Part shown: positions 1 to 64,000 of the stretch, one piece after another
How positions within the stretch are numbered: the first letter of the stretch is position 1
How the letters are laid out: every line of letters starts with the position of its first letter
DNA from: Enterobacteria phage phiC600P9
Sequence record: MZ681930.1
DNA: 64,000 nt
Reading direction: 5' to 3' (one strand)
The notes under the pieces: model-generated
What the model was told of the DNA's origin: nothing
Seen by the model: the letters and a program-made list of their open reading frames with translations, nothing else
Databases searched by the model: none
Program-made: the position numbers and the translations under genes

Positions 1-2178
1 TTAGGCCGCAAGGGCCTTCATAGTTTTAGCGATTTGGGAAACTTCATCATCACTTAAAGAGTTGCGATAACCGATGAAGTCGGAAACAATACGGAATTTC
101 TTGGTAAACTCAGCAACCATTTTATCACTGTTTTTTGAAGCATTATTTGATAATACATCAAAAAGATTAGTTACTGTCCAGATGTCATGACCGATGGTAT
201 CTTTTCCACCATTAAAATATACACCCTGTAATGAACTAACCATATTAGCGAGTCGTGTATATTCTTCAGAAACTTCATCTACACTGAAGTACTTCATCAT
301 AAAATCTAACTCAGGATACTTAATAATTTTATCAATATATCGTTTAGCTGAACTTGAATAACCTACATACTTATCATAATCTACATCATCAAAAGCATCT
401 ACATATAAATCACGCAGAGTTTCAAAAATACATTGGCACTGACCAAGTTCTTTTACCTTTTTCTGCAAAAGCGGACGAATAACATAAAATTCATTAATGC
501 CAATAAGATTAGCCATACGAATCAAAATATTCATAGATGGATGACAAAGAGATGTAGTACCATCCATAGAGAAAATATCAGAACGATGCATATACGCTAC
601 ATAACCAGTAATTTCATCTGCTTCTGACGTAAGTGTAAACAGTTCCTCTTTTTCCCAACGCCCGTCTTTAATTTCAAACTTAAATGCTGTAGCAGCTTTA
701 GGACGAGGAGCTTTACTTTTAACTACCTTTGGAATATAGCTTTTAACTAAAGCTTCAATTTCTGACAAATAATGAATGTTAACTTCATCATTTTCAAACA
801 TTGCCATAATATCAGGAAGTAAATCAATCTGTGATTCTACTTCCGGATTAATAAACAGAAGACGTTCGTTATGATGAATATTTAAGGTGTTATTAAATTC
901 ACTATCATCTAATGCACGTGCTAATCCACGGACAATATTAACACGATTTTTAATATTATCAATAACGATATTAATTTTTGTTGTATTAATACCAAACAGA
1001 CGATAACTTGATGCAATGGCTGAAGTTTCATGACTTTGCTTAATGCGCTTCAGTCGAGGGTCAAGATTTACTTCATACACAACTCCTGCATTGCATAACT
1101 TACTGTCAGGTTCAAACATGCTCTGCATCTTTTTATATGACAGATTTTTAGTCGTGAATTTGACTGAATTGCTAATCATATAATCTCGAGCAGAATATCC
1201 CATCTTCATCAATTCACGGTATGTATGACGAGGAGATGTAGATTCTTTAAATCGTTTTACATCTTCATTAAATGCCTGCTCACTGAGCTCTTTAACTCGT
1301 TCAATGATATTTTTACGAGTACGATCATCCAGTGAAAGAGCCTCGCGAGATGGAGCAATATCAAGTGAACCCATTGGAAACTTAATGTAATTCACTTCAT
1401 TGCGAATGCTTAGCCAGTTACGGTCTCTAATAACACCATCGATAGGATAAACAATACCACCGTAGATAGCATACAATCCACCACGATCTGGCCAGTATCT
1501 TTCTGGATTTACGCCGTAGTAGTCATCAAAATCCGGAAAATAATCAATTTCACGGTCAAGACCATTAATGATAGCCAAATCTTTGAATGGTCGCATGATA
1601 TAAGAAACTTCATAAGCAAAGTTTCTAAAGTCTTTTTCTTCAACTGGAACTACGATTTCAATACCAGTTTTATCGTTTGGACCCATTTCTTTTACGAATG
1701 TAGGTTTAATCTGTGGACCATCACCATCCATGTAAGCTACATAACCACGAATTTCACCTTTATGATATGAAGTAATACTAAATGTATCAGTATAACTAAA
1801 CGGAGATTTAGAACCTAAACCAAATCCACCAATGAAATCGTTAGATTCAGCCTTAGATGAACTAAAGTATGAATTATACAACCCAGGAGAATTATCATCA
1901 CCCTGAATATCAAAATCGCTCATACCTGGACCAAAATCTCGGCAAACAAATCGCGGATCTAATCGTCCTGGAACTTGAATGATAAATTTTTCAGGATTTC
2001 CATTAAGAGCATGGGCATCAATCATGTTGGTAATCAATTCACGAACCACTGCGCGAATCTTGTTTGTATACAAATCAGATGACAGAATTTTAAATACTTT
2101 AGGATTTGCTGCGATGCTAAATGCTTTTGATTTAGAACCATTACCAAGAATTGTTTCTTTTTCAGTGGTGATAATCAT
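1..2178 (-). CDS. rIIA: rIIA protein (membrane-associated rapid-lysis/exclusion locus A), complete
   Basis: 725-aa ORF matching T4 rIIA length; N-terminal GHKL-ATPase-like region (ELITNMIDA..., GGFGLGSKS); window begins at its stop codon. Confidence 0.9.
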
Positions 2179-2188
2179 AATTTCCTCA

Positions 2189-2392
2189 TTAATTCATATT
2201 GCGTTTAATAACTTCAGCAACTTCTAGTAGTTCATCTTTAGTTGCGGTGTCGGATTGAATTTTATCTCTAATATCCTTAAAGCGGTTTTTAAACTCTTCG
2301 GCTTCTCCCATATCGAAAAAGCGTTGAATGATTCTATATTCTCGATGAACTGCTTTATCAAAAAGTTCTAAATTTACTCTATATGATTTCAT
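2189..2392 (-). CDS. small protein upstream of rIIA (rIIA.1-like)
   Basis: 67-aa ORF directly upstream of and co-oriented with rIIA. Confidence 0.6.
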
Positions 2393-2417
2393 TTCAATAT
2401 CCTCATTTGCCCAATTA

Positions 2418-2447
2418 ATTATACCACATCCTTGTGGTAAAGTAAAC
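2418..2447 (-). promoter_or_regulatory. T4-type early promoter (GTTTAC-N18-TGGTATAAT) for rIIA.1/rIIA
   Basis: minus strand reads GTTTACTTTACCACAAGGATGTGGTATAAT; near-identical copy at 46008..46036. Confidence 0.6.
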
Positions 2448-4267
2448 TACTGACTCATCCATTCTTTACGAAGGTCAGCATTATCTCCCATGAGCATTTC
2501 AAAAAGCTCTTTCCAGTTCTCAGGAAGTTTAACAACATCATATACTGGGTTTTGAATCATCTCACGATATTCAGATTTTTCCAAAGAGCCAAGTCCCTTA
2601 ATATAACGGATGCTATGTTTAGGTAGAGCATCTTTGGCACTCTCATATTCAGCGACTGTATAAAACCATTCTTGTTTTTTACCGACCTGAGCGATGATTA
2701 CAGGAGTTTTGACAAAGCGAATTCTTCCTTGTTCAAACAGTTCTGGCCAATTACTAAAAAATCCGAGCAGAGAAGGATAAATGCTTCCTAGACCATCGTG
2801 GTCAGCATCAGTCATAATAGCAATATTATGATAATTCAAGTTTTCAGCTTTTTCACCAAGAACTAATCCAGTGATTGCGCAAATATCAAACAGTTCTTTG
2901 TTTTTAAGCATATCAGCATATGACATACCCCAACTGTTAAGAACTTTACCACGCAATGGATAACCACCATGAAGTTCTTTATCACGAACATCAATAAGAT
3001 ATCCAATAGCAGAATCACCCTCAGTCAAGAAAAGAGTAGTGTCAGCATCTTTACCGCAAAGATTCGCTTTAATATGTTTATGAACCTTAGCTTTAGAAGC
3101 CTTTTTAGCTGCTTTAGTTTCCGCTGCTTTTTCTGCCGCCAATTTACGAGCCAAGGCAGCTTCAATAATTGGCATTAAAATTGCTTCATTATTTAAAATA
3201 GCACGTGAAATCTTTTTAGCATCAAGCTGAATATGACTACGAATTTCACCAAATGGAGAAGTCAAACGCTCTTTAGTTTGAGAATCAAATCGCATGTTTT
3301 TCATATCACGAACAAACATAACGATAGTCAAACATTCTTTAACACGTGCTTTAGTTACATCAATTTTGAATTTACGTTTGATTTGTGGAATAAGGTCTTC
3401 ACAAATATCATCCATAACACAGTCAATGTGATGGCCACCATTCTTAGTATGAATGTTATTGACGTATGTTAATTGACGAAAACCATCCGGCGAACGACCA
3501 ACCGCAATAGAACAGTTTTCTTGTTCTTGAACGATAGCATGCTCATCATATTGGCGTGCATATTTCTTAAAATTACCCTGAACCTTTTTACCATTAAAGG
3601 TAAATTGAATATCAGGATAAACTACTGCAAGTGTCTGGAGACGATCTAGTGTAATGTCAAGATAAACTTGAGATAGCTCATTAGTTTCAAATGACATAAA
3701 ATCAGGAATGAAAGTAACGCGAGTTCCTTTCCATTTTCCAGGAATATCTTCCCATGATTTATTTTCCATGCCATTTGAACAGCGAACTACAATATTATTT
3801 TGACCATCGCCAGTTTCACCGACAAACATCACAGAAAAAATGTTAGTTAAACTAGAACCAACACCATTCATACCGCCAGTGACGCGTTCTTTATCATCAC
3901 CGAAGTTACCACCTGCTTTTGGAATCGTCCACGCAGCAACAGGACCAGGAATTTCTTCACCGGTAGGTGTTTTAACCATCGCCTGTGGAATACCACGACC
4001 GTTATCTTCAACTGTTACTTGATTGTTTTTAATAGTAACATTAATTTTATTTGCGAATTTAAACTTAGTACGAATACCTTCATCTACTGAGTTATCGATA
4101 ATTTCATCAATAAGCTTAACAAGACCAGGTACATACTGAACACTTTCCCATTTACCAAACAGAAAGCGCTCATGCATTTCATTAGCAGAAGAACCAATGT
4201 ACATGCCGCTACGCTTTTTGATATGTTCAATATCGCTCAGAATTTTAATTTCATTCTTAATCATCAC
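2447..4267 (-). CDS. 39: DNA topoisomerase II large subunit, uninterrupted (fused 39+60 type, GyrB-like)
   Basis: 606-aa ORF with GHKL ATPase motifs (EIIDNSVDE, GMNGVGSS) and Toprim-like region; no split or bypass element. Confidence 0.9.
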   Translation of the reverse strand: MMIKNEIKILSDIEHIKKRSGMYIGSSANEMHERFLFGKWESVQYVPGLVKLIDEIIDNSVDEGIRTKFKFANKINVTIKNNQVTVEDNGRGIPQAMVKTPTGEEIPGPVAAWTIPKAGGNFGDDKERVTGGMNGVGSSLTNIFSVMFVGETGDGQNNIVVRCSNGMENKSWEDIPGKWKGTRVTFIPDFMSFETNELSQVYLDITLDRLQTLAVVYPDIQFTFNGKKVQGNFKKYARQYDEHAIVQEQENCSIAVGRSPDGFRQLTYVNNIHTKNGGHHIDCVMDDICEDLIPQIKRKFKIDVTKARVKECLTIVMFVRDMKNMRFDSQTKERLTSPFGEIRSHIQLDAKKISRAILNNEAILMPIIEAALARKLAAEKAAETKAAKKASKAKVHKHIKANLCGKDADTTLFLTEGDSAIGYLIDVRDKELHGGYPLRGKVLNSWGMSYADMLKNKELFDICAITGLVLGEKAENLNYHNIAIMTDADHDGLGSIYPSLLGFFSNWPELFEQGRIRFVKTPVIIAQVGKKQEWFYTVAEYESAKDALPKHSIRYIKGLGSLEKSEYREMIQNPVYDVVKLPENWKELFEMLMGDNADLRKEWMSQ

Positions 4268-4291
4268 TTATCCTCGTTTGGTTTCGGGAAT

Positions 4292-4320
4292 ATTATACTC
4301 CGGTAATCATAAAGCTAAAG
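4292..4320 (-). promoter_or_regulatory. middle-promoter-like element (MotA-box-like GCTTTA + TATAAT) upstream of gene 39
   Basis: minus strand TAGCTTTATGATTACCGGAGTATAAT about 25 nt before the gene 39 ATG. Confidence 0.4.
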
Positions 4321-4334
4321 GCCCGAAGGCCTTT
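4317..4334 (-). promoter_or_regulatory. GC-rich UUCG-tetraloop RNA hairpin (GGCC-UUCG-GGCC)
   Basis: inverted repeat aaaggcccgaaggccttt between the 39.1-like ORF and gene 39. Confidence 0.6.
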
Positions 4335-4603
4335 TATTTAAAACGGATAGTCGAATCCTTGAAGAATAGACCAGAACATACTGTTCCTTCTACTTTCTGC
4401 CCGGTGGGTCCAATAGCACGAAATCCAGTGTGTTGGAAATCATTTTCAGAGCAACCGAACCAATTATATCCAGTGATTTCAATATTAGTAAAACCACTTG
4501 AAGACAAAACTTTGGTTGCATTATCAGCATCAGTACATCCTACTAAAGATACTGCTAATACTAACGCCGCGATAGAACGATTAACATATTTCATAATTTT
4601 CAC
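4334..4603 (-). CDS. small secreted/lipoprotein-like protein
   Basis: 89-aa ORF with N-terminal signal peptide and Cys (LAVSLVGCTD). Confidence 0.6.
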   Translation of the reverse strand: MKIMKYVNRSIAALVLAVSLVGCTDADNATKVLSSSGFTNIEITGYNWFGCSENDFQHTGFRAIGPTGQKVEGTVCSGLFFKDSTIRFK

Positions 4604-4971
4604 TTAAATTTAATGGCTTGAAGAAGACTAATAATTCTCAAGCAACTTCTTTCATCTTTAACTGTAAAAGAAAGAGGGTCGCCAGATTTCATAGTGATGG
4701 TGCATCCAAAATCAAAATCTTCTGTAACTTCTTCGAAGAAGTCAAATTCTTCATCATAAATTAGAACATTACTCTGAAAACTGTGAAGAATTTTTCCATC
4801 ATTTCCAGATGCTGTACTAATCATTGTAACATTATGGCCTTTCATATCTTCAACGATAAATTCACTAGTCAATATTACAGCATTAATAGAACCATTCCTA
4901 TAAATAGCAGACATTAGATATTTCTTTTCTTCGCCTTCGCGAATACAATACTTCTTACCGATTTTAAACAT
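4600..4971 (-). CDS. hypothetical protein
   Basis: 123-aa ORF, start/stop-coupled with neighbours. Confidence 0.55.
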   Translation of the reverse strand: MFKIGKKYCIREGEEKKYLMSAIYRNGSINAVILTSEFIVEDMKGHNVTMISTASGNDGKILHSFQSNVLIYDEEFDFFEEVTEDFDFGCTITMKSGDPLSFTVKDERSCLRIISLLQAIKFK

Positions 4972-4973
4972 AA

Positions 4974-5150
4974 TTACCCTTTAAGTAAGTCGTAAAAACC
5001 ACCATTCACACGCTTAGGAGCAGAAGGCCGACGAGTAGACAAACGATGACATTTAGGGCAAACATCATTTTCTCGTTCAGAAATCTTTTTAATTTTTTCA
5101 TATTCATGCCCACAATCTTCGGATTGGCATTTATAATCATACATTGGCAT
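4974..5150 (-). CDS. small zinc-ribbon protein (FmdB-like, two CxxC pairs), hand-called
   Basis: 58-aa ORF MPMYDYKCQSEDCGH...CPKCH; AGGAA RBS; exactly fills the gap between flanking ORFs. Confidence 0.5.
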   Translation of the reverse strand: MPMYDYKCQSEDCGHEYEKIKKISERENDVCPKCHRLSTRRPSAPKRVNGGFYDLLKG

Positions 5151-5152
5151 AA

Positions 5153-5572
5153 TTATTCCTTAAAATGTGCTTTCAACATCTGATACAAGGACCATGCCTG
5201 TTCATTATTTTCAATAGTAACTTTCATTACCGGGAATTCTGTGAAATCTTCTATCTGTTCTTGCTCTTCCTGCTCTTGTTCTTCAGCTGCCTGGTATGGA
5301 TTTTCCACTTCATCAAAGAACCCAGCTTCGTTAGTAGAGAGCCAGATAAAGTTTTCGTCAAGGATATCAGCGCCGGCACAACGTCTGAGTACACCTGTGG
5401 ATGTCACAATTTTAGTAGGACGCCCAAGATAATCAGCATCTAAAATTTTAAAAGGTTCCATACCTAAACGTCGTGCATAGATTCCGTTATCAGTATGGTC
5501 TTTAATAAAATTTTCTTGAGCTTGTTTATTTTTAAATTGATACCATTTATTAACTTCAAATTTAATAGCCAT
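5153..5572 (-). CDS. hypothetical protein with acidic EQ-repeat segment (size matches T4 goF, unverified)
   Basis: 139-aa ORF. Confidence 0.5.
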
Positions 5573-5787
5573 TAATAAATTTCCTTCCAGTAAGTTGTAC
5601 CGTCTTCAGTAATTTCACGAAATACGCCATAAATTGGTTGTTTATCACCAACCTTTTCATACACATAAACCGAAGTCAAGTGAGTAAACTTAATGGTGTG
5701 TTCCTTTTGAACTACTACCAAATCTGGATCGAATAATACATCTTCAAATTCGTCATTAGTGCAGTTCTGAACAATTTTACGTTTCAT
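5572..5787 (-). CDS. small hypothetical protein (length matches T4 Cef, unverified)
   Basis: 71-aa ORF. Confidence 0.45.
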
Positions 5788-5800
5788 TACAATTTCCTCA

Positions 5801-6082
5801 TTAATTGAACAGTGGAGCGATGCGTTTCAGAAGAGTAGCAGCACCTTTGGCGAATTTTACATCATGAAAAACAGTTTCTTCTTCCGTTACAACACGAGCT
5901 TTAATGTTTTCACAATCCCAATTTTTACGAACAATCTTCAAAAGCTGCAGTAAATCTTTACATTCAGCAATATCGATAACACATCCACGAGAATCTTCCA
6001 TTATCGCACGATAACCATAAGCCATACCATAATCGTTGAAAGATTGCTCGATGATAATTAAGTTTTCCATTTTATTCTCCAA
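5801..6082 (-). CDS. hypothetical protein
   Basis: 93-aa ORF downstream of a promoter-like region at about 6100..6170. Confidence 0.5.
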   Translation of the reverse strand: MENKMENLIIIEQSFNDYGMAYGYRAIMEDSRGCVIDIAECKDLLQLLKIVRKNWDCENIKARVVTEEETVFHDVKFAKGAATLLKRIAPLFN

Positions 6083-6167
6083 GTTGTTTTCTGTATCAGT
6101 AGTTGATATTGATATAGTACCATAATCAACTACTGATGTATATAGTTTTATGAAAAAATTTTAAACT

Positions 6168-6656
6168 TTATGCATAGAGAGCTTTGCTATAGTGTTTAAT
6201 CCAGCTTTCAGGAATGACTTTGTATGTTCCTAAAAATACCACGTTGTACAGCTTAACACCATCTTCTACCCACTGATCGGTAATGTATGCACACATAGCA
6301 CGAGTATAAACAGCCACACCATCATCTTTGATAAATTTAAATTCACAAGGAGCAATGAACTTAATAGCCTGACCGAGTTTCCACTTAAAGTCTACACCTA
6401 CATGCGAAGTATCAATCGTTTCAATTCCTTTAGCAGGAACAGCTTTCAAAAACGCAGATTCAAGAAATTTCGCACGAACATAGCCAAACTGAGGTTTAGA
6501 TTTTCCATCTTTAGGAATGATACGCACTTTTACTTCAGAATCTTCATCTTTAACGCCGTGTTTAAGCTGAATGCTTACAATTTCGACCAATTTTCCTGCT
6601 GCTTTAGAACGGGATTTATCAGATACACGAGCTAATTCACCAATATTAATAATCAT
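6168..6656 (-). CDS. motB: MotB-like protein
   Basis: 162-aa ORF, same length and position as T4 MotB; C-terminal domain shared with the next ORF. Confidence 0.6.
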   Translation of the reverse strand: MIINIGELARVSDKSRSKAAGKLVEIVSIQLKHGVKDEDSEVKVRIIPKDGKSKPQFGYVRAKFLESAFLKAVPAKGIETIDTSHVGVDFKWKLGQAIKFIAPCEFKFIKDDGVAVYTRAMCAYITDQWVEDGVKLYNVVFLGTYKVIPESWIKHYSKALYA

Positions 6657-6700
6657 AGTTATCTCTCATTTGTTAAAAAGATTTTATACTCCACGGGACC

Positions 6701-6730
6701 ATTATACTCTGGTCCCAAGAGTTTGTAAAC
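6701..6730 (-). promoter_or_regulatory. early promoter (GTTTAC-N18-TATAAT) upstream of motB
   Basis: minus strand GTTTACAAACTCTTGGGACCAGAGTATAAT; inverted repeat gggacc/ggtccc flanks the -10. Confidence 0.55.
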
Positions 6731-6732
6731 TA

Positions 6733-7275
6733 TTAATTTAAAATAGCTACCACCGCACTACGAGGTACTACACTAAAATCACCTGCATGAACAACGTTCA
6801 GAAGTTCAACACCATCTTCAATCCACTGGTCTGTTACCCAACCACAGACCGAAATAAATGGAGTCTTGATAGCTACCGCACGAGTTAGAAGGTCTGTAGG
6901 GTCTTGTTCTTCAACTTCTTGGAACAGGATGAACTCTGCTTCATAAACCAGGATTTTCTCTATTTTGTTATTGTCTAAACGACGACCGTGGACAATATAA
7001 GATTTAGTAAACCATTTACTTTTTCCAAAGTCTTCAACAGTAAATTCGCCTTCGCCAAAAACATCAGTCAAAGTTTTATAGCCGGAAATCAAGGCATTGG
7101 TTTTAATTTCAGGTTCAACTAGTTTGTAGGTTTTGCCGATTTCAATAGCGGTAGTCATAGTAGATTCCTTAATTTCCAGTGGTTTAACAGGGCATACATA
7201 AGTGCTTACAACATCAAAATCAATCAGTTTAGCTACCGGATTTGGTGTGTATTCAGGATTATAATTAAATTTCAT
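6733..7275 (-). CDS. MotB paralog (MotB.1-like)
   Basis: 180-aa ORF; C-terminus (VTDQWIEDGVELLNVV...) paralogous to MotB (ITDQWVEDGVKLYNVV...). Confidence 0.6.
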   Translation of the reverse strand: MKFNYNPEYTPNPVAKLIDFDVVSTYVCPVKPLEIKESTMTTAIEIGKTYKLVEPEIKTNALISGYKTLTDVFGEGEFTVEDFGKSKWFTKSYIVHGRRLDNNKIEKILVYEAEFILFQEVEEQDPTDLLTRAVAIKTPFISVCGWVTDQWIEDGVELLNVVHAGDFSVVPRSAVVAILN

Positions 7276-7277
7276 AT

Positions 7278-7817
7278 TTATCTCATTTCAATAAAATCTA
7301 TGAGTTCAGCATGTGATTTGCGGAACATTACTTGGTGCCCGCCAATGATAACTTCATCTTCAGGAACTTCGTATACAGCGAGATAAAATCCTTTAGAAGA
7401 TAATTCTTCCCGCTCTTCTCGTGTGAACCATCTCATCATATCATATTCACTAGCGAAAGCAAAATGATAAAGAGCTATAAACCATCCTGGAATATGATAT
7501 TCTACTCCAACATAATCTTTCTTGAACTTAGTATTAATTACTATATTAGCGTTTTTAACTAATAGTTTATCTTCGTGTGGTAAAGGAATTCTTTTATTAT
7601 TATCGCTATGATGAATAAAATTAGGTCTGTCATAACCTACGTGTAATAGCCACTCTTCGCTCCATGAATCTATTATACTCCTGTACGGCGTTATTTGAAC
7701 ACAAAGATTTCGACGTATTGTTATAGCATCTTCATAATTAAGAATACTAAAAGATGATTCAACACGATAAATTTTCATTTTATTATCCTCAGTAGCTATG
7801 GTGTTATAATACCACAA
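7278..7817 (-). CDS. hypothetical protein
   Basis: 179-aa ORF. Confidence 0.5.
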   Translation of the reverse strand: MWYYNTIATEDNKMKIYRVESSFSILNYEDAITIRRNLCVQITPYRSIIDSWSEEWLLHVGYDRPNFIHHSDNNKRIPLPHEDKLLVKNANIVINTKFKKDYVGVEYHIPGWFIALYHFAFASEYDMMRWFTREEREELSSKGFYLAVYEVPEDEVIIGGHQVMFRKSHAELIDFIEMR

Positions 7818-7835
7818 CTAACCGAGGAAGTAAAC
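7806..7835 (-). promoter_or_regulatory. early promoter (GTTTAC-N18-TGGTATTAT)
   Basis: plus strand ataataccacaactaaccgaggaagtaaac. Confidence 0.5.
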
Positions 7836-7841
7836 AACTTT

Positions 7842-8525
7842 TTATCGTTTTGTTGGAAGAGATAGAGGATCGCACTCTTCTTCTGACGGAGCATCTTCAA
7901 GACCCATAGCATATCGCAAAGCATACTTCATCATCAGGATGTCTTTCGCACAGTCATGAATAGAATCATGCGCAACGAATCCATCTAAAGTTCCCTTTGG
8001 AAGAGGACACGTGGTCATATCACGAACAAGGAGAAGTGCTTCAATTCTGGTACGAATATCACGCTGATTCCAGAATTTACATGGTTCTAACTTAAATGTG
8101 TCAAGTTCATTCTCAGAAACGCCATTAAGACGTTGAATATCGCGAATGAGATCGACTAAAATTGGAAAATCAAACGACATTCCACGGCACCAGCCTTGAG
8201 ATTTCCAAGGATCGATGTTATGTGCATTGATGTAATCATTAAATTTTACAATACCATCGATAGTGCTTACATCTTCATCTGATGGTGCAATATTTTTTCG
8301 AGCTTCAGGAGACTGATTTTTCCACCATTCGATAGTGCTTTTAGTAAAAAGACGATGTCCTTTTTGACTTTTTAAATCAAACTTGATTTTAATGCCGCGT
8401 GAAACTAATTCATCAAATGATTCAACTACTTCTGGATTAGGGTCAAAGGCAATAACAGCCAAATCAATAACAGCTGCCTTTTCACCGCTTCCCATTGTTT
8501 CAAAATCTATAATAAAATCAAACAT
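7842..8525 (-). CDS. dexA: exonuclease A (DnaQ-like 3'-5' exonuclease)
   Basis: 227-aa ORF matching T4 DexA length; DEDD-type exonuclease fold (DFETMG...). Confidence 0.8.
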   Translation of the reverse strand: MFDFIIDFETMGSGEKAAVIDLAVIAFDPNPEVVESFDELVSRGIKIKFDLKSQKGHRLFTKSTIEWWKNQSPEARKNIAPSDEDVSTIDGIVKFNDYINAHNIDPWKSQGWCRGMSFDFPILVDLIRDIQRLNGVSENELDTFKLEPCKFWNQRDIRTRIEALLLVRDMTTCPLPKGTLDGFVAHDSIHDCAKDILMMKYALRYAMGLEDAPSEEECDPLSLPTKR

Positions 8526-8800
8526 TAAATTTTCCTCGCTAAATCGCGAATTTGACCTATAGTATAATCTTGGATATAAACTTTATTAATGGGCTCATCA
8601 ATAAATTTTGCCATAGATTCAATATCTTTTTGTATCTCTTCAAGACTGTATACTATCTTTGAAGCTTTTTCGCGAATAGTAACATTATCAGGTCCTGAAT
8701 TTTCTTGAATGACAGCTTTAACATTTGTCATAAGAGATTTAAACTGATGCAAACTTAATTCAATCATTAATAACCGCCTTATAAAGATGGCTAATTTCAC
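8525..8800 (-). CDS. small hypothetical protein
   Basis: 91-aa ORF. Confidence 0.45.
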   Translation of the reverse strand: MKLAIFIRRLLMIELSLHQFKSLMTNVKAVIQENSGPDNVTIREKASKIVYSLEEIQKDIESMAKFIDEPINKVYIQDYTIGQIRDLARKI

Positions 8801-9020
8801 CTAAAACATAATCACTGATTGTAACAGTTTTCACTTCACCACAAAAGAATTCTAACGCAATCAAATCTCGTTCAATTTCTTCCAATTGAAGCATTAACTT
8901 GCCTGATTCAATTTTCACGTTTTTGCGATTTTTACTATAAGCTATTTCATAAATTTCGCTCACTTTATCTTGAAGCAGATAAAACTGGTCTTTAGTTATT
9001 TCCACGAATAGCTTCCTCAA
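8760..9020 (-). CDS. small hypothetical protein
   Basis: 86-aa ORF; overlaps previous ORF in another frame, true start may be internal. Confidence 0.45.
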   Translation of the reverse strand: MRKLFVEITKDQFYLLQDKVSEIYEIAYSKNRKNVKIESGKLMLQLEEIERDLIALEFFCGEVKTVTISDYVLGEISHLYKAVIND

Positions 9021-9026
9021 ATTTAA

Positions 9027-10346
9027 TCATACATAAAACACATCATAACGACCACGAGTGACACCAACATAAAGAAGCTGCTGAGCTAGCTCAGCATCCG
9101 CATAATGAATACAAGGCGTATAGATAAAAGCACGATCTACAGACATGCCCTGAGCTTTATGGAATGTTGATGCAGGAAGTGCTTTCACTTTACTAAACTG
9201 TGATTTAGCATCCCAAAAATCACTCCACGGAGCTTTTCCACCTTTATTCCAATTTTTGTAAGTTTCTGCAGTTTTACCTAAAAATAAGTTAAACTTATAC
9301 AGCTCTTCATCAGATGAAATTATTTTAATCTTTTCACGATAATATTCATCATCACCGTAAGTTTCTACTGTTAAATCCCAATGACGAATTAGATATTCTC
9401 CAGGAACACCACGAGCTTTAACAAATGTTGATGTATATTCTGCTTCTATAATACGAACTAATTGCCCGTTATTAAAAATAATTTCTGACACAGGCTTTCC
9501 ATCAATTTTATATGTTTTAATTAATGGTTCCTGCATTACAATAATTTCACCAACGATAAAATCTTTATCGGTTTCAAAAATCTTTTTGCGAATAATGCTA
9601 TTTAACTTATCAACAGATTTATTCGTAAATGCCATTACGCGATTTTCAAACAAATCATCTAGTGATTTTACGATTGAAAAATAATTTACCATAAAATCGC
9701 GTAAAGCGGTATCACCAGTAAATCCACGTACTCCATGCCCGTCAACAACTTTATCATAAATCCACTTACCGTTGCGAACATCAGTAGCTACATCAATAAT
9801 AGGAGCATTACTGCGTTTAACTTCAGTGAGTTCACACTGATAAAAATCTTTGTGCGTAAAGAATGGACTGATATAAGCAGTATTTTCTCCTGGGTCAACA
9901 GGTCTAATTTGCTTATTATCACCTATTCCAATTATAGTACACCACGGCGGAATAGTTGAAAGCAGAATTTTAAATAGCTTTCTATCATACATTGACACTT
10001 CGTCGCAGATTAATACTCTGCATTTAGCCAAATCCGGTACTTCTTTTTGTTCAAAAAGAACGTTTTCTTCGTATGTTACGGGGTTAATTTTAAGAATACT
10101 GTGAATAGTACTCGCTTCTTTCCCTGACAGTTTTGAAAGAATCTTTTTAGCCGCATGTGTAGGAGCTGCTAAAATAATGCCAGTTTCGCCTGTAGATATT
10201 AAAGCTTCAATGATGAACTTAGTAAGAGTAGTCTTACCAGTACCAGCAGGTCCATTAATAGTTACATGATGTTTCTTTTCTTTAATAGCCCTCATAACGA
10301 TGTTAAAGGCATTTTTCTGGCCTTCGGTCAAATCATCAAATGTCAT
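9027..10346 (-). CDS. dda: Dda DNA helicase (SF1B)
   Basis: 439-aa ORF essentially matching T4 Dda as recalled; Walker A GPAGTGKT. Confidence 0.95.
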   Translation of the reverse strand: MTFDDLTEGQKNAFNIVMRAIKEKKHHVTINGPAGTGKTTLTKFIIEALISTGETGIILAAPTHAAKKILSKLSGKEASTIHSILKINPVTYEENVLFEQKEVPDLAKCRVLICDEVSMYDRKLFKILLSTIPPWCTIIGIGDNKQIRPVDPGENTAYISPFFTHKDFYQCELTEVKRSNAPIIDVATDVRNGKWIYDKVVDGHGVRGFTGDTALRDFMVNYFSIVKSLDDLFENRVMAFTNKSVDKLNSIIRKKIFETDKDFIVGEIIVMQEPLIKTYKIDGKPVSEIIFNNGQLVRIIEAEYTSTFVKARGVPGEYLIRHWDLTVETYGDDEYYREKIKIISSDEELYKFNLFLGKTAETYKNWNKGGKAPWSDFWDAKSQFSKVKALPASTFHKAQGMSVDRAFIYTPCIHYADAELAQQLLYVGVTRGRYDVFYV

Positions 10347-10654
10347 CGTAAATTCCCTGCAATTGGTATACTAACAATACGGCCTGTGTCCAGGATTCGT
10401 TGATACAATCTTTGCGTCTCCGCATCTAGTTTAACGTGTTTCATTTCAAGCTTATTAAACCAGAACTTACGCGGAGTTTCGACCATTCTTAGAACTCCCA
10501 TTTTTAAATCTGTTTTATACTGTGTTTTCAAAGTATCGAAAACTTTATCAGCAATCTCCCTTTCAAAAAATACAGCAGGACGATGTTCATCAAGAGGAAC
10601 AGGCACCGCAAATCCATCTTTATCTCTATAAACTATCGCATATACATAAAACAT
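10343..10654 (-). CDS. dda.1-like hypothetical protein
   Basis: 103-aa ORF. Confidence 0.5.
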   Translation of the reverse strand: MFYVYAIVYRDKDGFAVPVPLDEHRPAVFFEREIADKVFDTLKTQYKTDLKMGVLRMVETPRKFWFNKLEMKHVKLDAETQRLYQRILDTGRIVSIPIAGNLR

Positions 10655-10655
10655 A

Positions 10656-11402
10656 TTATCCTCGGATAAGTTTAAAAATTGAACAATTTAGCGGGTATCC
10701 TCTTTTCAGTTTAAATTTATCAATAAAAGACAAGTTTTGATACCGCTCTACACCTTGAATAATTTTATCACACATATCATATTGCATTTCTGCTTCTGAC
10801 AACTTTTTCACAGTTTTCCAATCCGAGCCTTTAAGAAGAACGTTCAATTTAACAACTTCAGCGCCTTCTGCTATACGAGAACCATCAATACGAGCTTTGA
10901 GTGCTATAATCGTTAGCTTAACGTCAGAAGTTTGTTTTGATTTAGAAAGCTGAGAAATGTGCTCAATTCGGTTTTCACGTTTTTTCTGTATAGCTTTAAT
11001 TTGATTATAAGTCTTTTTGATTTTAGCCCATTTCTTTTCATCTAAATTTAGTTTATGAACTTTTTTCGCAGATGAACGACCAATTCGCAAAGCAAATAAA
11101 TCACGCTTTTCAATCAACTCTTCTAAAGTATAATCAGAACGAAATGTATTATACTTTTTCTTTACTGCAATAACATTCCCTTTAATATATCCAACGTTAT
11201 TATCAAAACGTTCTAATGATAATTTCTCTCCTTCAATACGATTATCAAAAGGTTCTCCCGAGTAAGCGCAAACTTTCTGATCTAAAATGTTCTTAATGTA
11301 ATTGAAGTCTAAGTTAAAATCTTTAGAACGTCTTTTGGCAGATGCCTGAGTATGCTCTAGACGACGTGTAATTTTACGAATTTGATTTTTAGACAGTTTC
11401 AT
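10656..11402 (-). CDS. srd: Srd-like protein (putative sigma-factor-related)
   Basis: 248-aa basic ORF at the T4 srd position. Confidence 0.55.
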   Translation of the reverse strand: MKLSKNQIRKITRRLEHTQASAKRRSKDFNLDFNYIKNILDQKVCAYSGEPFDNRIEGEKLSLERFDNNVGYIKGNVIAVKKKYNTFRSDYTLEELIEKRDLFALRIGRSSAKKVHKLNLDEKKWAKIKKTYNQIKAIQKKRENRIEHISQLSKSKQTSDVKLTIIALKARIDGSRIAEGAEVVKLNVLLKGSDWKTVKKLSEAEMQYDMCDKIIQGVERYQNLSFIDKFKLKRGYPLNCSIFKLIRG

Positions 11403-11432
11403 ATTTTTCTCACGGACGGTTAACTACTTATA

Positions 11433-11461
11433 CTATAACATTTTTACTTCAGCTTGTAAAC
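11433..11461 (-). promoter_or_regulatory. early promoter (GTTTAC-N17-TTATAG) for srd
   Basis: minus strand GTTTACAAGCTGAAGTAAAAATGTTATAG. Confidence 0.45.
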
Positions 11462-11475
11462 AACTTTATGAAAAA

Positions 11476-11500
11476 TGCTTTAAAACTTTCATGGTATAAT
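11476..11500 (+). promoter_or_regulatory. plus-strand promoter-like element (MotA box TGCTTTA + 12 nt + extended -10 TGGTATAAT)
   Basis: plus strand aTGCTTTAaaactttcaTGGTATAAT; would fire antisense into modA. Confidence 0.35.
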
Positions 11501-11517
11501 GAATCTAAGTCCTTCCA

Positions 11518-12120
11518 TTATAGATTAAATCCTTCAAAGTCAAGAGTATAGATAGTGTATGTTGAATGCTTTTTATACTCATATCTATCCGCAATTCTAA
11601 ATACACTTCCAGCTGGTATCATTACTTCTTGTTCATCTGAAACTAATTCCATATTACGATAACGATGGCTATCTGGAAACTTAAAACTCGGACTATATTC
11701 TTTACAACGTAGAGCTTTTATAGCATACTCCTGGAAATTAAATACCATAGGAGCTTTGAATTCAAAAATAACTTGTGTATTGTATTCTAATCCAGAAGCA
11801 AAATGTAGAGCTATATTTTTATCATATGAAGCTGATACTACTTTATCAAATGTAATAATATCAATTCCTTGATTTAACGCCTGCTTAGTCTCAACTGGAA
11901 CACCTCTCCAAAGAGGTTTATCGTTTGGAACCAAACGATATTTGATTATTTCATTTAACCAAGAATGATCGTCTGGCTTATTAGTAATACAATGAATTAA
12001 AAGTTCAATTTCAGATAAATTAAATCCTTCAGAAAGTAATTCTTCACGAATAGAAGCACGCACCGATGCATCCATTGATTTGATTTTAAAATCTTTTAAT
12101 TGCATTGCTGAATATTTCAT
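11518..12120 (-). CDS. modA: ADP-ribosyltransferase ModA
   Basis: 200-aa ORF, same length and position as T4 ModA; paralogous to adjacent ORF. Confidence 0.65.
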   Translation of the reverse strand: MKYSAMQLKDFKIKSMDASVRASIREELLSEGFNLSEIELLIHCITNKPDDHSWLNEIIKYRLVPNDKPLWRGVPVETKQALNQGIDIITFDKVVSASYDKNIALHFASGLEYNTQVIFEFKAPMVFNFQEYAIKALRCKEYSPSFKFPDSHRYRNMELVSDEQEVMIPAGSVFRIADRYEYKKHSTYTIYTLDFEGFNL

Positions 12121-12752
12121 TCAACTACCTCAATATCATACACTTTAAATGTTCCAAATGAATCGTGTAATTTTTCTTTTGAAATAGAAGTTATTTTATA
12201 CTTTCCAATTGGAATCATCCATTCTTGTTCACGCACAATCATCATTAAGTTATCAGTACGTTCTGAATCTAATCCATCAGTATCTTCATATGTATACTTA
12301 AACTCAGTATTAGGAGAAGAAAGTATAATATCGCTGATATGGTCAGAATAATTAAAAGCTTTATCAGTTTTTAAGCGAAATATTATTTCAGTGAAATACT
12401 CAACATAAGAAAAACCACATGCTGTGTGCAAACTAGTAGTAAATGAATCTACTCTATTCGTTGAAAACACTTCTCCAACTTGTAAATCTTTAATGAGTTC
12501 TTTTGTCGATTTTGATATACCACGATATAGCTGATAAGGTGATTTAGTTAAATGCTTTTTAATGATTTTATTCAACTGCCGATGAAGAGCTTCATTCTTT
12601 TTGGCTTCCATACATTGCCAAAGAACTGATTGTTCAAAGTCAGTAAATTTTTCACAGACTTTTTTATACATATCATATTGAAAATCAACGCTTTCAGCTT
12701 TTATAGATAACTGTTCAACATCTGCAAGATTAATAATCATGATAGCCTCCAT
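12117..12752 (-). CDS. modB: ADP-ribosyltransferase ModB
   Basis: 211-aa ORF start/stop-coupled to modA. Confidence 0.65.
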   Translation of the reverse strand: MEAIMIINLADVEQLSIKAESVDFQYDMYKKVCEKFTDFEQSVLWQCMEAKKNEALHRQLNKIIKKHLTKSPYQLYRGISKSTKELIKDLQVGEVFSTNRVDSFTTSLHTACGFSYVEYFTEIIFRLKTDKAFNYSDHISDIILSSPNTEFKYTYEDTDGLDSERTDNLMMIVREQEWMIPIGKYKITSISKEKLHDSFGTFKVYDIEVVE

Positions 12753-12767
12753 ATACTTCAGAAGCTA

Positions 12768-12796
12768 TCATATCATTGTTAGGAAGGAAAGTAAAC
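12768..12796 (-). promoter_or_regulatory. early promoter (GTTTAC-N18-TATGAT) for modB/modA
   Basis: plus strand atcatatcattgttaggaaggaaagtaaac. Confidence 0.45.
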
Positions 12797-12807
12797 AACT
12801 TTTTGAA

Positions 12808-12990
12808 TTATTTTGCCCAGGGAGCCCAGGGCGGAGGGTCAAGATGGTATGAAGCTAGTTCTTCTAGAAGAGCATCTGGGGCTTCAATTCCATAATTCTG
12901 TAATACTATACGGTACTCTTTCTTATAATCACTAGAATCATTCTGGATATTCGTAGAATGATTATCTTCTAACATCTCAAATAAATCCAT
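12808..12990 (-). CDS. small acidic hypothetical protein
   Basis: 60-aa ORF. Confidence 0.4.
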   Translation of the reverse strand: MDLFEMLEDNHSTNIQNDSSDYKKEYRIVLQNYGIEAPDALLEELASYHLDPPPWAPWAK

Positions 12991-12998
12991 ATTAATTC

Positions 12999-13469
12999 CT
13001 AGCGATAAAAACCAAATTGACGATTAGCTTCAATAATCTTTCTTTCTTCTTCGGACATTCTCCAGCGTAGTCCAACATCAAAATGAGCCCAGACCATCTT
13101 AACGAATGCATTTATATCTTTAATATCTTCAATAATGAATGTTTTACTTTTAGAAGGTTGACTCGCTAATTTAACTTTATCGTCTTCAAACAGGTCAAAA
13201 AGACCATATTCATGGGCTCTTTTATAGCCTTTAATAGTTAAAGCTTCGGAAGAAGAAAACGGTGAATCAGTATTCTGCAAAATATCTTCAGTATGCTTTA
13301 TAATTAGAATAACATTTTCTGGATATTTTCTTTCTTTTATATCTTTAATTAAAATATCCGGATTTTCTGCTAAAGGAATAATTAATGAGCACTCTTTATC
13401 AAGTGTATTTACCGATTTACCTTCTTTAGACATAAATTCTATTGAATAATGTTTTGCTACTTCAATCAT
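12999..13469 (-). CDS. hypothetical protein
   Basis: 156-aa ORF. Confidence 0.5.
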
Positions 13470-13626
13470 GCGATTTCCTCTTGCCTACTAACGGGCCGTC
13501 AGGAATTTTGTTTTCCTGGATATATTTCTCATTTTCTTCCATCATTTTACTGCCAATTTTAAGAAGCAAATCCATTGCTTCATTTGCTTTAGCCTTGGCC
13601 TCTTCTAGCGTCATATCTCTGTTCAT
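13462..13626 (-). CDS. small hypothetical protein (hand-called)
   Basis: 54-aa [24 protein letters not shown]... filling the gap; ATGA-type overlaps on both sides. Confidence 0.45.
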
Positions 13627-13826
13627 GATTTATCCCCATAGATGTCTCTCATCAATTTAAGCGCTGAGCGTTCTAATTTCTTTTCTTTCTCAATGCTAAT
13701 CATTGATTTCATCCATTCTTCTGATTCGTTCTGCATTTCTTTATTTGCCTGTTCAACCCAACCATCATCAATGTACATTGAGTTTGGTCTATTGAACCAT
13801 TCAAACATTTTCTTCAGAACTTTCAT
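13623..13826 (-). CDS. small hypothetical protein
   Basis: 67-aa ORF. Confidence 0.45.
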
Positions 13827-14298
13827 TTATTTTACCTAAAACAACAGTAGGAGCATCGTCAAATTTATGAATTTTGAGTAAATTTGGATTTAAATTATTC
13901 CATACATAATAAATGAAGTATGATAAAGCATCTTCACTCGCAATTATAAATTTATTTCCTTTATCTATTTTCCAGTCATATACTGAATCGTACGAATAAA
14001 AAGATAAAGGGTTATCATTATATTGTTCTGCGCTAACATTGATGTATTCGGATTTAGTAAATGCTTCAATTGCTCTAAACGGACTATTTGGCACAGTTTC
14101 AATAATTCCGATCTTTTTAAGTTTTATTTCAACATCTTCTGGAACTGGCATTGAAATAAAATCTTCTACTAGATACATGTTATTATTATATCTTTTATCA
14201 ATCATTACTGCTACTGTAATTGGAATATCTTTAGCAAACGCCATGCTATCACTGCTAATATACATTTCAAACAAAATCGCTTCCATAATTTTCCTCAA
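13801..14298 (-). CDS. hypothetical protein (mrh-region)
   Basis: 165-aa ORF. Confidence 0.5.
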
Positions 14299-14636
14299 TC
14301 ACAAGATGTAGATGAACAACTAGAATCGCAAGAACTTCCACACGAATCGCCCGTCCATACATGAACAGGAACATTAGTGTCATATGAATCAGAACTAGAC
14401 TGTGTATTCTGTGTATTAGATGATGTAGTAGGTGTTGACCAGCGCCAAGGATTTTTATAATATTCTTGGGCTTCTTCATAAGTCATAGTAACTGCTTCTA
14501 CTGTTCCATCTCCCATATAAACATATTCAACTACAGTTAAAGGGAGGTAGTCATTTGAAATAGGAACTACACCTTCTCCGGGAGTTGTAGAGAAAAAATC
14601 CGTAAAGAAACTTTTAAACCAATTAAAGATAAACAT
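14295..14636 (-). CDS. hypothetical protein with Ser/Thr-rich linker and Cys/Ser-rich C-terminal tail
   Basis: 113-aa ORF ending ...[18 protein letters not shown]. Confidence 0.5.
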
Positions 14637-14842
14637 TACAAAAAGCCTCTCTTGAATTCAACTTGCTTCTCACCATAATCATATCGAATCTCTGCATTAA
14701 ATTCGACAGAACCATCTGCGTACATCATAAATGAATGCACAACAACTTCTGTAGACCATGGCTGTAGTTCATATTTCTTCATTACATGCCGTGAAATGAT
14801 AATATCTAAATCTTCATTTGGTTTAATCCAACGATTTAACAT
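14636..14842 (-). CDS. small hypothetical protein
   Basis: 68-aa ORF downstream of an early promoter. Confidence 0.5.
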   Translation of the reverse strand: MLNRWIKPNEDLDIIISRHVMKKYELQPWSTEVVVHSFMMYADGSVEFNAEIRYDYGEKQVEFKRGFL

Positions 14843-14868
14843 AGTGCTCTCCTCTATAAGATAATTCT

Positions 14869-14898
14869 ATTATACCATACTCATTTTAGAAAGTAAAC
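14869..14898 (-). promoter_or_regulatory. early promoter (GTTTAC-N18-TGGTATAAT)
   Basis: plus strand attataccatactcattttagaaagtaaac. Confidence 0.55.
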
Positions 14899-14911
14899 CG
14901 GTAAAATGAAA

Positions 14912-14933
14912 AAGGACTCCCGAGGGAGTCCTT
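14912..14933 (-). terminator. intrinsic terminator-like hairpin downstream of soc
   Basis: minus strand GGACUCCC-UCG-GGAGUCC followed by UUUUUCAUUUU. Confidence 0.55.
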
Positions 14934-14939
14934 GAATTA

Positions 14940-15176
14940 TTAACCACCTATTTGTGTAGGCGTAAACATTGCAGCATTCTTAGTTTTCCAATCAGCTGCA
15001 TCAGAAACTACAGTAGAATATGCTGCCTTTTCTGACGGAAAGATCTGATAATGAGAATCTGCGATACGGTGCTCGTTAGAATAAATTTCAAACGGAACAG
15101 AAACTTCCATACCTTTAACTTCTTTGCCTTCACCCGCTGGATGAGTAAAGGTCTTGATGTTAACGAAACCACCCAT
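14940..15176 (-). CDS. soc: small outer capsid protein Soc
   Basis: 78-aa ORF with T4 Soc-like motifs (YVNIKTF, HYQIFPSEKAAYSTV); late promoter just upstream. Confidence 0.85.
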   Translation of the reverse strand: MGGFVNIKTFTHPAGEGKEVKGMEVSVPFEIYSNEHRIADSHYQIFPSEKAAYSTVVSDAADWKTKNAAMFTPTQIGG

Positions 15177-15207
15177 AATAAACTCCTTTATTGTTTAATT
15201 ACAAGTG

Positions 15208-15215
15208 TATTTATA
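15208..15215 (-). promoter_or_regulatory. late promoter TATAAATA for soc
   Basis: plus strand tatttata about 30 nt upstream of the soc ATG. Confidence 0.65.
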
Positions 15216-15389
15216 TCAGTCTTCAATGAAAACTTGTGCCAGGAATTCGTGTTCATCTTGAATTTGTTTATATAAAGCCATTACAGCATTTATATTAGAG
15301 CTATCTACTTTAAGCTGATAAGCATACCACTCGTATAAATTAATTAAAGCTTTTTGTCGTCTAATAAATTCTTCTTTGGATATTTTCAT
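15216..15389 (-). CDS. small hypothetical protein (hand-called)
   Basis: 57-aa ORF MKISKEEFIRRQKALINLYEWYAYQL...; ATGA overlap with upstream ORF. Confidence 0.45.
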   Translation of the reverse strand: MKISKEEFIRRQKALINLYEWYAYQLKVDSSNINAVMALYKQIQDEHEFLAQVFIED

Positions 15390-15598
15390 TTTGAATGCTC
15401 TATAATTAATTTTAAGGCTTCTTCACTGACAAAAATTTCATCAGGACCTTCTTCTACAACCCAATCAACCCAATCAACCACACGAAGCTGATTAGATAAG
15501 AGCTCACATACGAGCTCCTTGTCATAATTTTTAAATAGCTGGTCAATACGTTTCTTGCGGGCTTTCTTAAGCTGGCGTTTATTTAAACGAGCCATCAA
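15386..15598 (-). CDS. small hypothetical protein
   Basis: 70-aa ORF coupled to gene 56. Confidence 0.5.
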   Translation of the reverse strand: MMARLNKRQLKKARKKRIDQLFKNYDKELVCELLSNQLRVVDWVDWVVEEGPDEIFVSEEALKLIIEHSK

Positions 15599-16113
15599 TA
15601 ACCTCGGTCTTGACGAGCGAAGTTTTCAGCATTTTTCAGATAATAAAGTTTAAAGATTTCTTCAGCCGTAAGACCGAGACCTTGGAACATGTTCAGAACG
15701 AAATGAAGAATATCAATCATTTCAAATTTAATTTCCAACTGGTCTTGCGGAGACAAATCAGTAATTAGAGTTTCACGACGTTCACCATGCTGTGACTTCC
15801 AAGGTTTCCATACAGCAGATGCATCTTTTTCACCATTGCTCATACCGCCAAGAGATGTCAGAAGTTCACGGAATTCATCGTCAATATAATCTTTTTGATT
15901 ACGCAGCCAATCAACAACTTCGCCTGCAGTAGCCAAATCATCAGGATGACGGTTATATTCAGGTTTATCTTTAGCTAAACGAACCTGCAAAGATTTCTGC
16001 ATATCAAGCATAACTTGCAGTGGGTCTTTTTCATCACCGAGAATATCCCAGTATTCATTTTGAGCTTTATCAGCGCCTTCGATCAGATGACTACATTCGT
16101 TGAAATGTGGCAT
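15595..16113 (-). CDS. 56: dCTP pyrophosphatase (dCTPase-dUTPase)
   Basis: 172-aa ORF closely matching T4 gp56 as recalled (NEYWDILGDEKDPLQVMLDMQ..., EEIFKLYYLKN). Confidence 0.9.
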   Translation of the reverse strand: MPHFNECSHLIEGADKAQNEYWDILGDEKDPLQVMLDMQKSLQVRLAKDKPEYNRHPDDLATAGEVVDWLRNQKDYIDDEFRELLTSLGGMSNGEKDASAVWKPWKSQHGERRETLITDLSPQDQLEIKFEMIDILHFVLNMFQGLGLTAEEIFKLYYLKNAENFARQDRGY

Positions 16114-16149
16114 GTTATTTTTCCTTTCAATTCATGGGTTAGTAGATTA

Positions 16150-16175
16150 ATTATACAATAAATATATAAAGCAAT
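16150..16175 (-). promoter_or_regulatory. middle promoter (MotA box TTGCTTTA + 11 nt + TATAAT) for gene 56
   Basis: minus strand ATTGCTTTATATATTTATTGTATAAT. Confidence 0.5.
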
Positions 16176-16186
16176 AAGGAGGACAT

Positions 16187-16387
16187 ATGGTACAAAAATT
16201 AATGGCACTTGTTAATGCCATAAAAGGTAATAAAAAACGTATAGCTTTTACTATTTCTGCTATGATAGGAATTTTACTTTGGAATTTTGTTTTATCACCA
16301 ATTGCTATTGCTCATGGTGTTAGTATTCCAGTAATTACTCTTGATACATTCGTAGATTTAGCATTTGCTTTAGTTGGGTTAATTTAA
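16187..16387 (+). CDS. candidate plus-strand small membrane protein
   Basis: 66-aa hydrophobic ORF with AAGGAGG RBS 6 nt before the ATG; may be a shadow of AT-rich intergenic DNA. Confidence 0.3.
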   Translation: MVQKLMALVNAIKGNKKRIAFTISAMIGILLWNFVLSPIAIAHGVSIPVITLDTFVDLAFALVGLI

Positions 16388-17412
16388 ATCTTAGCATATT
16401 TAGATAGCCGCATTTTAGCCATCAGCCCCTGTGCAATATTATTTTTCATATATTCCATAATTTGTTCAGGGGTTGCACCTTCCTTTCTAATCATATCATT
16501 GACATCTTTTGATTTCCAGGGAGATTTGTCCCAAAACATAACCCTTTCTCCTGCATCAACTAATTTAGTCATTCGTTTAATAGTATCAGGGTGACGAGGT
16601 TCATTATCCAAAACCCATACTCGTCTATCTTTAAATGGAACAATTTCTAGGTCTAATTGACCACCTGTAATAGCTATACCATTTTCAATAAAAAGTGAAT
16701 CTATAGGTCCTTCTAGAACATATACATCACCATCTTTAACCCGTTCGACTCCATAGATTTTTGTTGCCTCAGGATAAGCTTTGATGGTGATATATTTTTG
16801 AGGAGCATCTTTCTTTAATGCACGTCCTTGAAAAGACTCAGCTTTTCCATTAGCATTATAAATTGGAATAACAAGACGAGGCTCAGGTATTTCCTTTTTA
16901 TATGTTCCTGGTGCTATACTATTAACTAATTTAGGCCATTCGGTTGTAAACCAAAGATATTTCCATTTATCCTTTGGAATACAACGAGCTTTTACGTATT
17001 TTATAATTGGATGGTCTTCCGCCAGTTTATCTAATCTAACGCATGACGGAAGAGATTTAATTATTTTCTTCTCAGGTTGTTTAGGAAGTTCTTTAAGTTT
17101 TTCTACTGGACGACTTTTACCTTTTTCTTTTCTTATTTCAAAGATATACTCACGATATAAATCGGGTTCAAACTCCTTTAAATATATTCCGATTGGTGCA
17201 TGATAGTTACAGTTATAACAATGAATATTTCCTTCATTATTATCGCCATAATACCATCCACGGGCTTTATTTTGGTCGGTTTTTGAATCTCCACAAACAG
17301 GGCATCTAAACCGCAATTTAAAAGTTGAACTATTATTTACTTGTGTGAATTTAGGTAAATGAGCTAATGCACGATATGCAAACTCATTATCAATCCAAGG
17401 TATTGATGACAT
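16384..17412 (-). CDS. 61: DNA primase
   Basis: 342-aa ORF matching T4 gp61 length; zinc ribbon CPVCGDS...CYNCNYH plus Toprim-like region. Confidence 0.9.
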   Translation of the reverse strand: MSSIPWIDNEFAYRALAHLPKFTQVNNSSTFKLRFRCPVCGDSKTDQNKARGWYYGDNNEGNIHCYNCNYHAPIGIYLKEFEPDLYREYIFEIRKEKGKSRPVEKLKELPKQPEKKIIKSLPSCVRLDKLAEDHPIIKYVKARCIPKDKWKYLWFTTEWPKLVNSIAPGTYKKEIPEPRLVIPIYNANGKAESFQGRALKKDAPQKYITIKAYPEATKIYGVERVKDGDVYVLEGPIDSLFIENGIAITGGQLDLEIVPFKDRRVWVLDNEPRHPDTIKRMTKLVDAGERVMFWDKSPWKSKDVNDMIRKEGATPEQIMEYMKNNIAQGLMAKMRLSKYAKI

Positions 17413-17414
17413 TT

Positions 17415-17579
17415 TTACTCTTCTTTTTCTTTAGATTCCTCTTTTTTCTTTTTAGGAATCTGTTCAGGACCTTTATTTACTACAGCGCCTGATGTTGTTC
17501 CAGTGGAGATATTTTCAGGATTACCACCTGAATCTCCAGCTACCATATCTTCTTTGATAAATTCTTTATATGTTTTCAT
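17415..17579 (-). CDS. small protein with internal-protein-like capsid targeting sequence (hand-called)
   Basis: 54-aa ORF MKTYKEFIKEDMVAGDSGG...KKKKEESKEKEE; N-terminus resembles the T4 IP targeting sequence MKTYQEFIAE; AGAGG RBS. Confidence 0.45.
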   Translation of the reverse strand: MKTYKEFIKEDMVAGDSGGNPENISTGTTSGAVVNKGPEQIPKKKKEESKEKEE

Positions 17580-17591
17580 ATTAGCCTCTAA

Positions 17592-17885
17592 TTATTCACC
17601 TACCACTTCAGCGATGATATTTTTATTATTGAAGTTTTTATCACAATACAGAACGTAATTATACTGCATTACACCACCAGACTTAAGTTGTTTTTGTACT
17701 TCAGCTTTCATTTCAGGGCGATCACGCTCAACGATATTCATAATATCTGCTTCAATCTGAGTTTCAACTTCAGTCTGATCTGCAGTCATAGACCACTCAC
17801 ACAAATCTTTATCATAACCCGCCATAGCAGGCTGAGCAGCACAAGAAGCCAAAGCAAAAATTGCAGCAAAAACAAATTTTTTCAT
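17592..17885 (-). CDS. secreted/lipoprotein-like small protein
   Basis: 97-aa ORF with signal peptide MKKFVFAAIFALASCAAQPAMA. Confidence 0.55.
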   Translation of the reverse strand: MKKFVFAAIFALASCAAQPAMAGYDKDLCEWSMTADQTEVETQIEADIMNIVERDRPEMKAEVQKQLKSGGVMQYNYVLYCDKNFNNKNIIAEVVGE

Positions 17886-17913
17886 GATAATCTCCTCAGT
17901 AGTTTATGTTTAT

Positions 17914-17943
17914 ATAGTATCTCAATTTCCAACAAAAGTAAAC
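17914..17943 (-). promoter_or_regulatory. early promoter (GTTTAC-N18-TACTAT)
   Basis: plus strand atagtatctcaatttccaacaaaagtaaac. Confidence 0.45.
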
Positions 17944-18197
17944 TATTTTATTTCCTCAAGTTCGTTAATCAATAAAAGTTCTCTGACGCTAAAAACAAAG
18001 AAAAATGTGTTCCCATCAACCAGAGCATGACCGCTAATAGAACACCCTCTGCGGAATTTAGAAACTTCACAATCTAGAACTGTAAAGGGTTTTAATCCTA
18101 TGACTTTAGCTGTGCGTCTATTCAGTTCACAACCACTTGCGAATTTTTCCAAATCTTCTTCTGATTTAAACTGATATTCTCTATTAACTAGCATCAT
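17943..18197 (-). CDS. small hypothetical protein
   Basis: 84-aa ORF. Confidence 0.45.
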   Translation of the reverse strand: MMLVNREYQFKSEEDLEKFASGCELNRRTAKVIGLKPFTVLDCEVSKFRRGCSISGHALVDGNTFFFVFSVRELLLINELEEIK

Positions 18198-18229
18198 TTT
18201 CTTTTCTCCGCGATTAGCTGATAGAATTA

Positions 18230-18258
18230 CTATAACACAACTCTATCAGCTTGTAAAC
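18230..18258 (-). promoter_or_regulatory. early promoter (GTTTAC-N17-TTATAG)
   Basis: plus strand ctataacacaactctatcagcttgtaaac; resembles the srd promoter. Confidence 0.45.
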
Positions 18259-18260
18259 TA

Positions 18261-18545
18261 CTATTTTACTAGCATCAATAACTGTTTCTCTAACTTGACG
18301 ATTTTACGAAAGTATCTTTTGCATTGGCGAATCTGCCGCTTCGTAGGGCGCACAGCAAACTTAATAAATTCCACTCGACCAAATGGAGGACTTTCTTCTG
18401 CTGGAATATCTAACACCAATTCCCACGTATCTGCAACAAGTGCTTTGAATTGAGTATTTTTCCTGACGTTATACGGAGTAGGTTTAAATAAAACGATATG
18501 CATATTACCCTCGGCAATCCACTTCGCATACTTTCTTGTCATCAA
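18261..18545 (-). CDS. small basic hypothetical protein
   Basis: 94-aa ORF. Confidence 0.5.
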   Translation of the reverse strand: MMTRKYAKWIAEGNMHIVLFKPTPYNVRKNTQFKALVADTWELVLDIPAEESPPFGRVEFIKFAVRPTKRQIRQCKRYFRKIVKLEKQLLMLVK

Positions 18546-18687
18546 TGAAAGCTTTAACTAATGCTTTATTAACTTCAGCATATTGAGTAGTAGCCCATTG
18601 AACGTCATCTTTCATCATTGTGATTTCTTTAGTAAACATGCTTTCATTCTTAAACCACCCCATAAAAACTACCTTTACCAATTCCAT
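18505..18687 (-). CDS. small hypothetical protein
   Basis: 60-aa ORF. Confidence 0.4.
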   Translation of the reverse strand: MELVKVVFMGWFKNESMFTKEITMMKDDVQWATTQYAEVNKALVKAFIDDKKVCEVDCRG

Positions 18688-18716
18688 AACAATCTCCTCA
18701 TTTAACCAACAAGACT

Positions 18717-18746
18717 ACTATACCATAGTCTTGTCAGCTTGTAAAC
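18717..18746 (-). promoter_or_regulatory. early promoter (GTTTAC-N18-TGGTATAGT)
   Basis: plus strand actataccatagtcttgtcagcttgtaaac. Confidence 0.5.
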
Positions 18747-20173
18747 TAAAATTTTAATTCATTTGCCAAAGCATCTAACTGGGCTCGAGTAGATTCATTT
18801 CTTTGATAGCGATTCTGCTCAGCTTGTATCTGTTGTGAACCTGCTACTTCGTTCACTTCAGTTGGAGTAGAATCTTGTTCAATTTCTACCCATTTCTGAT
18901 TTCCTTTTTGAACACCCATCAAAAACTTATTCCATTTATTCTTATCACCATATCGTGATTTGATTTGCTTAATGAGTTGCTGTTCAGCAGCTGCTAGCTC
19001 CTCGGTTTCAATGACCGCAAGCATAAAATCAGCTGTCGCTGGAAGACCAGCAGATTCTGCAATATCGCTCATGTTAACATCGGAAGAGTCCCAAGCTTGT
19101 TTACCAACCTGTGCTGCAGTCCAAAGAACAGTTTCGGTTTCAACAGCCAGAGCACGCAATTCCTCTGCGATAGCTTTAACAGTTGTGTAACTTTTTTCTG
19201 AATAAACTCTAATGCGGCAAGATTTACAAATACCTAGATAGTCGACAATAATGATTGTTGGAACAAAATTCTTCTTGAGCTTCAATTCGTTTAAAAGTGA
19301 TCGAAATGTATTAGCGTCTGCTCCACCAGTAGGATACTGTTTAACGATTAAACGACCAAGAGTAGATTTCTCACGCCATTTTTCCATTTTTCCTTTATAT
19401 TCAGCGTAAGAAATATGCCCATCATCAATGTCATCAAGAGAAACATCGAGCATATTAGCGTCAATACGTTTAGCACAGACTTCTTCTGCCATTTCCATTG
19501 AAATGTAAAGAACATTATGACCGAGTTGTAAATAATCTGCTGCCAATGAACATAGACCTAATGACTTACCAACGTTAACACCAGCCATTAAAACGTTCAG
19601 TGTTCCAGTCTCAGCTCCGCCTTTAGTAATTTTATTTAGAATTTTGAGTTTAAATGGAACCTTACGAGCTTTATTCATATAAGATAGCCAACGTGCTTCA
19701 TAGTCATCCATCCAATCATGGCCAACGTAGCTATCAAATGAAATTGATAATGCTTGGCGCATGATGTCAGGAATAGCACCTACATCTGGCATTTTCTTAT
19801 TTCGTTTTTCTGGAGGAAGCTCAGCATTAGTTTGAATTTCAATTATTTTAGACGTGGCATTAAACATCGCCCTTTGCTGAACATATTTTTCTGTTTCTTT
19901 TACTAACCAGCTGTGGTCTTCTGGAGAATCGGTTAGTTTCGAAATAAGTGTTTTTACACCAGAATATTCTGTTTCAGTAAATGAACTATTTTCTAATGCA
20001 ACATTTAACGCATTAATAGATGGAACGCTATGGTACTCATTGACATGAGATTTAATTAATTTGAATGTATTTTTAGCTGGACCACTTTCAAAATATTCTG
20101 AATCCATATATGGCCAAACTTTTGAAAAATAAGCTTGATCAAATATAAGATGAGAAAGAATAATTTCTACCAC
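18746..20173 (-). CDS. 41: replicative DNA helicase (DnaB-like)
   Basis: 475-aa ORF matching T4 gp41 length; Walker A GVNVGKS, RecA-like core. Confidence 0.9.
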   Translation of the reverse strand: MVEIILSHLIFDQAYFSKVWPYMDSEYFESGPAKNTFKLIKSHVNEYHSVPSINALNVALENSSFTETEYSGVKTLISKLTDSPEDHSWLVKETEKYVQQRAMFNATSKIIEIQTNAELPPEKRNKKMPDVGAIPDIMRQALSISFDSYVGHDWMDDYEARWLSYMNKARKVPFKLKILNKITKGGAETGTLNVLMAGVNVGKSLGLCSLAADYLQLGHNVLYISMEMAEEVCAKRIDANMLDVSLDDIDDGHISYAEYKGKMEKWREKSTLGRLIVKQYPTGGADANTFRSLLNELKLKKNFVPTIIIVDYLGICKSCRIRVYSEKSYTTVKAIAEELRALAVETETVLWTAAQVGKQAWDSSDVNMSDIAESAGLPATADFMLAVIETEELAAAEQQLIKQIKSRYGDKNKWNKFLMGVQKGNQKWVEIEQDSTPTEVNEVAGSQQIQAEQNRYQRNESTRAQLDALANELKF

Positions 20174-20182
20174 ACTTACTCC

Positions 20183-20545
20183 TTAAAAGAATTTAAATTT
20201 TTTCTTTGACCTTTTATTAAATGCATCTTGTAGTTGCATTGTAATACATTTTTCTACATGAGGAGCTAACTCAGCTTTTCTTTCTTGGTCAAGAACAGCA
20301 AAGTCCATTACGACTTTTCCATCAACCCAATCTAATTTTGTCACATACACAATGTGTGTAGAACCGTCTTCTAGTTTAATGACAATCTCCTGGATAACAT
20401 TTTCCATGGCAGATTTAATTATCTTAAGAGATTCATTAAAAAGGCGTTCTTTTCTTTCTTCTTCCCCCTCCGAAGAGGGGGATTCGTCGATAATTTCTAG
20501 ATCTAAATCTAAATCATCTTTATTCATTAAATTCTTCCATATCAC
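20183..20545 (-). CDS. 40: gp40-like protein
   Basis: 120-aa ORF between uvsX and 41 as in T4. Confidence 0.5.
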   Translation of the reverse strand: MIWKNLMNKDDLDLDLEIIDESPSSEGEEERKERLFNESLKIIKSAMENVIQEIVIKLEDGSTHIVYVTKLDWVDGKVVMDFAVLDQERKAELAPHVEKCITMQLQDAFNKRSKKKFKFF

Positions 20546-21701
20546 TTAACTGTTCTAGGTCAGTTTCTAAATCAGCTGCTGATTTACTTTTACTTTCTGG
20601 AGATTTAAATTTTTCAACCTTTGAGTTAATTAATTCATCAACTTCAGCTTCAACAATTTCATTACTATCAATAGCACCTAACTGATAAGCACGTTTAATA
20701 GCATCTCGGAATGGTTGATGCTTAAATAAAGGACCCCAGAATGTAGTGCAATTGGTATCTTTTGCACGCCAAGATTTTTCTTCGCGAATCATCTCGCCAG
20801 TTTCTTCGTCAAGAAATTCACGAGCATACCAACCATTTTTAGGTTTTACTACAAACCCTAATTCAAGAGCCATATCTAACAATCCAGAATAAGGATCGAT
20901 GCCGCCGTCAAATTTAACATCAATAAAGAATTTACTTTTTTCTTTGACGGTACGAGATTTTTCTACATTTAGAACAAATTGATATCCCTGAAGATCGGAA
21001 CCATCTTTAATCTGGCGCTTACCGATAATGAATACAGTATCAGCCGAATACATTACGCCTGTACCACCTGTCATCACGGTTTTACTAAACATTTCAATTG
21101 TTTCAATTGTATGGTTAACCGCAACACATGGAATGTTTTTAATACTAAAATAAGGAGTAACAATACGGAATAATGACTTCAGTGATTTAGCACGAGTCAT
21201 ATCTGCCACAGATTTTTCATTCAAGGCATCTTCCGTTTCTTTCTTAGAAGCCATATTACCGATTGAGTCGATGAATACAATAACCTTTTCACCACGCTCA
21301 ATCGCTTCAAGCTGATTCACCATATCAATTTTCAGTTGTTCAACTGACTGGATTGGTGTATGAATTACTCGTTCCGGGTCAACTCCCATGGATCGCAAAT
21401 AAGCTGGAGTGATACCAAATTCGCTATCATAGAATAAACAAACCGCATCAGGATATTTGTTCAAATATGCCGCAACCATAGTCAAAGACATATTTGATTT
21501 AAAGTGTTTAGAAGGACCTGCAAAAATGGTTAAACCAGACTGCATACCACCGTCAATCGCACCTGAAATAGCGATATTAAGCATTGGAATTTTTGTACGG
21601 ATTACATCCTTTTCATTAAAGAATTTAGATGTAGTCAGTTCAGCAGTCATTTTAGAAGTGGAAGCTTTAATCAAACGGGATTTTAAATCTGCAATAGACA
21701 T
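20520..21701 (-). CDS. uvsX: UvsX recombinase (RecA/Rad51 family)
   Basis: 393-aa ORF closely matching T4 UvsX as recalled. Confidence 0.9.
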   Translation of the reverse strand: MSIADLKSRLIKASTSKMTAELTTSKFFNEKDVIRTKIPMLNIAISGAIDGGMQSGLTIFAGPSKHFKSNMSLTMVAAYLNKYPDAVCLFYDSEFGITPAYLRSMGVDPERVIHTPIQSVEQLKIDMVNQLEAIERGEKVIVFIDSIGNMASKKETEDALNEKSVADMTRAKSLKSLFRIVTPYFSIKNIPCVAVNHTIETIEMFSKTVMTGGTGVMYSADTVFIIGKRQIKDGSDLQGYQFVLNVEKSRTVKEKSKFFIDVKFDGGIDPYSGLLDMALELGFVVKPKNGWYAREFLDEETGEMIREEKSWRAKDTNCTTFWGPLFKHQPFRDAIKRAYQLGAIDSNEIVEAEVDELINSKVEKFKSPESKSKSAADLETDLEQLSDMEEFNE

Positions 21702-21778
21702 TCATTTTTTCCATAGGCATCATTATATTTTCCTCACTGGTTAAAGATAAAGTAATTATAACACAATAAATTTAGGCA

Positions 21779-22627
21779 TTAATCAACTGCTATTGGATGA
21801 ATAGCATTAAACTTATGAAACGCTTCTGACTTTTCTTTGCGTGAAACACACATGCGAAGAACCTTTAATGGCTCGTCTTCTTCACCTAATGATTTTCGTT
21901 TTTCAATATTAGAAGTTTTCCAACGAGCTTGCTCTGGAAACTCTCTATTGATTTGCTCAAGCGCTCTATTATGTTTTGAATTACTACGAATTGAACTACA
22001 TCCGCCAGGAGCTTGTGCTTTTCCAGATACAACCAGATATTTGAACAAGGCCAAATGCGGATAACCTTGATTAATTAAATTGAGAAATGCATACATATCT
22101 TCGCATAAATCAATTTTTCCATACCCAATTTGTTCTGTTGTAAGTTTTCCGAGGTCATACCAAGTATTCGTGAATCCATATGAATTTTCACGATAATTAC
22201 CCCAAGATGAAGTAATTTTAAAAATAGGTAGACGAGCATGGCCATGATAATACCCGCAATCCATGGCATCTTCAACGTATTGAATCAATTCATAGAACTG
22301 TTCACGAGTTAACTGATTAATTTTATCTACGCAGCGACGATCATCTTTCTTTCGCATTGAACTCATACGAATAGTAGTATCATCGTCAATCATCCAAATT
22401 CGTTGACCTGCATACATATCAGTAATTGCTTTACGAGTACCAGCAATTCCGTTAACATCATCAGGAATAGTTATAATTTTAGCCCTAGACCCGTAAGCGT
22501 CATAATAAGCTTTTTCTTCGTGTTCACGTACTACAATATGTGGTTCATAATCAGTCGGAAACATATCAAGGGCAGAAACTGCCCCTACGCGTTGATAGCT
22601 TGGAATTACGAATTGAATCATTTCCAC
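21779..22627 (-). CDS. GT-A fold glycosyltransferase at the beta-gt locus (likely T2/T6-type beta-glucosyl-HMC-alpha-glucosyltransferase)
   Basis: 282-aa ORF with VIPSYQR and WMIDDDT (DxD) motifs between uvsX and 42; T4 carries a 351-aa beta-gt here. Confidence 0.55.
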   Translation of the reverse strand: MEMIQFVIPSYQRVGAVSALDMFPTDYEPHIVVREHEEKAYYDAYGSRAKIITIPDDVNGIAGTRKAITDMYAGQRIWMIDDDTTIRMSSMRKKDDRRCVDKINQLTREQFYELIQYVEDAMDCGYYHGHARLPIFKITSSWGNYRENSYGFTNTWYDLGKLTTEQIGYGKIDLCEDMYAFLNLINQGYPHLALFKYLVVSGKAQAPGGCSSIRSNSKHNRALEQINREFPEQARWKTSNIEKRKSLGEEDEPLKVLRMCVSRKEKSEAFHKFNAIHPIAVD

Positions 22628-23358
22628 TCACCATTATAATCTTTTTTCGCAATATGAGTTTCGCCAGTTTTCCACCAATGGTCAACCAAATAAAAATGAC
22701 GGGAATACACATGAAGGCTTCCGACATTCCATATAATGGAACCTGCTTTATACTGGCGAGTTGAATCACCTGCGTTCAAATCAGATACTAATTTATCTAA
22801 TACATATTTTTGCCATGCATAATCATTACGGAATCCGAAGACCACGTCATTTGAACGCATATTAACCACTGCATTAATTTTCTTATCACGAATCAGGTAC
22901 TGTACTGTATTAGTACACATGAAATCTGACATGCCATCTTTATTGTAGTCAAACTGCATGGATGGACGAGTATAAATCATGATACCGCGGCGAGAATCAG
23001 GATTTTGACCAAGTTCAGCTAAACACATATCATACTGGGCATAGTTATCTTCTGACCAGATGGCCCAACCATAATTCGAGTTAATTTCGCCTTTAGAAGA
23101 TGCTACCTGCTGCCAAATCTTTGGTGTTTCACCTGGAATATCTTTAACAAACAGACTTTGAGACTTATACCATTCAAGTTCACGTTGAATGTATTCATCA
23201 TTAAGAGCGCCAAAAATAAAAGGTTCATCTGCTACAAATGATGCACCAATAATTTCAATAGTTTTAACCCCGGTTTTATCAATTACGAAATCTTTTTCCT
23301 TTAATGCAAGACCCAAATCAAGACGGATTTCTTCAACTGTCATATAATCGTTAATCAT
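22618..23358 (-). CDS. 42: dCMP hydroxymethylase
   Basis: 246-aa ORF matching T4 gp42 length; thymidylate-synthase-like fold. Confidence 0.9.
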   Translation of the reverse strand: MINDYMTVEEIRLDLGLALKEKDFVIDKTGVKTIEIIGASFVADEPFIFGALNDEYIQRELEWYKSQSLFVKDIPGETPKIWQQVASSKGEINSNYGWAIWSEDNYAQYDMCLAELGQNPDSRRGIMIYTRPSMQFDYNKDGMSDFMCTNTVQYLIRDKKINAVVNMRSNDVVFGFRNDYAWQKYVLDKLVSDLNAGDSTRQYKAGSIIWNVGSLHVYSRHFYLVDHWWKTGETHIAKKDYNGEWK

Positions 23359-23365
23359 TTAAACC

Positions 23366-23515
23366 TCAATTGATGCATTCATATTTAATTTGTAACAGTA
23401 ATAAACTCCAACCTATAATAAGTGGCGGAATCATAAGAGGAACTGTTACGCTATAGTATATACTTATTATAATCATCAAGATTAAAAGCAATACTGCTAA
23501 AATTTTGCTTTTCAT
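23366..23515 (-). CDS. small hydrophobic membrane peptide (hand-called)
   Basis: 49-aa ORF MKSKILAVLLLILMIIISIYY...; ATGA overlap with imm stop. Confidence 0.4.
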   Translation of the reverse strand: MKSKILAVLLLILMIIISIYYSVTVPLMIPPLIIGWSLLLLQIKYECIN

Positions 23516-23763
23516 TCCTTCTCTCTGATGATAATTACTTGATTTGGCTGTGTTGACTTTTTAGTTTCACCGGCAATTGACCAAATAAAAGTAATAAACC
23601 AACCAATGATTGACCAGTTAAACAGTAAAGATGTGAAAAAGATTCCTACTGTCGATTTTGACCCACGCATCAAGGCGATGAACCACGGAAGCATGTATAT
23701 AATAATAGCCAACACGCCTGAAACTAAAACCATAAAAATTGAACCTGCTACTAAAGTTTCCAT
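23512..23763 (-). CDS. imm: superinfection immunity protein Imm
   Basis: 83-aa two-TM membrane protein, T4 Imm length and position. Confidence 0.8.
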   Translation of the reverse strand: METLVAGSIFMVLVSGVLAIIIYMLPWFIALMRGSKSTVGIFFTSLLFNWSIIGWFITFIWSIAGETKKSTQPNQVIIIREKE

Positions 23764-23770
23764 ATTTTCC

Positions 23771-24151
23771 TCACTTAGTCAAATTTTTTACACATGAATT
23801 ATAAGAATTCACTACATACTCCATCGGAGCATTTTTACCTGTACGCCATTGGTAATTATTAGCCCAATTAGCCCAAAGCTCAGCGCAGTAGTTTTCAATT
23901 TTTTCTTCACGCGTAATTACATCTGAATTACGATATGCTTGCGCAGATTCATCTGGACGAATAGCTTCGTCAAAATTCGCCTGCATCTGTTCTACTGTCT
24001 GTTTTGGAGCCTCTTTATAGCACTTGACGTTAGGATTATAAAATTTGCTTGAACAGTTTACAATTTTTCCTACATCAGATTGATTTACTACCGGTCCTTG
24101 AGCTACACAGCCAGTAAGACCTAATGCAATAACCAAAATAGCGATTTTCAT
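23771..24151 (-). CDS. lipoprotein-like protein (imm.1-like)
   Basis: 126-aa ORF with lipobox-like signal MKIAILVIALGLTGC. Confidence 0.55.
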   Translation of the reverse strand: MKIAILVIALGLTGCVAQGPVVNQSDVGKIVNCSSKFYNPNVKCYKEAPKQTVEQMQANFDEAIRPDESAQAYRNSDVITREEKIENYCAELWANWANNYQWRTGKNAPMEYVVNSYNSCVKNLTK

Positions 24152-24161
24152 AACAATTTCC

Positions 24162-24398
24162 TCAAATACAAGTAGTAATTACTCCAGTAGTGCTTACACA
24201 GGTATTACCTAATTGAACACCCAACGTTCCATTAGTATTCATATGAAGATTATCATCAATTTTTGTTGATACTTTACCATTCATGTGAATAATAGTATTA
24301 GATTCAATCACATTCTGAGTGTCATTTTCAATATCAATAAATGGAACAGCTGCTAATGCAACTAAACACACTGCTAAACAACCATAAACAATTTTCAT
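24162..24398 (-). CDS. small secreted Cys-containing protein (start revised to internal Met)
   Basis: track ORF 24162..24587 runs across a promoter and the gene 43 terminator hairpin; Met64 (MKIVYGCLAVCLVALAA) begins a signal peptide. Confidence 0.5.
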   Translation of the reverse strand: MKIVYGCLAVCLVALAAVPFIDIENDTQNVIESNTIIHMNGKVSTKIDDNLHMNTNGTLGVQLGNTCVSTTGVITTCI

Positions 24399-24432
24399 TT
24401 TATTCTCCAAATCCGTATCAGTTGATAGTTGT

Positions 24433-24462
24433 ATAGTACCATGGAAGAACAGGGATGTAAAT
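24433..24462 (-). promoter_or_regulatory. early promoter (ATTTAC-N18-TGGTACTAT)
   Basis: plus strand atagtaccatggaagaacagggatgtaaat. Confidence 0.45.
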
Positions 24463-24550
24463 AGTTTTGTGAAAAAATTTTTAATGAATTTAAAGGACCT
24501 AGAATCATCTATTTTTCCTAAGTATAGATTTATATTACTTGTATGAAAAA

Positions 24551-24566
24551 GGGACCCGGAGGTCCC
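24551..24566 (-). terminator. intrinsic terminator-like hairpin downstream of gene 43
   Basis: minus strand GGGACC-UCCG-GGUCCC followed by UUUUUCAUAC. Confidence 0.55.
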
Positions 24567-24579
24567 TAGATTTATTCTA

Positions 24580-27276
24580 TCAGCCAAACAGGAAGTCTAA
24601 CGAAGCTTTTTCTTCATAGTCCATACCCGCCGATTCACACATACCCGCAAGCGGTTTAACAAACGATTTTTGGAACAAAGTTGAGTAGTCAATCCAAGAT
24701 AGTACATCAGAACGAATTTCTTTTGGAAGTTCCGTACCCGATGGCCAAGCAATGCACTTGTCACCAAATGGATTTCCCTCACGTAACGGAAGAACCATTA
24801 CCTTATTTCCATCCAAAATTGGAGCTACACCTAAACCGCTAACAGCTCGACGATAAGTTAGCACCCCACGAATATGGAACGGACATTTAAATCCTGGCCA
24901 ACCTTTATCATCATATTTCGCTATATCGTTCGCAGTTTTTACTTCAGCAATAACTTTATAGTCAAGTTGACGATATTCTTTCTCAAAGTTCTTGTAGTAT
25001 TCTTGGACAGACTCTTCGCCTTCCTGAAGAATACGACGAATACTTTCTTCGAGAGCTTCTTGTACTGCTTTTGGCGTTGAACTCTGCTGAGTTTCCATAC
25101 CCATGATTTTTAGATGTGGTTCAGCAAATCGCTTATCTTCCATATCATAAACGTTCAGAGCATAACGTTTTTTCGCTTTCCAAAATCCACCAACACCCTT
25201 TGAACCAAGTGGAGGGCAAGAAATAGCTTCACGGTCCATATGCATCAGATGCTCGCGGTTATTCATATAATCACATAACTCACGATATGCAACATCAATC
25301 ATAGGTTCCATCTTTTTCTTACCAAACTGATTCATGAATTCAACTAAATCATTTTGTTCTTTAAAGCGGTCAAGACCTACTTTTTCAATTACTTTATCTA
25401 CACAAACATATACCGAATCAGTATCACCCGCGGCGATGAAATCTTCACCATCAGTTCCACATACTTTATTCAGATATTCATTAATTTTACGAGCAATCCA
25501 CTGAATACCAACTTGACCAAAAATTGTGATAGCAGTAGCATTTCGCAAATCATAGTAACGGAAATGAATATTACCAAGAGCACCATAAAGACTATTAATA
25601 AGAATTTTACGGTTCAGCTGATTTGTGTTAGCAAGTGTAGCTGCTTTTTCACATTCTTCGATCAGACTATTAAGAACAGATTCGGTGTAATTCGATAATT
25701 CGTTTAAGAAATCATCACTGAACTTAACATATCGTTCAACTTCTGGTTTAGTTGAACAAGACCCTGCACCTTTCATAATAATCTTTTTAATAGCTTCGGC
25801 ATTCATTTCTTCAGCGAACATTTTCTTTTTCCAATCTTTACGCTGGAAAAATACTTTAGCGATTTCCTTTGGAATGATACCTTCTTGGTGCTTATCATAC
25901 ATCCATCCATTCGGAGAGCAAGAATATTCATCACTTGGCTTAGGAGCTGTTCCTGCGATATATTCATGAATTGGATGAACTTTAAATTGTCCACGAATAG
26001 TCTCAGGACTAATGTTAACCTGACGAATAATGCTAGGATACAGAGACGTCAAGTCAAAACTCATAATGTATCGACGAGCAATCGGTTTAGGTTCAAACAC
26101 AAATGCACCTGGAAAACTCTGTTTAACGTGCGAACCTTGTTGAGGAATAACCTTATGTTCACCTTTCAGTGAGTTAAAAATAATAGCGTCCCAAGTTTTA
26201 ATAGGACTCATTACACCAGAAAAAGGCATTTTAGCGTAATAAGACATACTTAAAACTAGATCGATAAACCCACGAATTTTATCAATTGCTTGAACTGATT
26301 CTACGTCAATGATGTTATAACTAATGTATCGTTGATGATTAGTCTCGCGAAGTTTATTAATAGGACCATCGTACGGCAATTTACCTTTTTTGGTTTCGTG
26401 CTGAGCAACTGATTCCAAAGAGAATGATGGCAAATTAGTAAATGCGAATTTCTTGTACAAATCTAAATAATCAAGAATAGATACGCCATCAATAGAATAA
26501 ATTTCTTTGCTACCGTACATATTTTGAATTAGTTTAGATTTTACTCGACCGATTGGAGAGAAGCGTTTCATACTACGTTCACCGAGAACCATTTTAACAC
26601 GATTCATGATATACGGAACGTCAAATCCCTCAATATTCCAACCGGTAAAAATAGCAGGTCGTTTCTGTTCCCAGAGATTAATATATTCCATGAGCATATC
26701 ACGCTCATTATCGAATGGCATATAAATTACTCGGTCAAGAATTTCTTGAGGAACTTCATCACCACCTTCACAGTCAAGCTTAGCAGCTAACTTTGCATCC
26801 CATTTTGATACTGAACCGTACATTGAATTCAACAAATCAAAGACGTAAAAACGGTCGTCAATTGAATCATAATGAGTGATAGCATCAATTTCATATTCTG
26901 CTTTCATTGGGTCAGGAAATTTATCGCCAGTAACCTCAATGTCACAGTTAGCTACACGAACAAATTTTCGGTCATAAACAATTTCTGAACCATATGTATC
27001 ACTGATATAAGCGAGTTTAAAATCGTTCATACCAAGAGCTTCGAGACCGATGTCTTCCATTCGTTTCATCCAATCTCGTGCATCTTTCATTGATGGAAAT
27101 TTTTGAGGAGCGCAATTTTTACCATAAATGTCTTTGTATTTTGATTCTTCCTTACAGTGTCTAAACATAGTCGGAAGATATTCTACTTCACGGGTACGTT
27201 CCTTTCCGTTTTCATCAATATAACGTTCAACAATGTTATTTCCGACTGTTTCAATAGAGATATAAAATTCTTTCAT
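24580..27276 (-). CDS. 43: DNA polymerase (family B, with 3'-5' exonuclease)
   Basis: 898-aa ORF matching T4 gp43 length; exo motifs and polymerase motif DTDS. Confidence 0.95.
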   Translation of the reverse strand: MKEFYISIETVGNNIVERYIDENGKERTREVEYLPTMFRHCKEESKYKDIYGKNCAPQKFPSMKDARDWMKRMEDIGLEALGMNDFKLAYISDTYGSEIVYDRKFVRVANCDIEVTGDKFPDPMKAEYEIDAITHYDSIDDRFYVFDLLNSMYGSVSKWDAKLAAKLDCEGGDEVPQEILDRVIYMPFDNERDMLMEYINLWEQKRPAIFTGWNIEGFDVPYIMNRVKMVLGERSMKRFSPIGRVKSKLIQNMYGSKEIYSIDGVSILDYLDLYKKFAFTNLPSFSLESVAQHETKKGKLPYDGPINKLRETNHQRYISYNIIDVESVQAIDKIRGFIDLVLSMSYYAKMPFSGVMSPIKTWDAIIFNSLKGEHKVIPQQGSHVKQSFPGAFVFEPKPIARRYIMSFDLTSLYPSIIRQVNISPETIRGQFKVHPIHEYIAGTAPKPSDEYSCSPNGWMYDKHQEGIIPKEIAKVFFQRKDWKKKMFAEEMNAEAIKKIIMKGAGSCSTKPEVERYVKFSDDFLNELSNYTESVLNSLIEECEKAATLANTNQLNRKILINSLYGALGNIHFRYYDLRNATAITIFGQVGIQWIARKINEYLNKVCGTDGEDFIAAGDTDSVYVCVDKVIEKVGLDRFKEQNDLVEFMNQFGKKKMEPMIDVAYRELCDYMNNREHLMHMDREAISCPPLGSKGVGGFWKAKKRYALNVYDMEDKRFAEPHLKIMGMETQQSSTPKAVQEALEESIRRILQEGEESVQEYYKNFEKEYRQLDYKVIAEVKTANDIAKYDDKGWPGFKCPFHIRGVLTYRRAVSGLGVAPILDGNKVMVLPLREGNPFGDKCIAWPSGTELPKEIRSDVLSWIDYSTLFQKSFVKPLAGMCESAGMDYEEKASLDFLFG

Positions 27277-27336
27277 AGATATTCCTTAGTTTATAGCCCG
27301 AGTTATTAGGCTCTTGATATATTATACTCCAAATAA

Positions 27337-27352
27337 GGGGCCGAAGCCCCTT
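27337..27352 (-). promoter_or_regulatory. UUCG-tetraloop RNA hairpin between regA and gene 43
   Basis: ggggccgaagcccc inverted repeat. Confidence 0.5.
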
Positions 27353-27354
27353 GC

Positions 27355-27723
27355 TTAATTACCAATCGTATATTTGGGAACGAGTTTCCATTCATGTTTT
27401 TGTTTAAAAGAAATAACTCGGAAGTTATTAGTTAAATCTTTCATAAAAGTTCTTTGACCAGGAACGATTTCAATCAGTCCCCAATCTTCTAACAGCCATG
27501 CAATCGAATCACGACGAACTTCATCTTCTTCTGTCATTTCAACCTGGCGACCATCCATACGAAGCATTTCTTTAAAATGAACGATATAGTATAGTCCTTT
27601 TTTCTGGAGAATATGACAGGATTGATACAGAACTTTATCTTTATTATTAGCAATTCCCATACGAGTCAGAGTTTCTTTAACTTTCAGAAAATCTTCAGGT
27701 TTTTTAAGAGTAATTTCAATCAT
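27355..27723 (-). CDS. regA: translational repressor RegA
   Basis: 122-aa ORF, T4 RegA length, immediately downstream of 62. Confidence 0.8.
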   Translation of the reverse strand: MIEITLKKPEDFLKVKETLTRMGIANNKDKVLYQSCHILQKKGLYYIVHFKEMLRMDGRQVEMTEEDEVRRDSIAWLLEDWGLIEIVPGQRTFMKDLTNNFRVISFKQKHEWKLVPKYTIGN

Positions 27724-27724
27724 T

Positions 27725-28288
27725 TTACCATTCCAATGCTAGTTTTTTGAGTTGTTTCTGTTCTTTTACGTTCTTAGTCACTTCTTTCAAAAAATCATCC
27801 GTGACTAAACCTTTTAGTTCCTTTAATACTAAAGGAAGTTTTCCATTTTTAGTAAGAATTGATTTATAGTTAATTGCATCATTTGTATTAACTTGATACC
27901 GCTTAGCAAGTAACTTAATAATCAATACTTCAGTAGAATCTTCAACCAGTTTTGCCCATTTACCATATCTTTTACCCCGAGGAACAGCAGCCATCAGATA
28001 ATTAAAATGGGCTTCATCGCTTAAACCTGATCCAATTAAATTCATAGCATATACAGCTGGCATGCACTCAGGAAATTGTGATAATGCATTCTCAACCATG
28101 TATTTTGAATAATCTTTTTGAGCAATAGAGCATTTAGTTTTATTATTAATAGCTCCAATTATTTCAAAAAACTCATTTTCAGCTTTTTCTTTAAAAGAAT
28201 CAGCAGCAGATTGGACAGCTGTCCAATCTTTTGAATACCAAGCAACTTGATGCTCGTTTAATTGAATATCATCTTCAAATAAGCTCAT
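27725..28288 (-). CDS. 62: clamp loader small subunit
   Basis: 187-aa ORF coupled to gene 44. Confidence 0.8.
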
Positions 28289-28289
28289 A

Positions 28290-29249
28290 TCACTTCCACT
28301 GCATTTCGCATGCCAATTGAATGAAAAGATATGCTAAATGTAATTCCGTATTAGCCGCAATTCCGTGATACTGGTTATTTTCACCAACAATTTCATACAT
28401 ACGAATAATACTTTGTGGAGTTACGCGTGTATAGATTTCTTCGGCAAGTTTACCTACGAACCACGAATAATCAGCTGCATATTTTGGTGCTAAAGCTCTG
28501 AGCTGTTTAACATCTTTATTTTTGAGAGATTCAAGAACATCATCAATAGCACCACGATCGTTAGTAACCAGTGATAAAATACCAGCATCCAAAACACCTT
28601 TAGATGAATAACTATCGAGCTCACCAATAGTTTTACGAAAATCAGGAAAATTCTTTTTAACCAAAGCTGCTACAACTTTCATATCAGCTATAGCAATTCC
28701 TTCATGCTTACAGATTTCAGTCAATCGACGAATCATCTGCTTCATCATTTCAATTTTATCTTCATCGGTCGGTTGACCGAACGTAATAACTCGGCAGCGT
28801 GACTGAAGCGGTTTAATAATACCATCAATATTGTTAGCAGTAATAATAATACTACAGTTTGAACTATAAGCTTCCATAAAGGAACGAAGATGTCGCTGAG
28901 ACTCTGCTAACCCTGAGCGGTCAAATTCATCAATAACAATTACTTTTTGACGACCATCAAATGAAGCTGCACTAGCAAAATTAGTCAAAGGACCGCGAAC
29001 GAAATCAATTTTACAATCTGACCCATTCACAAACATCATATCAGCATTTACATCATGACACAATGCTTTTGCTACGGTTGTTTTACCTGTTCCTGGAGAA
29101 GGAGAATGAAGAATAATATGTGGAATCTTACCTTTACTTGTAATAGATTTAAAGGTTTCTTTATCAAAGGCGGGAAGAATACATTCATCGATAGTAGATG
29201 GACGATATTTCTGTTCAAGAATGTGTTCTTTTTCATTTACAGTAATCAT
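28290..29249 (-). CDS. 44: clamp loader large subunit (AAA+)
   Basis: track ORF starts at TTG (29264); first ATG gives 319 aa as in T4 gp44; Walker [11 protein letters not shown], Walker B VIVIDEFD. Confidence 0.9.
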
Positions 29250-29280
29250 AATTTCCTCATTCAAGTTTTAGTGTAAATTA

Positions 29281-29300
29281 TAAAGGGCCGAAGCCCTTTA
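29281..29300 (-). promoter_or_regulatory. UUCG-tetraloop RNA hairpin between genes 45 and 44
   Basis: taaagggccgaagcccttta inverted repeat. Confidence 0.5.
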
Positions 29301-29987
29301 TTAAAAATCGTGGGTAGAATCAGCTTCAAGAGCTACTACATAATTCGCGTGTTCACCTTCAAATTTAGCAGCACCTTGTTTACCTTTTGCCCAGAGCAGA
29401 AGCTTATAATTTCCTGGTTGCATTTTCATATTTGCCATATTGATAATGAAATTAAATGTATTTTCACCATCATAATCACCAAGAGTCAAAGAATATTTAA
29501 CACGGGTCAAAGCAGAATCTTCTACTTTATTAAAACCGTTAATTACGATTTTACCTTCTTTTACTGTGATAGCAATTGTATCAATCTGCAGACCGCGAGA
29601 TACACGCAACAGCTGCTGAAGGTCTTCAGCTTTAATTTCAGTAACAACAGATGCTACCGGGAATGGAATTGGTTTATTAGGAGCAACTACTGTACTCGGA
29701 TCGGCTGCTGGCCAAAAAATTGTTGAACGGGCATCAGCAATTTTAATATTACCATCTTCTGACTGAGAAATTTCTGCATCGTCATTAACTAGAGACAGAA
29801 TACCGAGAAAACCGTTCAAATCGTAAATTGCTACATCAAAATCAATAGTGTCAGAAATATTTGCTTCCGCATAAGTTGTACCATTAACTGCGCGAGTCAT
29901 AATAAATTGACCGGATTTAAGCATAATACCAGAGTTAATAGTAGCGAAATTTTTAAGCAGAGCAGTAGTATCTTTAGACAGTTTCAT
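29301..29987 (-). CDS. 45: sliding clamp
   Basis: 228-aa ORF, T4 gp45 length and position. Confidence 0.85.
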   Translation of the reverse strand: MKLSKDTTALLKNFATINSGIMLKSGQFIMTRAVNGTTYAEANISDTIDFDVAIYDLNGFLGILSLVNDDAEISQSEDGNIKIADARSTIFWPAADPSTVVAPNKPIPFPVASVVTEIKAEDLQQLLRVSRGLQIDTIAITVKEGKIVINGFNKVEDSALTRVKYSLTLGDYDGENTFNFIINMANMKMQPGNYKLLLWAKGKQGAAKFEGEHANYVVALEADSTHDF

Positions 29988-30016
29988 GTAATTTCCTTCA
30001 ATTCAAATGAGATTTA

Positions 30017-30041
30017 ATTTTATAACTAATTTAATAAAGCA
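30017..30041 (-). promoter_or_regulatory. middle promoter (MotA box TTGCTTTA + 12 nt + TAAAAT) for gene 45
   Basis: minus strand AATTGCTTTATTAAATTAGTTATAAAAT. Confidence 0.5.
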
Positions 30042-30042
30042 A

Positions 30043-30432
30043 TTAACGATTAAAATCAGCAGCAATTGTTTCCGCAACAATTTGAGCAGCAACAATTAGA
30101 CGTTCATCTGCATTACCACAATAATCGTCTTCAAGGCGTTCACCACATGAAGTCATAATAAATTTGGCACCAGCGTTTAGAGATTCTGCCGTATGTTTGC
30201 GCATCAGTTCAATCCATTTATCACTCACTTCACGATCGATAGCTTCATAATACGCATGACGAGCAGGTGCAGATTTAATTTTATTCTGAATAACTTCCAT
30301 TGCGTTATCAGAAAGAGACAAAACCCATGCTCGACGAATTTTATTTTGGTTTTGCGGATTTGATTCAGAACGCACGTGTTTTGGCTGAATATCTTTTACA
30401 TCAACAGTATAATTCACAGTAATTTTAGTCAT
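30043..30432 (-). CDS. rpbA: RNA polymerase-binding protein RpbA
   Basis: 129-aa ORF, T4 RpbA length and position. Confidence 0.7.
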
Positions 30433-30441
30433 AATACACCT

Positions 30442-30630
30442 TTAGTCATAATAATCAGTAACAGTCCAAGCTTCATTTCTGTTGGACATTATTTTCGTAT
30501 ATTCTGATTTAAATGCATTCTTAAGCATAGATTCAGTAACTATATGCTCTTCATTAGAAAAATTATTTCTCAGAATATATCGTTTTATTTCAGGAATAGT
30601 TAATAGATGCTGTCCAGTTGAATATTCCAT
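30442..30630 (-). CDS. small hypothetical protein
   Basis: 62-aa ORF. Confidence 0.45.
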   Translation of the reverse strand: MEYSTGQHLLTIPEIKRYILRNNFSNEEHIVTESMLKNAFKSEYTKIMSNRNEAWTVTDYYD

Positions 30631-30685
30631 GTTTTTCCTCCATAGAGATTATACTCTAATAAATTAAAGCATAATCTCTTATAAA

Positions 30686-32368
30686 TTAAACCATTACAGT
30701 AAATCGACCAACTTTCTTCATTTGAAGATGCTGACCATATTCTTGCGGGTCATGGTCTTTATGCGAAATTATAAAAACATTAGTATTTTTCATTGAATTT
30801 ATAATATTAGCTACGCCTTTGATACCTTCGGCATCAAATGACCCATCAAACACTTCATCAAGAATTAATGTACTAATACTAACACCAGATACGATAGAAG
30901 CAATATCACGCCAAGTAAATAAAAGAGCAATATCGATTCGTGCTTTTTCACCTTCACTAAATGAAGCATAACTAAAATCTTCACGACCACGGGATTTAAT
31001 TGTCTCATTAAATTCTTCATCTAATGTAAACACATAATCCGCTTCCATTATTTTAAGATAATGGTTAATCTGCTTATTAAATAATGGAATGTACTTTTTA
31101 ATAATAGCACCTTTAATACCAGAATCTTTGAGCATGTCAGTCAAAATTCCTCTGTGGTATTTTTCCATTACTAAATTAGTTTTTGTCTTAACAATTTTAT
31201 CAAGTTCTTCTTGAAGCAGTGCTATTTCATCAGCATGGTCAATAAACTCAGATGATGCTTTTTCTATAGCCGCTTTAACCTTTTTAGCTTTATCTACCGT
31301 CGTGATTAAGGATTGCTTTTTATTGCGAATATCATTTGCCAACGTCTGCTGGGTTTTAATATTATCTCGGTATTCATCAACGAGAACTTTTAAATTATCA
31401 CGATGTGTTGAAAGCTGTTCAAACGAATGCGTGCATTCAGAAACTTTATCTTTAATTTTAGAAACAACTTTATCACCGGAACTTAATTGTGACAAACAGG
31501 TTGGACATAATCCACCTTCGTGATACATATTAATGACTTTATTATACGAGTCAATTTTTGATTTAATTAAAAATGCTTCTTGACCGATTTTATTAAATGC
31601 ATCAGTCGGGTCTTCATCCAAAACAATATTAACTAATCTTTCATTAGCTTCTTCTATTTCCGATTTTAGCGTTCTAGCTTCTTTTGCCAAATCGTCATAC
31701 ATATTCTGCAGACGAGTAAGGTTTTCACCAGACAATTTTTTCTGGCGTTCAACGTTATCATTATATATTTTAATTTGTTGGATAATACTATCTTTTTTAA
31801 CATCAAGCACTTGGTTTTGTGAATTTAATTCACGTATTAGTGCTTTATTAAGCTTATCCATTTCAGCTAATGTTCCTACCTCGAGCAGGTCTTCGACGAG
31901 TTTTCTTCTTGCAGGAGTGGATAGGCCCATAAAAGGGGTATATCCAGCCGTGCCGAGTACGACGATCTGTTTGAAACTGGCGTATGACATTCCGATAAGC
32001 TGTTCAAATTCTGCTTGGAAATCTTTACTGCTGGCAGATTCATTAAGACGTGTACCGTTAACGGTGATTTCGAAAACGTTTGGTTTTTGTCCTCTTTTGA
32101 TATAGTACTTTTTCTCATCATATTCCATCCACAGCTCAACTAAAAGTTCTTTCTTATTTGTGCTGTTTATTAATTGACCTTTCTTTACATCACGAAATGG
32201 CTTGCCAAAAAGCCCAAATGTGATGGCTTCTAACATAGTAGACTTACCACCGCCATTTCGTCCAGTGATAAGAGTTTTTTGAACCTTATCTAGTTGAATG
32301 TCAATAGGATTTCCGCCTACTGACATTATATTTTGATACCTAACTCGGTTTAGTTTAAAATTCTTCAC
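30686..32368 (-). CDS. 46: recombination nuclease ATPase subunit (Rad50/SbcC-like)
   Basis: 560-aa ORF; Walker A GRNGGGKST, coiled-coil with CPTC hook, signature and D-loop motifs. Confidence 0.9.
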   Translation of the reverse strand: MKNFKLNRVRYQNIMSVGGNPIDIQLDKVQKTLITGRNGGGKSTMLEAITFGLFGKPFRDVKKGQLINSTNKKELLVELWMEYDEKKYYIKRGQKPNVFEITVNGTRLNESASSKDFQAEFEQLIGMSYASFKQIVVLGTAGYTPFMGLSTPARRKLVEDLLEVGTLAEMDKLNKALIRELNSQNQVLDVKKDSIIQQIKIYNDNVERQKKLSGENLTRLQNMYDDLAKEARTLKSEIEEANERLVNIVLDEDPTDAFNKIGQEAFLIKSKIDSYNKVINMYHEGGLCPTCLSQLSSGDKVVSKIKDKVSECTHSFEQLSTHRDNLKVLVDEYRDNIKTQQTLANDIRNKKQSLITTVDKAKKVKAAIEKASSEFIDHADEIALLQEELDKIVKTKTNLVMEKYHRGILTDMLKDSGIKGAIIKKYIPLFNKQINHYLKIMEADYVFTLDEEFNETIKSRGREDFSYASFSEGEKARIDIALLFTWRDIASIVSGVSISTLILDEVFDGSFDAEGIKGVANIINSMKNTNVFIISHKDHDPQEYGQHLQMKKVGRFTVMV

Positions 32369-32628
32369 AAAAGATTCCTTTTAATGTATCTTTTAGACCA
32401 TTCTATCATATCATCATAATCTAAAAAGTATTCATCAAATTCAGCCATGCAAACAACACCTTGCGCTGCTTTTGATGTGATATAAATTATTCCAACATAT
32501 CTAGAATCTTCCTCGGTGTAATCAATATTTGCTATGAATTCATCATTAATGTCAAATGTCGAAAACTTCACAGTATGCATCCTTAATACAAGATACAGCC
32601 ATATCTTGTAATGATTTAGGTGTGTCAT
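32365..32628 (-). CDS. small hypothetical protein (46.1-like)
   Basis: 87-aa ORF; overlaps next ORF, starts uncertain. Confidence 0.45.
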   Translation of the reverse strand: MTHLNHYKIWLYLVLRMHTVKFSTFDINDEFIANIDYTEEDSRYVGIIYITSKAAQGVVCMAEFDEYFLDYDDMIEWSKRYIKRNLL

Positions 32629-32815
32629 TATCTAAAATGTTGAAGTTAAAAGATACAGCCCAGTCAGTGCAGACCGTAACCTTTTTAATACAATTATCTT
32701 CAACCTCTAACGGTTCAAACCAATATTCAATAATTTCTTTATGACCAATATCATCTTTTACTTCGCATTCAAAATGCTGACTCATCATAACATTTTTAAA
32801 TTCATCAAAAGTCAT
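32552..32815 (-). CDS. small hypothetical protein (46.2-like)
   Basis: 87-aa ORF coupled to gene 47. Confidence 0.45.
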   Translation of the reverse strand: MTFDEFKNVMMSQHFECEVKDDIGHKEIIEYWFEPLEVEDNCIKKVTVCTDWAVSFNFNILDNDTPKSLQDMAVSCIKDAYCEVFDI

Positions 32816-33831
32816 TGTGTTGCCTCTACATATAACTGATTTGCATATTGAATAAGTGCTTCGCGGTCAGAATCAGTGATGTCTGGAATTGCATTAATGT
32901 ATTCTTCCATCAACGTCTGAAGAGATTGAACTTCAACTTCTTCGCTATCATCTGACTCGACAGAGTTATCAATTTTTGACACAACTCGTAATGAATGCAC
33001 AACTTTTTCTAGTTCAGATTCGAACTTCGTTAGATTTTTGTCTACTTCAGTTACTATAACACGTACTGATAGATTTGTAAAATCTTTATAGTCAATTTTT
33101 CCCTTAAATGGATATTGAATTCGACGATGCCAGGTAGTGTTGTTTGGAATAAATTCCATTCGTTCTGTTTCTGTATCAAACATCCAGAACCCGCGAGGGT
33201 CATTCTCGTCACCTGCAGTTAATGTCCATGGTGTCCCAATATATCTAACGTTAGCAGCCTCAGAGATAGTATGGAAGTGACCAGACCACACTTCTTTGTA
33301 AGTCTTAAGGAAATCAGGTTCAAGACCGTGAGATTTCATTCCTTTATAAAAATAAAATCCATTCAGTTCCCAGTGACCAACACAAAAAGAAGCAGATGAA
33401 GTTTTGATGTGTTCAAGAATTTCACCAGTATTTTCTTCACACATCCAAGGAATTAAATCAATCAAACATCCGTCAAAATCTACTGTAGTAGGCTTATCAT
33501 ATACTTTAACATTAGGATATTTAGCCAAAAGCTCAGTAGAAGCATTTGGATGCATTACATTTTTATAGTGGAGATCGTGATTTCCTACAATAGTATGTAA
33601 TGTGATTCCAGCGTCATCAAGCATTTGAACTATTTCACGGGCAAACTCCATAGTTTTATGCGTGATCGCTTTTCGTACATCAAAAATATCACCGTATTGA
33701 ATCCATACAGTAATTCCATTTTTCTTAGAATATTCTATCGCTTGCTTAATTCCGTCAAGTTGAATACCGCGAATCCATTCATCATCAGCTTTAACGCCTA
33801 AATGCCAATCACCCAAGTTTAGTATTTTCAT
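32812..33831 (-). CDS. 47: recombination nuclease subunit (Mre11/SbcD-like phosphoesterase)
   Basis: 339-aa ORF; calcineurin-like phosphoesterase motifs (GDWHLG, GDIFD, GNHD). Confidence 0.9.
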   Translation of the reverse strand: MKILNLGDWHLGVKADDEWIRGIQLDGIKQAIEYSKKNGITVWIQYGDIFDVRKAITHKTMEFAREIVQMLDDAGITLHTIVGNHDLHYKNVMHPNASTELLAKYPNVKVYDKPTTVDFDGCLIDLIPWMCEENTGEILEHIKTSSASFCVGHWELNGFYFYKGMKSHGLEPDFLKTYKEVWSGHFHTISEAANVRYIGTPWTLTAGDENDPRGFWMFDTETERMEFIPNNTTWHRRIQYPFKGKIDYKDFTNLSVRVIVTEVDKNLTKFESELEKVVHSLRVVSKIDNSVESDDSEEVEVQSLQTLMEEYINAIPDITDSDREALIQYANQLYVEATQ

Positions 33832-34432
33832 GGTGTCTTTTCCATCCTAATTTAGCTGCTTTTGAAACTAGTTCTTTAATTTTTCCTTTTGTCCATTCAG
33901 GACCAGGAGGTTCATGACATAACATTTGCTTAACTCCGTTATTATACCATTTTTTACCTTTATTATGCGATGAAGCTTTAAATTTATTTGACCTTCCTTT
34001 TACATAGCCTTCTGGAATATACGGTAAAAAGGCAGATTTTCCTGTTAATGGGTCATGTGAATGTATGTTTCCTTTACAATTATGAGAACCATATAATGGA
34101 TGATTTTGTCCTTTAATATCTCTTCCAAATGAACCTTTTGGAGCAGCATATGACATATTAAAGAATAATGGATTTTTAACCGCATCATGCAAACGTTGAT
34201 AATATAACTCACATTTAATAGCTTCTTCGCGCGTATCAAATTCATCTAAAATGCATGAATCAAATAAATGTGGGTTATCTGAAAGTTCTTCATTATAAAT
34301 TTTCTTATACTTTTTAGATAAAACTGATCCATGATATCCGGCTAAATGCCTATCTAAAGATGTAGATCCAATATAAAAAGGAGGAAGTTTATCTCCACTA
34401 TATATTGTTAAATAAGTTATATATTTTTTCAT
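33809..34432 (-). CDS. GIY-YIG-like protein (possible Seg-type homing endonuclease or degenerate relative)
   Basis: 207-aa ORF with TIY-x9-YIGST-x2-LDRH and downstream Glu/Asn resembling the GIY-YIG core; overlaps gene 47 start by 23 nt. Confidence 0.5.
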   Translation of the reverse strand: MKKYITYLTIYSGDKLPPFYIGSTSLDRHLAGYHGSVLSKKYKKIYNEELSDNPHLFDSCILDEFDTREEAIKCELYYQRLHDAVKNPLFFNMSYAAPKGSFGRDIKGQNHPLYGSHNCKGNIHSHDPLTGKSAFLPYIPEGYVKGRSNKFKASSHNKGKKWYNNGVKQMLCHEPPGPEWTKGKIKELVSKAAKLGWKRHHENTKLG

Positions 34433-34590
34433 ATATCAAGAACCGTCATTGAAATGCAAAATAAAATTATTGAAATAAATCCATCTGGAGTGCTAAAGAA
34501 CCCAATCCAGCACGCTCTAGTGAATAGATAAAATGCAAGAAAAAGTATCACATATCCAAGAAATATCATTATATCAAACTCCGTATAAAG

Positions 34591-34608
34591 CTAAAGGGCC
34601 GAAGCCCT
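34591..34608 (-). promoter_or_regulatory. UUCG-tetraloop RNA hairpin at the alpha-gt 3' end
   Basis: aaagggccgaagcccttt inverted repeat. Confidence 0.5.
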
Positions 34609-35811
34609 TTATTTTGTAATAATGTCAAACTGTTCTTTAAAGCAGAAGCTTGAATCTTGATGTTGATACAAAAATTCATACGCTTTTTCTCGCTCACGGT
34701 CATAAAGAGCTCGGTCAGATGACAGTTCTTTAATACGTTCAAATGTTGATTCCATGTCATTTTCATCAAACCAAACGATACCGCTATCATGAGAAATTAA
34801 CGGAGTATTATCAACACGGAATTTTAAATTTTCGCCAGTAGATTTCCAAAATACTGGAATTGTTCCGCATGCACCAAGCTCGAGATGAGTATATTCTAAA
34901 GAACGCTGTAGATATTTTTTATCTAATTTACTCAGCTGATAACCAAATCCGGATTTACTCATGCGTTCAAGCATTTCGCTATTTACATAACGGTCGAGAA
35001 TTTGCGTTGGCAAATTAGGAGCAATTTTAATTTGGTCTACTTGATGAAGACGATAATACTCGTATGGAATTCCTTTTTCTTTAATAGGAATGAACGCTGG
35101 AGAACGTTCCAGACCTTCCATAATAGTACTTAGTCCTGCAGGTTTAAGATGTTTTTCATGAAAATCAAACATCTGATAAAAGCCTTTCCATGTAGTAGTA
35201 CGACCAATCCAACGGTTGATATTCATGTTAATTTCAGAAACATCTTTCCAGTAGGTTGATCGAACCTTCGCAATATCCATAGGAGGCTGAAAGTTATATA
35301 CGGTCGGTGCTTCTTCAATATCATCAAACAGAGAAACTGTTTCTGGATACCATTCTTTCATTAAAACTTTATTAAAATCGCCATTATCAGAATGGCTAAA
35401 AATAACATCAGCTCGACGAACAGTTTCTTCTAATCCCAAATTTCGACGCAAAGAAAGAGAAGAATGGTCATGCTGATAAACTACAACACGAACCGAAGGT
35501 TTAATGTTATCAATAATTTTTTTATAGTTATTAATTGTGTCTTCTTCGACTGAAGTAGCAGGAACTGAATTGATAACTAGAATATCACAATCATTTACCA
35601 GCTTAAGTGTTTTATCGTATTCTTTTGCCAATAAAACCGGAATTGAAAATGACTTATAATCATGTGCGCAATTACGAGTAAATGATTTATCTTTAGCATA
35701 AACCAAAGTTACTTCATGACCATTTTTAATAAACCAATCACGTTGCTCAAGAGAAAATTTAGTTACACCGCAACCTTCAAGACCTCGAGCCATAAAAATA
35801 CATACTTTCAT
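34609..35811 (-). CDS. a-gt: DNA alpha-glucosyltransferase
   Basis: 400-aa ORF, N-terminus near-identical to T4 alpha-gt as recalled. Confidence 0.9.
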   Translation of the reverse strand: MKVCIFMARGLEGCGVTKFSLEQRDWFIKNGHEVTLVYAKDKSFTRNCAHDYKSFSIPVLLAKEYDKTLKLVNDCDILVINSVPATSVEEDTINNYKKIIDNIKPSVRVVVYQHDHSSLSLRRNLGLEETVRRADVIFSHSDNGDFNKVLMKEWYPETVSLFDDIEEAPTVYNFQPPMDIAKVRSTYWKDVSEINMNINRWIGRTTTWKGFYQMFDFHEKHLKPAGLSTIMEGLERSPAFIPIKEKGIPYEYYRLHQVDQIKIAPNLPTQILDRYVNSEMLERMSKSGFGYQLSKLDKKYLQRSLEYTHLELGACGTIPVFWKSTGENLKFRVDNTPLISHDSGIVWFDENDMESTFERIKELSSDRALYDREREKAYEFLYQHQDSSFCFKEQFDIITK

Positions 35812-35826
35812 TTAATATCCTCATTG

Positions 35827-35850
35827 TTTTGGTTTATTTTACCAAAAATT
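35827..35850 (-). promoter_or_regulatory. middle promoter (MotA box TTGCTTTA + 11 nt + TAAAAT) for alpha-gt
   Basis: minus strand TATTGCTTTATAAATTTTTGGTAAAAT. Confidence 0.5.
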
Positions 35851-35852
35851 TA

Positions 35853-35872
35853 TAAAGCAATATAGGAGCCGA
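35853..35872 (-). promoter_or_regulatory. UUCG-tetraloop RNA hairpin
   Basis: ataggagccgaagctcctat inverted repeat. Confidence 0.5.
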
Positions 35873-36054
35873 AGCTCCTATCCGCATAATACGCCATACA
35901 GAGGCTCATTAGAGCTTCTAAATTTTATACGCTTATATGTTATAGTTCCTTCTGCTTTAGCTTTATCATGAGACTCTTTAAAGCGTCTCATCATTTCTAC
36001 TTTAGAGGAACGAATTTTATTATAATCTATTTCACAAGTCTGGGCGTTCATCTT

Positions 36055-36261
36055 TCACAGTTGCCACCATTTTTTGACTTGATAAGAATCAACCCACACT
36101 TTCATATTAGGGTCTGCTCTTACAATAGGAGGATTAACTTCTTTGATTGAACTATCATGGTATTCTTTTTCAGAAATTTTCACGCAAAGATGACCATTCA
36201 AAGATTCAGTAAATCCTGCATTAATTTTAAGACGCTTGAATTTTACGTGTGTAAGCATCAA
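36055..36261 (-). CDS. small hypothetical protein
   Basis: 68-aa ORF. Confidence 0.4.
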   Translation of the reverse strand: MMLTHVKFKRLKINAGFTESLNGHLCVKISEKEYHDSSIKEVNPPIVRADPNMKVWVDSYQVKKWWQL

Positions 36262-36544
36262 TCATATCCTCAATCTGCGATCTAGTAGTCTTCCAAAGAA
36301 TACTAATAAGTTCATCGTTATATGGCTGTTTTAGAATATCCCGACTTTTCTTGATAGCATATTCGTATTGAGCAAAATTATTGTTTTCAGCTGCAATCTG
36401 AGCGTGTTTATAAAGACGGTTCAGTTCGCGTTTGTTTTTAGACAATAACTTATTTGCTTTTCTTTCTGCTTCAAGACGGTTCTTTTCTTCAATAGAAGAA
36501 ATAAGCTTTTCCACTTCATCATTAATTTCGGGTTTATCAGTCAT
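36227..36544 (-). CDS. hypothetical protein
   Basis: 105-aa ORF. Confidence 0.5.
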   Translation of the reverse strand: MTDKPEINDEVEKLISSIEEKNRLEAERKANKLLSKNKRELNRLYKHAQIAAENNNFAQYEYAIKKSRDILKQPYNDELISILWKTTRSQIEDMIDAYTRKIQAS

Positions 36545-36545
36545 A

Positions 36546-36764
36546 TTATTTCTCTAATATAAAATAAAAATCATCATCTGTTAAATGATACCGATAGTTT
36601 AATTCTACACCATTAGATTTAAAAGCGGTATCATACGGATTTTCTGGATCAATATCAATGTCAAGAGCTAAAACTTCCCTGAGATACATTTTAAGTAAAT
36701 AGGGAATAGCTTCAACTTCAGGTATTTCTTCCAAGAATCCGGAGAGGTTAATCGTTAGCCTCAT
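36546..36764 (-). CDS. small hypothetical protein
   Basis: 72-aa ORF coupled to gene 55. Confidence 0.5.
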
Positions 36765-37311
36765 ATAAAAAATCCAAACTAGGAGAATCGTCTACAACAC
36801 TTTTCTTTTCAGCCCCCGGTGTTCTATAGGTTGATTCTTCGTAATGCGTCATTTTATCGTAGATGTCTTGAATAAAAGTTTCATCTACTAACGCAACCAT
36901 ATCGTCGTCACGACTGTCATAGACATTGTGAACGAAGTAACTATATTTCTTTGCAACTTCCTTACGTTCTTTTTTAATACGTTGGACGAATGCATTAAAA
37001 CAAGCTTGAGTTATATATGCATGTGGGTTTTTATATTTCGTTTCATCAAAATTATGAAGCCCCTTAATAGAAGCTTCTATACCATCTGCAATCATTTCTT
37101 GTTTCCAAGATTGGGTGTATCCTGAAAAGTTGAAACGTTTAGATAAGCCTTCTGCAATAAGCATAATGGCTAATCCGATAGTATCATTCTGACGAACTAC
37201 TTTATTTGGGTCTTTATTATTTGCTAATTCTGTTTTCCAATCAATAATAGCTTGTAAAAGCTCTTTATTGTTTACGTAATTATATTTAGGCTTAGTTTCT
37301 GACATTTTCAC
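36748..37311 (-). CDS. 55: late-transcription sigma factor gp55
   Basis: 187-aa ORF closely matching T4 gp55 length and position. Confidence 0.85.
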
Positions 37312-37329
37312 CTCTTAGCTCAATTCATA

Positions 37330-37375
37330 GATCTATTATATCATAATATTTGAAGATCTATCTTAAAGCATAGAG
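37330..37375 (-). promoter_or_regulatory. promoter region for gene 55 (MotA-box-like TGCTTTA and extended -10 TGATATAAT) inside an imperfect palindrome
   Basis: minus strand TATGCTTTAAGATAGATCTTCAAATATTATGATATAATAGATCTATG. Confidence 0.35.
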
Positions 37376-37383
37376 GATATCAG

Positions 37384-37653
37384 TTATCTAAGTAAACAGT
37401 ATGCTTGGAATACTTTCTCCATCATCTTTTTAAATTCATGAATATCTATATAATGACTAGTTAAATCAGCATGATATAAAAAGTCTAAAAACTTTTCATG
37501 TGTGCTAACATATTCGCTTTCATTTAATTCAGAAACATGGCTTTCCCAATATCCAACACCAGTCTTATTTGGGAAAAATGAAATTTTCATGTATTGGTCA
37601 ACATAGAAAATGCCATAATTTTCAATAGTAATAGAAATATTAATAAATTTCAT
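37384..37653 (-). CDS. hypothetical protein
   Basis: 89-aa ORF. Confidence 0.5.
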   Translation of the reverse strand: MKFINISITIENYGIFYVDQYMKISFFPNKTGVGYWESHVSELNESEYVSTHEKFLDFLYHADLTSHYIDIHEFKKMMEKVFQAYCLLR

Positions 37654-37865
37654 ACATTCATCAACTTAGCCGCTTCGAGAGCTGCATCTAGTGAATCAAA
37701 TTGGTCAACGTATTCAATCAATTCGCCGTAATTAGCGTATAACCACCATTGGCTAAATTCATACTCAAGGATGAATCCATTTCCTTCAATTTGAGTTAAA
37801 CCAATGCCGTTTGTATTTACTTCATATCCGGCAAGACGCAAATCGTTAATAAGAGCTTCATTCAT
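37650..37865 (-). CDS. small hypothetical protein
   Basis: 71-aa ORF. Confidence 0.5.
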   Translation of the reverse strand: MNEALINDLRLAGYEVNTNGIGLTQIEGNGFILEYEFSQWWLYANYGELIEYVDQFDSLDAALEAAKLMNV

Positions 37866-37867
37866 AA

Positions 37868-38194
37868 TTATGCCTTAGTAATTTTCAGATCAGCAAATTT
37901 TTTCTTGCGTTGATTTTTCATACGACGAATAGTTTTATCAGAAATTTCATGCTTTTGATAAGCTTTAGATTCTACACCAAAAGCTTTAACATCAAATTCT
38001 GACAAGATATATTGAACCAACAATTCACGGACAGTATTGCGTCCAATTTTCTGATCATTCTGTTTCATCGTCTGATGAAGCTCTTTTTCCCATTTATCCA
38101 AAATTTGAGGAGTTACAATATCGCCTTTTTCTAGCAGAGAAACTACTTTATCATATGCGTAAGAATTGATGGCGTTTTTAATTTGAATAGTCAT
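37868..38194 (-). CDS. hypothetical protein
   Basis: 108-aa ORF. Confidence 0.5.
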   Translation of the reverse strand: MTIQIKNAINSYAYDKVVSLLEKGDIVTPQILDKWEKELHQTMKQNDQKIGRNTVRELLVQYILSEFDVKAFGVESKAYQKHEISDKTIRRMKNQRKKKFADLKITKA

Positions 38195-38246
38195 ACATTA
38201 TCCTCAATTACGTTAAAATTTTATTATCCAAAAAGGGCCGAAGCCC

Positions 38247-38447
38247 TTAGCTAAACTGTTTGGCACCCTTCCAGCCTTCATACATCATTGCGGCTGATAT
38301 TAATATTGCTCCTGCGCATTTTGAATATTTGTGATTCCAAAACCAGTTCAGAAAAACTTCGTCATCAATACCTTGGGCTATCATATTTTCAAAGAACTGA
38401 CGACGAGCTTCGGCAATTCGTTGCGATAATTTAGATTCAGGATTCAT
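38247..38447 (-). CDS. small hypothetical protein
   Basis: 66-aa ORF; UUCG hairpin just downstream (about 38229..38250). Confidence 0.45.
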   Translation of the reverse strand: MNPESKLSQRIAEARRQFFENMIAQGIDDEVFLNWFWNHKYSKCAGAILISAAMMYEGWKGAKQFS

Positions 38448-38663
38448 TTAAATTTTCCAATTGCCATTTTCATCAATGAATTTAATCCAGTCATTTACTG
38501 ACCACTTGGTCGTATCGCCTTTTGGAGCAACATTTAAAGTGTATAATCCTTGTTTAAAAAGCATGCGTTTGATATTCATATTTTCCTCAGCTGTAACGAT
38601 AGCACTCGTTTGATTTACGTTTAGCAACTCGTTGAGAAGTATTATAATCAAAATCGTCATCAA
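38448..38663 (-). CDS. small hypothetical protein
   Basis: 71-aa ORF. Confidence 0.45.
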   Translation of the reverse strand: MMTILIIILLNELLNVNQTSAIVTAEENMNIKRMLFKQGLYTLNVAPKGDTTKWSVNDWIKFIDENGNWKI

Positions 38664-38925
38664 TGTAAACTGATTTTTTCAACTTTCTTACTTCACTACG
38701 TAATTGACGATTTAACTCATCTTTAACTTCTGAATCAATGCCTTTCATTCTACGCCATTTATCAGAGCGAAAAATGTTTTCAACCATATCTTTATGACTT
38801 ACGCCATCAGGAGCTTTACGCTTTCCGAAATAGTCATAATCACGTACTTTTAAATCTTTACGACGATACGTTTTACCCATGGAGTTTAATTTCCTTAGCA
38901 ACTGAACTAAATACAGCACGATCAC
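38587..38925 (-). CDS. basic hypothetical protein
   Basis: 112-aa ORF. Confidence 0.45.
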   Translation of the reverse strand: MIVLYLVQLLRKLNSMGKTYRRKDLKVRDYDYFGKRKAPDGVSHKDMVENIFRSDKWRRMKGIDSEVKDELNRQLRSEVRKLKKSVYIDDDFDYNTSQRVAKRKSNECYRYS

Positions 38926-39055
38926 AAATCATCTGTTTATGTAACTTGAGTATAAGATAATAAACTTCAAAACCGTTTACATAAGTAACACGAACAACAT
39001 TACCATTAATAAAATAATATTGTCCCTTTTTAATTTCTTTATCAACCACAACCAT
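38873..39055 (-). CDS. small hypothetical protein
   Basis: 60-aa ORF. Confidence 0.4.
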   Translation of the reverse strand: MVVVDKEIKKGQYYFINGNVVRVTYVNGFEVYYLILKLHKQMICDRAVFSSVAKEIKLHG

Positions 39056-39085
39056 ATCAAATCCTCAAAGGCAATTCATATGTTA

Positions 39086-39115
39086 ATAATACCACAGTTT
39101 GAACTTCTTGTAAAC
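39086..39115 (-). promoter_or_regulatory. early promoter (GTTTAC-N18-TGGTATTAT)
   Basis: plus strand ataataccacagtttgaacttcttgtaaac. Confidence 0.45.
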
Positions 39116-39194
39116 AACTTTGTGAAAATTATTTTAGGGAACGATAAGAAGGGAACGATAGCTTAGAATGGTAATATACAGAATGCGAGAAAGA

Positions 39195-39212
39195 AAGGCC
39201 CAGAGGGCCCGT
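39195..39212 (-). terminator. terminator-like hairpin downstream of nrdH
   Basis: minus strand GGGCCC-UCUG-GGCCU followed by UUCUUUCU. Confidence 0.45.
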
Positions 39213-39213
39213 C

Positions 39214-39540
39214 TTAGTCTTCTATGATATCTCTATCATATCCAAGTGAAATGAGAGTTTCTTTGAAGTGTTTAATGTTCTTTTGTCTAGAATCATTGAT
39301 GAAAATGACTGGATAACGAATGTTAAGAGATGTGAATCCAGCTCGTTTAGCAAGAGATACAATCAGTGGGCGATCATACTCAATCTTACCATTATTTGTA
39401 AGAACTTTATAGAAAGTAAAAGGAGCATTGAGCTCCTTTAGAAGTTTTGTAACTGATTGACATCCAGGACAACGACCTACTTCATCTGGAATTCCATAGA
39501 CTTCAATCTTATTCTTTAAGTTCGAGTTTTGTTCCACGAG
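39214..39540 (-). CDS. nrdH: glutaredoxin-like protein NrdH
   Basis: CPGC redox motif after KIEVYGIP; track ORF (39214..39666) is over-extended; true start uncertain, possibly GTG near 39540. Confidence 0.6.
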   Translation of the reverse strand, partial: LVEQNSNLKNKIEVYGIPDEVGRCPGCQSVTKLLKELNAPFTFYKVLTNNGKIEYDRPLIVSLAKRAGFTSLNIRYPVIFINDSRQKNIKHFKETLISLGYDRDIIED

Positions 39541-39820
39541 AAATAATTCCTTGATAAGCCCAGTATGGCGGGTTAACAGAATCATCGCCAGAATTTTCTT
39601 CAGGAAAATAAACCTGGATAACAAATCCAGATGCATCAAAGGTAAAATAAACCGTAGGCAGTTCACCTAACAATTCAGCACGAGCATTAATTTCTTCGAG
39701 ATCTCGTTCACGTCCAGCCCAAAAACTAGGATTTAGACTACATTCATAGAAATAATAGTCATTACCGAACATATCAAACCCCTTCCAACTCTCTACCACA
39801 TACTGCTCAAAACTAATCAT
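39509..39820 (-). CDS. hypothetical protein
   Basis: 103-aa ORF. Confidence 0.5.
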   Translation of the reverse strand: MISFEQYVVESWKGFDMFGNDYYFYECSLNPSFWAGRERDLEEINARAELLGELPTVYFTFDASGFVIQVYFPEENSGDDSVNPPYWAYQGIISRGTKLELKE

Positions 39821-39822
39821 AA

Positions 39823-40038
39823 TTAAGCCTTTTTATCAAGAACAGCATTCAGTTTGTTAGTAATTTTATCCAGACGCTCATTAAACTCGCTAGAAGATAA
39901 GCCTTTTTCTGGAGAAATTAAGCTAATCACGAAAAATATAGCAATAAAAGGAATAAGGAAAATAGCTCCAACTGCCATAAACAGAAAGAACGTTACAGTT
40001 GTAAGAAAATCAGCTAAACCTTTACGAAATTTATACAT
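39823..40038 (-). CDS. small membrane protein
   Basis: 71-aa ORF with a long hydrophobic segment. Confidence 0.5.
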   Translation of the reverse strand: MYKFRKGLADFLTTVTFFLFMAVGAIFLIPFIAIFFVISLISPEKGLSSSEFNERLDKITNKLNAVLDKKA

Positions 40039-40153
40039 ATTTTACCCTTAATTGATTAACCAAGCATTGATAAGCACTAAACTATATTGCGAATAAAATT
40101 CTGGACCAAAATGAAAAATCATATCATTTATAGTGTCCATAATATAATTCAAT

Positions 40154-40624
40154 TTAATCATGTTTCCACACCCCATCGGTATTTGACCAAAGTCGCTGAT
40201 TATCTGATCCTCGCCACAGCTTTTTGGTCGGAAGATTTTTCTCATACTTCCCATCAATAATAACATCAACATATTTAAGCATTTCTAGTTGTTTAATATC
40301 CTCAAACTTATATCCGGTCCACAACCAAATGCTTTTATTGGGATAAAGATTTTTTACTGTTTGAACAATGCAATGAATCACGTCTCTGTTATCAGGATAA
40401 AGAGGGTCACCTCCGGTTATAGTTAATCCTTCTATATAATCATTATTCAAACATTCAATCAATTGTTCTAATGTTTCACCAGTGAATGGAATACCATTTC
40501 TAGCATTCCATGTTGATTTATTATAACACCCTTCGCATTTATGCAAACACCCTGTAACGAAAAGAACGACCCTGCATCCAGGGCCATTCACAAAATCACA
40601 GGGATAAAATCTATCGTAATTCAT
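40154..40624 (-). CDS. nrdG: anaerobic ribonucleotide reductase activating protein (radical SAM)
   Basis: 156-aa ORF with Cys cluster CLHKCEGC. Confidence 0.85.
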   Translation of the reverse strand: MNYDRFYPCDFVNGPGCRVVLFVTGCLHKCEGCYNKSTWNARNGIPFTGETLEQLIECLNNDYIEGLTITGGDPLYPDNRDVIHCIVQTVKNLYPNKSIWLWTGYKFEDIKQLEMLKYVDVIIDGKYEKNLPTKKLWRGSDNQRLWSNTDGVWKHD

Positions 40625-42438
40625 TGGTGTTTAACCCTATGCATGATTTCTTTATTTTTGCCGAGATTAAATCCGCGTTCGTTCGGATTTCCAAGATAAC
40701 CGCATGTTCTTCTTATTGTGTTCATCTTTTTAGGATCAGTTTCTCCACAAATAGAACAAACAAATCCGTTTTCAGTAGGAGTCATTTCATGGGTACTTCC
40801 ACATGTAAAACATTTATCTACTGGCATATTAACACCGAAATAATCTAAATGTTGTGCAGCATAATCCCATACAGCCTCAAGACCTTTTAGGTTATTTTTC
40901 ATATCAGGAAGTTCAACATAAGAAATGTGACCACCTGTCGCAATGAAATGATACGGAGCTTCGCGAGAAATCTTTTCAAACGGTGTAATATTTTCTTCTA
41001 CTGAAACGTGGAAACTGTTAGTATACCAGCCTTTATCGGTAACATCTTTTACACTTCCATATTTTTCGGTATCAAGTTTACAGAAGCGATAGCACAGGTT
41101 TTCAGCAGGAGTAGAATACAAACTAAAAGCAAAACCAGTTCTTTCAGTCCACTGCTTAAGACGAGCATTCATTTTAGTCAAAATTTCTTGCCCAATATCA
41201 CGACCGACAAGAATATTCAATTCGTGAATACCAATGTATCCTAAGGACACTGAACTTCTACCGTTTTTAAATAACTCAATTATATCGTCATCAGGTTTAA
41301 GACGAACCCCGAATGCACCTTCTTGATAAAGAATAGGAGCAACAGTCGCTTTAACTCCTTTTAAGGAACTGATTCTACACATCAAAGCTTCAAAACATAA
41401 ATCCATTCGTTCATTGAACAATTCGGCAAATTTCTGTTCATTGAACTGTGTTCCAATATAAGAATCTAACGCAATTCGAGGAAGATTCAGTGTTACAACA
41501 CCAAGATTATTACGTCCATCAAGAATTTCATTACCAGTCGAATCTTTCCATACGCCCAAGAAACTACGACAACCCATTGGAGAAACAGGAATAGATGAAC
41601 CAGTGATAGCTTTATTGTTCTTAGCCGAAATGATGTCAGGATACATTCTTTTGCTTGCACACTCTAGAGCAAGCTGCTTAATATCATAGTTCGGATCGTC
41701 TTTATAAAGATTAACACCTTCTTCAACGAACATAACAAGTTTAGGGAAAATAGGAGTTATCCCGTCACGACCGAGACCTTTAATACGATTTTTCAGAATT
41801 GCTTTCTGAATCATTCGTTCAGTCCAGTCAGTTCCCGTACCAAATGTAATTGTTACAAAAGGCGTTTGCCCGTTTGAACTAAAGAGAGTATTTACTTCAT
41901 ATTCATAAGCTTGAAATGCATCGTATACGTCTTTTTCTGTTTTAGATTGAGCATAATTCAACGCATCGGCGATTTGCCATTTTTCTGCATCTTCAATATG
42001 TTTTGCATAGGTGCGTTTAACATAAGGAGAAAGTACTTTATCTACATTAGCAAAAGTCGTTCCGCCATATTGATGGGAAGCAACTTGCGCAGTAATTTGT
42101 GCCATAATTGCAGTAGCAACGCCAATTGATTTAGGAGTTTCAATCTGTGCATTACCAAGCTTAAATCCGTTCTCAAGCATTCCTTTTAAATCTACTAAAC
42201 AACAATTAGTAAATGGAAGAGCAGGGGAATAATCAATATCATGGAAATGAATAATTCCGCTTTCATGCGCTTTCATAATAAAAGACGGGACCATATTTTT
42301 GGCAATGTGTTTAGACACAATACCAGCCATAAGGTCCCGTTGAGTTGGAAAAACACGAGAATCTTTATTAGCATTCTCGTTTAAAAGGTCTTTATTAGTT
42401 TTATGAATCAATCCTTCAATTTCTTTTTCAATTGTCAT
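40621..42438 (-). CDS. nrdD: anaerobic ribonucleoside-triphosphate reductase, uninterrupted
   Basis: 605-aa ORF with C-terminal glycyl-radical region and zinc ribbon (CFTCGS...CSICG); no intron. Confidence 0.9.
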   Translation of the reverse strand: MTIEKEIEGLIHKTNKDLLNENANKDSRVFPTQRDLMAGIVSKHIAKNMVPSFIMKAHESGIIHFHDIDYSPALPFTNCCLVDLKGMLENGFKLGNAQIETPKSIGVATAIMAQITAQVASHQYGGTTFANVDKVLSPYVKRTYAKHIEDAEKWQIADALNYAQSKTEKDVYDAFQAYEYEVNTLFSSNGQTPFVTITFGTGTDWTERMIQKAILKNRIKGLGRDGITPIFPKLVMFVEEGVNLYKDDPNYDIKQLALECASKRMYPDIISAKNNKAITGSSIPVSPMGCRSFLGVWKDSTGNEILDGRNNLGVVTLNLPRIALDSYIGTQFNEQKFAELFNERMDLCFEALMCRISSLKGVKATVAPILYQEGAFGVRLKPDDDIIELFKNGRSSVSLGYIGIHELNILVGRDIGQEILTKMNARLKQWTERTGFAFSLYSTPAENLCYRFCKLDTEKYGSVKDVTDKGWYTNSFHVSVEENITPFEKISREAPYHFIATGGHISYVELPDMKNNLKGLEAVWDYAAQHLDYFGVNMPVDKCFTCGSTHEMTPTENGFVCSICGETDPKKMNTIRRTCGYLGNPNERGFNLGKNKEIMHRVKHQ

Positions 42439-42908
42439 TTTAAACTCTTTCTAAGCTGCTTCTTAAATGAAGCTATTAATTGTGTTTTGGTGTCAGATTC
42501 ATTATATTCAAATCCTCTTTGAAGCATCTCAGCCATCATTTCCTCTTTTCCTAAACGAGAAAATTCCTTTGATTTATCTCCAACGAAGTTAGGGTGAATA
42601 TTATTTTGGGTGTAATCGGATTTTAAATAAGTAAGTAAATTTTCTAACCATTCAAGATAATCAACACCTTGTCCCTTTAAGCCAGAACGATTAAATTTAT
42701 GCTTCATTTGACCTTCTGCAGCATTACAGAGATTACACAGCAACCCACGTACCTTTCCTGCTTTCGGTCCATTTAATTCATGGTCATGGTCAAGATGATT
42801 AGCTTGAACATCAGGATTTAATTCTCGTTGGCAAATTAAGCATTTACCGTTTTGTGCATCATAAAATTTTTGTTTTTCTTCTTTGTACAATTTGCCAGTC
42901 AATAACAT
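42435..42908 (-). CDS. 49: recombination endonuclease VII (Holliday junction resolvase)
   Basis: 157-aa ORF essentially matching T4 endo VII as recalled (CLICQRELNPD...HLDHDHELNG). Confidence 0.95.
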   Translation of the reverse strand: MLLTGKLYKEEKQKFYDAQNGKCLICQRELNPDVQANHLDHDHELNGPKAGKVRGLLCNLCNAAEGQMKHKFNRSGLKGQGVDYLEWLENLLTYLKSDYTQNNIHPNFVGDKSKEFSRLGKEEMMAEMLQRGFEYNESDTKTQLIASFKKQLRKSLK

Positions 42909-42914
42909 AATAAA

Positions 42915-42945
42915 ACCCTTACCTTGAATAGATAAGGGTATTTAT
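42915..42945 (-). promoter_or_regulatory. RNA hairpin over the gene 49 ribosome-binding region
   Basis: inverted repeat cccttac...gataaggg immediately upstream of the gene 49 ATG. Confidence 0.4.
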
Positions 42946-42957
42946 TATTTTCAAGTA

Positions 42958-43422
42958 TTAAAACGCTCGGTCAGAAAAAGAAATTTGAGTTTCAAGCCAT
43001 TCAATATATTCTGCCGCAGCTTGCATTAAATTTCCTTCATAGCCATCGTTGTTTTCTTGCGCAGCTAATTTAGCTAATGCATATGAAATGCGTTCACCTT
43101 GAAAAGCGGCTTTAGGTTTATGAATAGCTTGATCAACTCGTTCTACAACTTCTTCAATCTCGCCATTTTCTACTGATTCATTATTCCACAAGCACCAATA
43201 CGTAATTGGCTTATCATAGATGTTAATAATCTTTCCATCAGAAAGTTCAATTTCAATAATTCCAGTATCAGGTTCTATATCATCTTCGCATTCTTTTGCG
43301 AGTTCACGAACTTTAAAGACAGTACCTGCACTAAGTTCTGGCCAATAATTACATAGCCCTTTATCAGCACGATTAATTCTAAACCACTTATCTACTGTAA
43401 TCATGTCCCATCTCCATATCAA
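42958..43422 (-). CDS. hypothetical protein at the pin locus (possible protease inhibitor Pin)
   Basis: 154-aa ORF; true start may be the internal MITVDKW. Confidence 0.4.
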   Translation of the reverse strand: MIWRWDMITVDKWFRINRADKGLCNYWPELSAGTVFKVRELAKECEDDIEPDTGIIEIELSDGKIINIYDKPITYWCLWNNESVENGEIEEVVERVDQAIHKPKAAFQGERISYALAKLAAQENNDGYEGNLMQAAAEYIEWLETQISFSDRAF

Positions 43423-43527
43423 TTAAGTCATTTATCGTAGGTTCATTATATACTGTTTCTTCATCAGTGTAAACCGGTTCTTCCGGCTCTGGCTCTACTG
43501 TTTCCCATCTAGCCGCCCACCAAGGTT

Positions 43528-43848
43528 TTATAGCGTAATCCATTCTCGTATTGTCTGAGTTACTACACGTTCACGGGGCTCGACTAGTTCAACAGTCGGA
43601 ACTGCATAATACCAGTCAGAATGGTAAGAACCTGAGCGAGATTCATTTACAGACACATGAACGTTATGTTTTGGACTAAAATAAACGCACTGCCGATATT
43701 GGCATTTGCCATCTTGTACCCAATCTTCTATTTCGACAGGTTTAAGATAATCCGAAAAATCGAAATCATAATTTTCTGAAAATGCATCATGGTCTTCGAT
43801 GATTTCACTCAGAACTGCATCAACATCTAATTTATTTTCAATAGTCAT
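43528..43848 (-). CDS. hypothetical protein
   Basis: 106-aa ORF. Confidence 0.5.
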   Translation of the reverse strand: MTIENKLDVDAVLSEIIEDHDAFSENYDFDFSDYLKPVEIEDWVQDGKCQYRQCVYFSPKHNVHVSVNESRSGSYHSDWYYAVPTVELVEPRERVVTQTIREWITL

Positions 43849-43858
43849 TTGTCACCAA

Positions 43859-44068
43859 TTAATTTCGCAATTTATTAAGTTCTTCATAATCAATCCAGGA
43901 TTCTAATCCTGATGGCAAATCAGATTCAATTTCCCAAAGAAGCTCTTCAATTTTCTGAAGACGATCTAATTCTTCGGCTGGAATAGTAACCATTGACGGA
44001 GTTCTTGATACACTAATATCGTAAATCATATTTACCCCAGTTTGACCATGCAATCGCCATATTTCCAT
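43859..44068 (-). CDS. small hypothetical protein
   Basis: 69-aa ORF. Confidence 0.45.
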   Translation of the reverse strand: MEIWRLHGQTGVNMIYDISVSRTPSMVTIPAEELDRLQKIEELLWEIESDLPSGLESWIDYEELNKLRN

Positions 44069-44247
44069 TTAGAAATAGACTTTTCACCGTTAGAATAATA
44101 AACTTCGAGTTTAGCACGATTATTTTTAATTTGAATAACCTTTGCTGTCATCAAAGTTCCATACCCGTAATAAACTGCAACCTCATCACCCACATATACC
44201 GCGCTTCCGCGGTAGTCATGGATATAATCAGTTCCTTCGAGCATCAT
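44032..44247 (-). CDS. small hypothetical protein
   Basis: 71-aa ORF coupled to nrdC. Confidence 0.45.
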   Translation of the reverse strand: MMLEGTDYIHDYRGSAVYVGDEVAVYYGYGTLMTAKVIQIKNNRAKLEVYYSNGEKSISKWKYGDCMVKLG

Positions 44248-44507
44248 TTAAAGTATTCCCGCAATTGGTCAAATCCACCAATATGACTTCCATCAGGAGC
44301 AAATACTTGTGGCATCGTCAGTCCAATTTGAGTATCACGACCCAGTTTAGTTAGAAGCTCAGCGATTTTCTCATCATCAAAAACACCTTTTTCCGGCATA
44401 ATGTTGATAAATTCAAACGGCTGTTTCTTCACAGTCAAGAGACGTTTTGCATTATCGCAATACACGCATTTATGGATGCTGCTATCATAACCATATACTT
44501 TAAACAT
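44244..44507 (-). CDS. nrdC: thioredoxin/glutaredoxin NrdC
   Basis: 87-aa ORF with CVYC active site, T4 NrdC length. Confidence 0.85.
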   Translation of the reverse strand: MFKVYGYDSSIHKCVYCDNAKRLLTVKKQPFEFINIMPEKGVFDDEKIAELLTKLGRDTQIGLTMPQVFAPDGSHIGGFDQLREYFK

Positions 44508-44508
44508 A

Positions 44509-44799
44509 TTATTCCTTAATTCCTAGTACTTGTTTAAAAGTCTCGTCATAATCAAGACTTTGGCCAGTTTGTTCTTTATGTTTGTATATAATATCACTTA
44601 CTTCTGATAGCATATTTTTATATGAACGAGTTAAAGCAGATTTAAGCACGCTGTATCTATCAGGAAATTTACCATGTTCATTATAATAAGCTATTGCTAA
44701 TTCACGGACTGCCTTTTCAGCAGTCTCCATATATTCTTTACGCTTGGTCATTTTCTTCTCGGTTAAATCGGTGTTTGCAATGACGACATTTATATTCAA
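44509..44799 (-). CDS. hypothetical protein
   Basis: 96-aa ORF. Confidence 0.5.
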
Positions 44800-45055
44800 G
44801 CTCTGGTTTACGCCAGTTAATCAATTGGACCTGTTCAGTACCACATTTTGGGCAGTTCGGAACATTCTTAGAAGCCCTTTCGCGGCGTTCAACCATAACC
44901 ATAATGGCATCCCAAGCAGGAGGTTTAAAGTCTAGATCGTCACAGCCATGAATCTTTCCACGCATTTCCAGATCGTCTTCTTCACCAGCCATAATGATTT
45001 TAATTAGACTGGAATTACTTGAAGCTGCAATATCTTCTAATAGACGCTTTTTCAT
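44738..45055 (-). CDS. zinc-ribbon protein
   Basis: 105-aa ORF with CPKCG...CRHCKH. Confidence 0.5.
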
Positions 45056-45978
45056 TTCAATACCTCAATAGCATTACGTAAACCATTTGCTTTTGCATTA
45101 AGAGCTTTTAACAATTTGGTATGTTCGGCAATCTGGACTTCAACTTCAATCAAACGAGCATTGAGATATTCACGTTCTTCGCTCAAGTTATCAATCTTTT
45201 CTACTTTAGGTTCTTTTACAACTGGCTTATATGTATTAGGGTTCTTCAGTTTAATTAGAATGCGTGAACTGTATAACATTGAACCATTATCTTCGGTTTC
45301 GTCATACATTTCCACTACGTCCATCATCTCCACCATCGTGCAGAGTTTATAAGACAACGAACGAATAGTTTTGTTGTGCTTATTAATTTCTCTAGCTGTC
45401 ATGGTGCCGAGATTACGTGAGTAATAATAAGGAACCTGGATATTAATTAATACTGATGAACCACCCGGCTTGTGTGTTACTTCATCGGCAATAACCCAGT
45501 CCTTAACATGAACTGTATTTGTACGGTCATCGCCCGCGGTAAATAGTTTACGAGCATGCTTAAAAAGCATATTCACTTGGTCATTGAATTGACAAGCGAA
45601 TTTATCAGCAAATTTAGTTTCAGGAATGGTAGATAACCAATCAGCCAAATGAGTCTTTTTAACATCGTTAACAATAGTAAATTCAACCAAATCGGTTATA
45701 GATGTCGCAGATTTAATGAAGCTCGGCTTCATAAAGTTTTTAATGTTATCACTAGCTACAGTAGAAGATAACAGACGAGAACGTTTAAACCATTCAAGCA
45801 AATTGCCTAACGAATGAGAATAAGCGTTTTGAGTATCTTTACAGATATGATTTTCCTGGCCAACATATTGAAGGAAATCGCGAAGAATATTATTGATTAC
45901 TGCTCTGTGCCCGATCTGATAATTACGATGTTTAGTAATAAGACTGTCAAAATAATCAATATAATGTTTACGAGTCAT
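45052..45978 (-). CDS. hypothetical protein with C-terminal coiled coil
   Basis: track ORF 45052..46008 extends into the promoter; MTRKHYIDYF is the likely start. Confidence 0.5.
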   Translation of the reverse strand: MTRKHYIDYFDSLITKHRNYQIGHRAVINNILRDFLQYVGQENHICKDTQNAYSHSLGNLLEWFKRSRLLSSTVASDNIKNFMKPSFIKSATSITDLVEFTIVNDVKKTHLADWLSTIPETKFADKFACQFNDQVNMLFKHARKLFTAGDDRTNTVHVKDWVIADEVTHKPGGSSVLINIQVPYYYSRNLGTMTAREINKHNKTIRSLSYKLCTMVEMMDVVEMYDETEDNGSMLYSSRILIKLKNPNTYKPVVKEPKVEKIDNLSEEREYLNARLIEVEVQIAEHTKLLKALNAKANGLRNAIEVLK

Positions 45979-46007
45979 ATTAATCTCCTCAGTAGAAAGT
46001 AAGAACA

Positions 46008-46036
46008 TTATACCACATCCTTGTGGTAAAGTAAAC
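46008..46036 (-). promoter_or_regulatory. early promoter (GTTTAC-N18-TGGTATAAT), near-identical copy of the rIIA.1 promoter
   Basis: plus strand attataccacatccttgtggtaaagtaaac. Confidence 0.55.
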
Positions 46037-46494
46037 TAGTTCAGTGCATTTAGTGCATTGTTCAGTTTAGAACGTTGTTTCATAAGATTTTTGACTTTTT
46101 CTTGAGCTTTTTCTAGCATCTTTTCAGCTTCTAACACTTCATTAGTTGCTTTAACCAGTTCATCATCTACTGCTTTAAGAGAATTCTCAATCGCATCTGC
46201 ATGCCATTTTTCAACAGGTTTAAGACTCGGATTTTCAACAGGAAGAAAATTCACTTTATTGAATTTCCATGCATCCTTATTACCTGAACTATACATCCAA
46301 AATTTAGGATCGTTTGATGAGTAATTGGATAAATTTAAATTTAAGTTATCTTGCACTTCTTGCTTTTTCTCTTGCGCGACTTCATCCTTTCTCAAAAAAT
46401 CGTATTTAAATGAAACGATCATATCAAGTTCATATGTTGTTGTGTCTAATAAACGAGGTAAAATCTTAGACTGAACAGCGGCAACAACAGTCAA
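46036..46494 (-). CDS. hypothetical protein with C-terminal coiled coil
   Basis: 152-aa ORF. Confidence 0.5.
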   Translation of the reverse strand: MTVVAAVQSKILPRLLDTTTYELDMIVSFKYDFLRKDEVAQEKKQEVQDNLNLNLSNYSSNDPKFWMYSSGNKDAWKFNKVNFLPVENPSLKPVEKWHADAIENSLKAVDDELVKATNEVLEAEKMLEKAQEKVKNLMKQRSKLNNALNALN

Positions 46495-46501
46495 CTGCGA
46501 T

Positions 46502-47032
46502 TTAAGGCATTCGCAAATTGAAAGAGAATTTTTTTGTATTAGGTTTAAAGCTAATTCGTGCAGTTCTGTTATTTTCTTTTAATGGTCTTACTTCCATCTG
46601 AAGAGTATAACCATCAAATTTCAAGTTCTTTAAGTTAATATCAGAACCTTTTAATCGACTCGCAGTTGATAAAATTTGCTTTAATTGTCTACGGAACAGA
46701 GCAATAAATCTCCATTCAATACGATAATGATTTGGATTGAAAAATCCAGATGATAAATCGACCTTACTTTGACCAACGCCTTGAACAAATAAAGGATTTT
46801 TATAATCAATAGTTTTACAGAAATCGGTGAGCTGCTCACGAGCCGTCATTTGTGTAATATACCCTGCTTTACTAAAATTACGCACCCATTCACTGCTATT
46901 CGTATACTTAAAGTGATGAATAACACGATTAACTTTATCAGGGTCTAAATTATTTTCACACAAAAATGTCATAACATCACGAGTATAACTGGCATTACGA
47001 ACCATATCTTCAATTTGAGAACGAGTTTTCAT
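46502..47032 (-). CDS. hypothetical protein
   Basis: 176-aa ORF. Confidence 0.5.
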   Translation of the reverse strand: MKTRSQIEDMVRNASYTRDVMTFLCENNLDPDKVNRVIHHFKYTNSSEWVRNFSKAGYITQMTAREQLTDFCKTIDYKNPLFVQGVGQSKVDLSSGFFNPNHYRIEWRFIALFRRQLKQILSTASRLKGSDINLKNLKFDGYTLQMEVRPLKENNRTARISFKPNTKKFSFNLRMP

Positions 47033-47040
47033 GGTGTTCC

Positions 47041-47967
47041 TTAAGATTTAAGTAAATCAACAATTTTAATTAACTTTTCACGCTCAGATTTAGCTTTACT
47101 ATTCAGTCCAGATAGTCTGAAAATTTCATCATCATATTGTTGAATAGAAATATTCAGCTCTTCAATTTGCTTATTAAAATAATCAATTTGTTCAGAATGT
47201 TTTTCGTTACTACGAACTGGTACAGGTTTCGTAGGCAATGTAGTTGAACTGGATTCATCCGGGCGATAAATCAAAATGCAATTTGAACCAATCGGGCATT
47301 TAGCACCAGACGTATATTCTAATGTTCCAGCTTCTTTTAAAACTTCAAAAGCTAAACAGAGATGATGCCCCATATTAACATAATATGTAGAGTGAGCTCT
47401 GATGTAATAATCATCTCCACGAATACTAAATTTAAAGCATTTAAGGTCTTCTGTATTATTGGTCTTAAAAATCATTTGTTTATCTAGACCTTTAGCTAAT
47501 CGAGCGCCCAATGCTAATAATCGTCGTTGATTTTCCCACAAATCCGCTATCATTTGATCGAATGATAATTTTGGCATCAGTCGACCATAAAGGTCATATC
47601 CTTTATTATAATTACGAAGGATTTCACTCGCGTTAATACGAGACAATGCTCCAATTTTATTAAGGGCTTTCATAATGCGATTAGATAAACTCATTCCAGA
47701 CCCATTTGTTCGATGTAGATGTTTTTCTAATCCAAATCCAATATCAACTTTAAACTTATCTAAAATTTCGGCATGAACATCTCTGTCAATAACATTCAAA
47801 TTCAGAGTTGAGTTAAATCTATGAAAAAATTTATCTGGCTCTCCACGGCGAAATACAGTCCATTCATTCATCATTTTTTTATTAACTAAAGATTTAATTA
47901 CTGCATTGACATTATTAATTACTACTGACATATTTTCCTCACTCAATTTCAATTTTACTAAATACAC
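47041..47967 (-). CDS. hypothetical protein with C-terminal coiled coil
   Basis: 308-aa ORF. Confidence 0.5.
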   Translation of the reverse strand: MYLVKLKLSEENMSVVINNVNAVIKSLVNKKMMNEWTVFRRGEPDKFFHRFNSTLNLNVIDRDVHAEILDKFKVDIGFGLEKHLHRTNGSGMSLSNRIMKALNKIGALSRINASEILRNYNKGYDLYGRLMPKLSFDQMIADLWENQRRLLALGARLAKGLDKQMIFKTNNTEDLKCFKFSIRGDDYYIRAHSTYYVNMGHHLCLAFEVLKEAGTLEYTSGAKCPIGSNCILIYRPDESSSTTLPTKPVPVRSNEKHSEQIDYFNKQIEELNISIQQYDDEIFRLSGLNSKAKSEREKLIKIVDLLKS

Positions 47968-48346
47968 AGAATATGATTGAACAGACTACATAAGCGCCAC
48001 ACACGGATTGAACTAATACCATCCCAAAGAACCAAACAATATTATCAAACAGTGTCTGTTTTACGTCGAAAGGACGTAAACTTACAGTAATATTATCACC
48101 TTTTTCTATTGAAGAATACATCTCTGGGGAAATATATTCACTAAATCTATAACCGTCTTTAAGTTCATATACGGCAATAAACGATAAACTAGACCCTTTT
48201 CCTTGTGTTCCTGTAATGGTATTAACTACAGTAACATCATAATCTTTATAATGCATATAATCATTAATTGCGTAATAACCGTATGCAACTACTACACATA
48301 AACAACATATCAATAAATTCAATCTTTTAATTATCAACTGTTTCAT
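47939..48346 (-). CDS. membrane protein
   Basis: 135-aa ORF with TM segments at both ends. Confidence 0.5.
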   Translation of the reverse strand: MKQLIIKRLNLLICCLCVVVAYGYYAINDYMHYKDYDVTVVNTITGTQGKGSSLSFIAVYELKDGYRFSEYISPEMYSSIEKGDNITVSLRPFDVKQTLFDNIVWFFGMVLVQSVCGAYVVCSIIFCVFSKIEIE

Positions 48347-48401
48347 AATAATCTCAATTAAAAGGGCTTAGAACCATTATACCATCCTTGGTATAAAGCG
48401 G

Positions 48402-48929
48402 TTATGCGAGTACCGTCTTTAACCGTTCTTCAAACTTCCGAAGAGTATTTTGGCGTTCAGCTCTTTGCTTTTTGTAAGTTTCAATACGCTCTGAAATGAG
48501 AGTGTATCGTTCATTTACTGATTCTTTCATAAAATCAGGAATTTCACGAGAAGCTTTAATCTCGTCAAATTTATCAATAACAGCTTGCTCTTCAGCAATT
48601 AAGTTATCATACATTAAAATATCTTTCTTGATGAACTCAATATCTTCTCGAGTTACACGAGATAATTTAGATGCTTTATCCTTTTTGTACTGTTCGTTAG
48701 TATCACGAGACCAGTGTAATGTACGATTTTTATTCGTATTTTTGTAAATTTCGACAATACCAATCTCATCAATAATAACGATCCAATTCCAACGGGATTT
48801 GTAAATTTGTCCTCCATCAACTGTGATTTCACCTCCGATTGAGATGTCATTAAAGAACTTGCTTTGTGCTTCAGATTTAAATTTACCATCGTTGTAATTT
48901 ACCAAGTTGAAAATATCTTTAGCATTCAT
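48402..48929 (-). CDS. hypothetical protein with C-terminal coiled coil
   Basis: 175-aa ORF. Confidence 0.5.
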   Translation of the reverse strand: MNAKDIFNLVNYNDGKFKSEAQSKFFNDISIGGEITVDGGQIYKSRWNWIVIIDEIGIVEIYKNTNKNRTLHWSRDTNEQYKKDKASKLSRVTREDIEFIKKDILMYDNLIAEEQAVIDKFDEIKASREIPDFMKESVNERYTLISERIETYKKQRAERQNTLRKFEERLKTVLA

Positions 48930-48957
48930 TTTGTGTTCCTCCGTAGTTGATAGTTGT

Positions 48958-48987
48958 ATAGTACCACAGAGGAACAGTCTTGTAAAC
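48958..48987 (-). promoter_or_regulatory. early promoter (GTTTAC-N18-TGGTACTAT)
   Basis: plus strand atagtaccacagaggaacagtcttgtaaac. Confidence 0.5.
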
Positions 48988-48989
48988 CA

Positions 48990-49304
48990 CTAAAAGAAAC
49001 TTCTTTCACAATTTTTTCCACTGAACCATGCGCTTACTGCTTTCTTAGTCTCAGGAGCAGTGTTATCCATAAACCATTCAAAGGCAGCCTTTTTATGATT
49101 CTGGAGGGCTTCTCGGGCTTTAATCTGCTCACGGTCTATTAACACTAACATATGAGCCTTTCTTGTCACCAGGGGCTTCTTATGATTTTTTGAATATTCC
49201 CAATCATTTGTCCATCGCATCGTTGTTGCGAACTGAAATACTGCTTCTTTAATTTTAGTTTCGTAAATTTCACGAGCCTTTGAGTATAACATCATTACCT
49301 CCAT
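48990..49304 (-). CDS. hypothetical protein
   Basis: 104-aa ORF. Confidence 0.5.
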   Translation of the reverse strand: MEVMMLYSKAREIYETKIKEAVFQFATTMRWTNDWEYSKNHKKPLVTRKAHMLVLIDREQIKAREALQNHKKAAFEWFMDNTAPETKKAVSAWFSGKNCERSFF

Positions 49305-49394
49305 TTACCAGTTTAATTCTAGTCATCTTTTTAACGGCAGTCCATATAATCTATTTCTGAACTGCCTTTTTGTCTTAGAAGGCCTCTTATGAAT

Positions 49395-50375
49395 TTATTT
49401 CAGAAGAGTAACCTCAGCGATTTCTTGCCAACCGTTTTTGTCGGTCATAATAAAGTCAGCAAGATACAGAGCAGTACGCAGTGAAACATTGCGTAAACGA
49501 TTAACATTGACTTTCATCCATGATAATGCTTTATAAGTTTCTTCATCAGAAAGACCGCGCTTTTGCATCATGTCGGTTGAAAGAATAACATCTTCAACCC
49601 TGACCATAATTTCTTCATTAGTGTGAACACCCAAATCCAAATAAACTGAGCGGGACACTAATGCTTGTAAATGTGGAGCAAGTTTAGTACCACGGTCTAA
49701 TTCGCGGTCAATGTCAACGTTTGTGATAAAAACAATCGTTCCTTTAAATTCAAACTCACGCTCAATGCCTTTTTCTTCTAAGTAAGAAGATGCGGTGCTC
49801 CAGCAGACTTTACGGGTCTCTCCAGTGTCCAGAGCAGCTTTCAGAAGATTAAGAATGTCCATATCAGAGAAAACATCCACATCATCAATCAAAAGGACAG
49901 AATTCTCTTCACGATTATTCCAAAGCTGTTCATAAAGACCGATACCAGAGATTTTACCATTAATGCTTTTATATTCAATGTATCCATTATCATTTGCTTT
50001 ATTCAAAGCTTTATCTAAAGAATACGTTTTACCAATACCCGCCGCACCAGAGATAATTAATGAACGAATATTTCCGTTAATAATACCATTCGTCATCATT
50101 CCCATAACATTAAATCTTTTATTAATGCGGGTTTTCATATCTTCATATGATTCTTTAACTTCTTCAACTTTTACACCATCATATGAAATGTCTGATTTGT
50201 AAACCCAAACACCGCGACGCTTACCGTCAATTTCAACAAAAACTTTACCATCTCCTTGTGCATCTACCGGAGCATTATCTGGGAACCATTCACCTAAGAG
50301 CTCAAAAGTTCCAGAGATTTCTTTACCGAAGTAGATACCCTTATTGATAGTTACAGTTTTCATTTTATTCTCCAA
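49395..50375 (-). CDS. P-loop AAA-type ATPase
   Basis: 326-aa ORF; Walker A GAAGIGKT, Walker B LLIDDVD. Confidence 0.6.
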   Translation of the reverse strand: MENKMKTVTINKGIYFGKEISGTFELLGEWFPDNAPVDAQGDGKVFVEIDGKRRGVWVYKSDISYDGVKVEEVKESYEDMKTRINKRFNVMGMMTNGIINGNIRSLIISGAAGIGKTYSLDKALNKANDNGYIEYKSINGKISGIGLYEQLWNNREENSVLLIDDVDVFSDMDILNLLKAALDTGETRKVCWSTASSYLEEKGIEREFEFKGTIVFITNVDIDRELDRGTKLAPHLQALVSRSVYLDLGVHTNEEIMVRVEDVILSTDMMQKRGLSDEETYKALSWMKVNVNRLRNVSLRTALYLADFIMTDKNGWQEIAEVTLLK

Positions 50376-50399
50376 TTTTACATTTGTTTTGATAGGGTA

Positions 50400-50429
50400 A
50401 TAGTATCACACTACTACCCTGCTGTAAAC
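50400..50429 (-). promoter_or_regulatory. early promoter (GTTTAC-N18-TACTAT) with overlapping inverted repeat
   Basis: plus strand atagtatcacactactaccctgctgtaaac; agggta...taccct flanks the -10. Confidence 0.45.
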
Positions 50430-50432
50430 AAT

Positions 50433-50696
50433 TTATTTTAATGTTTGCCAAATTTTTACTGCTTCGCGACGAGATACTTCTACGGCGCCAAGTTCTATAG
50501 CTTTTTGGCGTCGCCGAGCGTGTAAGTCATAATGTTTAATGCGTTTATCTTGAAACCAAGAACGTTTCATTCCTATTGCTTCTGCCATTTCGTGAAGCTC
50601 TTCAATATCTCCATCAGTGAACATATGACAATTTTTAGTTGGATGACCGCGAAGTTTCCATCCATGATTCATTAAAACATCTACGTAAACTGTCAT
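50433..50696 (-). CDS. small hypothetical protein
   Basis: 87-aa ORF. Confidence 0.5.
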   Translation of the reverse strand: MTVYVDVLMNHGWKLRGHPTKNCHMFTDGDIEELHEMAEAIGMKRSWFQDKRIKHYDLHARRRQKAIELGAVEVSRREAVKIWQTLK

Positions 50697-50888
50697 TGAT
50701 TCTTCTCCAAATAAGTTTCGATAATTTTCTGGGCGAGATAAACCGCGTTATCTTCAGTTGCGTCTTCTAAGAAACTTTCAAAACACTCTGAAATTTCTTC
50801 TGTATCAATCAACTTTTTTACTTCAATTGGTGTAATTTTCATTTTGTTTTCCGTTTAAGTGTTTGTTTTGATAGTTGTATAGTACCAT

Positions 50889-50913
50889 AAGGGAGCCCGA
50901 AGGCTCCCTATCA
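50889..50913 (-). promoter_or_regulatory. UUCG-tetraloop RNA hairpin at the 3' end of the nucleotidyltransferase gene, abutting a TGGTACTAT -10
   Basis: taagggagcccgaaggctccctta-like inverted repeat. Confidence 0.5.
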
Positions 50914-51924
50914 TTTATAATAACTTCGGTGGTTTTCAAGATAGACCTTCTCAAGGAAGTCATCCCAGAAACCCATGTCCACTTTTTGCTGCATACCGTT
51001 CTTAGAAGCTTCAGTAGATGCTGCTTCTACTTGATCGACCACATCTTCCAAAAACTCTTGAACCGTTTTAAATGGATGTTTACCAAGCTTCACGTCGAGA
51101 ATAAATGGAGCGTCTTGGAGTGGATAGACTAAGTCACCAGTTTTGTAAATTTCCAATAGTTGGAGTCCACCACGACAAGCATGACTCAGAGCTTTCCAGT
51201 CAATACCCTCATTCGCTTCAGCCTTACGAGCACGTTCGCCGTATTCAGCATCTAATTTGTTCAGTGACTGCTTAAGCTCAATAAGAGAAAGTGTTGTCTG
51301 ATATTTACGACCCAACACGGTATAAAACGTTTGTGGGCCTGTTTTCTCATGATTATGGAACACCCATTCACAGAATTCGTTTTCTGGAAGACGATGCTTA
51401 ATATCTTCAACTTTAGTACGACGCTGCTTAATGGAACCGTCTTCTTGGTAATCAACCCATTGCTCAGGGATTTGATTAACTACTTTCAATACATCACGTA
51501 ATGCAGCCAAACGAGAACCCTTGACACCGTATTTAGAAGCTTGCTTACGGACATATCCTAAATAGGATTTCATGTTAGTCGTATAAAAACGAGAACGGTT
51601 GTCTTGAACAAACTTCCACACATCAGGCAAATCAGATTTAACCACTAGTTCAGGTGGAGTGTGAAGCATATCCAATGCTACAGTTTCACCATCTGCTGCT
51701 AATTTAAAGAAATACTTAAGACTATACAATTCGTGGTCAATATCATCTTTAGTGTTTTTAGATGATGTGTTGTTAGTGTTTTTACTCATATGCTCTTTAA
51801 CATTTCCAATAAGAATATCACGAGCAGGAGGAACAAAGATTTCTTTAAAATCTACATCAGATTCTGGAGTAGAAGTTCCATAAAGATGACTACCAAAATA
51901 GCTTTTCATTACTGTTTTCATCAT
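50911..51924 (-). CDS. predicted nucleotidyltransferase (Pol-beta superfamily)
   Basis: 337-aa ORF with N-terminal hG[GS]-x10-DxD signature (FGSHLYGTSTPESDVDF). Confidence 0.55.
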   Translation of the reverse strand: MMKTVMKSYFGSHLYGTSTPESDVDFKEIFVPPARDILIGNVKEHMSKNTNNTSSKNTKDDIDHELYSLKYFFKLAADGETVALDMLHTPPELVVKSDLPDVWKFVQDNRSRFYTTNMKSYLGYVRKQASKYGVKGSRLAALRDVLKVVNQIPEQWVDYQEDGSIKQRRTKVEDIKHRLPENEFCEWVFHNHEKTGPQTFYTVLGRKYQTTLSLIELKQSLNKLDAEYGERARKAEANEGIDWKALSHACRGGLQLLEIYKTGDLVYPLQDAPFILDVKLGKHPFKTVQEFLEDVVDQVEAASTEASKNGMQQKVDMGFWDDFLEKVYLENHRSYYK

Positions 51925-52382
51925 TCAGCCTTATATTCAATAACAGGACATACTTTAGCTTTACGCGCTTTTAAAAATTCGACGATAATAGATTTCTTGG
52001 GTTGAATAGGAGGTAAACCTTTATACGCCCTATCAATATTTTCTGCGTGTAAAGCATAATCCTTTTTCCATTTATAATCTTTATATTTTTCACGCAGTTG
52101 TGCAGGAATAACAAATGAACCGATAATAAGTAAAACAAGCAAAATGGCAAGTATAAATGCTGATGGAATAAGAGTCCATAAACTACCAAAAATAAGCCAT
52201 TTCTGTATGATTTCTGCGCAGATGATAGTTAGACCTACGAGTATAGTACATCCGAAAAAAGAAACGAAAAATGTAGGGATAACAATAGACCAAAAGTATG
52301 CGCACAGCGTCTTAGGTCGTTGCCATTCATCGTTAAACAATTTGAATAATTTATAGTGCCAAGAGTTTTCATTAATAATCAT
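51921..52382 (-). CDS. membrane protein
   Basis: 153-aa ORF with three or more hydrophobic segments. Confidence 0.5.
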   Translation of the reverse strand: MIINENSWHYKLFKLFNDEWQRPKTLCAYFWSIVIPTFFVSFFGCTILVGLTIICAEIIQKWLIFGSLWTLIPSAFILAILLVLLIIGSFVIPAQLREKYKDYKWKKDYALHAENIDRAYKGLPPIQPKKSIIVEFLKARKAKVCPVIEYKAE

Positions 52383-52384
52383 AA

Positions 52385-52906
52385 TTATCCTTTCATTGAA
52401 GGCGTAACGGTTGTTAAATACTTAATCATAGCTTCAGCTTCTGATTTTGATAATGAAATTTCTCCATTGTTTTGACGAATAGAAATAAAATCCGGATGAC
52501 GGTCACCACCAGCTTTTAAAACACACATATAAGTATCAGATTCGTCTTCGATATTTGAAATGATTGAAGCAGTTCCACATGAATGCGGTTTTTGATAAAT
52601 CAATACAGCTTTTCTTCCACCGTTTGACTGTTCATAAACTTTTAACACATCAAACAAATCACTTCTTTTATCAATAGCTAAGATGTTGTTTTCATCTTCA
52701 ATATTAAATCCTTCGGATACTTCATAAAGTGTCACCCATAAATCACCTATATCGATAGTAGCATTTTCCTTTCCATGACTTTCAAGAGCATGACAAATTT
52801 TCTTAATTTCGTCATAACTCATTTTAATAATATCATCTCCTTGAATAAGGAAGATGTCATTTTTAAATTCAACACGAATTAAACCGCTTCCACTTGAAAT
52901 AAACAT
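52385..52906 (-). CDS. hypothetical protein (paralog of next ORF)
   Basis: 173-aa ORF; C-terminus ...EAEAMIKYLTTVTPSMKG resembles ...EAIALKTYLDSVIPTMTSK. Confidence 0.5.
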   Translation of the reverse strand: MFISSGSGLIRVEFKNDIFLIQGDDIIKMSYDEIKKICHALESHGKENATIDIGDLWVTLYEVSEGFNIEDENNILAIDKRSDLFDVLKVYEQSNGGRKAVLIYQKPHSCGTASIISNIEDESDTYMCVLKAGGDRHPDFISIRQNNGEISLSKSEAEAMIKYLTTVTPSMKG

Positions 52907-52912
52907 ATTTCC

Positions 52913-53470
52913 TCACTTTGAAGTCATAGTTGGAATAACAGAATCGAGATAAGTCTTTAACGCAATAGCTTCGTCTTTGGTAAATGTGACAATATGCGAT
53001 CGAAAATCATCAATTTGACGAATAGTTAAGACATCTCCATCTTCATAACATTTTGATACGTTTAAAACAGTTTCATCATTCTGATTGCAAGCGTTAGTAA
53101 TAATAGCATTGCAATTTTTAAACCATTTTAAACTATGTTTTCTTTCATTAGAATAATAAAAATATTTAATCTTATCTATAAAACTATCCCAATGGATAAC
53201 TGATAAGCATATTGACTCGCTTTCAATATTAAATCCTGGGCATGAAGAATAAAAATGAATTTTATGCTCATCATTGATGCTTACTATTTTATCAGTATAA
53301 GGATATTCAATTTGGGTTAAATGAATGATTTCACTAGGCGTAAAATACAGCATATCGTCTTCTTGCGTCAAACGATACATGTTATTTACTTTTTCTATAG
53401 CCAATTCACCAAAAAGCGGACTAACTTCTAATACTAATCGTTTCATATTGATTCTCTTCGACTCACTCAC
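52913..53470 (-). CDS. hypothetical protein (paralog of previous ORF)
   Basis: 185-aa ORF (track start is GTG; true start may be the internal MKRLV). Confidence 0.5.
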   Translation of the reverse strand: MSESKRINMKRLVLEVSPLFGELAIEKVNNMYRLTQEDDMLYFTPSEIIHLTQIEYPYTDKIVSINDEHKIHFYSSCPGFNIESESICLSVIHWDSFIDKIKYFYYSNERKHSLKWFKNCNAIITNACNQNDETVLNVSKCYEDGDVLTIRQIDDFRSHIVTFTKDEAIALKTYLDSVIPTMTSK

Positions 53471-53605
53471 AATTACATACTCCTTTGAATAATATCAATA
53501 ATGTTGTTCACCAGATTATAAGTAAACATTGGGTAATTATATTGAATCATCACATACACAACAAACAAAATTTTCATTCTCTTCTCCTTGACAGTTGACA
53601 AGATT

Positions 53606-53635
53606 ACTATACCATAACCTTGCCAACTTGTAAAC
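53606..53635 (-). promoter_or_regulatory. early promoter (GTTTAC-N18-TGGTATAGT)
   Basis: plus strand actataccataaccttgccaacttgtaaac. Confidence 0.45.
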
Positions 53636-53637
53636 CA

Positions 53638-53811
53638 TTAAATGACGTTTTCAATAAAATTCTGAAGCTTTGTGTGAGCATCAACCATGATTTTCATTTC
53701 TTCCTTTGCGAAAGCTGTACCTCTTTCACGAGAAGAATACTCATAGTCAGAAACTGCATTAGCATATTCTTCAATTAGCTTCATTAAAATCATCTGCTTT
53801 TCAGTTTTCAT
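53638..53811 (-). CDS. small hypothetical protein (hand-called)
   Basis: 57-aa ORF MKTEKQMILMKLIEEYANAVSDYEY...; -35 of the promoter follows its stop. Confidence 0.4.
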   Translation of the reverse strand: MKTEKQMILMKLIEEYANAVSDYEYSSRERGTAFAKEEMKIMVDAHTKLQNFIENVI

Positions 53812-53995
53812 TATTCCACCTAATCATTTCAAGATATTGAACTAACTTAGCTTTGGATTTATCCAAATCCTTTTTAGCTGCTTCTATACCATCGTACGAA
53901 TATCCTTCACAATGCTCAACTGCCAATTGGTATGAATCTATTTCAATATCACGTGCTAATTTAATGATTTTTTCAAACTGTTCACGTGTTAGCAT
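53801..53995 (-). CDS. small hypothetical protein
   Basis: 64-aa ORF. Confidence 0.45.
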   Translation of the reverse strand: MLTREQFEKIIKLARDIEIDSYQLAVEHCEGYSYDGIEAAKKDLDKSKAKLVQYLEMIRWNNEN

Positions 53996-53997
53996 AC

Positions 53998-54237
53998 TTA
54001 AACTCTCGTATTGTGATCGATAATTTCATCAAGAAACATATCTAAAGCTTCTACAGCATTATCAACTTTAGCTTCAAGTTCTTCAGCGCCTTTATTTGCA
54101 ATGCCTGCCGAAAACCAAGCAAAGTCACTAAGTTCCTCATCTGCTTTACGAATTAAAGCTACCAATTCCTTAATTTTATCAGCTTGTTCGATACTAATCA
54201 TTATTCCACCACATATGAAAGAGAGAATATTGCACAC
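53998..54237 (-). CDS. small hypothetical protein
   Basis: 79-aa ORF. Confidence 0.45.
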
Positions 54238-54434
54238 GCCATGTGAGTTGCAACTTCATCACACATATTATAACGTTTCTTAAGAAGTTCTACAAGTTCT
54301 TCACTAGTAACTTCATCCATGTCGACGAAAAAATCACCATTAATAATGACGTAGATATTTCCTTCTTGATTGAGTGCTTCAATTTTCATGATGTTCTCCT
54401 CTTTATCCGATAGTTGTATAGTACCACAGCTCAA
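54201..54434 (-). CDS. small hypothetical protein
   Basis: 77-aa ORF. Confidence 0.45.
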
Positions 54435-54447
54435 ACGGAAAGTAAAC
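54418..54447 (-). promoter_or_regulatory. early promoter (GTTTAC-N18-TGGTACTAT)
   Basis: plus strand atagtaccacagctcaaacggaaagtaaac; part of a repeated cassette (see 14869..14933). Confidence 0.5.
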
Positions 54448-54462
54448 CGGTAAAATGAAAAA

Positions 54463-54480
54463 AGTCTCCCGAAGGAGACT
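54463..54480 (-). promoter_or_regulatory. UUCG-tetraloop hairpin (AGUCUCC-UUCG-GGAGACU)
   Basis: agtctcccgaaggagact inverted repeat. Confidence 0.5.
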
Positions 54481-54484
54481 AATG

Positions 54485-54871
54485 TTATTCGAGGGAAAGA
54501 AGATACTTACTCTGGTAAAACATTCCAGTAATATCATCTATCGTGCTTTGGATGGCTGGAGGCATTTCTTTATAAATGCTGTTAGATTGGTCTAGTATGC
54601 GATCAATCATTTTAATTGTGTCGGTAGGAAGTTTACTAGCATCTGGAATTGAAGGTGTGTATTTTCTACCAGAATACCCCAAATATTGCTCACCAAATTT
54701 ATCAATCAAATCTGGCAACTCGGAGAAAATAAAATCGTATGCTTTGTGTCTAGCATAACTTTTAGTTTCAAAATGTGCAGAATGAAAATAAGCTTGTGCA
54801 GCCATTAATAAACCTAAGTATTCATCTGCCTTTGAAGGTTTTCCACTTTGTGAAAAGTCGCTGAATTTCAT
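54485..54871 (-). CDS. hypothetical protein (rI.-1-like)
   Basis: 128-aa ORF coupled to rI. Confidence 0.5.
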
Positions 54872-55161
54872 TCAGTCTCCAATTTAATGTTCATAATTCT
54901 AGCGTATGATTGTGCCATCTCCGCGCCTCGTTCTATACATTCAAAATCAGAAGAGCACGGGTCATTTTTATAGGTCGTTCTCATAAAACTATAGAATTGT
55001 TCAGACGATTCTACGCTTTTATTTTCAAAAAGCATATAAACGTGTCTAATACCAGATTCCATAAATTTATCAAAATGAGGATCGACATTCGCTTCAATCG
55101 ATGGAGATAAAACAAATGACAATCCTAGCATGGCAAATAGTGCCGTTGCTTTTAAGGCCAT
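54868..55161 (-). CDS. rI: lysis inhibition regulator RI
   Basis: 97-aa ORF with N-terminal signal-anchor, T4 RI length and position. Confidence 0.8.
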   Translation of the reverse strand: MALKATALFAMLGLSFVLSPSIEANVDPHFDKFMESGIRHVYMLFENKSVESSEQFYSFMRTTYKNDPCSSDFECIERGAEMAQSYARIMNIKLETE

Positions 55162-55173
55162 AAAGGCCTCCTA

Positions 55174-55386
55174 TCATTTTTGCCCTGTATTTACTTTATG
55201 CCGATGCACGGCCTTAACTTTATCAAGGTATTTTTCAAAATTTCGCAATCTAGTATAGTCTGCCGGAGATTGGTTGAGTGATACTTCTCGACGCAAAGCT
55301 GAAATGATATTTCCAACTTCCCTACGAATTTCATCTAATTGAAGAACGGTAAGATTGCGAAGTTGCTTTTCAGTTAATTGTAGCAT
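55174..55386 (-). CDS. small hypothetical protein (rI.1-like)
   Basis: 70-aa ORF. Confidence 0.5.
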
Positions 55387-55411
55387 ATATACCCCTTTAG
55401 TTAGATAAACC

Positions 55412-55419
55412 TATTTATA
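55412..55419 (-). promoter_or_regulatory. late promoter TATAAATA upstream of rI.1/rI
   Basis: plus strand tatttata between tk stop and rI.1 start. Confidence 0.45.
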
Positions 55420-55428
55420 ACTTTTGCA

Positions 55429-56010
55429 CTAACCAAGCTTTTTAGTTAATTCATTCCAATGTTTTCTACACAAAGAAACATAAATTTCATCACCAATACA
55501 GATTTGATTACCTTCTTTAACTGGTGTTCCATCTTCCATTAATCGAGCTGTCATAACCGCTTTTTTACCGCAATGACAAACTGCCTTTAGTTCAATAAGT
55601 TTATCTGCAATCGCTAAAAGTTCTTTAGAACCTTCAAACAATTTTCCAGCGAAATCAGTCCTTAATCCATAAGCCATAACAGGAACATTATATGTATCAA
55701 CAATTCGGCTCAATTGATGCACCTGTTCAGTTTTTAAAAACTGAGCTTCATCTACAAATACGCAATGAATATCTTTTTGTGCTTCAGCCCATTTATAGAA
55801 CTCGAAAATATCCATATCATCTGTAATAATATTTGCTTCCTGCCTAATTCCAATGCGAGAAACGACTTCACAAACAGAATCGCGAGTATCAATAGCAGGT
55901 TTAAGAACTAATACACCCATTCCACGTTCTTTATAATTATGTGCAGCAGTCAAAAGAGAAGCAGATTTTCCAGCATTCATTGCTGCATAAGTAAAAATTA
56001 AACTCGCCAT
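55429..56010 (-). CDS. tk: thymidine kinase
   Basis: 193-aa ORF; P-loop AAMNAGKS and C-terminal zinc-binding Cys pairs. Confidence 0.9.
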   Translation of the reverse strand: MASLIFTYAAMNAGKSASLLTAAHNYKERGMGVLVLKPAIDTRDSVCEVVSRIGIRQEANIITDDMDIFEFYKWAEAQKDIHCVFVDEAQFLKTEQVHQLSRIVDTYNVPVMAYGLRTDFAGKLFEGSKELLAIADKLIELKAVCHCGKKAVMTARLMEDGTPVKEGNQICIGDEIYVSLCRKHWNELTKKLG

Positions 56011-56011
56011 T

Positions 56012-56200
56012 TTAATCCTTAGTTAAATTTTCTAAATATGTTTTTAAATCATTTTCAGCTTTATCGATAGATTTTACTAATTCGTAATATGTTTCGGCAT
56101 CTCCATATTCAGAAGATATTTCAAAAGACAAATCCTTTTCTAAACTAATAATTTCACCAACTAAAAATAATATTTCGTTCTTTTGTTCGCGAGTAATCAT
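56012..56200 (-). CDS. small hypothetical protein
   Basis: 62-aa ORF. Confidence 0.45.
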   Translation of the reverse strand: MITREQKNEILFLVGEIISLEKDLSFEISSEYGDAETYYELVKSIDKAENDLKTYLENLTKD

Positions 56201-56382
56201 AAGGAATTTATATAATCAATAAGTTCTTGCTCTTTATCGTCAAAATCTTTACACAGTTCTTCGTATTCGTCAGTATTAAAAGGACCGCATTCATTACAAA
56301 CTTTTTCCAATTCACTATTTTTATCCATAACTTCGTGGATAAGAGAAAAGAGTCTGTCTTTTTGTTCTTTGCTTAGGCTCAT
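56197..56382 (-). CDS. small hypothetical protein
   Basis: 61-aa ORF. Confidence 0.45.
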   Translation of the reverse strand: MSLSKEQKDRLFSLIHEVMDKNSELEKVCNECGPFNTDEYEELCKDFDDKEQELIDYINSL

Positions 56383-56552
56383 ATATTAATTTCCAGAAGT
56401 TTTAAAATAATTCGCTTTTGCTTAAATATTTCCATAGTTAAATGATCAGTATCTTTTTGACCAATTCCAATGGCAAAACCTTTATTAACAGCGAGTTCAA
56501 TTAAATTATCAAGTTCACGTAACACTTCATATTGTAACTCAGAACTATTCAT
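56379..56552 (-). CDS. small hypothetical protein (hand-called)
   Basis: 57-aa ORF MNSSELQYEVLRELDNLIELAVNKG...; ATGA overlaps on both sides. Confidence 0.4.
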   Translation of the reverse strand: MNSSELQYEVLRELDNLIELAVNKGFAIGIGQKDTDHLTMEIFKQKRIILKLLEINI

Positions 56553-56761
56553 TTCGGTTTACCTTCTTTAACGAAATCTGGATAAGGATAAAATCCCGAA
56601 TAAAATCCTTCACCTTTATGATTGATGCATCCTTTATTAGAACAATAGCACCAATAATCGAAATCACAAGCCATTTCATCGTTGCATAAAGCAAAAACAA
56701 CCGGCCATTTACACTTTTCACAGTGGGCATTTTTAAGAATACTAGTTTGGCTCATAACCAT
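56549..56761 (-). CDS. small Cys-rich (zinc-binding-like) protein
   Basis: 70-aa ORF with CEKC...CYC...C. Confidence 0.45.
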   Translation of the reverse strand: MVMSQTSILKNAHCEKCKWPVVFALCNDEMACDFDYWCYCSNKGCINHKGEGFYSGFYPYPDFVKEGKPK

Positions 56762-56979
56762 GTCACCTTTAAGCAGTATTCTTCTACATGCTGTTTACGA
56801 CCTTTCTTATCAATAAAGGTATATTCAACGAATGTTCCAATGTAGTCTTTATCTACGTCATGTGGACTATTAATTGGGCATTTAGTACGGCAAATGCGTT
56901 CCCATTGACGAATAATTACTGCCTTATTCTTTGGGTCATATGGATGTGGATAATGTATATTCATAATAATGGTTCCCAA
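56752..56979 (-). CDS. small hypothetical protein
   Basis: 75-aa ORF. Confidence 0.45.
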   Translation of the reverse strand: MGTIIMNIHYPHPYDPKNKAVIIRQWERICRTKCPINSPHDVDKDYIGTFVEYTFIDKKGRKQHVEEYCLKVTWL

Positions 56980-57428
56980 TCAACAATCACAATTTCTAAT
57001 TTAGAGGAATATGTATCTAAAATCCCCTCAATAATATCCCAGTTCCCTTTACCTATGCCTGCACCAATCCTAGGCATATAGATTGTAGGTTTAATCAGTT
57101 TATTTTCACCAAACTCATTTAATTCTAACATACAATTCATTAAAGCGGAATACTCAAAATTTGGCCCTGGTTGAAATTGAGTATAAAGGTTGAAGCAATA
57201 CGCTTTATGAGTCCTAAAGTATTTTTCATAGACTGAGTAAGAACCGAGTTTAGTTACATCACCCCATTCAGTCTGTAATTTATCAGCTTCCAAAATTTTA
57301 GGGAAAGCTTTGGTTAATTGACCCGCTACTCCTGAACCCATAGTATGAAAACAATTGCATCCATGCGCAATATTTTTACCTTCAGCGAAAAGGGCGACAA
57401 TATCGCCCTTGATATATTTTACAATCAT
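56961..57428 (-). CDS. macro-domain protein (predicted ADP-ribose binding/processing)
   Basis: 155-aa ORF with macro-domain-like motifs (HGCNCFHTMGSGVAGQL, then RIGAGIGKG). Confidence 0.55.
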   Translation of the reverse strand: MIVKYIKGDIVALFAEGKNIAHGCNCFHTMGSGVAGQLTKAFPKILEADKLQTEWGDVTKLGSYSVYEKYFRTHKAYCFNLYTQFQPGPNFEYSALMNCMLELNEFGENKLIKPTIYMPRIGAGIGKGNWDIIEGILDTYSSKLEIVIVDWEPLL

Positions 57429-57772
57429 CTAGTACTCAATCCTCGATTATAAGAATCTACCAAACGGTCAACCATTGAATGACAAGCGGCTTTATCTTTC
57501 TCCTCCGCAACTGAACATTCTAAAGTATTCCACTTTTTAGCATATCGTTTTAATAATGTATCGTTTTTGTATCTGCTTGATTTATCTCTTTCTCCGTCTT
57601 TATATGCATATATTAATTTCTGCGCAAATTCAGCTTGGCATGCTTTATTTTTCCCACAATAATCTGCCGCAGTGCGATTTACATATTCTCTAATTTCAGT
57701 ATATGATGTATCTGCTGACGCAGAAGCAGAAAATGAAATTAATCCTATACATAAAACCAAAATTTTAGTCAT
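57425..57772 (-). CDS. vs: Vs-like protein (T4 valyl-tRNA synthetase modifier position), secreted
   Basis: 115-aa ORF, T4 Vs length, with N-terminal signal peptide. Confidence 0.5.
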   Translation of the reverse strand: MTKILVLCIGLISFSASASADTSYTEIREYVNRTAADYCGKNKACQAEFAQKLIYAYKDGERDKSSRYKNDTLLKRYAKKWNTLECSVAEEKDKAACHSMVDRLVDSYNRGLSTR

Positions 57773-58310
57773 TTACTATTTCCAAAAGTTTATTATTTTT
57801 AAGGTAATTAGCCTTTTCTAGGACTTCAGAAGCATATTTAGAACCAGCTTTAACATTCCATCCCGAATTATAAGAGGATATTGCTTTTCTTATATCGCCC
57901 TTATGTATATTTAACCAATAAGAAAGTTCAATGTACGCCCAGGAAGCTGAATTGGATCGTTTATTCAACATTCTTTTTATTTCAGCATCGGTCATATTAT
58001 AACCAAGTTCCTTAACTCTCGCTCGCATAGTAGGCAAATAATTTTGGAACATTCCGTAGGCGTGATGCTTTGGTTTAGATTTTAAATTAACTCCGGCAGA
58101 GCTTTCTTGCCATAAAATAGCAGCCATTATATGACCTAATCCGCTTTTGTGGATATTTTTATGTGTTTTATATTTTCCATCCTTAGAAAATTGTTCCCCG
58201 AATTGATACGCGTAACGCATGTTATCGAGTTGGACATTACTGAAAGTATGCTCGGAGCTATGTGCCATCATAGAAATGGCCAATAGACCAGCGAGTAGTG
58301 CTTTTCTCAT
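57765..58310 (-). CDS. secreted lytic-transglycosylase-like protein (SLT domain)
   Basis: 181-aa ORF with signal peptide and SLT motifs (ILWQESSAG, YGMFQ, SYNSG). Confidence 0.55.
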   Translation of the reverse strand: MRKALLAGLLAISMMAHSSEHTFSNVQLDNMRYAYQFGEQFSKDGKYKTHKNIHKSGLGHIMAAILWQESSAGVNLKSKPKHHAYGMFQNYLPTMRARVKELGYNMTDAEIKRMLNKRSNSASWAYIELSYWLNIHKGDIRKAISSYNSGWNVKAGSKYASEVLEKANYLKNNKLLEIVND

Positions 58311-58317
58311 GCTTACC

Positions 58318-58779
58318 TCATTGAGTTTTAATTACTGCTTTAGAAGCCTTTCCAGGTAAACGACGACTGTTGATAATTGCCATCCTGCATTGAAGCGACG
58401 GGTCTTTGAACTTCGCATTAGGTTTACAAACTGTAAATCCAAGCCAAAGATTTCCATCTGTGATTTCTAAACGCCCAGGACGATATTCAACCCCATCAAT
58501 AAAATCCTCATCAATGTCAGGACGCGGAGGCATACTCAGGAATTCATTAACTTCTAAAACATGGTCTTTTATTTTATGGAATAATTCAAAAACATATGTC
58601 TCATCAATCTCCCGTTGAATTGCACGATCAAGAAGATGCTGAGAATATTTTAGATGAAACGATGAGACCCCTGCTGCTTTTGATGCCTCACGAATCTCAT
58701 TGTTAATTTGACGAAACTCCGACTCAAAGTGACGACGAAGCTTATTTCGTCGGATAAAAACTTCTGTGTTGATAGTCAT
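58318..58779 (-). CDS. regB: site-specific endoribonuclease RegB
   Basis: 153-aa ORF, T4 RegB length and position. Confidence 0.75.
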   Translation of the reverse strand: MTINTEVFIRRNKLRRHFESEFRQINNEIREASKAAGVSSFHLKYSQHLLDRAIQREIDETYVFELFHKIKDHVLEVNEFLSMPPRPDIDEDFIDGVEYRPGRLEITDGNLWLGFTVCKPNAKFKDPSLQCRMAIINSRRLPGKASKAVIKTQ

Positions 58780-58806
58780 GTTATTCTCCTCTTAACTGAT
58801 AGAAAA

Positions 58807-58836
58807 ATTATACCACAGTCAAGAGGAAAAGTAAAC
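58807..58836 (-). promoter_or_regulatory. early promoter (GTTTAC-N18-TGGTATAAT) for regB
   Basis: plus strand attataccacagtcaagaggaaaagtaaac. Confidence 0.55.
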
Positions 58837-58838
58837 AA

Positions 58839-59159
58839 TTATTCTTTAAATCTAATCAATTTATTCATAGACTTTGAAACTTCTGCACGAACCTCATGTA
58901 GGTTTTTGAGCTGTTCAAGACGCTGCTCATAGTAAGCAATTTCATCTTCTTCGAGACAGTCCTGCGAATCTTCTTTAAGATAACGTGCATAGTCCTGGAA
59001 AGCTTTACGGACTACTTCCTGGAAGTCATCAAGACTTTGAATTTTCTTAGGAGCAACAGATACACGACGAGGGGCAGTATAATACTCATAACCAAACCCT
59101 GCGCTTAATTGAGCCATTAATATTTTTCCTCTGGTTGGAACACAGCACGACAAGCCCAC
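58839..59159 (-). CDS. hypothetical protein
   Basis: 106-aa ORF. Confidence 0.5.
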
Positions 59160-59419
59160 ATACTGGCTTCTTTGAGTTTCGTTTTAGCAATAGTTAACTG
59201 ATCGAGGCTTTCAGCATAATTCTTCGCGAATTCACAGTCTTCACAATTATCTAGTGCTTCCCAAAATTCATCGTATAAAGCATCAAAGATAAGTCCTAAA
59301 CGAACTTCAGCGTCTTTGATAGCATTCACTTTACCGATTTTCTCTTCAGTGTGCGGCTTATAACCCTTAATATCTTCAATCATATTTGACTTCCTCACCA
59401 GTACATAAATCATATTCAA
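59117..59419 (-). CDS. hypothetical protein
   Basis: 100-aa ORF. Confidence 0.5.
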
Positions 59420-59597
59420 CTAAACGAATAGGTTCATGAATGCCATATCCCTGAACAGAAATTTCTGTCGTGGGATAAATTCCATCAATATCGCCCATAT
59501 TCCACGCTTCATTAAATTGCTGTTCGCCTGAATTACTAAACCATTCGGCGAAAGCATTTAGCACATCTTCAGAACCTTCAATAATTATCTTTGCCAT
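59376..59597 (-). CDS. small hypothetical protein
   Basis: 73-aa ORF coupled to the GrcA-like gene. Confidence 0.45.
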   Translation of the reverse strand: MAKIIIEGSEDVLNAFAEWFSNSGEQQFNEAWNMGDIDGIYPTTEISVQGYGIHEPIRLVEYDLCTGEEVKYD

Positions 59598-59971
59598 TAC
59601 AAACTCTCGGTAAAGGTACGAGCGATAACGTCGCGCTGCTGTTCCGGAGTCAGAGAGTTAAAGCGAACTGCATAACCGGATACACGGATGGTCAGCTGCG
59701 GATATTTTTCCGGATGCTTAACTGCATCTTCCAGAGTTTCGCGACGCAGAACGTTAACGTTCAGGTGTTGACCACCTTCAATTTTAACTGTAGGCTGTTG
59801 CTCAATTTCAATTTCACGGGCATGCAAACCATAGAAAATTTCTGGGTCTACAAAAGAGTCCTCTTTAAAGGTTTTAGATACAATAATTCGTGCTTGAATA
59901 CCATCTTCAAAATAAATAGTACCTTTATGTGTGCCTTCAAGAATTTGATATGCTTTCATATAACCTCTCAA
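59597..59971 (-). CDS. autonomous glycyl radical cofactor (GrcA/YfiD-like)
   Basis: 124-aa ORF; C-terminal ~60 aa near-identical to E. coli GrcA including glycyl-radical motif RVSGYAV; this DNA is markedly GC-richer than its surroundings. Confidence 0.85.
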
Positions 59972-60297
59972 TTAGAAAATAAATTTATCCAAGATTGTTC
60001 TTTAATTAAAAATGGCTCAGAATCATATGCCATTAAACTCTGTGTGATTAGTCCTTTAAAAGGCCCATCAATAAATTCCATGGTAAAATATGGAATTTTA
60101 TTCATTAGCCGTGCATTAGGAGCAGTGCACAAAACTCTGCATCCTTTGAATACGCCTTTTTGTAATTTGTATTGCTTAGGATAAAATTCGCTTAAAATGT
60201 TATTTTTTGCCAAAATTTCAAAATGATTCACCAATTTATTTTTAATAGTTTTTGGTGAAAAATAAAGATATTCGAAAAGCTGAGTGTCTGTCATCAT
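59968..60297 (-). CDS. hypothetical protein (start revised to the Met overlapping the upstream stop)
   Basis: track ORF 59968..60348; ATGA-coupled start [10 protein letters not shown] at about 60297 is more likely. Confidence 0.45.
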
Positions 60298-60833
60298 TGC
60301 ATTCCGATTACGAAAAACTGTGGACGAGTAATACCACCAATACAACATTTAATATTACAGCAGCAGTGTACAGTGTCAATATGGACACTATAAATCTTAT
60401 CCATATCAGGAGATTTGACAGGCTCATCAATTATATACAAAATTCGCGAAAGCTTTAAACCTCTGAACTTGCTTCCTTTATTACCGATAAAACTGCGCAC
60501 AGAATCAGTAAATAAACGAAAACGTATATCATCATTAGAATAACGCGAAAATTCCTTTTTGATGCTATTTGCAGAAATTTTAGCGTAAGCTGAAGTATTA
60601 GAAAGAACAATAACTGTTCCACCGTCATACAACCAATTAGCGGCAAAATTAGTTACTGCAGTTGATTTACCGGATTGACGTCCACCATCTAGTCGAAGTG
60701 TGCAATACTGCTTAAGTAAGTCTTCAAATGGTGGGATATAATCGTTTTTACAAATTTCTTCTACTCTAGCATCAGAATAGTGTGTAAAAGCATTCATCAG
60801 GGATAGATAAGGACCAGTTAAAAATGTTCTCAT
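60294..60833 (-). CDS. P-loop NTPase with Cys-rich C-terminus
   Basis: 179-aa ORF; Walker A GGRQSGKST, Walker B-like ILYIIDE, tail HCCCNIKCC. Confidence 0.5.
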   Translation of the reverse strand: MRTFLTGPYLSLMNAFTHYSDARVEEICKNDYIPPFEDLLKQYCTLRLDGGRQSGKSTAVTNFAANWLYDGGTVIVLSNTSAYAKISANSIKKEFSRYSNDDIRFRLFTDSVRSFIGNKGSKFRGLKLSRILYIIDEPVKSPDMDKIYSVHIDTVHCCCNIKCCIGGITRPQFFVIGMQ

Positions 60834-60972
60834 TTCTTCTCTCTAAGTTTGGGCCATTCCGTGGCGCATGAATTGTCCATTTCTGTATTTACCCATTACC
60901 GCACTTGGGCTCGACCTTATTACAGTTGGCGGGAATCCCTCACAGAATCATGAGGTCCAGGTTGTTCCCATA

Positions 60973-61446
60973 TTATTTGAACGATTTAACGTACTGAATA
61001 GAACCTTTACTATTCACGAAAGCGATTTTACCATTTTTATTATACATGGTAGCAGTACGCTGATAGCCATAAGTTTGCTTACCAGATTGATAACCAACTA
61101 ATGCAAAATTATCTTCACCCATTTTATTCTGTTTAGCGCGAATGCGTTCATGACCATGTGCCATAAGAACCTTAGCATCACCAGTTGCAATGGATCGACG
61201 AGTTTTTTCATCTTCAACTGTATTAACAAAGTCGTCAAATGAATCAAATTTAGCATGAGATTTATTATACAGTTTTCCATCTACTGCATAATTATATCCC
61301 TGTACATCCATCTCAACTTCTGTACCATCATCCAATACAGCAGTGATTTTCTGTCCTTTTTTAAATTTCAAAAGATCAGTAAAAGATTCAGCAATAATTT
61401 GAGAATTAATAGCTGCTTCAGTAATAAATTCTTGATATGTTTTCAT
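60973..61446 (-). CDS. internal (capsid-packaged) protein with capsid targeting sequence
   Basis: 157-aa ORF beginning MKTYQEFITE, the T4 IP targeting-sequence signature; at the ipII/ipIII locus next to e. Confidence 0.7.
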   Translation of the reverse strand: MKTYQEFITEAAINSQIIAESFTDLLKFKKGQKITAVLDDGTEVEMDVQGYNYAVDGKLYNKSHAKFDSFDDFVNTVEDEKTRRSIATGDAKVLMAHGHERIRAKQNKMGEDNFALVGYQSGKQTYGYQRTATMYNKNGKIAFVNSKGSIQYVKSFK

Positions 61447-61462
61447 GTGTATCCTTTAATTT

Positions 61463-61780
61463 TTATTCTTTAGGGAAGTTTTTAGAATATGCATCATAAA
61501 GCTTATTTCCAATACGGCGGAAAACTCTAGCCGCAAAACGATTTTCTGGGTTTTTAATCATGATTTGCATCATATAAGTACCCGCGTCAGAAAGAGCTTC
61601 TTCATAGTACCCGTTAATTTCTTTAAGAGTCCTACGTTTACCACCAGGACCATCAACAGTGATTTTCCATTTACCTGTAGAAGTGCGACTTGGCGGCTCA
61701 ACTTGTTCAATCCAGATATAACCGCCTTCTACACGTTGTCCTGCAGCAGATTCTGCAATAAATTCTTTATAGGTTTTCAT
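61463..61780 (-). CDS. internal (capsid-packaged) protein with capsid targeting sequence
   Basis: 105-aa ORF beginning MKTYKEFIAE. Confidence 0.7.
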   Translation of the reverse strand: MKTYKEFIAESAAGQRVEGGYIWIEQVEPPSRTSTGKWKITVDGPGGKRRTLKEINGYYEEALSDAGTYMMQIMIKNPENRFAARVFRRIGNKLYDAYSKNFPKE

Positions 61781-61851
61781 GTGTTTCCTTTAAATATTTT
61801 AATTAGTAATTGTGAATATACTATCACAGTTTTAGGAGAAAGTAAACAACT

Positions 61852-62382
<531 letters not shown>

Positions 62383-62838
62383 TTAAAAGAGGTTGTTCAT
62401 TATTCGGTAAAGTGAAGGACCCATCACATATTGCCACTGAGTACGAGGAATAAGAGCAAAAGCGTCCATCTCTGGAATCATAACACCATCTTTATTTTCA
62501 AAATAAGACTCACAATGGCAATTTCTAAACATCTCATGCTCTACTGGAATCGTATAATAAAATAACTGTAAGTCTTTATTACTAGAATATTTAAATACAC
62601 CTAGGTCTTCTAGAAGGTCTGGATTATAATTGCTAAAACCGGTCTCTTCTAAACATTCTCTTCGTGCTGCATCTAGTGCGCTTAAATCAGAATTTTCTAC
62701 ACGCCCCTTTGGAATATCCCAGCGATGTGCCATCATTCCATGCTTACGAGAACCAGTAACCCGACCCATAAATAAATCTTTATCTTCTGTCATGAAGATA
62801 ATACCAGCTGATAATGTTTTCATTTTAATTTCCTGCAT
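62383..62838 (-). CDS. nudE: Nudix hydrolase NudE (e.1)
   Basis: 151-aa ORF with Nudix box GRVENSDLSALDAARRECLEETG. Confidence 0.85.
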   Translation of the reverse strand: MQEIKMKTLSAGIIFMTEDKDLFMGRVTGSRKHGMMAHRWDIPKGRVENSDLSALDAARRECLEETGFSNYNPDLLEDLGVFKYSSNKDLQLFYYTIPVEHEMFRNCHCESYFENKDGVMIPEMDAFALIPRTQWQYVMGPSLYRIMNNLF

Positions 62839-63308
62839 TCAGTGATAAAGTTATTTAAATTTTGAGTATATTTCTTTTCATCATAAATCTTTTGCTGTCT
62901 GCGTAAACGCCATGGCATTTCAATGAACATGCGCCATATTCCTGATAATACTGCTGCTGTAAAAATATTAACAAGTATAGTTAAAAGAACCCAATCTCCT
63001 ATTCTGTCCATTGGATTTTTTATAAAAAAGTAAAATACTAACGATGATATAGGAAGACTAATGATATACCACAGAAGAACCTTCTTATCTGTGAACCAAT
63101 CAGCATTCGTTAACTTAGCGCGACCATTTTGAATACACACGAATTTATCATCTGTTACAGTAAATGGCTTAGCTGCTTGATATCCCATTCTAAACTCCCT
63201 AATCAACAAATTTTTCATATCTTCGGAACAACCATTCCAGTCAACTCTATCAACTGGAATGCCATCATCCCCATCGTCTAAGTCATACCAGCGAGTTTTT
63301 AAAATCAT
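62820..63308 (-). CDS. membrane-associated hypothetical protein (e.2-like)
   Basis: 162-aa ORF with hydrophobic segments. Confidence 0.5.
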   Translation of the reverse strand: MILKTRWYDLDDGDDGIPVDRVDWNGCSEDMKNLLIREFRMGYQAAKPFTVTDDKFVCIQNGRAKLTNADWFTDKKVLLWYIISLPISSLVFYFFIKNPMDRIGDWVLLTILVNIFTAAVLSGIWRMFIEMPWRLRRQQKIYDEKKYTQNLNNFITECRKLK

Positions 63309-63667
63309 TTAATTTTCCTACAATCACTCACAAACTCTTTCACTGATTCATTTTCAATATAAGACATGTAGTTGTTATATTCTTTTAATTGTATTTTGTA
63401 ATCATTTTTTCTTTGCCAATTTATTTTAAAATTATCATAATGAAAATATAAAATGATACCAAAGAATGAAAATAATGAAATAATTTTAGTATAACAAAGC
63501 TCACTCCAAACTTCTGTTATATTTACTGTGCCGTTGATGTTTAAAATAAGACAGTCAATTAACAATCCAAAAAGACTACCCGCAAGAGCTGCAGCCAACG
63601 CCACAGCAAAAATTAAAAATGACTCAGAAAACGAATATTTGACTTTATTTAGTTTTGGCTTTTGCAT
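63305..63667 (-). CDS. membrane protein (e.3-like)
   Basis: 120-aa ORF with two TM segments. Confidence 0.5.
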   Translation of the reverse strand: MQKPKLNKVKYSFSESFLIFAVALAAALAGSLFGLLIDCLILNINGTVNITEVWSELCYTKIISLFSFFGIILYFHYDNFKINWQRKNDYKIQLKEYNNYMSYIENESVKEFVSDCRKIK

Positions 63668-63966
63668 CGTGATTCCTTAACAAATTTCATAATTTCATCA
63701 AATTCATACGCGGCAAGTTTAAGCTGATGTTCCTTTTTAATCTTTTTACACTGTGCTTTCCAATCACGTACGCGTTTACGATAATGCCTTCCTTGATACC
63801 AGTATCCTACCCAATTTACAGGTACTAATAAAAATGGAACTATTAATGGAAGAATTAGCATTAACACAAGTATTTCGCCAGAATCAATATCAGTCATAAC
63901 ATCTAAAACACCTCCAATAATCAATAGAATTACAAATGATATGAGTATAACAGGACCTATTAACAC
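63649..63966 (-). CDS. membrane protein (e.4-like)
   Basis: 105-aa ORF with two TM segments. Confidence 0.5.
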   Translation of the reverse strand: MLIGPVILISFVILLIIGGVLDVMTDIDSGEILVLMLILPLIVPFLLVPVNWVGYWYQGRHYRKRVRDWKAQCKKIKKEHQLKLAAYEFDEIMKFVKESRCKSQN

Positions 63967-64000
63967 ATCAGTAGGAATTATCTGGCGCTTTAATTCATAC

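What the first reader, a model, noticed from the sequence alone, without database searches (positions are those of the whole stretch)
56961..57428. Macro-domain protein in the tk-vs early cluster
The 155-aa ORF carries macro-domain-like motifs, predicting ADP-ribose binding or hydrolysis. The same window encodes the ModA/ModB ADP-ribosyltransferases (11518..12752). A phage macro domain could reverse ADP-ribosylation, either tuning the phage's own modifications or countering host ADP-ribosylating defenses such as DarT-type DNA modification.
Basis: partly seen in the sequence, partly recalled or inferred. Interest (0 to 1): 0.6.

Follow-up and report, generated by a model that had tools for sequence, protein, structure and literature searches.

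The report
Phage T4 Tk.4 (AdfM) macrodomain

Summary
The 155-aa ORF at 56961..57428 (minus strand) is real. Its protein is 100% identical to phage T4 Tk.4. The window is a Tequatrovirus, 100% identical over the 1.5 kb tested to phiC600P9.

A bioRxiv preprint of November 2025 (HIDEN-SEQ) found tk.4 to be the only T4 gene that becomes conditionally essential on a DarTG2 host. A clean knockout sensitised T4, and the gene was renamed adfM. Its other idea, reversal of ModA/ModB marks, is unlikely.

What this analysis adds:
- Tk.4 has an invariant Gln (Q84, 91/91 homologs) where DarG, TARG1 and PhiKZ AdfM have the catalytic Lys. This matches SCO6735, whose Gln85 is essential for thymidine-ADP-ribose DNA hydrolysis.
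- Tk.4 lacks DarG's DarT-binding domain.
- tk.4 occurs as divergent alleles swapped in place.
- Distant homologs often sit beside NAD+-salvage genes.

Enzymatic activity of T4 Tk.4 itself has not been shown.

The parts
56961..57428 (-). tk.4 / adfM coding sequence (155 aa plus stop), a single macrodomain
   Evidence: ORF. The protein is 100% identical to T4 ORF 60.5 / Tk.4. 462 of 468 nt match the T4 reference and all 6 differences are synonymous. Pfam Macro scores above cutoff. Model pLDDT 96.
57351..57365 (-). Codons H22-G23-C24-N25-C26, the 'HGCNC' motif after strand 2. N25 aligns with PhiKZ AdfM N23.
   Evidence: H22, G23, C24, N25 and C26 are at least 90% conserved in 91 homologs. N25 aligns with N23 of PhiKZ AdfM, and the N23A mutant has reduced DNA de-ADP-ribosylation (PMC13309987). 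SCO6735 has IAHVCND and BT1257 has ITHICND at this position.
57330..57341 (-). Codons M30-G31-S32-G33, the first glycine loop (GxG) of the ADP-ribose cleft
   Evidence: G33 is invariant and M30 nearly invariant. The GxG loop after the second strand is the conserved ADP-ribose-binding motif of macrodomains (PMC9503650).
57177..57191 (-). Codons N80-L81-Y82-T83-Q84. Q84 occupies the position of the catalytic Lys of TARG1 and DarG and of the essential Gln85 of SCO6735.
   Evidence: Y82 and Q84 are invariant in 91/91 homologs, and N80 and T83 are at least 90% conserved. Q84 aligns to TARG1 K84 and to the Lys of DarG 'FPTKK' and PhiKZ 'FPTKD'. hhalign places NLYTQ on SCO6735 NMIGQ (N81-Q85) at 98.5% probability. 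SCO6735 Q85A is inactive (PMC9411070).
57039..57074 (-). Codons P119-R-I-G-A-G-I-G-K-G-N-W130, the second glycine-rich loop. G126 replaces TARG1 D125.
   Evidence: P119, I121, G122 and G124 are invariant; G127, G128 and W130 are at least 90% conserved by the tool's numbering. The stretch aligns to TARG1 PRIGCGLDRLQW and SCO6735 PRIGCGLAGGTW.
57425..57428 (-). ATGA overlap: the vs stop codon overlaps the tk.4 start codon
   Evidence: Read directly from the sequence and the ORF table. It suggests translational coupling (inference).
56961..56964 (-). ATGA overlap: the tk.4 stop codon overlaps the tk.3 start codon
   Evidence: Sequence. The tk.3 start follows the annotation of phiC600P9 and T4.

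Best explanation
The ORF encodes T4 Tk.4, now named AdfM (anti-DarT factor, macrodomain). It is a free-standing macrodomain of the TARG1/DarG/SCO6735 ('ALC1-like') class. When the host DarT2 toxin attaches ADP-ribose to thymidine in single-stranded phage DNA and blocks replication, AdfM most likely binds the ADP-ribose in its glycine-lined cleft and hydrolyses the ribose-thymine bond, restoring normal DNA. It would thus act as an orphan antitoxin that needs no contact with the toxin. Its active site is of the Gln type (Q84, as Gln85 in SCO6735), not the Lys type of DarG, TARG1 and PhiKZ AdfM. Shown: identity with T4 Tk.4, the macro fold, and the published genetic requirement for tk.4 on DarTG2 hosts. 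Inferred: that protection is catalytic, that the substrate is thymidine-linked ADP-ribose on DNA, and that Q84 is the key catalytic residue.
Against: No enzymatic assay of T4 Tk.4 was found. The preprint itself says only that catalysis 'seems likely'. Tk.4 lacks the catalytic Lys of DarG/TARG1 and the Asp of TARG1. It also lacks the five-residue longer loop carrying K89 that helps SCO6735 act on DNA. Catalytically dead SCO6735, DarG and TARG1 can still inhibit DarT, so protection without hydrolysis is conceivable. The genetic evidence is a preprint, and I could read the text but not the figures.
Confidence: 0.8

Rival explanations
1. Tk.4 protects against DarTG2 without catalysis, either by binding and inhibiting DarT2 directly or by binding ADP-ribosylated DNA.
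For: Inactive SCO6735 Q85A, DarG K80A and TARG1 K84A all inhibit DarT in vitro, SCO6735 most strongly (PMC9411070). Tk.4 lacks the canonical Lys. tk.4 occurs as alleles only about 58% identical in otherwise near-identical genomes. Such divergence is easier to explain by protein-protein arms races than by an unchanging DNA substrate.
Against: The cleft residues (N25, G33, Q84, the G122-G128 loop) are invariant or nearly so across homologs down to about 35% identity, as expected for an enzyme. Tk.4 has no counterpart of DarG's C-terminal DarT-binding domain. A stoichiometric inhibitor would be expected to show surface rather than cleft conservation.
Confidence: 0.08
2. Tk.4 mainly reverses or tunes the phage's own ADP-ribosylation by Alt, ModA and ModB (protein arginine marks or ModB RNAylation).
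For: ModA and ModB are encoded in the same window. Pairing of a transferase with an eraser is common in ADP-ribosylation systems (PMC9503650).
Against: Alt and ModA modify arginine, for example Arg265 of the RNA polymerase alpha subunit (PMC8120803). To my knowledge, characterised members of this macrodomain class act on acidic-residue esters, thymidine-DNA or small ADP-ribose derivatives, not on arginine N-glycosides. tk.4 is about 44 kb from modA/modB and is not co-located with them. [quoted passage not shown]
Confidence: 0.04
3. Tk.4 processes soluble ADP-ribose derivatives (ADP-ribose 1''-phosphate, O-acetyl-ADP-ribose or immune signalling products), as the database label 'phosphatase' implies, possibly in connection with NAD+ metabolism.
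Against: The only phenotype reported for T4 tk.4 is on DarTG2. No Nampt or Prs homolog lies within 5 kb of tk.4 in the T4-like loci. Poa1p has Ser where Tk.4 has the invariant Gln. Anti-defence genes tend to cluster, so adjacency to salvage genes need not mean a shared pathway. This activity could still exist alongside the DNA activity.
Confidence: 0.08

Closest known systems
T4 Tk.4 / AdfM (NP_049723.1; bioRxiv 10.1101/2025.11.20.689424)
   Same: The protein sequence is identical, with the same neighbours (vs upstream, tk.3 downstream) and the same length.
   Different: Six synonymous nucleotide differences. This phage carries two extra small ORFs between tk.2 and tk.3 and lacks adfA/61.2.
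SCO6735 of Streptomyces coelicolor (PDB 5e3b) and its close relative BT1257 (2fg1/2afc)
   Different: Only about 21-29% identical. Tk.4 lacks the five-residue longer mobile loop with K89 that aids DNA activity in SCO6735. SCO6735 is a cellular, DNA-damage-regulated protein, not a phage counter-defence.
DarG antitoxin macrodomain (Thermus aquaticus 5m31/5m3e, M. tuberculosis 5m3i, Thermosipho 7omu)
   Different: DarG uses a catalytic Lys (K80) where Tk.4 has Gln. DarG has a second, DarT-binding domain and is encoded next to darT. Tk.4 reaches 30 bits against a cutoff of 250 on the NCBIfam DarG model.
PhiKZ gp104, also named AdfM (Cell Rep 2026, PMC13309987)
   Same: A phage-encoded stand-alone macrodomain that counters DarTG2, with the same conserved Asn (N23 = N25).
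   Different: Barely related in sequence: BLASTP aligns only 23 residues at E 0.005. PhiKZ AdfM is DarG-like, scoring 133 bits on the PADLOC DarG model against 36 for Tk.4, and keeps the catalytic Lys. It is imported into the phage nucleus, and its activity was shown in vitro, whereas that of Tk.4 has not been.
Human TARG1 / OARD1 (4j5r)
   Same: Top Foldseek hit (E 7e-10), with the same loop lengths and shared GxG and PRIGxG motifs.
   Different: The TARG1 catalytic pair K84/D125 is Q84/G126 in Tk.4.
Yeast Poa1p (ADP-ribose 1''-phosphate phosphatase, 6lfq)
   Different: Poa1p has Ser at the Q84 position. Sequence similarity is mostly limited to the N-terminal 100 residues. No phosphatase activity has been reported for Tk.4.

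Membership tests
Macrodomain superfamily (Pfam PF01661) | Profile score above the curated gathering cutoff | tested here: met
   27.7 bits against a cutoff of 22, covering 112 of 118 profile positions.
Macrodomain superfamily (Pfam PF01661) | Three-layer alpha/beta/alpha fold with a central mixed sheet | tested here: met
Macrodomain superfamily (Pfam PF01661) | Glycine-rich loops lining the ADP-ribose cleft | tested here: met
   M30-G-S-G33 and I121-G-A-G-I-G-K-G128. G33, G122 and G124 are invariant in 91 homologs.
Macrodomain superfamily (Pfam PF01661) | Binds ADP-ribose | not testable with these tools
   Needs a binding assay or a co-crystal structure.
ALC1-like / TARG1-like macrodomain class | Closest structural neighbours are TARG1, DarG, SCO6735/BT1257 and Poa1p rather than MacroD or viral Mac1 | tested here: met
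AdfM of T4 (anti-DarT factor, macrodomain) | Orthology with T4 tk.4 | tested here: met
   100% aa identity and conserved synteny.
AdfM of T4 (anti-DarT factor, macrodomain) | Required for growth on DarTG2 hosts | not testable with these tools
   Reported for T4 in a preprint. Not tested for this phage.
DarG antitoxin (NCBIfam NF048014 equivalog) | Full-length profile score above cutoff | tested here: not met
   30.3 bits against a cutoff of 250.
DarG antitoxin (NCBIfam NF048014 equivalog) | C-terminal DarT-binding domain | tested here: not met
   The protein is 155 aa and matches only profile positions 2-146 of 338 and 2-145 of 329.
DarG antitoxin (NCBIfam NF048014 equivalog) | Catalytic lysine (K80 in T. 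aquaticus) | tested here: not met
   Gln84 occupies that column in Tk.4 and in all 91 homologs.
DarG antitoxin (NCBIfam NF048014 equivalog) | Encoded next to a darT toxin gene | tested here: not met
   The neighbours are vs and tk.3 (DUF7202). No transferase gene is adjacent.
SCO6735-type (Gln) thymidine-ADP-ribose DNA hydrolases | Gln at the position of TARG1 K84 / DarG K80 | tested here: met
   hhalign aligns Q84 with Gln85. MAFFT with SCO6735 and BT1257 makes this column invariant.
SCO6735-type (Gln) thymidine-ADP-ribose DNA hydrolases | Extended mobile loop with K89/K94 after the Gln | tested here: not met
   Tk.4 has a five-residue gap there and no Lys (QFQPGPN against QHGMKTGSKGAP).
SCO6735-type (Gln) thymidine-ADP-ribose DNA hydrolases | Hydrolysis of thymidine-linked ADP-ribose on ssDNA | not testable with these tools
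   Needs an in vitro assay. None has been published for Tk.4.
Poa1p-type ADP-ribose 1''-phosphate phosphatase | Residues probed by mutation in the Poa1p structures (H23, S30, F152) | tested here: inconclusive
   H22 and T29 of Tk.4 align with H23 and S30 (my mapping; mutant names). The F152 region aligns only weakly, and Poa1p has Ser at the Q84 column.

The most novel reading that the evidence does not exclude
T4 AdfM is a Gln-type hydrolase of the SCO6735/BT1257 lineage and is mechanistically and evolutionarily distinct from the Lys-type, DarG-derived AdfM of PhiKZ. If so, phages recruited macrodomains against DarT2 at least twice. Like SCO6735, Tk.4 might also act on protein-linked ADP-ribose. 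The same Gln-type family is repeatedly placed beside phage NAD+-salvage genes, and tk.4 is exchanged as divergent alleles in T-even genomes. Both hint at a wider or second role in the fight over NAD+ and ADP-ribose.
Probability: 0.5. Interest if true: 0.4.

Novelty: already known. Interest (0 to 1): 0.22.

Why it matters
DarTG systems stop phages by ADP-ribosylating their DNA. Knowing which phage genes undo this helps explain host range and matters for choosing therapeutic phages. For this ORF the central point, a macrodomain that defeats DarTG2, is already published for the identical T4 protein, so the finding mainly confirms a correct prediction. What is still worth testing is the chemistry: an invariant Gln instead of the classical Lys, with a short loop unlike SCO6735. 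That would extend a newly recognised catalytic variant of this enzyme class to a very large phage family, since homologs occur in about 2,800 phage records.

Tried and rejected
- Pairwise BLASTP of Tk.4 against SCO6735, and MAFFT with BT1257 in the first reference alignment, placed the catalytic loop inconsistently. I relied instead on the profile alignments and on a second MAFFT run that included SCO6735. These three agree.
- A C-terminal fragment query to bring up the SCO6735 alignment returned only the last 28 residues.
- The promoter and terminator scan gave counts no higher than in shuffled sequence, so it supports no claim about timing of expression.
- A search for T4 AdfA (61.2) in the window found nothing. 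The gene is absent here.
- No paper links NARP2, macrodomains and phages.
- I considered whether Tk.4 might counter the mRNA ADP-ribosyltransferase CmdTAC and rejected it. CmdTAC defends strongly against T4, presumably wild type carrying tk.4 (PMC11618068).
- The antisense ORFs on the plus strand (56788..57081 and 57345..57452) lie wholly or largely within the conserved minus-strand gene and were not pursued.

Full report
**1. Observation**

The ORF exists as described. It runs from an ATG at 57428 to a TGA ending at 56961 on the minus strand and encodes 155 aa. Its start codon overlaps the stop codon of the upstream gene vs (ATGA at 57425..57428). Its stop codon overlaps the start of the downstream gene tk.3 (ATGA at 56961..56964).

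The window is a Tequatrovirus. The 1.5 kb around the ORF is 100% identical to phage phiC600P9, and 662 phage records match it. The protein is 100% identical to T4 ORF 60.5, which is Tk.4. The DNA differs from the T4 reference at 6 of 468 positions, all synonymous.

The neighbours are regB, vs.1, vs, tk.4, tk.3, two extra small ORFs, tk.2, tk.1 and tk.

**2. What it is**

The protein passes the curated Pfam Macro threshold (27.7 bits against 22). A profile of 91 homologs hits solved macrodomains at these E-values:
- BT1257: 7e-20
- TARG1: 3e-16
- SCO6735: 1.2e-15
- M. tuberculosis DarG: 1.4e-14

Public records already say "macro domain protein" (phiC600P9) or "phosphatase; contains A1pp phosphatase motif" (T4 RefSeq; PHROG 335).

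**3. What is already known**

- A bioRxiv preprint of 20 November 2025 (10.1101/2025.11.20.689424) screened a T4 transposon library on a DarTG2 host. It found tk.4 as the single significant hit, showed that a clean knockout sensitises T4 to DarTG2, and renamed the gene adfM. The authors state that enzymatic removal of ADP-ribose from DNA "seems likely"; no assay is reported.
- Earlier work had shown that T4 lacking adfA and adfN remains resistant to DarTG2, which predicted a further factor (PMC11825919).
- Independently, PhiKZ gp104 was also named AdfM. It was shown in vitro to remove DarT2-made ADP-ribose from an oligonucleotide, and N23A reduced that activity (PMC13309987).
- I found no other paper on Tk.4 function.

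**4. Mechanism and what this analysis adds**

*The catalytic position is Gln, not Lys.* In 91 homologs down to about 35% identity, the invariant residues are G33, A35, D49, Y82, Q84, P119, I121, G122 and G124. H22, G23, C24, N25, C26, N80 and T83 are at least 90% conserved. Aligned with reference enzymes, Q84 falls in the column of TARG1 K84, the Lys in DarG "FPTKK" and the Lys in PhiKZ AdfM "FPTKD". TARG1 D125 corresponds to G126.

*This matches SCO6735.* SCO6735 and its close relative BT1257 carry "NMIGQ" at this position. A profile-sequence alignment places Tk.4 N80-Q84 on SCO6735 N81-Q85 at 98.5% probability, and a MAFFT alignment makes the column invariant. SCO6735 hydrolyses thymidine-linked ADP-ribose on DNA and also acts on protein substrates. 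Its Q85A mutant is inactive, and a water-mediated mechanism has been proposed for it (PMC9411070).

*Tk.4 is a hybrid of the two types.* It shares the Gln-type site, but it lacks the five-residue longer loop with K89 that aids DNA activity in SCO6735. Its loop length is that of DarG and TARG1.

*The two proteins named AdfM are only distant relatives.*
- BLASTP between T4 AdfM and PhiKZ AdfM aligns only 23 residues (E 0.005).
- PhiKZ AdfM scores 133 bits on the PADLOC DarG model, against 36 bits for Tk.4.
- Tk.4 has no counterpart of DarG's toxin-binding domain and falls far below the NCBIfam DarG cutoff (30 against 250 bits).

My best reading is a free-standing hydrolase that erases DarT2 marks from single-stranded phage DNA using a Gln-centred site. 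I put the confidence at about 0.8. The anti-DarTG2 role itself is firmer than the catalytic mechanism.

**5. Rival explanations**

- *Protection by binding rather than hydrolysis* is conceivable, because inactive SCO6735, DarG and TARG1 still inhibit DarT. However, the strict conservation of cleft residues argues for catalysis.
- *Reversal of the phage's own Alt/ModA/ModB marks* is unlikely. [quoted passage not shown]
- *A small-molecule role* (ADP-ribose 1''-phosphate or O-acetyl-ADP-ribose) is what the "phosphatase" label implies. It cannot be excluded as a side activity: Poa1p is a close structural neighbour and shares the H-x-C-N-C motif. No data support it for T4.
- *Countering CmdTAC* is excluded. 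CmdTAC, an mRNA ADP-ribosyltransferase, still defends strongly against T4, presumably wild type carrying tk.4.

**6. Family context**

tblastn finds homologs in 2,846 phage records from many genera. I fetched 79 viral-contig loci and searched their flanks:
- About 30 keep the regB-vs.1-vs-macro-tk arrangement.
- Eight have a Nampt homolog within 5 kb, and in five of them it is directly adjacent.
- Two GenBank phages, Acinetobacter Aci02-2 and Vibrio Gary, place the macrodomain directly beside the Nampt and Prs-like genes. Both keep the active-site motifs.

In one contig (L040) the flanking genes are 97-100% identical to the window, but tk.4 is only 58% identical. Nucleotide identity collapses almost exactly across the ORF, which indicates in-place exchange of divergent alleles.

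**7. Verdict**

Novelty: already known. Interest is low.

The remaining open points are the enzymology, the Gln-type site, the apparent independent origins of the two AdfM proteins, and the link to NAD+-salvage genes in other phages.

Noticed in passing
window 17415..17885: The anti-DarT gene adfA (T4 61.2, 208 aa) is missing from this phage. Gene 61.1 (17415..17579) is followed after 12 nt by sp (17592..17885), and T4 61.2 gives no tblastn hit in the window. By contrast dmd, tk.3, tk.4 and vs are 100% identical to T4.
   Followed up: partly
window 56379..56761: Two small ORFs lie between tk.2 and tk.3 that T4 does not have there: 56379..56552 (57 aa, no family match) and 56549..56761 (70 aa, Pfam Phage_zn_bind PF23895, E 2.6e-29).
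   Followed up: partly
L040 5001..5465, compared with window 56935..57385: tk.4 has undergone in-place allele replacement. In a metagenomic T4-like contig, regB, vs.1, vs and tk are 97-100% identical to the window, but the macrodomain is 58% identical. Nucleotide identity falls to 19-40 matches per 50 nt almost exactly across the tk.4 ORF. Phage records fall into allele classes of about 100%, about 84% and about 58% identity.
   Followed up: partly
L003 405..3974; L004 2632..5662; also L044, L059, L060, L062, L063, L064, L072, L079: Tk.4-family macrodomains with the same Gln-type motifs sit directly beside Nampt and Prs-like NAD+-salvage genes in unrelated phages: an Acinetobacter Saclayvirus, a Vibrio Thalassavirus and 8 of 79 viral contigs. 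No paper linking NARP2 and macrodomains was found.
   Followed up: partly
window 57390..57410: A perfect 8-bp inverted repeat (AAGGGCGA ... TCGCCCTT, 5-nt loop) lies within codons 7-13 of tk.4, 18-38 nt downstream of its start codon. The terminator scan flagged it on the plus strand, but it could equally form a hairpin in the tk.4 mRNA.
   Followed up: no
window 57425..57772 and 57765..58310: The upstream gene vs (valyl-tRNA synthetase modifier) has an N-terminal hydrophobic stretch that looks like a signal peptide (my reading of the sequence). The HIDEN-SEQ preprint reports vs as the T4 gene most strongly depleted in minimal medium. vs.1 carries an SLT lytic transglycosylase domain (Pfam E 4.8e-5) and also begins with a hydrophobic stretch.
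   Followed up: no
window 56130..56335: The tk.1/tk.2 region is a second sharply divergent patch between the window and contig L040, at 22-31 matches per 50 nt between well-conserved flanks. Window tk.2 is 88.5% identical to T4 tk.2, whereas the neighbouring genes are 100% identical.
   Followed up: no

Follow-up and report, generated by a model that had tools for sequence, protein, structure and literature searches.

Judged by architecture and by sequence, the T4-like phage protein Vs.1 has its nearest characterised relatives among the specialised transglycosylases that serve secretion systems. EtgA, the peptidoglycan glycosidase of the type III secretion system of EPEC/EHEC, has IpgF, IagB, VirB1 and P19 among its relatives and resembles Vs.1 in being a small SLT protein of one domain, with a Sec signal that is predicted in the case of Vs.1. 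According to the published account, the rod protein EscI directs EtgA to the assembling machine and activates it (PMC10880428). The settings of the two genes differ: etgA lies in a secretion-system locus, whereas vs.1 lies in a phage early operon that is not a secretion, conjugation or flagellar cluster. Because there is no envelope-spanning machine near vs.1 and it has no relatives among the 72,556 plasmids searched, we regard Vs.1 as a protein that would work like the specialised transglycosylases and not as a member of that group.

The transglycosylases of the hosts are built differently. E. coli Slt70, MltE and MltC and Pseudomonas MltF, Slt and MltD either are lipoproteins of the outer membrane or have sizeable additional domains, whereas Vs.1 is a bare catalytic domain with no Cys or lipobox, shares 13-19% identity with these enzymes and falls in a phage-only clade. 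Phages also encode transglycosylases, among them the N-terminal domain of T7 gp16, phiKZ gp144 and phi6 P5; these are virion-borne entry enzymes or endolysins, which are produced late and let out by ejection or through holins. In contrast to these, vs.1 has early RNA, specifies its own predicted Sec signal and is located outside the lysis and structural modules. Within the same infection, T4 lysozyme e and the gp5 tail lysozyme are, like the predicted Vs.1 enzyme, phage-encoded cutters of murein glycan strands, but both belong to GH24 and use another mechanism, whereas Vs.1 is assigned to GH23. The routes to the wall differ as well: lysozyme e depends on the holin and gp5 is delivered with the tail, whereas for Vs.1 a signal peptide is predicted. 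An earlier note on this DNA, made from the sequence alone, had held the protein distinct from lysozyme e, and when Vs.1 was compared with e alone of these two lysozymes (encoded 3.5 kb away in the same window) there was indeed no significant sequence similarity.

The resemblance of vs.1 to SLT enzymes is already known, having been published since 2003-2006, and the sequence finding re-derives existing annotation. Nolan et al. 2006 (PMC1524935) reported a marginal match to the SLT domain for six of six vs.1 orthologs and pointed to previous PSI-BLAST hits on lysozyme, and some GenBank and UniRef records carry the names 'lytic transglycosylase' or 'Transglycosylase SLT domain-containing'. Our literature search for enzymatic, localisation or knockout work on Vs.1 returned none, and found only the 2006 comparative-genomics remark and two omics supplements. 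What is added here is a fold-level confirmation, the link to EtgA, the finding that the catalytic residues are invariant throughout the family, its phage-only distribution and an observation on the neighbouring protein Vs.

Results

vs.1 follows regB in an early transcription unit

The window, meaning the whole 64,000-nucleotide stretch that was analysed, comes from phage phiC600P9 (MT630408.1, genus Tequatrovirus; 100% identity over the tested stretch, with window coordinates equal to record coordinates minus 1). In the list of open reading frames, vs.1 occupies 57765..58310 on the minus strand, stop codon included, and encodes 181 amino acids including the signal peptide; it corresponds to the annotated CDS QNI20203.1 (MT630408.1), whose product is called a hypothetical protein. 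The T4 ortholog (AF158101 61726..62271) is identical at 180 of 181 positions, the sole difference being at residue 72, Ala versus Gly (A72G). The product matches PHROG 600, a family of 'unknown function', with E=5.6e-69. Opposite-strand ORFs across the region are all of 49 aa or fewer and lack support. A foreign origin of vs.1 was considered and rejected, the surrounding base composition being ordinary for T4.

Four genes follow one another on the minus strand in the order regB, vs.1, vs, tk.4. The gene ahead of vs.1 in this transcription unit, regB (58318..58779), is identified by annotation and by Pfam REGB_T4 (E=1.4e-68), and only 7 nt separate its stop codon from the ATG of vs.1. The Shine-Dalgarno sequence of vs.1, GAGG (58316..58319, minus strand), is placed 5 nt before the ATG and shares nucleotides with TGA (58318..58320), the stop codon of regB. 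GGAG, the RegB target, is missing from it, whereas regB's own ribosome-binding site has this sequence; to judge from these motifs, the arrangement is compatible with continued translation of vs.1. Downstream, vs (57425..57772, minus strand; ORF list, PHROG 1256) overlaps vs.1 by 8 nt, and the macro-domain gene tk.4 (56961..57428, minus strand) overlaps vs by 4 nt. Further neighbours include vs.4, an Acb2-like gene, and vs.6, a Gly-radical gene.

A consensus scan found a sigma-70-like promoter upstream of regB (58807..58835, minus strand; TTTACT-17-TATAAT with a TG extension, 10/12), which is likely the early promoter that feeds regB-vs.1-vs; its early timing is supported by the RNA-seq classes of the T4 genes. 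No MotA-type middle promoter was detected on the minus strand ahead of vs.1. The gene sits in the early regB-tk operon and not in a lysis cassette or structural module, and the earlier placement of the gene among early genes agrees with its position directly after regB and with the early class of the T4 vs.1 RNA, the protein being of the middle class.

The class of the T4 transcript comes from a time-resolved omics study, in which vs.1 (P13311, Y06E_BPT4) is early as RNA and middle as protein (PMC9697503). In the same study, the mass-spectrometric intensity of Vs.1 is zero at the first time points and then rises through infection, vs and tk.4 fall in the same early-RNA/middle-protein class, and regB is early at both levels (PMC9697503). 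In a CRISPRi-ART screen of T4, vs.1 was scored 'Semi-Fit', one of five such genes of purely unknown function, with a weak effect (mean score 0.81, KS p about 0.10), while regB, vs and tk.4 were 'Not Fit' (PMC11879866). Since the guides target the regB/vs.1 junction, a polar effect is possible in this assay. vs.1 goes unmentioned in the main texts of the CRISPRi-ART and HIDEN-SEQ papers.

Vs.1 has a signal-like N-terminus that is kept across the family

The first 18 codons of vs.1 (58257..58310, minus strand) encode a predicted Sec signal peptide, MRKALLAGLLAISMMAHS, which was recognised from its hydrophobicity and the -3/-1 rule. The N-terminus reads MRK, then ALLAGLLAISMMA, then AHS followed by SE, and so carries two positive charges ahead of an uncharged core of 13 residues, which is followed by an A-x-S site; the predicted cut is between AHS and SE. 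The precursor would continue from MRKALLAGLLAISMMAHS into SEHTF, and the predicted mature N-terminus, from Ser19, is SEHTFSNVQLDNMR. Both the signal peptide and its cleavage after residue 18 were judged by heuristics, which are a rule of thumb only. The features expected of a Sec/signal peptidase I substrate are all present: a positively charged n-region, a hydrophobic core within the usual 10-15 residues, small residues at -3 and -1, and no lipobox Cys. A lipoprotein was rejected as a reading of Vs.1, since the protein is without Cys.

A signal-like N-terminus, taken as a strongly hydrophobic 10-mer, is found in 65 of 72 relatives, and Lys or Arg precedes it in 70 of the 72; across the family the architecture of this segment is kept while its sequence is poorly conserved. 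The signal peptide proposed in the earlier note is borne out at this heuristic level, both by the order of n-, h- and c-regions with the A-x-S site and by its recurrence among the relatives. In 40 of the 72 the mature part contains 2 or 4 Cys, typically with one near each end, a pairing that fits what would be expected for folding in an oxidising periplasm. From these sequence features we infer that Vs.1 is cleaved by signal peptidase and located in the periplasm.

Family information places Vs.1 in the SLT/GH23 class

Taken as a single sequence, Vs.1 gives marginal evidence for an SLT domain. Pfam SLT (PF01464) matches residues 61-154 with E=4.8e-5 and by a small margin (23.4 bits against a gathering score of 21.3); NCBIfam gave no match, and searches of PDB sequences with the single sequence and with a first profile gave nothing significant. 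The class assignment becomes solid, as far as sequence comparison can make it so, when the family is included. Close homologues number 77, all of 119-188 aa, and a profile search of 1.84 billion representatives returned 418 clusters at E<=1e-3, nearly all of 155-215 aa. When 32 aligned homologues were searched individually, 30 matched SLT at E<0.01, the best at 1.3e-7. A profile built from 72 diverse relatives, down to 23% identity, found the EtgA structure as its best PDB sequence match (E=2.9e-6, over the whole domain), with goose-type lysozymes next (E=0.02). In the EtgA alignment the W-x-E-S and Y-N-A-G motifs are in register and E69 of Vs.1 is opposite the Glu of EtgA 'NES'. An hhalign comparison of the Vs.1 family with the Slt70 catalytic domain covered motifs I-II only (30 columns, E=0.11, probability 0.5%); this alignment is short and not significant, and we use it for motif register and not as proof. 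Within it, E69 falls opposite the Glu of 'RQES' ('QES') in E. coli Slt70, which we take to be the catalytic E478.

The predicted GH23/SLT catalytic domain comprises residues 59-172 (57795..58136, minus strand) and contains the full set of motifs. Glu69, the predicted single catalytic acid/base, is encoded by GAA at 58104..58106 (minus strand) in the context W-Q-E-S-S, as read from the sequence. The motifs that had been recognised beforehand as ES...GxxQ...YNSG are present as E69-S70, G86-M-F-Q89 and Y147-N-S-G150, with Y159 as a fourth conserved position. Motif I, E69-S70, is at the C-terminal end of helix 59-70, and the remaining motifs correspond to G-(L/M/V)-(M/F)-Q, (A/S)-Y-N-x-G and a downstream Tyr, the definitions of motifs II-IV that are reportedly those of Blackburn and Clarke, 2001. 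In the 72-sequence alignment Q27, E69, Y147, G150 and Y159 are invariant (72/72), and W67 (67/72), S70 (67/72), G86 (70/72), S146 (69/72), G73, A125 and W132 are near-invariant; F88 (56/72), Q89 (54/72) and N148 (60/72) are less strict.

An AlphaFold (AF2) model of Vs.1 is mostly helical (pLDDT 88.4, pTM 0.83) and has the lysozyme-like GH23 catalytic fold. A helix at 25-38 and a variable hairpin at 41-57, both N-terminal to the catalytic domain, are also part of the fold. The only poorly predicted parts are residues 1-20 and the last few C-terminal residues, and the signal region has a pLDDT of 53-54. When the model was compared with the PDB using Foldseek, ranks 1-25 were all lytic transglycosylases or GH23 chitinase, the named matches including MltD, MltE, Slt, Slt70, Cj0843 and the Ralstonia GH23 chitinase, and rank 26 was the T7 core containing gp16; the values themselves are modest (E from about 6e-3, TM 0.42-0.53). 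An SLT-type match, whose absence would have counted against the earlier proposal, was found by Pfam, by Foldseek and by the profile search that reached EtgA.

Relatives of Vs.1 are confined to phages in the collections searched

Searched by tblastn, 2,084 of 50,697 phage records (about 4%) contain relatives of Vs.1. The carriers include Straboviridae of many hosts, Ackermannviridae (Vi1-like, including CBA120, where orf114 is annotated as Vs.1-like) and Felixounavirus (Felix O1-like, including REP5); when a distant family member was used as a separate query, large myoviruses of Vibrio, Cobetia and Hafnia were among its best matches. A search of 72,556 plasmids gave no Vs.1 match, and a link to the transglycosylases of plasmids and conjugation was rejected for this reason.

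The neighbourhood of the gene in other phages resembles that in T4-like genomes in kind. The vs.1 relative comes after gp46/47-like recombination genes in CBA120 and after rIIA/rIIB in REP5, so that these settings are early or metabolic (DNA-metabolism and rII genes) and are not lysis cassettes. In four independent T4-like contigs, at 40-50% Vs.1 identity, the ValRS_modifier (Vs) gene is directly after vs.1, and an antiholin (RI) gene lies 0.3-1.6 kb downstream of vs.1. One contig encodes an identical Vs.1, yet is without vs and two further genes.

The adjacent protein Vs has features of an exported protein

Vs is annotated as a 'valyl-tRNA synthetase modifier'. All 15 Vs homologues examined have a signal-like N-terminus and the same four invariant Cys (C39, C45, C86 and C97). 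The model of Vs is a four-helix bundle with its N-terminal 18 residues disordered, and the pairs C39/C45 and C86/C97 are at or beside the helix1-2 and helix3-4 turns, respectively. A fold search with Vs gave no informative match, and a search of the literature on Vs turned up nothing relevant. On these predicted features Vs looks like an exported, disulfide-bonded protein, which sits oddly with a cytoplasmic target.

Discussion

A probable periplasmic transglycosylase with a proposed auxiliary role in the wall

Taken together, the sequence and model evidence suggests that Vs.1 is probably a soluble, Sec-exported, single-domain lytic transglycosylase of GH23 (family 1, SLT-type) with an auxiliary role in the wall. 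The earlier proposal of an exported SLT/GH23 enzyme that cleaves murein is supported by the Pfam match, the GH23-like model, the invariance of the Glu and of three other motif residues, the alignment of this Glu with those of Slt70 and EtgA, the kept signal-like N-terminus and the early-RNA, middle-protein expression in T4. According to this proposal, vs.1 would share a transcript with regB that starts at the early promoter, and its translation would begin at a GAGG ribosome-binding site of its own. The 181-aa precursor would be exported and most likely cut by signal peptidase I after Ala-His-Ser18, and this cleavage would yield a basic 163-aa enzyme (about 18.8 kDa, pI about 9.6) in the periplasm of the infected cell. 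There Glu69, which ends the helix ...AAILWQE, would act as the single acid/base, so that the MurNAc-beta-1,4-GlcNAc bond would be cut and a 1,6-anhydro-MurNAc end formed; we infer both the activity and the type of product from the conserved motifs.

The most likely role of such an enzyme would be an auxiliary one, in which the host wall is remodelled or loosened in the course of the latent period for a modest gain in yield or lysis behaviour. T4 e mutants do not lyse, which implies that Vs.1 cannot dissolve the sacculus alone and that its activity would be low, local or restrained. The CRISPRi result fits an auxiliary remodelling function that would raise fitness modestly. Candidate beneficiaries are the efficiency of lysis, the expansion of the wall in lysis inhibition and the behaviour toward superinfecting phage, among which sequence cannot choose.

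Alternative readings of Vs.1

The chemistry of the reaction is one point at which other readings diverge. Vs.1 could be a GH23 muramidase, similar to goose-type lysozyme, which would have the same fold and location but would use water as the acceptor and leave reducing MurNAc ends. That hydrolytic g-type lysozymes and a chitinase, which are also GH23 members, score nearly as well as the transglycosylases counts against the transglycosylase assignment. However, an extra Asp occurs in g-type lysozymes and in EtgA within the stretch from the E-S motif to the position of G86, whereas neither Asp nor Glu is conserved from position 70 to 85 in the 72-sequence alignment, and Asp60 of EtgA has no conserved equivalent in the Vs.1 family. 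The lack of a conserved second carboxylate favours the single-carboxylate mechanism of transglycosylases, although it is not proof, and we consider a muramidase unlikely. It is also conceivable that Vs.1 is catalytically dead or very weak and binds peptidoglycan in the periplasm as a lectin, sensor or decoy. T4 that lacks e does not lyse, so any activity of Vs.1 is not overtly lytic, and the knock-down phenotype is weak; both points would agree with such a binder. Against it, E69, S70, G86, Y147, G150 and Y159 are invariant or nearly so among relatives that are otherwise 23-35% identical, and conservation of an active site at this distance is the pattern expected of an active enzyme, making a dead or very weak protein highly improbable.

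Two further readings accept the transglycosylase and concern how it would be held or controlled. If the N-terminus were left uncleaved, as a signal anchor or SAR-like segment, it would hold Vs.1 at the inner membrane, on the periplasmic side, where the enzyme would act only on wall close by or be released later. The T4 antiholin RI uses a segment of this kind, and the rule-of-thumb basis of the cleavage site in Vs.1 leaves room for such a form; but the 13-residue uncharged core is too short for a stable transmembrane helix, a canonical A-x-S site follows it and the family has the architecture typical of signal peptides, so that we give a tethered protein little credence. Alternatively, Vs.1 could be one half of a periplasmic pair. 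Its partner Vs would then be an exported four-helix protein with disulfide bonds, by which the transglycosylase is restrained, targeted or activated. Parallels for such an arrangement are T4 Spackle with the gp5 lysozyme and EscI with EtgA. The 8-nt overlap of the two genes, which suggests translational coupling, their adjacency in four independent contigs despite 40-50% identity of Vs.1, and the signal-like N-terminus, invariant Cys and modelled bundle of the Vs homologues would all be consistent with a pair, as would the regulation of EtgA through a partner protein (PMC10880428). On the other hand, vs has been lost from one contig that keeps vs.1, vs is absent in other phage families, and vs is 'Not Fit' in CRISPRi-ART; on balance the pair seems to us a doubtful prospect. 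We therefore retain the soluble, exported transglycosylase as the preferred reading of Vs.1.

Implications for the infection cycle

A broader and more tentative proposal, which we would not expect to hold in full, is that Vs.1 and its relatives form a phage-only clade of early, Sec-exported transglycosylases that carry out a so far unrecognised periplasmic step of infection well before lysis, in T4-like phages maybe together with Vs. If true, this clade would span T4-like, Vi1-like, Felix O1-like and Vibrio large virulent myoviruses, and controlled loosening of the sacculus could set the timing of lysis or permit lysis inhibition, or could alter the wall against superinfecting phage. Should Vs pair with Vs.1, the 'ValRS modifier' label would be incomplete or secondary, and a 50-year-old label would hide a periplasmic function. 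Vs.1 could also be of practical use, as a muralytic enzyme that is secreted and small (about 19 kDa).

Among virulent phages T4 serves as the reference, and the lysis of its host, which involves holin T, lysozyme e, the spanins and the antiholins RI and RIII, is considered well understood. The evidence presented here suggests that T4 also carries a third predicted enzyme for cleaving glycan strands, which has early RNA and a predicted export signal of its own; were a role for Vs.1 defined, the infection cycle would gain a periplasmic step that precedes lysis.

Genomic arrangement of vs.1, vs and tk.4

On the minus strand, vs.1 is followed by vs (57425..57772), with which it overlaps by 8 nt, and vs is in turn translationally coupled through a 4-nt overlap to the ortholog of T4 tk.4 (56961..57428, minus strand), which encodes a macro-domain protein (Pfam Macro, E=2.9e-6). 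The pairing of vs.1 with vs is kept in distant T4-like contigs. When two metagenome contigs are compared, L004 and L005, they are seen to encode an identical Vs.1 homologue (P0077) and to have the upstream genes in common, but vs and the next two genes are missing from L004, where a short ORF on the opposite strand comes after vs.1, ahead of the antiholin gene. The difference is an indel polymorphism, and vs.1 can be retained without vs.

Cysteine patterns in Vs and the wider Vs.1 family

Although vs is labelled "valyl-tRNA synthetase modifier", the N-terminus of its product resembles a signal peptide (MTKILVLCIGLISFSASASA|DT), and all 15 of 15 homologues share such an N-terminus and four invariant cysteines; vs homologues lie, for example, at 5520-5849 of L005 and, in two other contigs, at 5552-5863 (L007) and 4513-4842 (L008). 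The structural model of Vs is a four-helix bundle in which the cysteine pairs sit at or adjoin the helix-helix turns. Its sequence and model thus give Vs the appearance of a protein that is exported and held by disulfide bonds, an unexpected profile for a factor reputed to bind a cytoplasmic enzyme.

T4-type Vs.1 proteins contain no cysteine. In the alignment of the wider Vs.1 family (A3), many distant members have one cysteine approximately 20-35 residues after the N-terminus and a partner 3-12 residues before the C-terminus, sometimes with a second pair (examples are P0105, P0131, P0146, and P0193), suggesting that a disulfide staples the two ends of these proteins together. The profile built from Vs.1 relatives also matches P0091, a 2,679-aa protein of the representative library, in 18 separate stretches (E=2.7e-37), all at profile positions 128-166, the segment that forms the S-Y-N-A-G ... 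Y-A helix pair. Probably, P0091 is built of repeats similar to the helix-turn-helix segment of the Vs.1 family.

Genes and ribosome-binding sites upstream of vs.1

The T4 vs.4 ortholog (59117..59383, minus strand; 88 aa) lies 0.8 kb upstream of vs.1, and its match to Pfam Acb2_Tad1_hairpin (E=7e-20) marks it as a predicted anti-defence gene of the anti-CBASS/Thoeris sponge type. The small protein encoded by the vs.6 ortholog (59597..59971, minus strand) matches Pfam Gly_radical (E=2.5e-18), in line with its annotation, autonomous glycyl radical cofactor (GrcA-like). Further upstream, the region that separates the vs.8-like gene from lysozyme e (60973..61780, minus strand) differs from T4, since a gene for a 157-aa DUF7412 protein and a 105-aa ORF with no match in Pfam stand in place of denV, ipII, and ipIII.

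The Shine-Dalgarno sequence of regB (58786..58789, minus strand) contains GGAG, the motif cleaved by RegB, whereas that of vs.1 (58316..58319, minus strand) is GAGG and lacks it. RegB may therefore act differently on these two genes, adjacent in one operon, which fits the timing of their products in T4 proteomics, where the regB protein is classed as "early" and the Vs.1 protein as "middle" (PMC9697503).

Follow-up and report, generated by a model that had tools for sequence, protein, structure and literature searches.

How does a T4-type phage come to carry a gene that, along one half, reads as phage DNA and, along the other, as the DNA of its host, and what would such a gene do during infection? 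The gene that raises this question lies on the minus strand at positions 59597-59959 of the window, by which we mean the whole 64,000-nucleotide stretch of phage phiC600P9 DNA analysed here (MZ681930.1). An initial annotation, made from the sequence alone, had described it as a GrcA-like gene captured from the host, with an AT-rich phage-type N-terminus grafted on. The gene is the Tequatrovirus orthologue of T4 vs.6 (Y06I), coding for a 120-residue autonomous glycyl radical cofactor, and both vs.6 and the function of its product in the repair of pyruvate formate-lyase (PFL) are already known.

The coding sequence, found in the ORF list and annotated in MT630408.1, consists of 120 codons and a TAA and encodes a GrcA-like protein. 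MT630408.1 (phiC600P9, Tequatrovirus) is 100% identical to the window over the 775 bases compared, the window coordinate being the record coordinate minus 1, and hundreds of T4-type phages share 98-99% identity with these 775 bases around vs.6. The raw minus-strand ORF extends over 59597-59971 and gives 124 residues from a TTG at 59971 that overlaps the stop codon of the gene before it. The true start is almost certainly the ATG at 59959, from which the 120-residue product (MKAYQIL...) is read, because a GAGG ribosome-binding site precedes it at 59964-59967 (minus strand; the sequence shows 4 nt between this site and the ATG, and on its 5' side the site adjoins the TGA, at 59968-59970, that ends the vs.7-like gene), because MKAYQIL or a close variant forms the N-terminus in nearly all T4-family vs.6 homologues, and because MT630408.1 is annotated in this way. 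At the other end of the gene, the sequence and the alignments show a phage-specific stretch at 59597-59609 (minus strand), the last four codons of which (ACC GAG AGT TTG) carry four synonymous differences from E. coli grcA; their GAGAG stands upstream of the next gene, an entry of the ORF list at 59376-59597 that begins at 59597 and whose ATG overlaps the TAA of vs.6 (TAATG, 59595-59599). The vs.6 genes of the Jiaodaviruses likewise end phage-type, GAGGCACTATAATG.

The position of vs.6, between vs.7-like and vs.5-like genes and upstream of acb2 (vs.4) and regB, is kept in phiC600P9, AR1, KP179, Roth01 and EP32a, and T4 shares the block vs.7 - vs.6 - vs.5 - vs.4 (Acb2) - vs.3 - regB; the AR1 orthologue is annotated vs.6, and the phiC600P9 record annotates an autonomous glycyl radical cofactor. 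The neighbouring ORFs include T4 lysozyme, regB, thymidine kinase and a macro-domain protein. A scan of 58700-61000 for promoters and terminators gave counts no higher than in shuffled controls, and vs.6 appears to lie inside a multi-gene minus-strand transcription unit. A plus-strand ORF at 59591-60184 (197 aa) was rejected as a gene, being an antisense artefact of vs.6 and vs.7. Two genes 3' of vs.6, the ORF at 59117-59419 (minus strand) contains an Acb2/Tad1 hairpin domain (Pfam PF24729, E 1.1e-19) and is probably T4 vs.4/Acb2, an anti-CBASS sponge, which would place a counter-defence gene in the same operon as a metabolic spare part. Elsewhere in the region, the adjacent ORFs at 60973-61446 and 61463-61780 (minus strand) both begin MKTYQEFI(T/A)E, resembling the capsid-targeting leader of T4 internal proteins. 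A tblastn search of the window with an approximate T4 DenV query returned no match, and the T4 denV position seems unoccupied in the window.

The protein encoded by vs.6 differs from that of T4 at a single position (119/120 aa identical; Q54 in the window against P54 in T4). Pfam Gly_radical (PF01228) matches it over residues 64-105 (2.7e-18), and the best solved structure is E. coli GrcA (6OWR, E 9e-42), followed by residues 697-759 of PFL (E 5e-26). By translation, motif position and alignment to GrcA, the glycyl radical site, Gly95, is encoded at 59675-59677 (minus strand) within RVSGYAV; it corresponds to G102 of GrcA and G734 of PFL, and the radical glycine, which the initial annotation had expected to find, is thus conserved residue by residue. 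The protein shows the traits of the GrcA class: it is a stand-alone protein of 120 aa with a terminal Gly_radical domain and the RVSGYAV motif, its N-half is homologous to GrcA residues 1-60 in profile-profile comparison, and its domain is equivalent to PFL residues 693-759, as judged from the sequence matches to 6OWR and PFL 697-759. Its score against the NCBIfam GrcA equivalog (TIGR04365, IPR011140), 154.9 bits, is nevertheless below the cutoff of 170, whereas E. coli GrcA scores 234; this shortfall is explained by the diverged N-half, as profile positions 25-126 alone were matched. Membership in the T4-family vs.6 orthologous group, phrog_1209, follows from a full-length match (residues 1-120, 5.7e-63) and from gene position. 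The protein is not a PFL (TIGR01255, a barrel of about 760 residues with Cys418/Cys419), since only positions 680-744 of that profile were matched, with 89 bits against a cutoff of 994. The C-terminal domain of PflB (697-759; 2PFL, 1H16) is a homologous fold unit with the radical glycine, and is the piece that the spare part replaces; only the last 63 or so residues of PflB correspond to vs.6, which is without the catalytic barrel, and the DNA of the two is 79%, not 100%, identical. The label pyruvate formate-lyase that vs.6 bears in some phage records is therefore a misnomer. Other records name it 2-ketobutyrate formate-lyase, ribonucleotide reductase subunit, acetyltransferase-related protein or hypothetical protein, and PHROGs lists phrog_1209 as of unknown function, with the biochemistry published in 2001.

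Residues 61-120 of vs.6 are identical to residues 68-127 of E. coli GrcA at 60/60 positions, G95 included, and the assignment of the C-terminal ~60 codons to the GrcA/YfiD domain in the initial annotation was correct, down to the segment it had quoted. Identity of the protein alone, however, is no evidence of capture, because these 60 residues are near-invariant across genera: they are also 60/60 in several genera, e.g. Serratia, Erwinia and Pectobacterium, and one residue off in Pasteurellaceae, whereas the corresponding DNA of these bacteria is just 77-89% identical over 183 nt. Only identity of the DNA is diagnostic, and here it is found with E. coli. By BLAST, 59597-59781 matches E. coli grcA at 181/185 positions (97.8%) in 5,426/5,426 complete E. 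coli genomes, and a base-by-base alignment with grcA of E. coli ER1709 gives an unbroken 172/172 nt at 59610-59781 (minus strand). This tract, which encodes the structured glycyl-radical domain, covers gene nt 179-350 of vs.6; 5' of gene nt 179 the DNA identity between vs.6 and E. coli grcA falls to about 45%, so that the alignment places the break at nt 178/179 and leaves the last four codons phage-type.

The composition changes with the identity. The core of the tract (59612-59779) has a GC content of 50.6%, as against 33.3% in the 5' part of vs.6; window GC is 34.6% (sd 4.1% in 168-nt windows), and the core, the GC-rich 3' half already remarked upon from the letters, is the highest 168-nt stretch in the 64 kb, its value being reached by 0.02% of windows. 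When the window was compared with E. coli genomes by megablast, the vs.6 block was the sole matching part, the same block also being 79% identical to pflB. Over the 168-nt core, identity is 91.7% to Citrobacter and 82.1% to Salmonella, compared with 100% to E. coli, and an unnamed Escherichia species (MOD1) matches at 180/183 positions over the C-terminal region. The host origin of the 3' half of vs.6 is thus supported by comparison of the sequences. Contamination or an assembly artefact was rejected as a source of the mosaic, which occurs in the same frame in hundreds of independent phage genomes. The direction of transfer is from host to phage, because the block has the composition of the host, because it is universal in E. 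coli, where it stands in the ung-grcA context, and because host cores diverge in step with host taxonomy.

The 5' half (59782-59959, minus strand; 33% GC), delimited by identity matrices and aligned with host N-halves by hhalign, is AT-rich and phage-type, and here the initial annotation was right about the host origin of the 3' half (172/172 nt) and wrong about a foreign phage N-terminus. An hhalign comparison of the N-halves of ten diverse phage proteins with those of ten host GrcA proteins gives a probability of 97.2% (E 4.3e-11, 60 columns, 27% identity), and intermediate forms of the N-half, with the elements IQI, SxWL, ARCLVAK and YREV, are present in phages from human metagenomes. The vs.6 protein and E. 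coli GrcA (YfiD, 6OWR) therefore have in common an N-half joined to a structured Gly-radical half, the C-terminal 60 residues, 172 nt of DNA and the radical glycine motif, but the phage N-half is about 27% identical, 7 residues shorter and AT-rich, and the phage gene lies in an early-gene operon rather than in the ung-grcA context. In GrcA, the binding and activation of cPFL depend on residues 1-60, which are disordered, and residues 61-127 are structured and dock into PFL (PMC8683613). vs.6 was noted among the few T4 ORFs of unknown function kept in 6/6 T4-like genomes (Nolan et al., 2006; PMC1524935), and a tblastn search places it in 1,588 phage records, T5-like and jumbo phages among them. 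Judged by the homology of the N-half and by this distribution, vs.6 is an old phage homologue of grcA, and the host segment was written into a pre-existing gene, not the reverse.

If so, the age of the gene and the age of the host tract are separate matters, and related phages were compared in the 168-nt core, in the two phage-type parts of the gene and in its flanks. Relative to the window allele, T4 is 96-98% identical in the flanks, 98.3% in the 5' part, 86.7% in the last 15 nt and 99.4% in the core; for a Mosigvirus-type locus, L007, the values are 66-73%, 89.3%, 80% and 98.8%, and for the Mosigvirus EP32a they are 45-74%, 88.1%, 80% and 95.2%. All these cores are E. coli-like (95-100%), and between the window and L007 the core is far better kept than the flanks (Fisher p 2e-20). 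In the 889 nt surrounding the core, L007 and EP32a share 98.9% identity, yet 7/168 core sites differ, and at 6/7 of these L007 agrees with E. coli (p 0.011). The eight differences between the EP32a core and E. coli are all at third positions (8/8), and 6/8 are GC-to-AT; by this pattern the EP32a core looks like the product of decay after an older conversion, and that of L007 like a fresher one. T4 and the window, which otherwise differ at a few synonymous sites, are separated by a single core difference (1 nt/168) at gene nt 219, where the window has the K-12-type C and T4 has T. The same site segregates in E. coli: exact matches to a 61-nt probe centred on nt 219 occur in 1,267 genomes for the C version and in 2,970 for the T version. 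L007 has a G there, and the shared polymorphism could reflect recurrent mutation at a free third position.

In phages of Klebsiella the core is of another type. In the Jiaodaviruses KP179, Roth01 and L028, vs.6 is syntenic and agrees with the window gene in length and in mosaic boundaries. Its 5' half is phage-type and shares 73-74% identity with that of the window, but its core belongs to the Klebsiella type: the core encodes LLDAVEH, has a GC content of 55-57%, and is 92-97% identical to the closest sampled Klebsiella grcA allele (97.0% at most), compared with 86% to E. coli. The Klebsiella alleles, which encode a protein that NCBI names from K. variicola and are not those of K. pneumoniae proper, are the nearest to the Jiaodavirus cores among the 83 host alleles compared. 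The Klebsiella core has 95-99% identical counterparts in 108 phage records; there the match begins at the same codon and ends about 15 nt before the stop. KP179 and Roth01 show no excess of core differences over flank differences (p 0.64), and this pair was left out of the evidence. A smaller patch was found in contig L023, a putative Haemophilus phage by its sequence, which has 2 mismatches to Haemophilus grcA in 58 nt, including a 56-nt perfect run, where its sister contigs have 7-14 (p 0.0014). In searches with the Salmonella grcA core, no phage record reached 90% identity, so tracking of the host is not universal. Karamvirus (CC31), RB43, KP15 and the T5-like phages have retained the protein, but no sampled host exceeds about 84% identity to their cores (139-154/183 nt), and the same limit of about 84% applies to the cores of the Aeromonas and jumbo phages.

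Several further occurrences of GrcA-like genes were noted. The Klebsiella phage vB_Kpn_AM_K4 (288 kb; L169, 2324-2686) carries a complete Jiaodavirus-type vs.6 (5' half 96-97%, core 95-98%) with flanks that are without similarity (about 44%) and adjoin tRNA genes; here vs.6 has apparently moved whole, as a cassette, between phage lineages. The T5-like phages (L045-L070, T5 itself being L049) encode a 122-residue GrcA-like protein with a core at most 76% identical to E. coli or Salmonella DNA, which may represent a separate, older acquisition; its C-terminus (...TFTQAM) looks closer to PflB than to GrcA. A full-length grcA is present on a plasmid record (L105, Klebsiella sp. WOUb02 plasmid unnamed4, 275 kb). 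The IMG/VR loci L031 and L072-L082, all on short contigs, were left out of the comparison; these loci, filed as viral, are probably host or prophage-flank DNA. L031 has a canonical host-type grcA (MITGIQITKA...), and the C-terminal ends of L072-L082 look PflB-like.

We consider it probable that vs.6 is an old T4-family homologue of grcA, the structured C-terminal half of which has repeatedly been overwritten by the allele of the host through homologous recombination, and which provides a spare part for PFL. A broader claim, which we hold to be likely, if less firmly, is that host-to-phage gene conversion has a standing hotspot in the vs.6 of strictly lytic T4-type phages, with the domain reset to the allele of the current host; the candidate cases are Tequatrovirus and Mosigvirus with E. 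coli, Jiaodavirus with Klebsiella, and the patch in the putative Haemophilus phage. The E. coli core shared by Tequatrovirus and Mosigvirus could also have spread by phage-to-phage recombination after a single host event, which would lower the number of independent host events, although the Klebsiella core would still demand a second one. Other readings were weighed against it. The DNA identity falls abruptly at nt 178/179, from 100% to about 45%, and the GC step is sharp, as would be seen had illegitimate recombination in a recent ancestor of Tequatrovirus joined a 3' fragment of host grcA, once, to a phage N-terminus that was AT-rich and unrelated. Such a one-off chimera is unlikely: the N-half is homologous to that of GrcA over its full length, which already contradicts a fusion; the gene is present across the T4 family, with cores unlike those of hosts; the Klebsiella phages have the same gene, boundaries and synteny with a Klebsiella core; and the phage-type last four codons make the host tract internal, not a terminal fusion. 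It is very unlikely that a complete grcA was captured once, in the distant past, and that purifying selection alone has kept the 3' half host-like. The C-terminal 60 residues are indeed near-invariant across Enterobacterales and Pasteurellaceae, but selection on the protein leaves synonymous sites free, and 8-25% of nucleotides are different between hosts that have the same protein, which holds for CC31, RB43 and KP15 as well; the phage cores match E. coli specifically or Klebsiella specifically, and this synonymous-site identity to one host species refutes ancient capture alone. Identity by itself has no direction, and the phage might have donated the 3' half to the grcA genes of E. coli and Klebsiella; we give this the least credence of all, since the block has host-like GC (50-58%) in a phage of 35% GC, is found with ung in all 5,426 E. 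coli genomes, and differs among hosts as their taxonomy does.

The remaining competitor concerns the job of the protein and not its origin, which it leaves as in the recurrent overwriting of an old grcA homologue: vs.6 would be a spare part for another glycyl radical enzyme, e.g. the phage NrdD, instead of PFL. NrdD, which the window also encodes, belongs to the glycyl radical enzymes, a role of vs.6 in nucleotide metabolism was speculated upon by Nolan et al. (2006; PMC1524935), and it is conceivable that other enzymes of this class have spare parts too (PMC8683613). We regard this as quite improbable, as the C-terminal domain is that of host GrcA and its match to PFL 697-759 is far above those to other glycyl radical enzymes, as vs.6 and nrdD are 17 kb apart, and as the PFL role put forward in the initial annotation is one already published for T4 Y06I. 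According to Wagner et al. (2001, BBRC 285:456), in the account given in PMC8683613, T4 Y06I and E. coli YfiD are activated by PFL-AE and restore the activity of oxygen-cleaved PFL. At 99% identity to Y06I, the window protein is predicted to share this spare-part function.

During infection, host PFL-AE would install the radical on Gly95, and the structured C-terminal domain would replace the piece that PFL loses on oxygen cleavage at Gly734, so that PFL activity would return. Because the phage shuts off host expression, host GrcA would not be replenished and the phage would supply the spare part itself. PFL could in this way be kept working in micro-oxic or anoxic infection, as in the micro-oxic gut, where it would convert pyruvate to acetyl-CoA and formate and sustain ATP formation via acetate kinase. 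Mulliez et al. reportedly identified formate, in 1995, as the reductant used by class III ribonucleotide reductase, and a formate link of vs.6 to the phage NrdD is plausible. The genes themselves are not neighbours, in disagreement with the suggestion that vs.6 sits with nrdD/nrdG: the latter are at record positions 40154-42438 and vs.6 at record positions 59598-59960, 17-19 kb and about 45 genes apart.

The extent of the host tract suggests how the overwriting might work. The N-half, which matches the disordered half of GrcA, would have drifted to phage composition, its fast evolution leading to the loss of homology to host DNA there; in the C-half, constraint on the protein would keep the DNA close enough to the host gene to recombine, as a near-invariant protein allows short perfect runs to persist. 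Perfect phage-host runs of 17-35 nt are seen in most vs.6 lineages, unconverted ones included. The host tract begins at GrcA codon 67, and this pattern of homology would confine conversion to a region that starts at about codon 60 and does not quite reach the stop; the local host allele would thus overwrite the C-half in several lineages, with the tract filling the usable homology from codon 60 to about codon 117. Past the stop of vs.6 host homology would end, and for the gene that follows the phage would need a ribosome-binding site of its own (GAGAG/GAGG) as well as the TAATG overlap. After a conversion, the synonymous sites of the tract would decay towards AT until the next event. The route may be a homologous patch or gene conversion during infection, and the machinery is probably the phage's own UvsX and gp46/47, acting on fragments of host DNA. 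T4 degrades host DNA and uses hydroxymethylcytosine in place of cytosine, so that recombination between phage and host might be expected to be rare. Our literature search returned no description of the vs.6 mosaic or of recurrent host-to-phage conversion at this gene, and a T4 genome review outside that search might note the DNA identity to yfiD.

A parallel can be drawn with cyanophages. Mosaic cyanophage psbA genes, formed by intragenic host-phage recombination, are said to have been described by Zeidner et al. in 2005 and Sullivan et al. in 2006. In both cases a lytic T4-like phage swaps internal segments of a metabolic gene with the host copy and patches of composition are left behind. The gene, the hosts and the habitat are different, and in vs.6 only the structured half is swapped, the rest having diverged beyond recombination.

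For specialists in T4 or in glycyl radical enzymes the biochemistry of vs.6 is of textbook level, and the finding as first submitted adds nothing new to it; the labels pyruvate formate-lyase, ribonucleotide reductase subunit and hypothetical protein, which vs.6 bears in many records, need correction. The evolutionary pattern, 172 host-identical nucleotides inside a gene of a virulent, host-DNA-degrading phage, with the Klebsiella allele in the Klebsiella phages, may merit a short follow-up. It illustrates that the age of a transfer cannot be read from protein identity to a host gene alone, and recurrent conversion would explain a GC island that annotation pipelines may otherwise take for contamination or for a fresh capture. 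The vs.6 tract would also be a natural and easily assayed reporter for the rate of recombination between lytic phages and the host chromosome. If the resetting of the domain is adaptive and fits the spare part to the PFL and PFL-AE of the local host (LEDAVKH in E. coli, LLDAVEH in Klebsiella), vs.6 would be a phage gene that tracks the alleles of its host by recombination and not by mutation.

What the first reader, a model, noticed from the sequence alone, without database searches (positions are those of the whole stretch)
60294..60833. P-loop NTPase with Cys cluster at the locus where T4 carries denV; no denV homolog seen
No ORF in the window resembles T4 endonuclease V (denV), which in T4 lies between the vs.x ORFs and the IP genes. 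Instead there is a 179-aa Walker-motif protein with a Cys-rich tail, translationally coupled to the next ORF. Absence of denV matches T2/T6-type phages, which are classically more UV-sensitive than T4.
Basis: partly seen in the sequence, partly recalled or inferred. Interest (0 to 1): 0.45.

Follow-up and report, generated by a model that had tools for sequence, protein, structure and literature searches.

The report
T4 vs.8 ATPase gene; denV absent
The 179-residue protein is not a replacement for the UV-repair gene denV but the ordinary ortholog of T4 gene vs.8, a small terminase-like ATPase of unknown role. This T2-like phage does lack denV, and the most interesting feature is a conserved, apparently undescribed folded RNA just upstream of vs.8.

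Summary
The window is phage phiC600P9 (MT630408.1), a Tequatrovirus. The ORF at 60294-60833 (-) is real, has Walker A and B motifs and a Cys-rich tail, and overlaps the next ORF by ATGA.

It is the ortholog of T4 Vs.8: 97% identical over all 179 residues. In T4, vs.8 sits next to denV, so it does not replace denV.

denV is absent from the whole phiC600P9 genome and from the whole T2 genome. T6 lacks it in the matching 17-kb stretch. In related phages denV is a cassette found at two different positions, and 30 of 35 related loci carry it.

The 139-nt stretch upstream of vs.8, which T4 annotates as part of a 219-aa Vs.8, is a conserved pseudoknotted RNA. It has strong covariation support and no Rfam match. 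It also occurs in Vequintavirus, in other phage contigs and on a Pseudomonas megaplasmid.

The parts
60294..60833 (-). vs.8 ortholog: a 179-aa stand-alone ASCE P-loop ATPase, terminase-like in sequence motifs and predicted fold
60666..60689 (-). Walker A (P-loop), residues 49-56 DGGRQSGK
   Evidence: Invariant in 19 homologs. Aligns with gp17 SRQLGKT.
60423..60443 (-). Walker B with the predicted catalytic Glu, residues 131-137 ILYIIDE
   Evidence: Nearly invariant. Aligns with gp17 MIYIDE.
60342..60368 (-). Cys cluster HCCCNIKCC (residues 156-164), lineage-specific
   Evidence: Not conserved below about 60% identity. pLDDT below 50.
59968..60297 (-). vs.7 ortholog (109 aa), translationally coupled to vs.8 by an ATGA overlap; function unknown
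   Evidence: PHROG 2049. The structure model is unusable, pLDDT 52.
60847..60969 (-). Conserved pseudoknotted RNA element, directly after the ipIV stop codon and directly before the vs.8 start
   Evidence: cmsearch 78.6 bits, E 2e-17, the only copy in the genome. Covariation support. No Rfam match. This copy has a 1-nt deletion in the 5' strand of helix H4 that is seen in no other copy examined.
60973..61446 (-). ipIV-type internal virion protein gene (DUF7412)
   Evidence: Pfam E 6e-96. Annotated ipIV in PP01. 100% identical to the T2 copy.
61463..61780 (-). ip10-type internal protein gene
   Evidence: PP01 annotation. PHROG 3966.
61781..61851 (-). e-ip10 intergenic stretch: the empty site where JK38-type phages carry denV
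   Evidence: Alignment with JK38 shows the whole 417-nt denV ORF cleanly absent.

Best explanation
The ORF is the phiC600P9 ortholog of T4 early gene vs.8. It is a conserved accessory gene of T4-like phages, not a substitute for denV.

Vs.8 is a single-domain ASCE (RecA-like) P-loop ATPase. Its motifs and predicted fold are closest to subdomain I of the ATPase of the large terminase gp17. It has no nuclease domain and no second RecA domain.

Inferred mechanism:
- Lys56 and Ser57 (Walker A) bind the ATP phosphates and Mg2+.
- Asp136 and Glu137 (Walker B plus catalytic Glu) hydrolyse ATP.
- A lone RecA-like domain needs a partner to complete its active site. It therefore probably works as a homo-oligomer, or with the translationally coupled Vs.7. 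One of the invariant arginines (R52, R113, R124) would be supplied in trans.
- It probably acts on nucleic acid early in infection.

The gene is dispensable: it is frameshifted in the T2 record and deleted in T6.

denV is absent because it is a presence/absence cassette in the variable ip region. Two alleles occupy two different sites in related phages, and both sites are empty here, as in T2. The expected consequence is T2-like, higher UV sensitivity.

Shown here: the orthology, the motifs, the predicted fold, the absence of denV, and the RNA element. Inferred: ATP hydrolysis, oligomerisation, the substrate, and the phenotype.
For: Orthology:
- 97% identity to T4 Vs.8.
- Synteny e-ip-(denV)-vs.8-vs.7-vs.6-...-regB in the window, PP01, JK38 and T4.

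Family:
- 27 homologs in the first search and 50 representatives in the exhaustive search. The named ones are T4-like phage proteins. Most full-length members are about 150-185 aa, with a few up to 259 aa.
- Invariant D49, G50, G51, R52, Q53, S54, G55, K56, R113, R124, G125, E137 and P138; D136 is nearly invariant.

Terminase likeness:
- PHROG 2, terminase large subunit, E 2e-6.
- hhalign aligns Walker A, RG and Walker B in register with gp17 residues 160-275.

denV:
- Absent from the whole genome and from T2.
- The cassette sits at two positions, between vs.8 and ipII in T4 and between e and ip10 in JK38.
- The junction in the window is clean.
- denV is present in 30 of 35 vs.8 loci.
Against: - No biochemical or genetic data on Vs.8 were found.
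- Pfam matches are all below the gathering thresholds: AAA_14 17.4 bits against 27, and Terminase_6N 14.3 bits against 22.
- The hhalign probability is only 11%.
- The partner role of Vs.7 is a guess. Its structure model failed.
- Loss in T2 and T6 shows the gene is not needed on laboratory hosts.
Confidence: 0.8

Rival explanations
1. The NTPase replaces denV functionally, as an alternative UV or DNA-repair factor at the same locus.
For: It lies near the position of denV in T4. Its fold class includes DNA translocases and repair helicases.
Against: T4 has both genes side by side. 30 of 35 loci carry both. The protein is 97% identical between the denV+ phage T4 and this denV- phage. T2 lacks denV, and its vs.8 is frameshifted as well.
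Confidence: 0.03
2. Vs.8 is a nucleotide or nucleoside kinase, that is, a P-loop protein of the kinase-GTPase class.
For: It is small and has a Walker A motif. T4 encodes several kinases nearby (tk, gene 1).
Confidence: 0.05
3. Vs.8 is a metal-binding (Zn or Fe-S) protein whose function depends on the C-terminal Cys cluster.
For: Five Cys within nine residues in this phage and four in T4.
Against: The cluster is missing in about half of the aligned family, while the ATPase motifs are invariant. The model is disordered there.
Confidence: 0.07
4. Vs.8 and the upstream RNA form one functional unit. Either Vs.8 is an RNA-dependent ATPase or ribonucleoprotein, loosely like the phi29 packaging RNA (pRNA) with its ATPase, or the RNA is a cis-regulatory leader that sets vs.8-vs.7 translation.
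For: The RNA is directly 5' of vs.8 in most of the T4-like loci examined, even where the Vs.8 proteins are only 33-44% identical. A pyrimidine-rich CCUCUCC tract in the RNA could pair with the purine-rich ribosome-binding site (sequence).
Against: The RNA also occurs without vs.8: in Vequintavirus near tRNA genes, after a tRNA array (L088) or an endolysin gene (L092), each time followed by a terminator, and on a Pseudomonas megaplasmid. In L026 and L035 another ORF, apparently an internal-protein gene, lies between it and vs.8.
Confidence: 0.15

Closest known systems
T4 Vs.8 (NP_049732, PHROG 1488)
   Same: Same gene. 97% identity, same neighbours, same coupling to vs.7.
   Different: T4 annotates 219 aa. 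The extra 40 residues overlie the conserved RNA element and are not kept as a reading frame in other phages. The window has an in-frame TAG 9 nt before the ATG and a 1-nt deletion further upstream. The 179-aa form is therefore the likely true product.
ATPase domain of the large terminase, T4 gp17 (PDB 2o0h; Pfam Terminase_6N)
   Same: RecA-like core. Walker A with Arg-Gln (GRQSGKS against SRQLGKT). An RG motif followed by hhhhDE.
   Different: About one third of the size. No subdomain II, no C-terminal nuclease domain and no portal-binding parts. Below the Pfam threshold. The phage has its own complete gp17.
RecA1 domain of SF2 helicases (DEAD-box, RIG-I-like, Mfd, Snf2)
   Different: Only one RecA domain. 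No Q, Ia, SAT or other helicase motifs were found by Pfam.
T4 endonuclease V (DenV)
   Same: Nothing beyond the chromosomal neighbourhood.
   Different: No sequence similarity. DenV is a 138-aa pyrimidine-dimer glycosylase and is absent from this genome.
HDV-like (including theta) self-cleaving ribozymes, as the nearest known architecture for the upstream RNA
   Same: The order of the strands gives a nested double pseudoknot: H1 5', H7 5', H2 hairpin, H1 3', H3 domain, H7 3'. Some copies sit right after tRNA genes in phages, as theta ribozymes do (PMC10879173).
   Different: No P1.1 pairing. No conserved cytosine at the start of the junction before the last strand. The loop that corresponds to L3 is variable. 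The P4-like domain (H3-H4-H5) is the most conserved part instead of being dispensable. No hit to any Rfam HDV family.

Membership tests
T4 Vs.8 family (PHROG 1488) | Full-length sequence similarity to T4 Vs.8 | tested here: met
   173 of 179 residues identical, E 3e-134. phrog_1488 at E 2e-78 over residues 3-179.
T4 Vs.8 family (PHROG 1488) | Conserved position between vs.7 and the ip/denV block, same strand | tested here: met
   Most of the 35 viral loci also have vs.7 downstream.
ASCE P-loop NTPases | Walker A GxxxxGK[ST] | tested here: met
   GGRQSGKS at residues 50-57, invariant.
ASCE P-loop NTPases | Walker B hhhhD followed by a catalytic Glu | tested here: met
   ILYIIDE at residues 131-137. 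E137 is invariant and D136 is at least 90% conserved.
ASCE P-loop NTPases | RecA-like alpha/beta core | tested here: met
ASCE P-loop NTPases | NTP hydrolysis | not testable with these tools
   Needs an enzyme assay.
Large terminase ATPase (Pfam Terminase_6N) | Score above the Pfam gathering threshold | tested here: not met
   14.3 bits against a cut-off of 22.
Large terminase ATPase (Pfam Terminase_6N) | C-terminal RNase H-like nuclease domain and ATPase subdomain II | tested here: not met
   The protein ends about 40 residues after Walker B, at 179 aa in total.
Large terminase ATPase (Pfam Terminase_6N) | Walker A, RG and Walker B motifs in register | tested here: met
DenV / T4 endonuclease V | Sequence similarity to DenV anywhere in the genome | tested here: not met
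   tblastn found no hit at E<1 in 164.7 kb. Controls scored E 1e-72 to 1e-93.
Cys-cluster metal-binding proteins | Ligand cysteines conserved across the family | tested here: not met
   Absent in P0014-P0018, P0022, P0024, P0025 and P0026.
Rfam families (for the upstream RNA) | Covariance-model match at E of 1 or better | tested here: not met
   No match at the element in the window or in 7 other loci.
HDV-like ribozymes (for the upstream RNA) | Nested double-pseudoknot strand order | tested here: met
   H1 and H7 cross. The pairs of both helices covary. Further instances were read by eye.
HDV-like ribozymes (for the upstream RNA) | Catalytic C at the first position of J4/2, and P1.1 | tested here: not met
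   The junction before H7 3' is GUUUACAU, GUAAAUA, GUUUAAUU or GCU, with no fixed C. The two bases after H1 3' are pyrimidines and cannot pair with the variable H2 loop. The criterion is taken from PMC10879173.
HDV-like ribozymes (for the upstream RNA) | Self-cleavage | not testable with these tools
   Needs an in vitro transcription and cleavage assay.

The most novel reading that the evidence does not exclude
The roughly 90-125-nt element directly upstream of vs.8 (window 60847-60969, minus strand) is a member of a previously undescribed class of pseudoknotted structured RNA. In T4 it lies inside the annotated 5' end of vs.8.

The class is spread among T4-like phages, Vequintavirus, other phage contigs and a Pseudomonas megaplasmid. 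It could be a ribozyme, a ligand- or protein-binding regulator, or a transcript-end protector. In T4-like phages it may work together with the Vs.8 ATPase.
Probability: 0.5. Interest if true: 0.65.

Novelty: already known. Interest (0 to 1): 0.25.

Why it matters
As written, the finding is ordinary. It describes a known, unnamed T4 gene and a known kind of gene-content difference among T-even phages.

- Vs.8 can now be described as a minimal terminase-like ATPase. That gives a concrete handle (K56 and E137 mutants, oligomer state, nucleic-acid dependence) on one of the many T4 early genes without a function.
- The T4 reference annotation of a 219-aa Vs.8 is probably 40 residues too long.
- The over-annotated stretch hides a conserved pseudoknotted RNA with no Rfam family. 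If it is real and new, it would be a new phage RNA class sitting in the best-studied phage genome. It is directly testable with existing T4 genetics and transcriptome data.

Tried and rejected
- Vs.8 as a DenV replacement: rejected, because the two genes coexist.
- A hidden denV elsewhere: whole-genome tblastn and blastn were negative. The weak hit in gene 49 is a short local similarity inside endonuclease VII.
- The upstream stretch as coding sequence: rejected. Different frames are open in different phages, indels are not multiples of three, and the window has an in-frame stop.
- The upstream stretch as a tRNA or tmRNA: ARAGORN found none.
- The upstream stretch as a relative of T4 rnaC or rnaD: no similarity by eye, and the covariance model does not hit them.
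- Single-sequence folding of the element is not better than shuffled sequence (z +0.46). RNAalifold on a raw MAFFT alignment found almost nothing. The structure emerged only from manual comparison followed by the covariance model.
- A crude test of longest complementary run for the pseudoknot helix was only weakly positive: native 4.28 against cross-paired 3.70. The column-wise counts are the better evidence.
- HDV-like ribozyme: the topology is similar but the defining features are missing.
- Vs.7 structure: pLDDT 52, unusable.
- NCBIfam found nothing. PADLOC gave only weak generic ATPase hits.
- Literature searches for vs.8 and for the RNA sequence found nothing relevant.
- The afdb50 fold library was unavailable.
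- The pattern scan of bacterial genomes gave a chance-level number of hits, 15 found against about 16 expected by my own calculation. Only the Pseudomonas megaplasmid hit is clearly real: it scores 37 bits and shows the full architecture. One further hit, L121 in a Malonomonas MAG, scored 19.9 bits (E 0.0024) and was not examined.
- The whole T6 genome was not scanned, only its matching 17 kb.

Full report
**Identity of the window.** The region 59500-61900 is 100% identical to Enterobacteria phage phiC600P9 (MT630408.1), a Tequatrovirus from wastewater. 311 phage records cover at least 80% of it. Record coordinates equal window coordinates plus one.

**The observation.**
- The ORF at 60294-60833 (minus strand, 179 aa, ATG) is present and is annotated as a hypothetical protein in the record.
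- It carries a Walker A motif (DGGRQSGKS, residues 49-57), a Walker B motif (ILYIIDE, residues 131-137) and the cluster HCCCNIKCC (residues 156-164).
- Its TGA stop overlaps the ATG of the next ORF as ATGA.
- The descriptive part of the finding is therefore correct.

**What the ORF is.**
- PP01, a close relative with T4-style gene names, calls the same ORF vs.8. Its neighbours are vs.7, vs.6, ipIV, ip10 and e.
- BLASTP against T4 Vs.8 (NP_049732) gives 173 of 179 identical residues.
- In T4 the gene order on this strand is e, ipIII, ipII, denV, vs.8, vs.7, vs.6 ... regB. Vs.8 is therefore the neighbour of denV, not its replacement.

**The missing denV.**
- tblastn with T4 DenV and with the 78%-identical DenV of phage JK38 found nothing at E<1 in the whole phiC600P9 genome (window plus L005-L007). 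Both controls were found at E 1e-72 to 1e-93. There is no nucleotide remnant either.
- A weak hit seen only in a very permissive search lies inside gene 49, endonuclease VII.
- Related phages carry denV at two different places. T4 has it between ipII and vs.8. JK38 has it between e and ip10. Both sites are empty here.
- At the e-ip10 site the 417-nt ORF is cleanly missing from between the conserved sequence that follows e and the ip10 start.
- Among 35 IMG/VR loci with a vs.8 homolog, 30 have a full denV within 3 kb upstream, one has a 42-residue remnant (L011), and four have none.
- Among the 40 records most similar to the window, roughly 60% lack the insertion.
- The complete T2 genome (AP018813.1) has no DenV. 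In the T6 record (AP018814.1) regB directly abuts e, so vs.3 to vs.8, denV and the ip genes are all missing from the locus.
- That T2 and T6 are more UV-sensitive than T4 because they lack the v (denV) function is classical phage genetics. I cite it from my own knowledge. It was not tested here.

**What Vs.8 looks like.**
- Named homologs are all from T4-like phages. The first search found 27 clusters. An exhaustive profile search of 1.84 billion representatives found 50, most full-length members about 150-185 aa and a few up to 259 aa.
- In an alignment of 19 members down to 40% identity, the invariant positions include D49, G50, G51, R52, Q53, S54, G55, K56, R113, R124, G125, E137 and P138. 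D136 is nearly invariant.
- The cysteines of the 'cluster' are absent in about half the family. They fall in the only segment of the model with pLDDT below 50.
- Pfam gives only sub-threshold matches (AAA_14, AAA_30, Terminase_6N). PHROGs gives the unknown-function family 1488 and a weaker match to the large terminase (E 2e-6).
- A profile comparison with the phage's own gp17 aligns Walker A (GRQSGKS against SRQLGKT), an RG motif and Walker B (ILYIIDE against MIYIDE) in register. The statistical support is low (E 0.0027, probability 11%).
- The AlphaFold model (pLDDT 82, pTM 0.83) is a single alpha/beta domain.
- In the viral structure library the nearest neighbours are many uncharacterised 125-185-aa phage proteins.
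- NCBIfam and PADLOC add nothing.
- I conclude that Vs.8 is a minimal, stand-alone ASCE ATPase that resembles the terminase ATPase core. It fails the membership tests for the terminase family: it is below threshold, has no nuclease domain and has no subdomain II.
- A kinase fold is not supported.
- A lone RecA-like domain normally needs a partner subunit to complete its active site. I therefore infer an oligomer, or a complex with the coupled Vs.7. This is inference only. The Vs.7 model was unusable.
- The gene is dispensable on laboratory hosts. It is broken by frameshifts in the T2 record and deleted in T6.
- No publication on its function was found.

**An unexpected feature next to the gene.**
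- The 139 nt between the ipIV stop and the vs.8 start (60834-60972) are almost invariant between the window, T4, JK38 and PP01, even though the upstream gene differs.
- T4 annotates this stretch as the first 40 codons of a 219-aa Vs.8. The frame is not kept elsewhere. The window has a 1-nt deletion and an in-frame TAG 9 nt before the ATG. Other phages open other frames, and indels are not multiples of three.
- The core of the stretch stays 76-97% identical at the DNA level in loci whose Vs.8 proteins are only 33-44% identical.
- Comparison of the variants shows a set of helices:
  - H1: GGGAA/UUCCC in the window; AAAGG/CCUUU, AAAGC/GCUUU or AAAGA/UCUUU elsewhere.
  - H2: a hairpin, CCUCA/UGAGG, with a paired deletion to CUA/UAG in some phages.
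  - H3: CCA/UGG, CCCU/AGGG or CUGG/CCAG. It encloses H4 and H5.
  - H4: ACCU/AGGU or GCCU/AGGC, closed by a GNRA-like six-base loop.
  - H5: a short hairpin.
  - H7: a long-range helix that crosses H1 and so forms a pseudoknot. Variants are CCG/CGG, ACCA/UGGU, ACAC/GUGU, CUCGA/UCGAG and CGCCG/CGGUG.
- On a 20-sequence MAFFT alignment, 87% of cells pair, against 19-48% when partners are slid. Nine pairs change on both sides, against 1-3 when slid. No shuffle out of 500 reached the observed covariation score.
- On a 47-sequence alignment fitted to the covariance model, 91.7% of cells pair and 14 of 24 pairs change on both sides. The covariation score is 0.297, against 0.02-0.10 when slid. This alignment leans towards the model's structure by construction.
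- G-U pairs occur on the vs.8 sense strand, which fixes the orientation of the RNA.
- The model finds one copy in phiC600P9 (60847-60969, 78.6 bits), one in T4 (90 bits, locus L004 6816-6939, which is record 64815-64938), one in T2 and none in the T6 locus.
- It also finds compact copies outside T4-like phages:
  - Vequintavirus magaca, in an intergenic stretch about 560 nt upstream of a tRNA cluster.
  - A contig where the element follows the last tRNA of an array and precedes a terminator (L088).
  - A contig where it follows an endolysin gene (L092).
  - Contigs L079, L100 and L046.
  - A Pseudomonas megaplasmid (L118).
  - Where I read them through (magaca, L088, L079, L092 and L118), most helices are rebuilt from different bases; in L100 they are weaker and L046 was only partly mapped.
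- Three T4-like loci carry two copies in tandem (L019, L030 and L041).
- Rfam 15 has no match at E of 1 or better. Text searches found no description.
- The strand order resembles the nested double pseudoknot of HDV-like ribozymes. Phage 'theta' ribozymes do sit next to tRNAs (PMC10879173). However, the defining catalytic C at the start of the last junction and the P1.1 pairing are missing. The most conserved part is the domain that is dispensable in HDV-like ribozymes (sequences). I do not file it there.
- Its function is open. Candidates are a ribozyme of another kind, a binding site for a ligand or protein, a protector of transcript ends, or a regulator of vs.8.
- The window's copy has a 1-nt deletion in the 5' strand of H4 that is found in no other copy examined. 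It also has the lowest score of its subtype. The T2 copy has a G-to-T change in the other strand of the same helix. Either could be a real defect or a sequencing error.

**Verdict.**
- The finding as stated is an ordinary, already annotated situation: a T4 vs.8 ortholog in a T2-like phage that lacks the denV cassette.
The 'instead of denV' reading is wrong. The comparison with T2 holds, and the T6 locus agrees.
- I score the finding low.
- The upstream RNA is a separate lead. It deserves a proper covariation analysis and a bench test.

Noticed in passing
window 60847-60969 (-); T4 locus L004 6816-6939 (-), which is NC_000866 64815-64938: A conserved pseudoknotted RNA element lies directly upstream of vs.8, with covariation in six helices and no Rfam match. 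T4 annotates it as the N-terminal 40 codons of a 219-aa Vs.8, which is probably an over-extension. It also occurs in Vequintavirus, other phage contigs and a Pseudomonas megaplasmid.
   Followed up: partly
window 60925-60926 (-); T2 locus L008 about 7370: The window's RNA copy lacks one C of the otherwise invariant ACCU strand of helix H4 (CCAA-CUGU against CCAACCUGU). The T2 copy has AAUGUC instead of AAGGUC in the opposite strand. Either could be a real defect or a sequencing error.
   Followed up: partly
L019 2716-2973, L030 2723-2979, L041 2745 onward: Some T4-like phages carry two diverged copies of the RNA element in tandem upstream of vs.8.
   Followed up: partly
L008 (T2 AP018813.1) 6757-7289: vs.8 in this T2 record is split over three reading frames, by frameshifts or sequencing errors. 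SV76 has a matching 109-aa fragment (P0021).
   Followed up: partly
L009 (T6 AP018814.1) 5490-6507: In T6, regB is directly followed by e. The whole block from vs.3 to vs.8, denV and the ip genes is missing from this locus.
   Followed up: partly
L002 (JK38) 4791-5207 against L004 (T4) 6940-7356: Two denV alleles, 78% identical at the protein level, occupy different sites: between e and ip10, or between ipII and vs.8. This suggests that denV moves as a cassette within the variable ip region.
   Followed up: partly
L011 1800-1925: A 42-residue remnant of DenV (74% identical to T4) in an IMG/VR T4-like genome. It appears to be a decaying denV.
   Followed up: no
window 42450-42596 (-), inside gene 49: There is a short local similarity between DenV residues 56-101 and the C-terminal part of endonuclease VII: 41% over 49 residues, and E 5e-4 only in a search of the window alone. 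I recall such a similarity being noted in the literature, but I did not verify this.
   Followed up: no
window 59597-59971 (-): The vs.6 ortholog is a GrcA-like autonomous glycyl-radical protein (Pfam Gly_radical, E 3e-18). It lies in the same gene string as vs.8 and vs.7.
   Followed up: no
window 61800-61851 (-): An early-promoter-like sequence (GTTTAC, 17 nt, TAGTAT) follows gene e. In JK38 it precedes denV. In the window and PP01 it directly precedes ip10.
   Followed up: no
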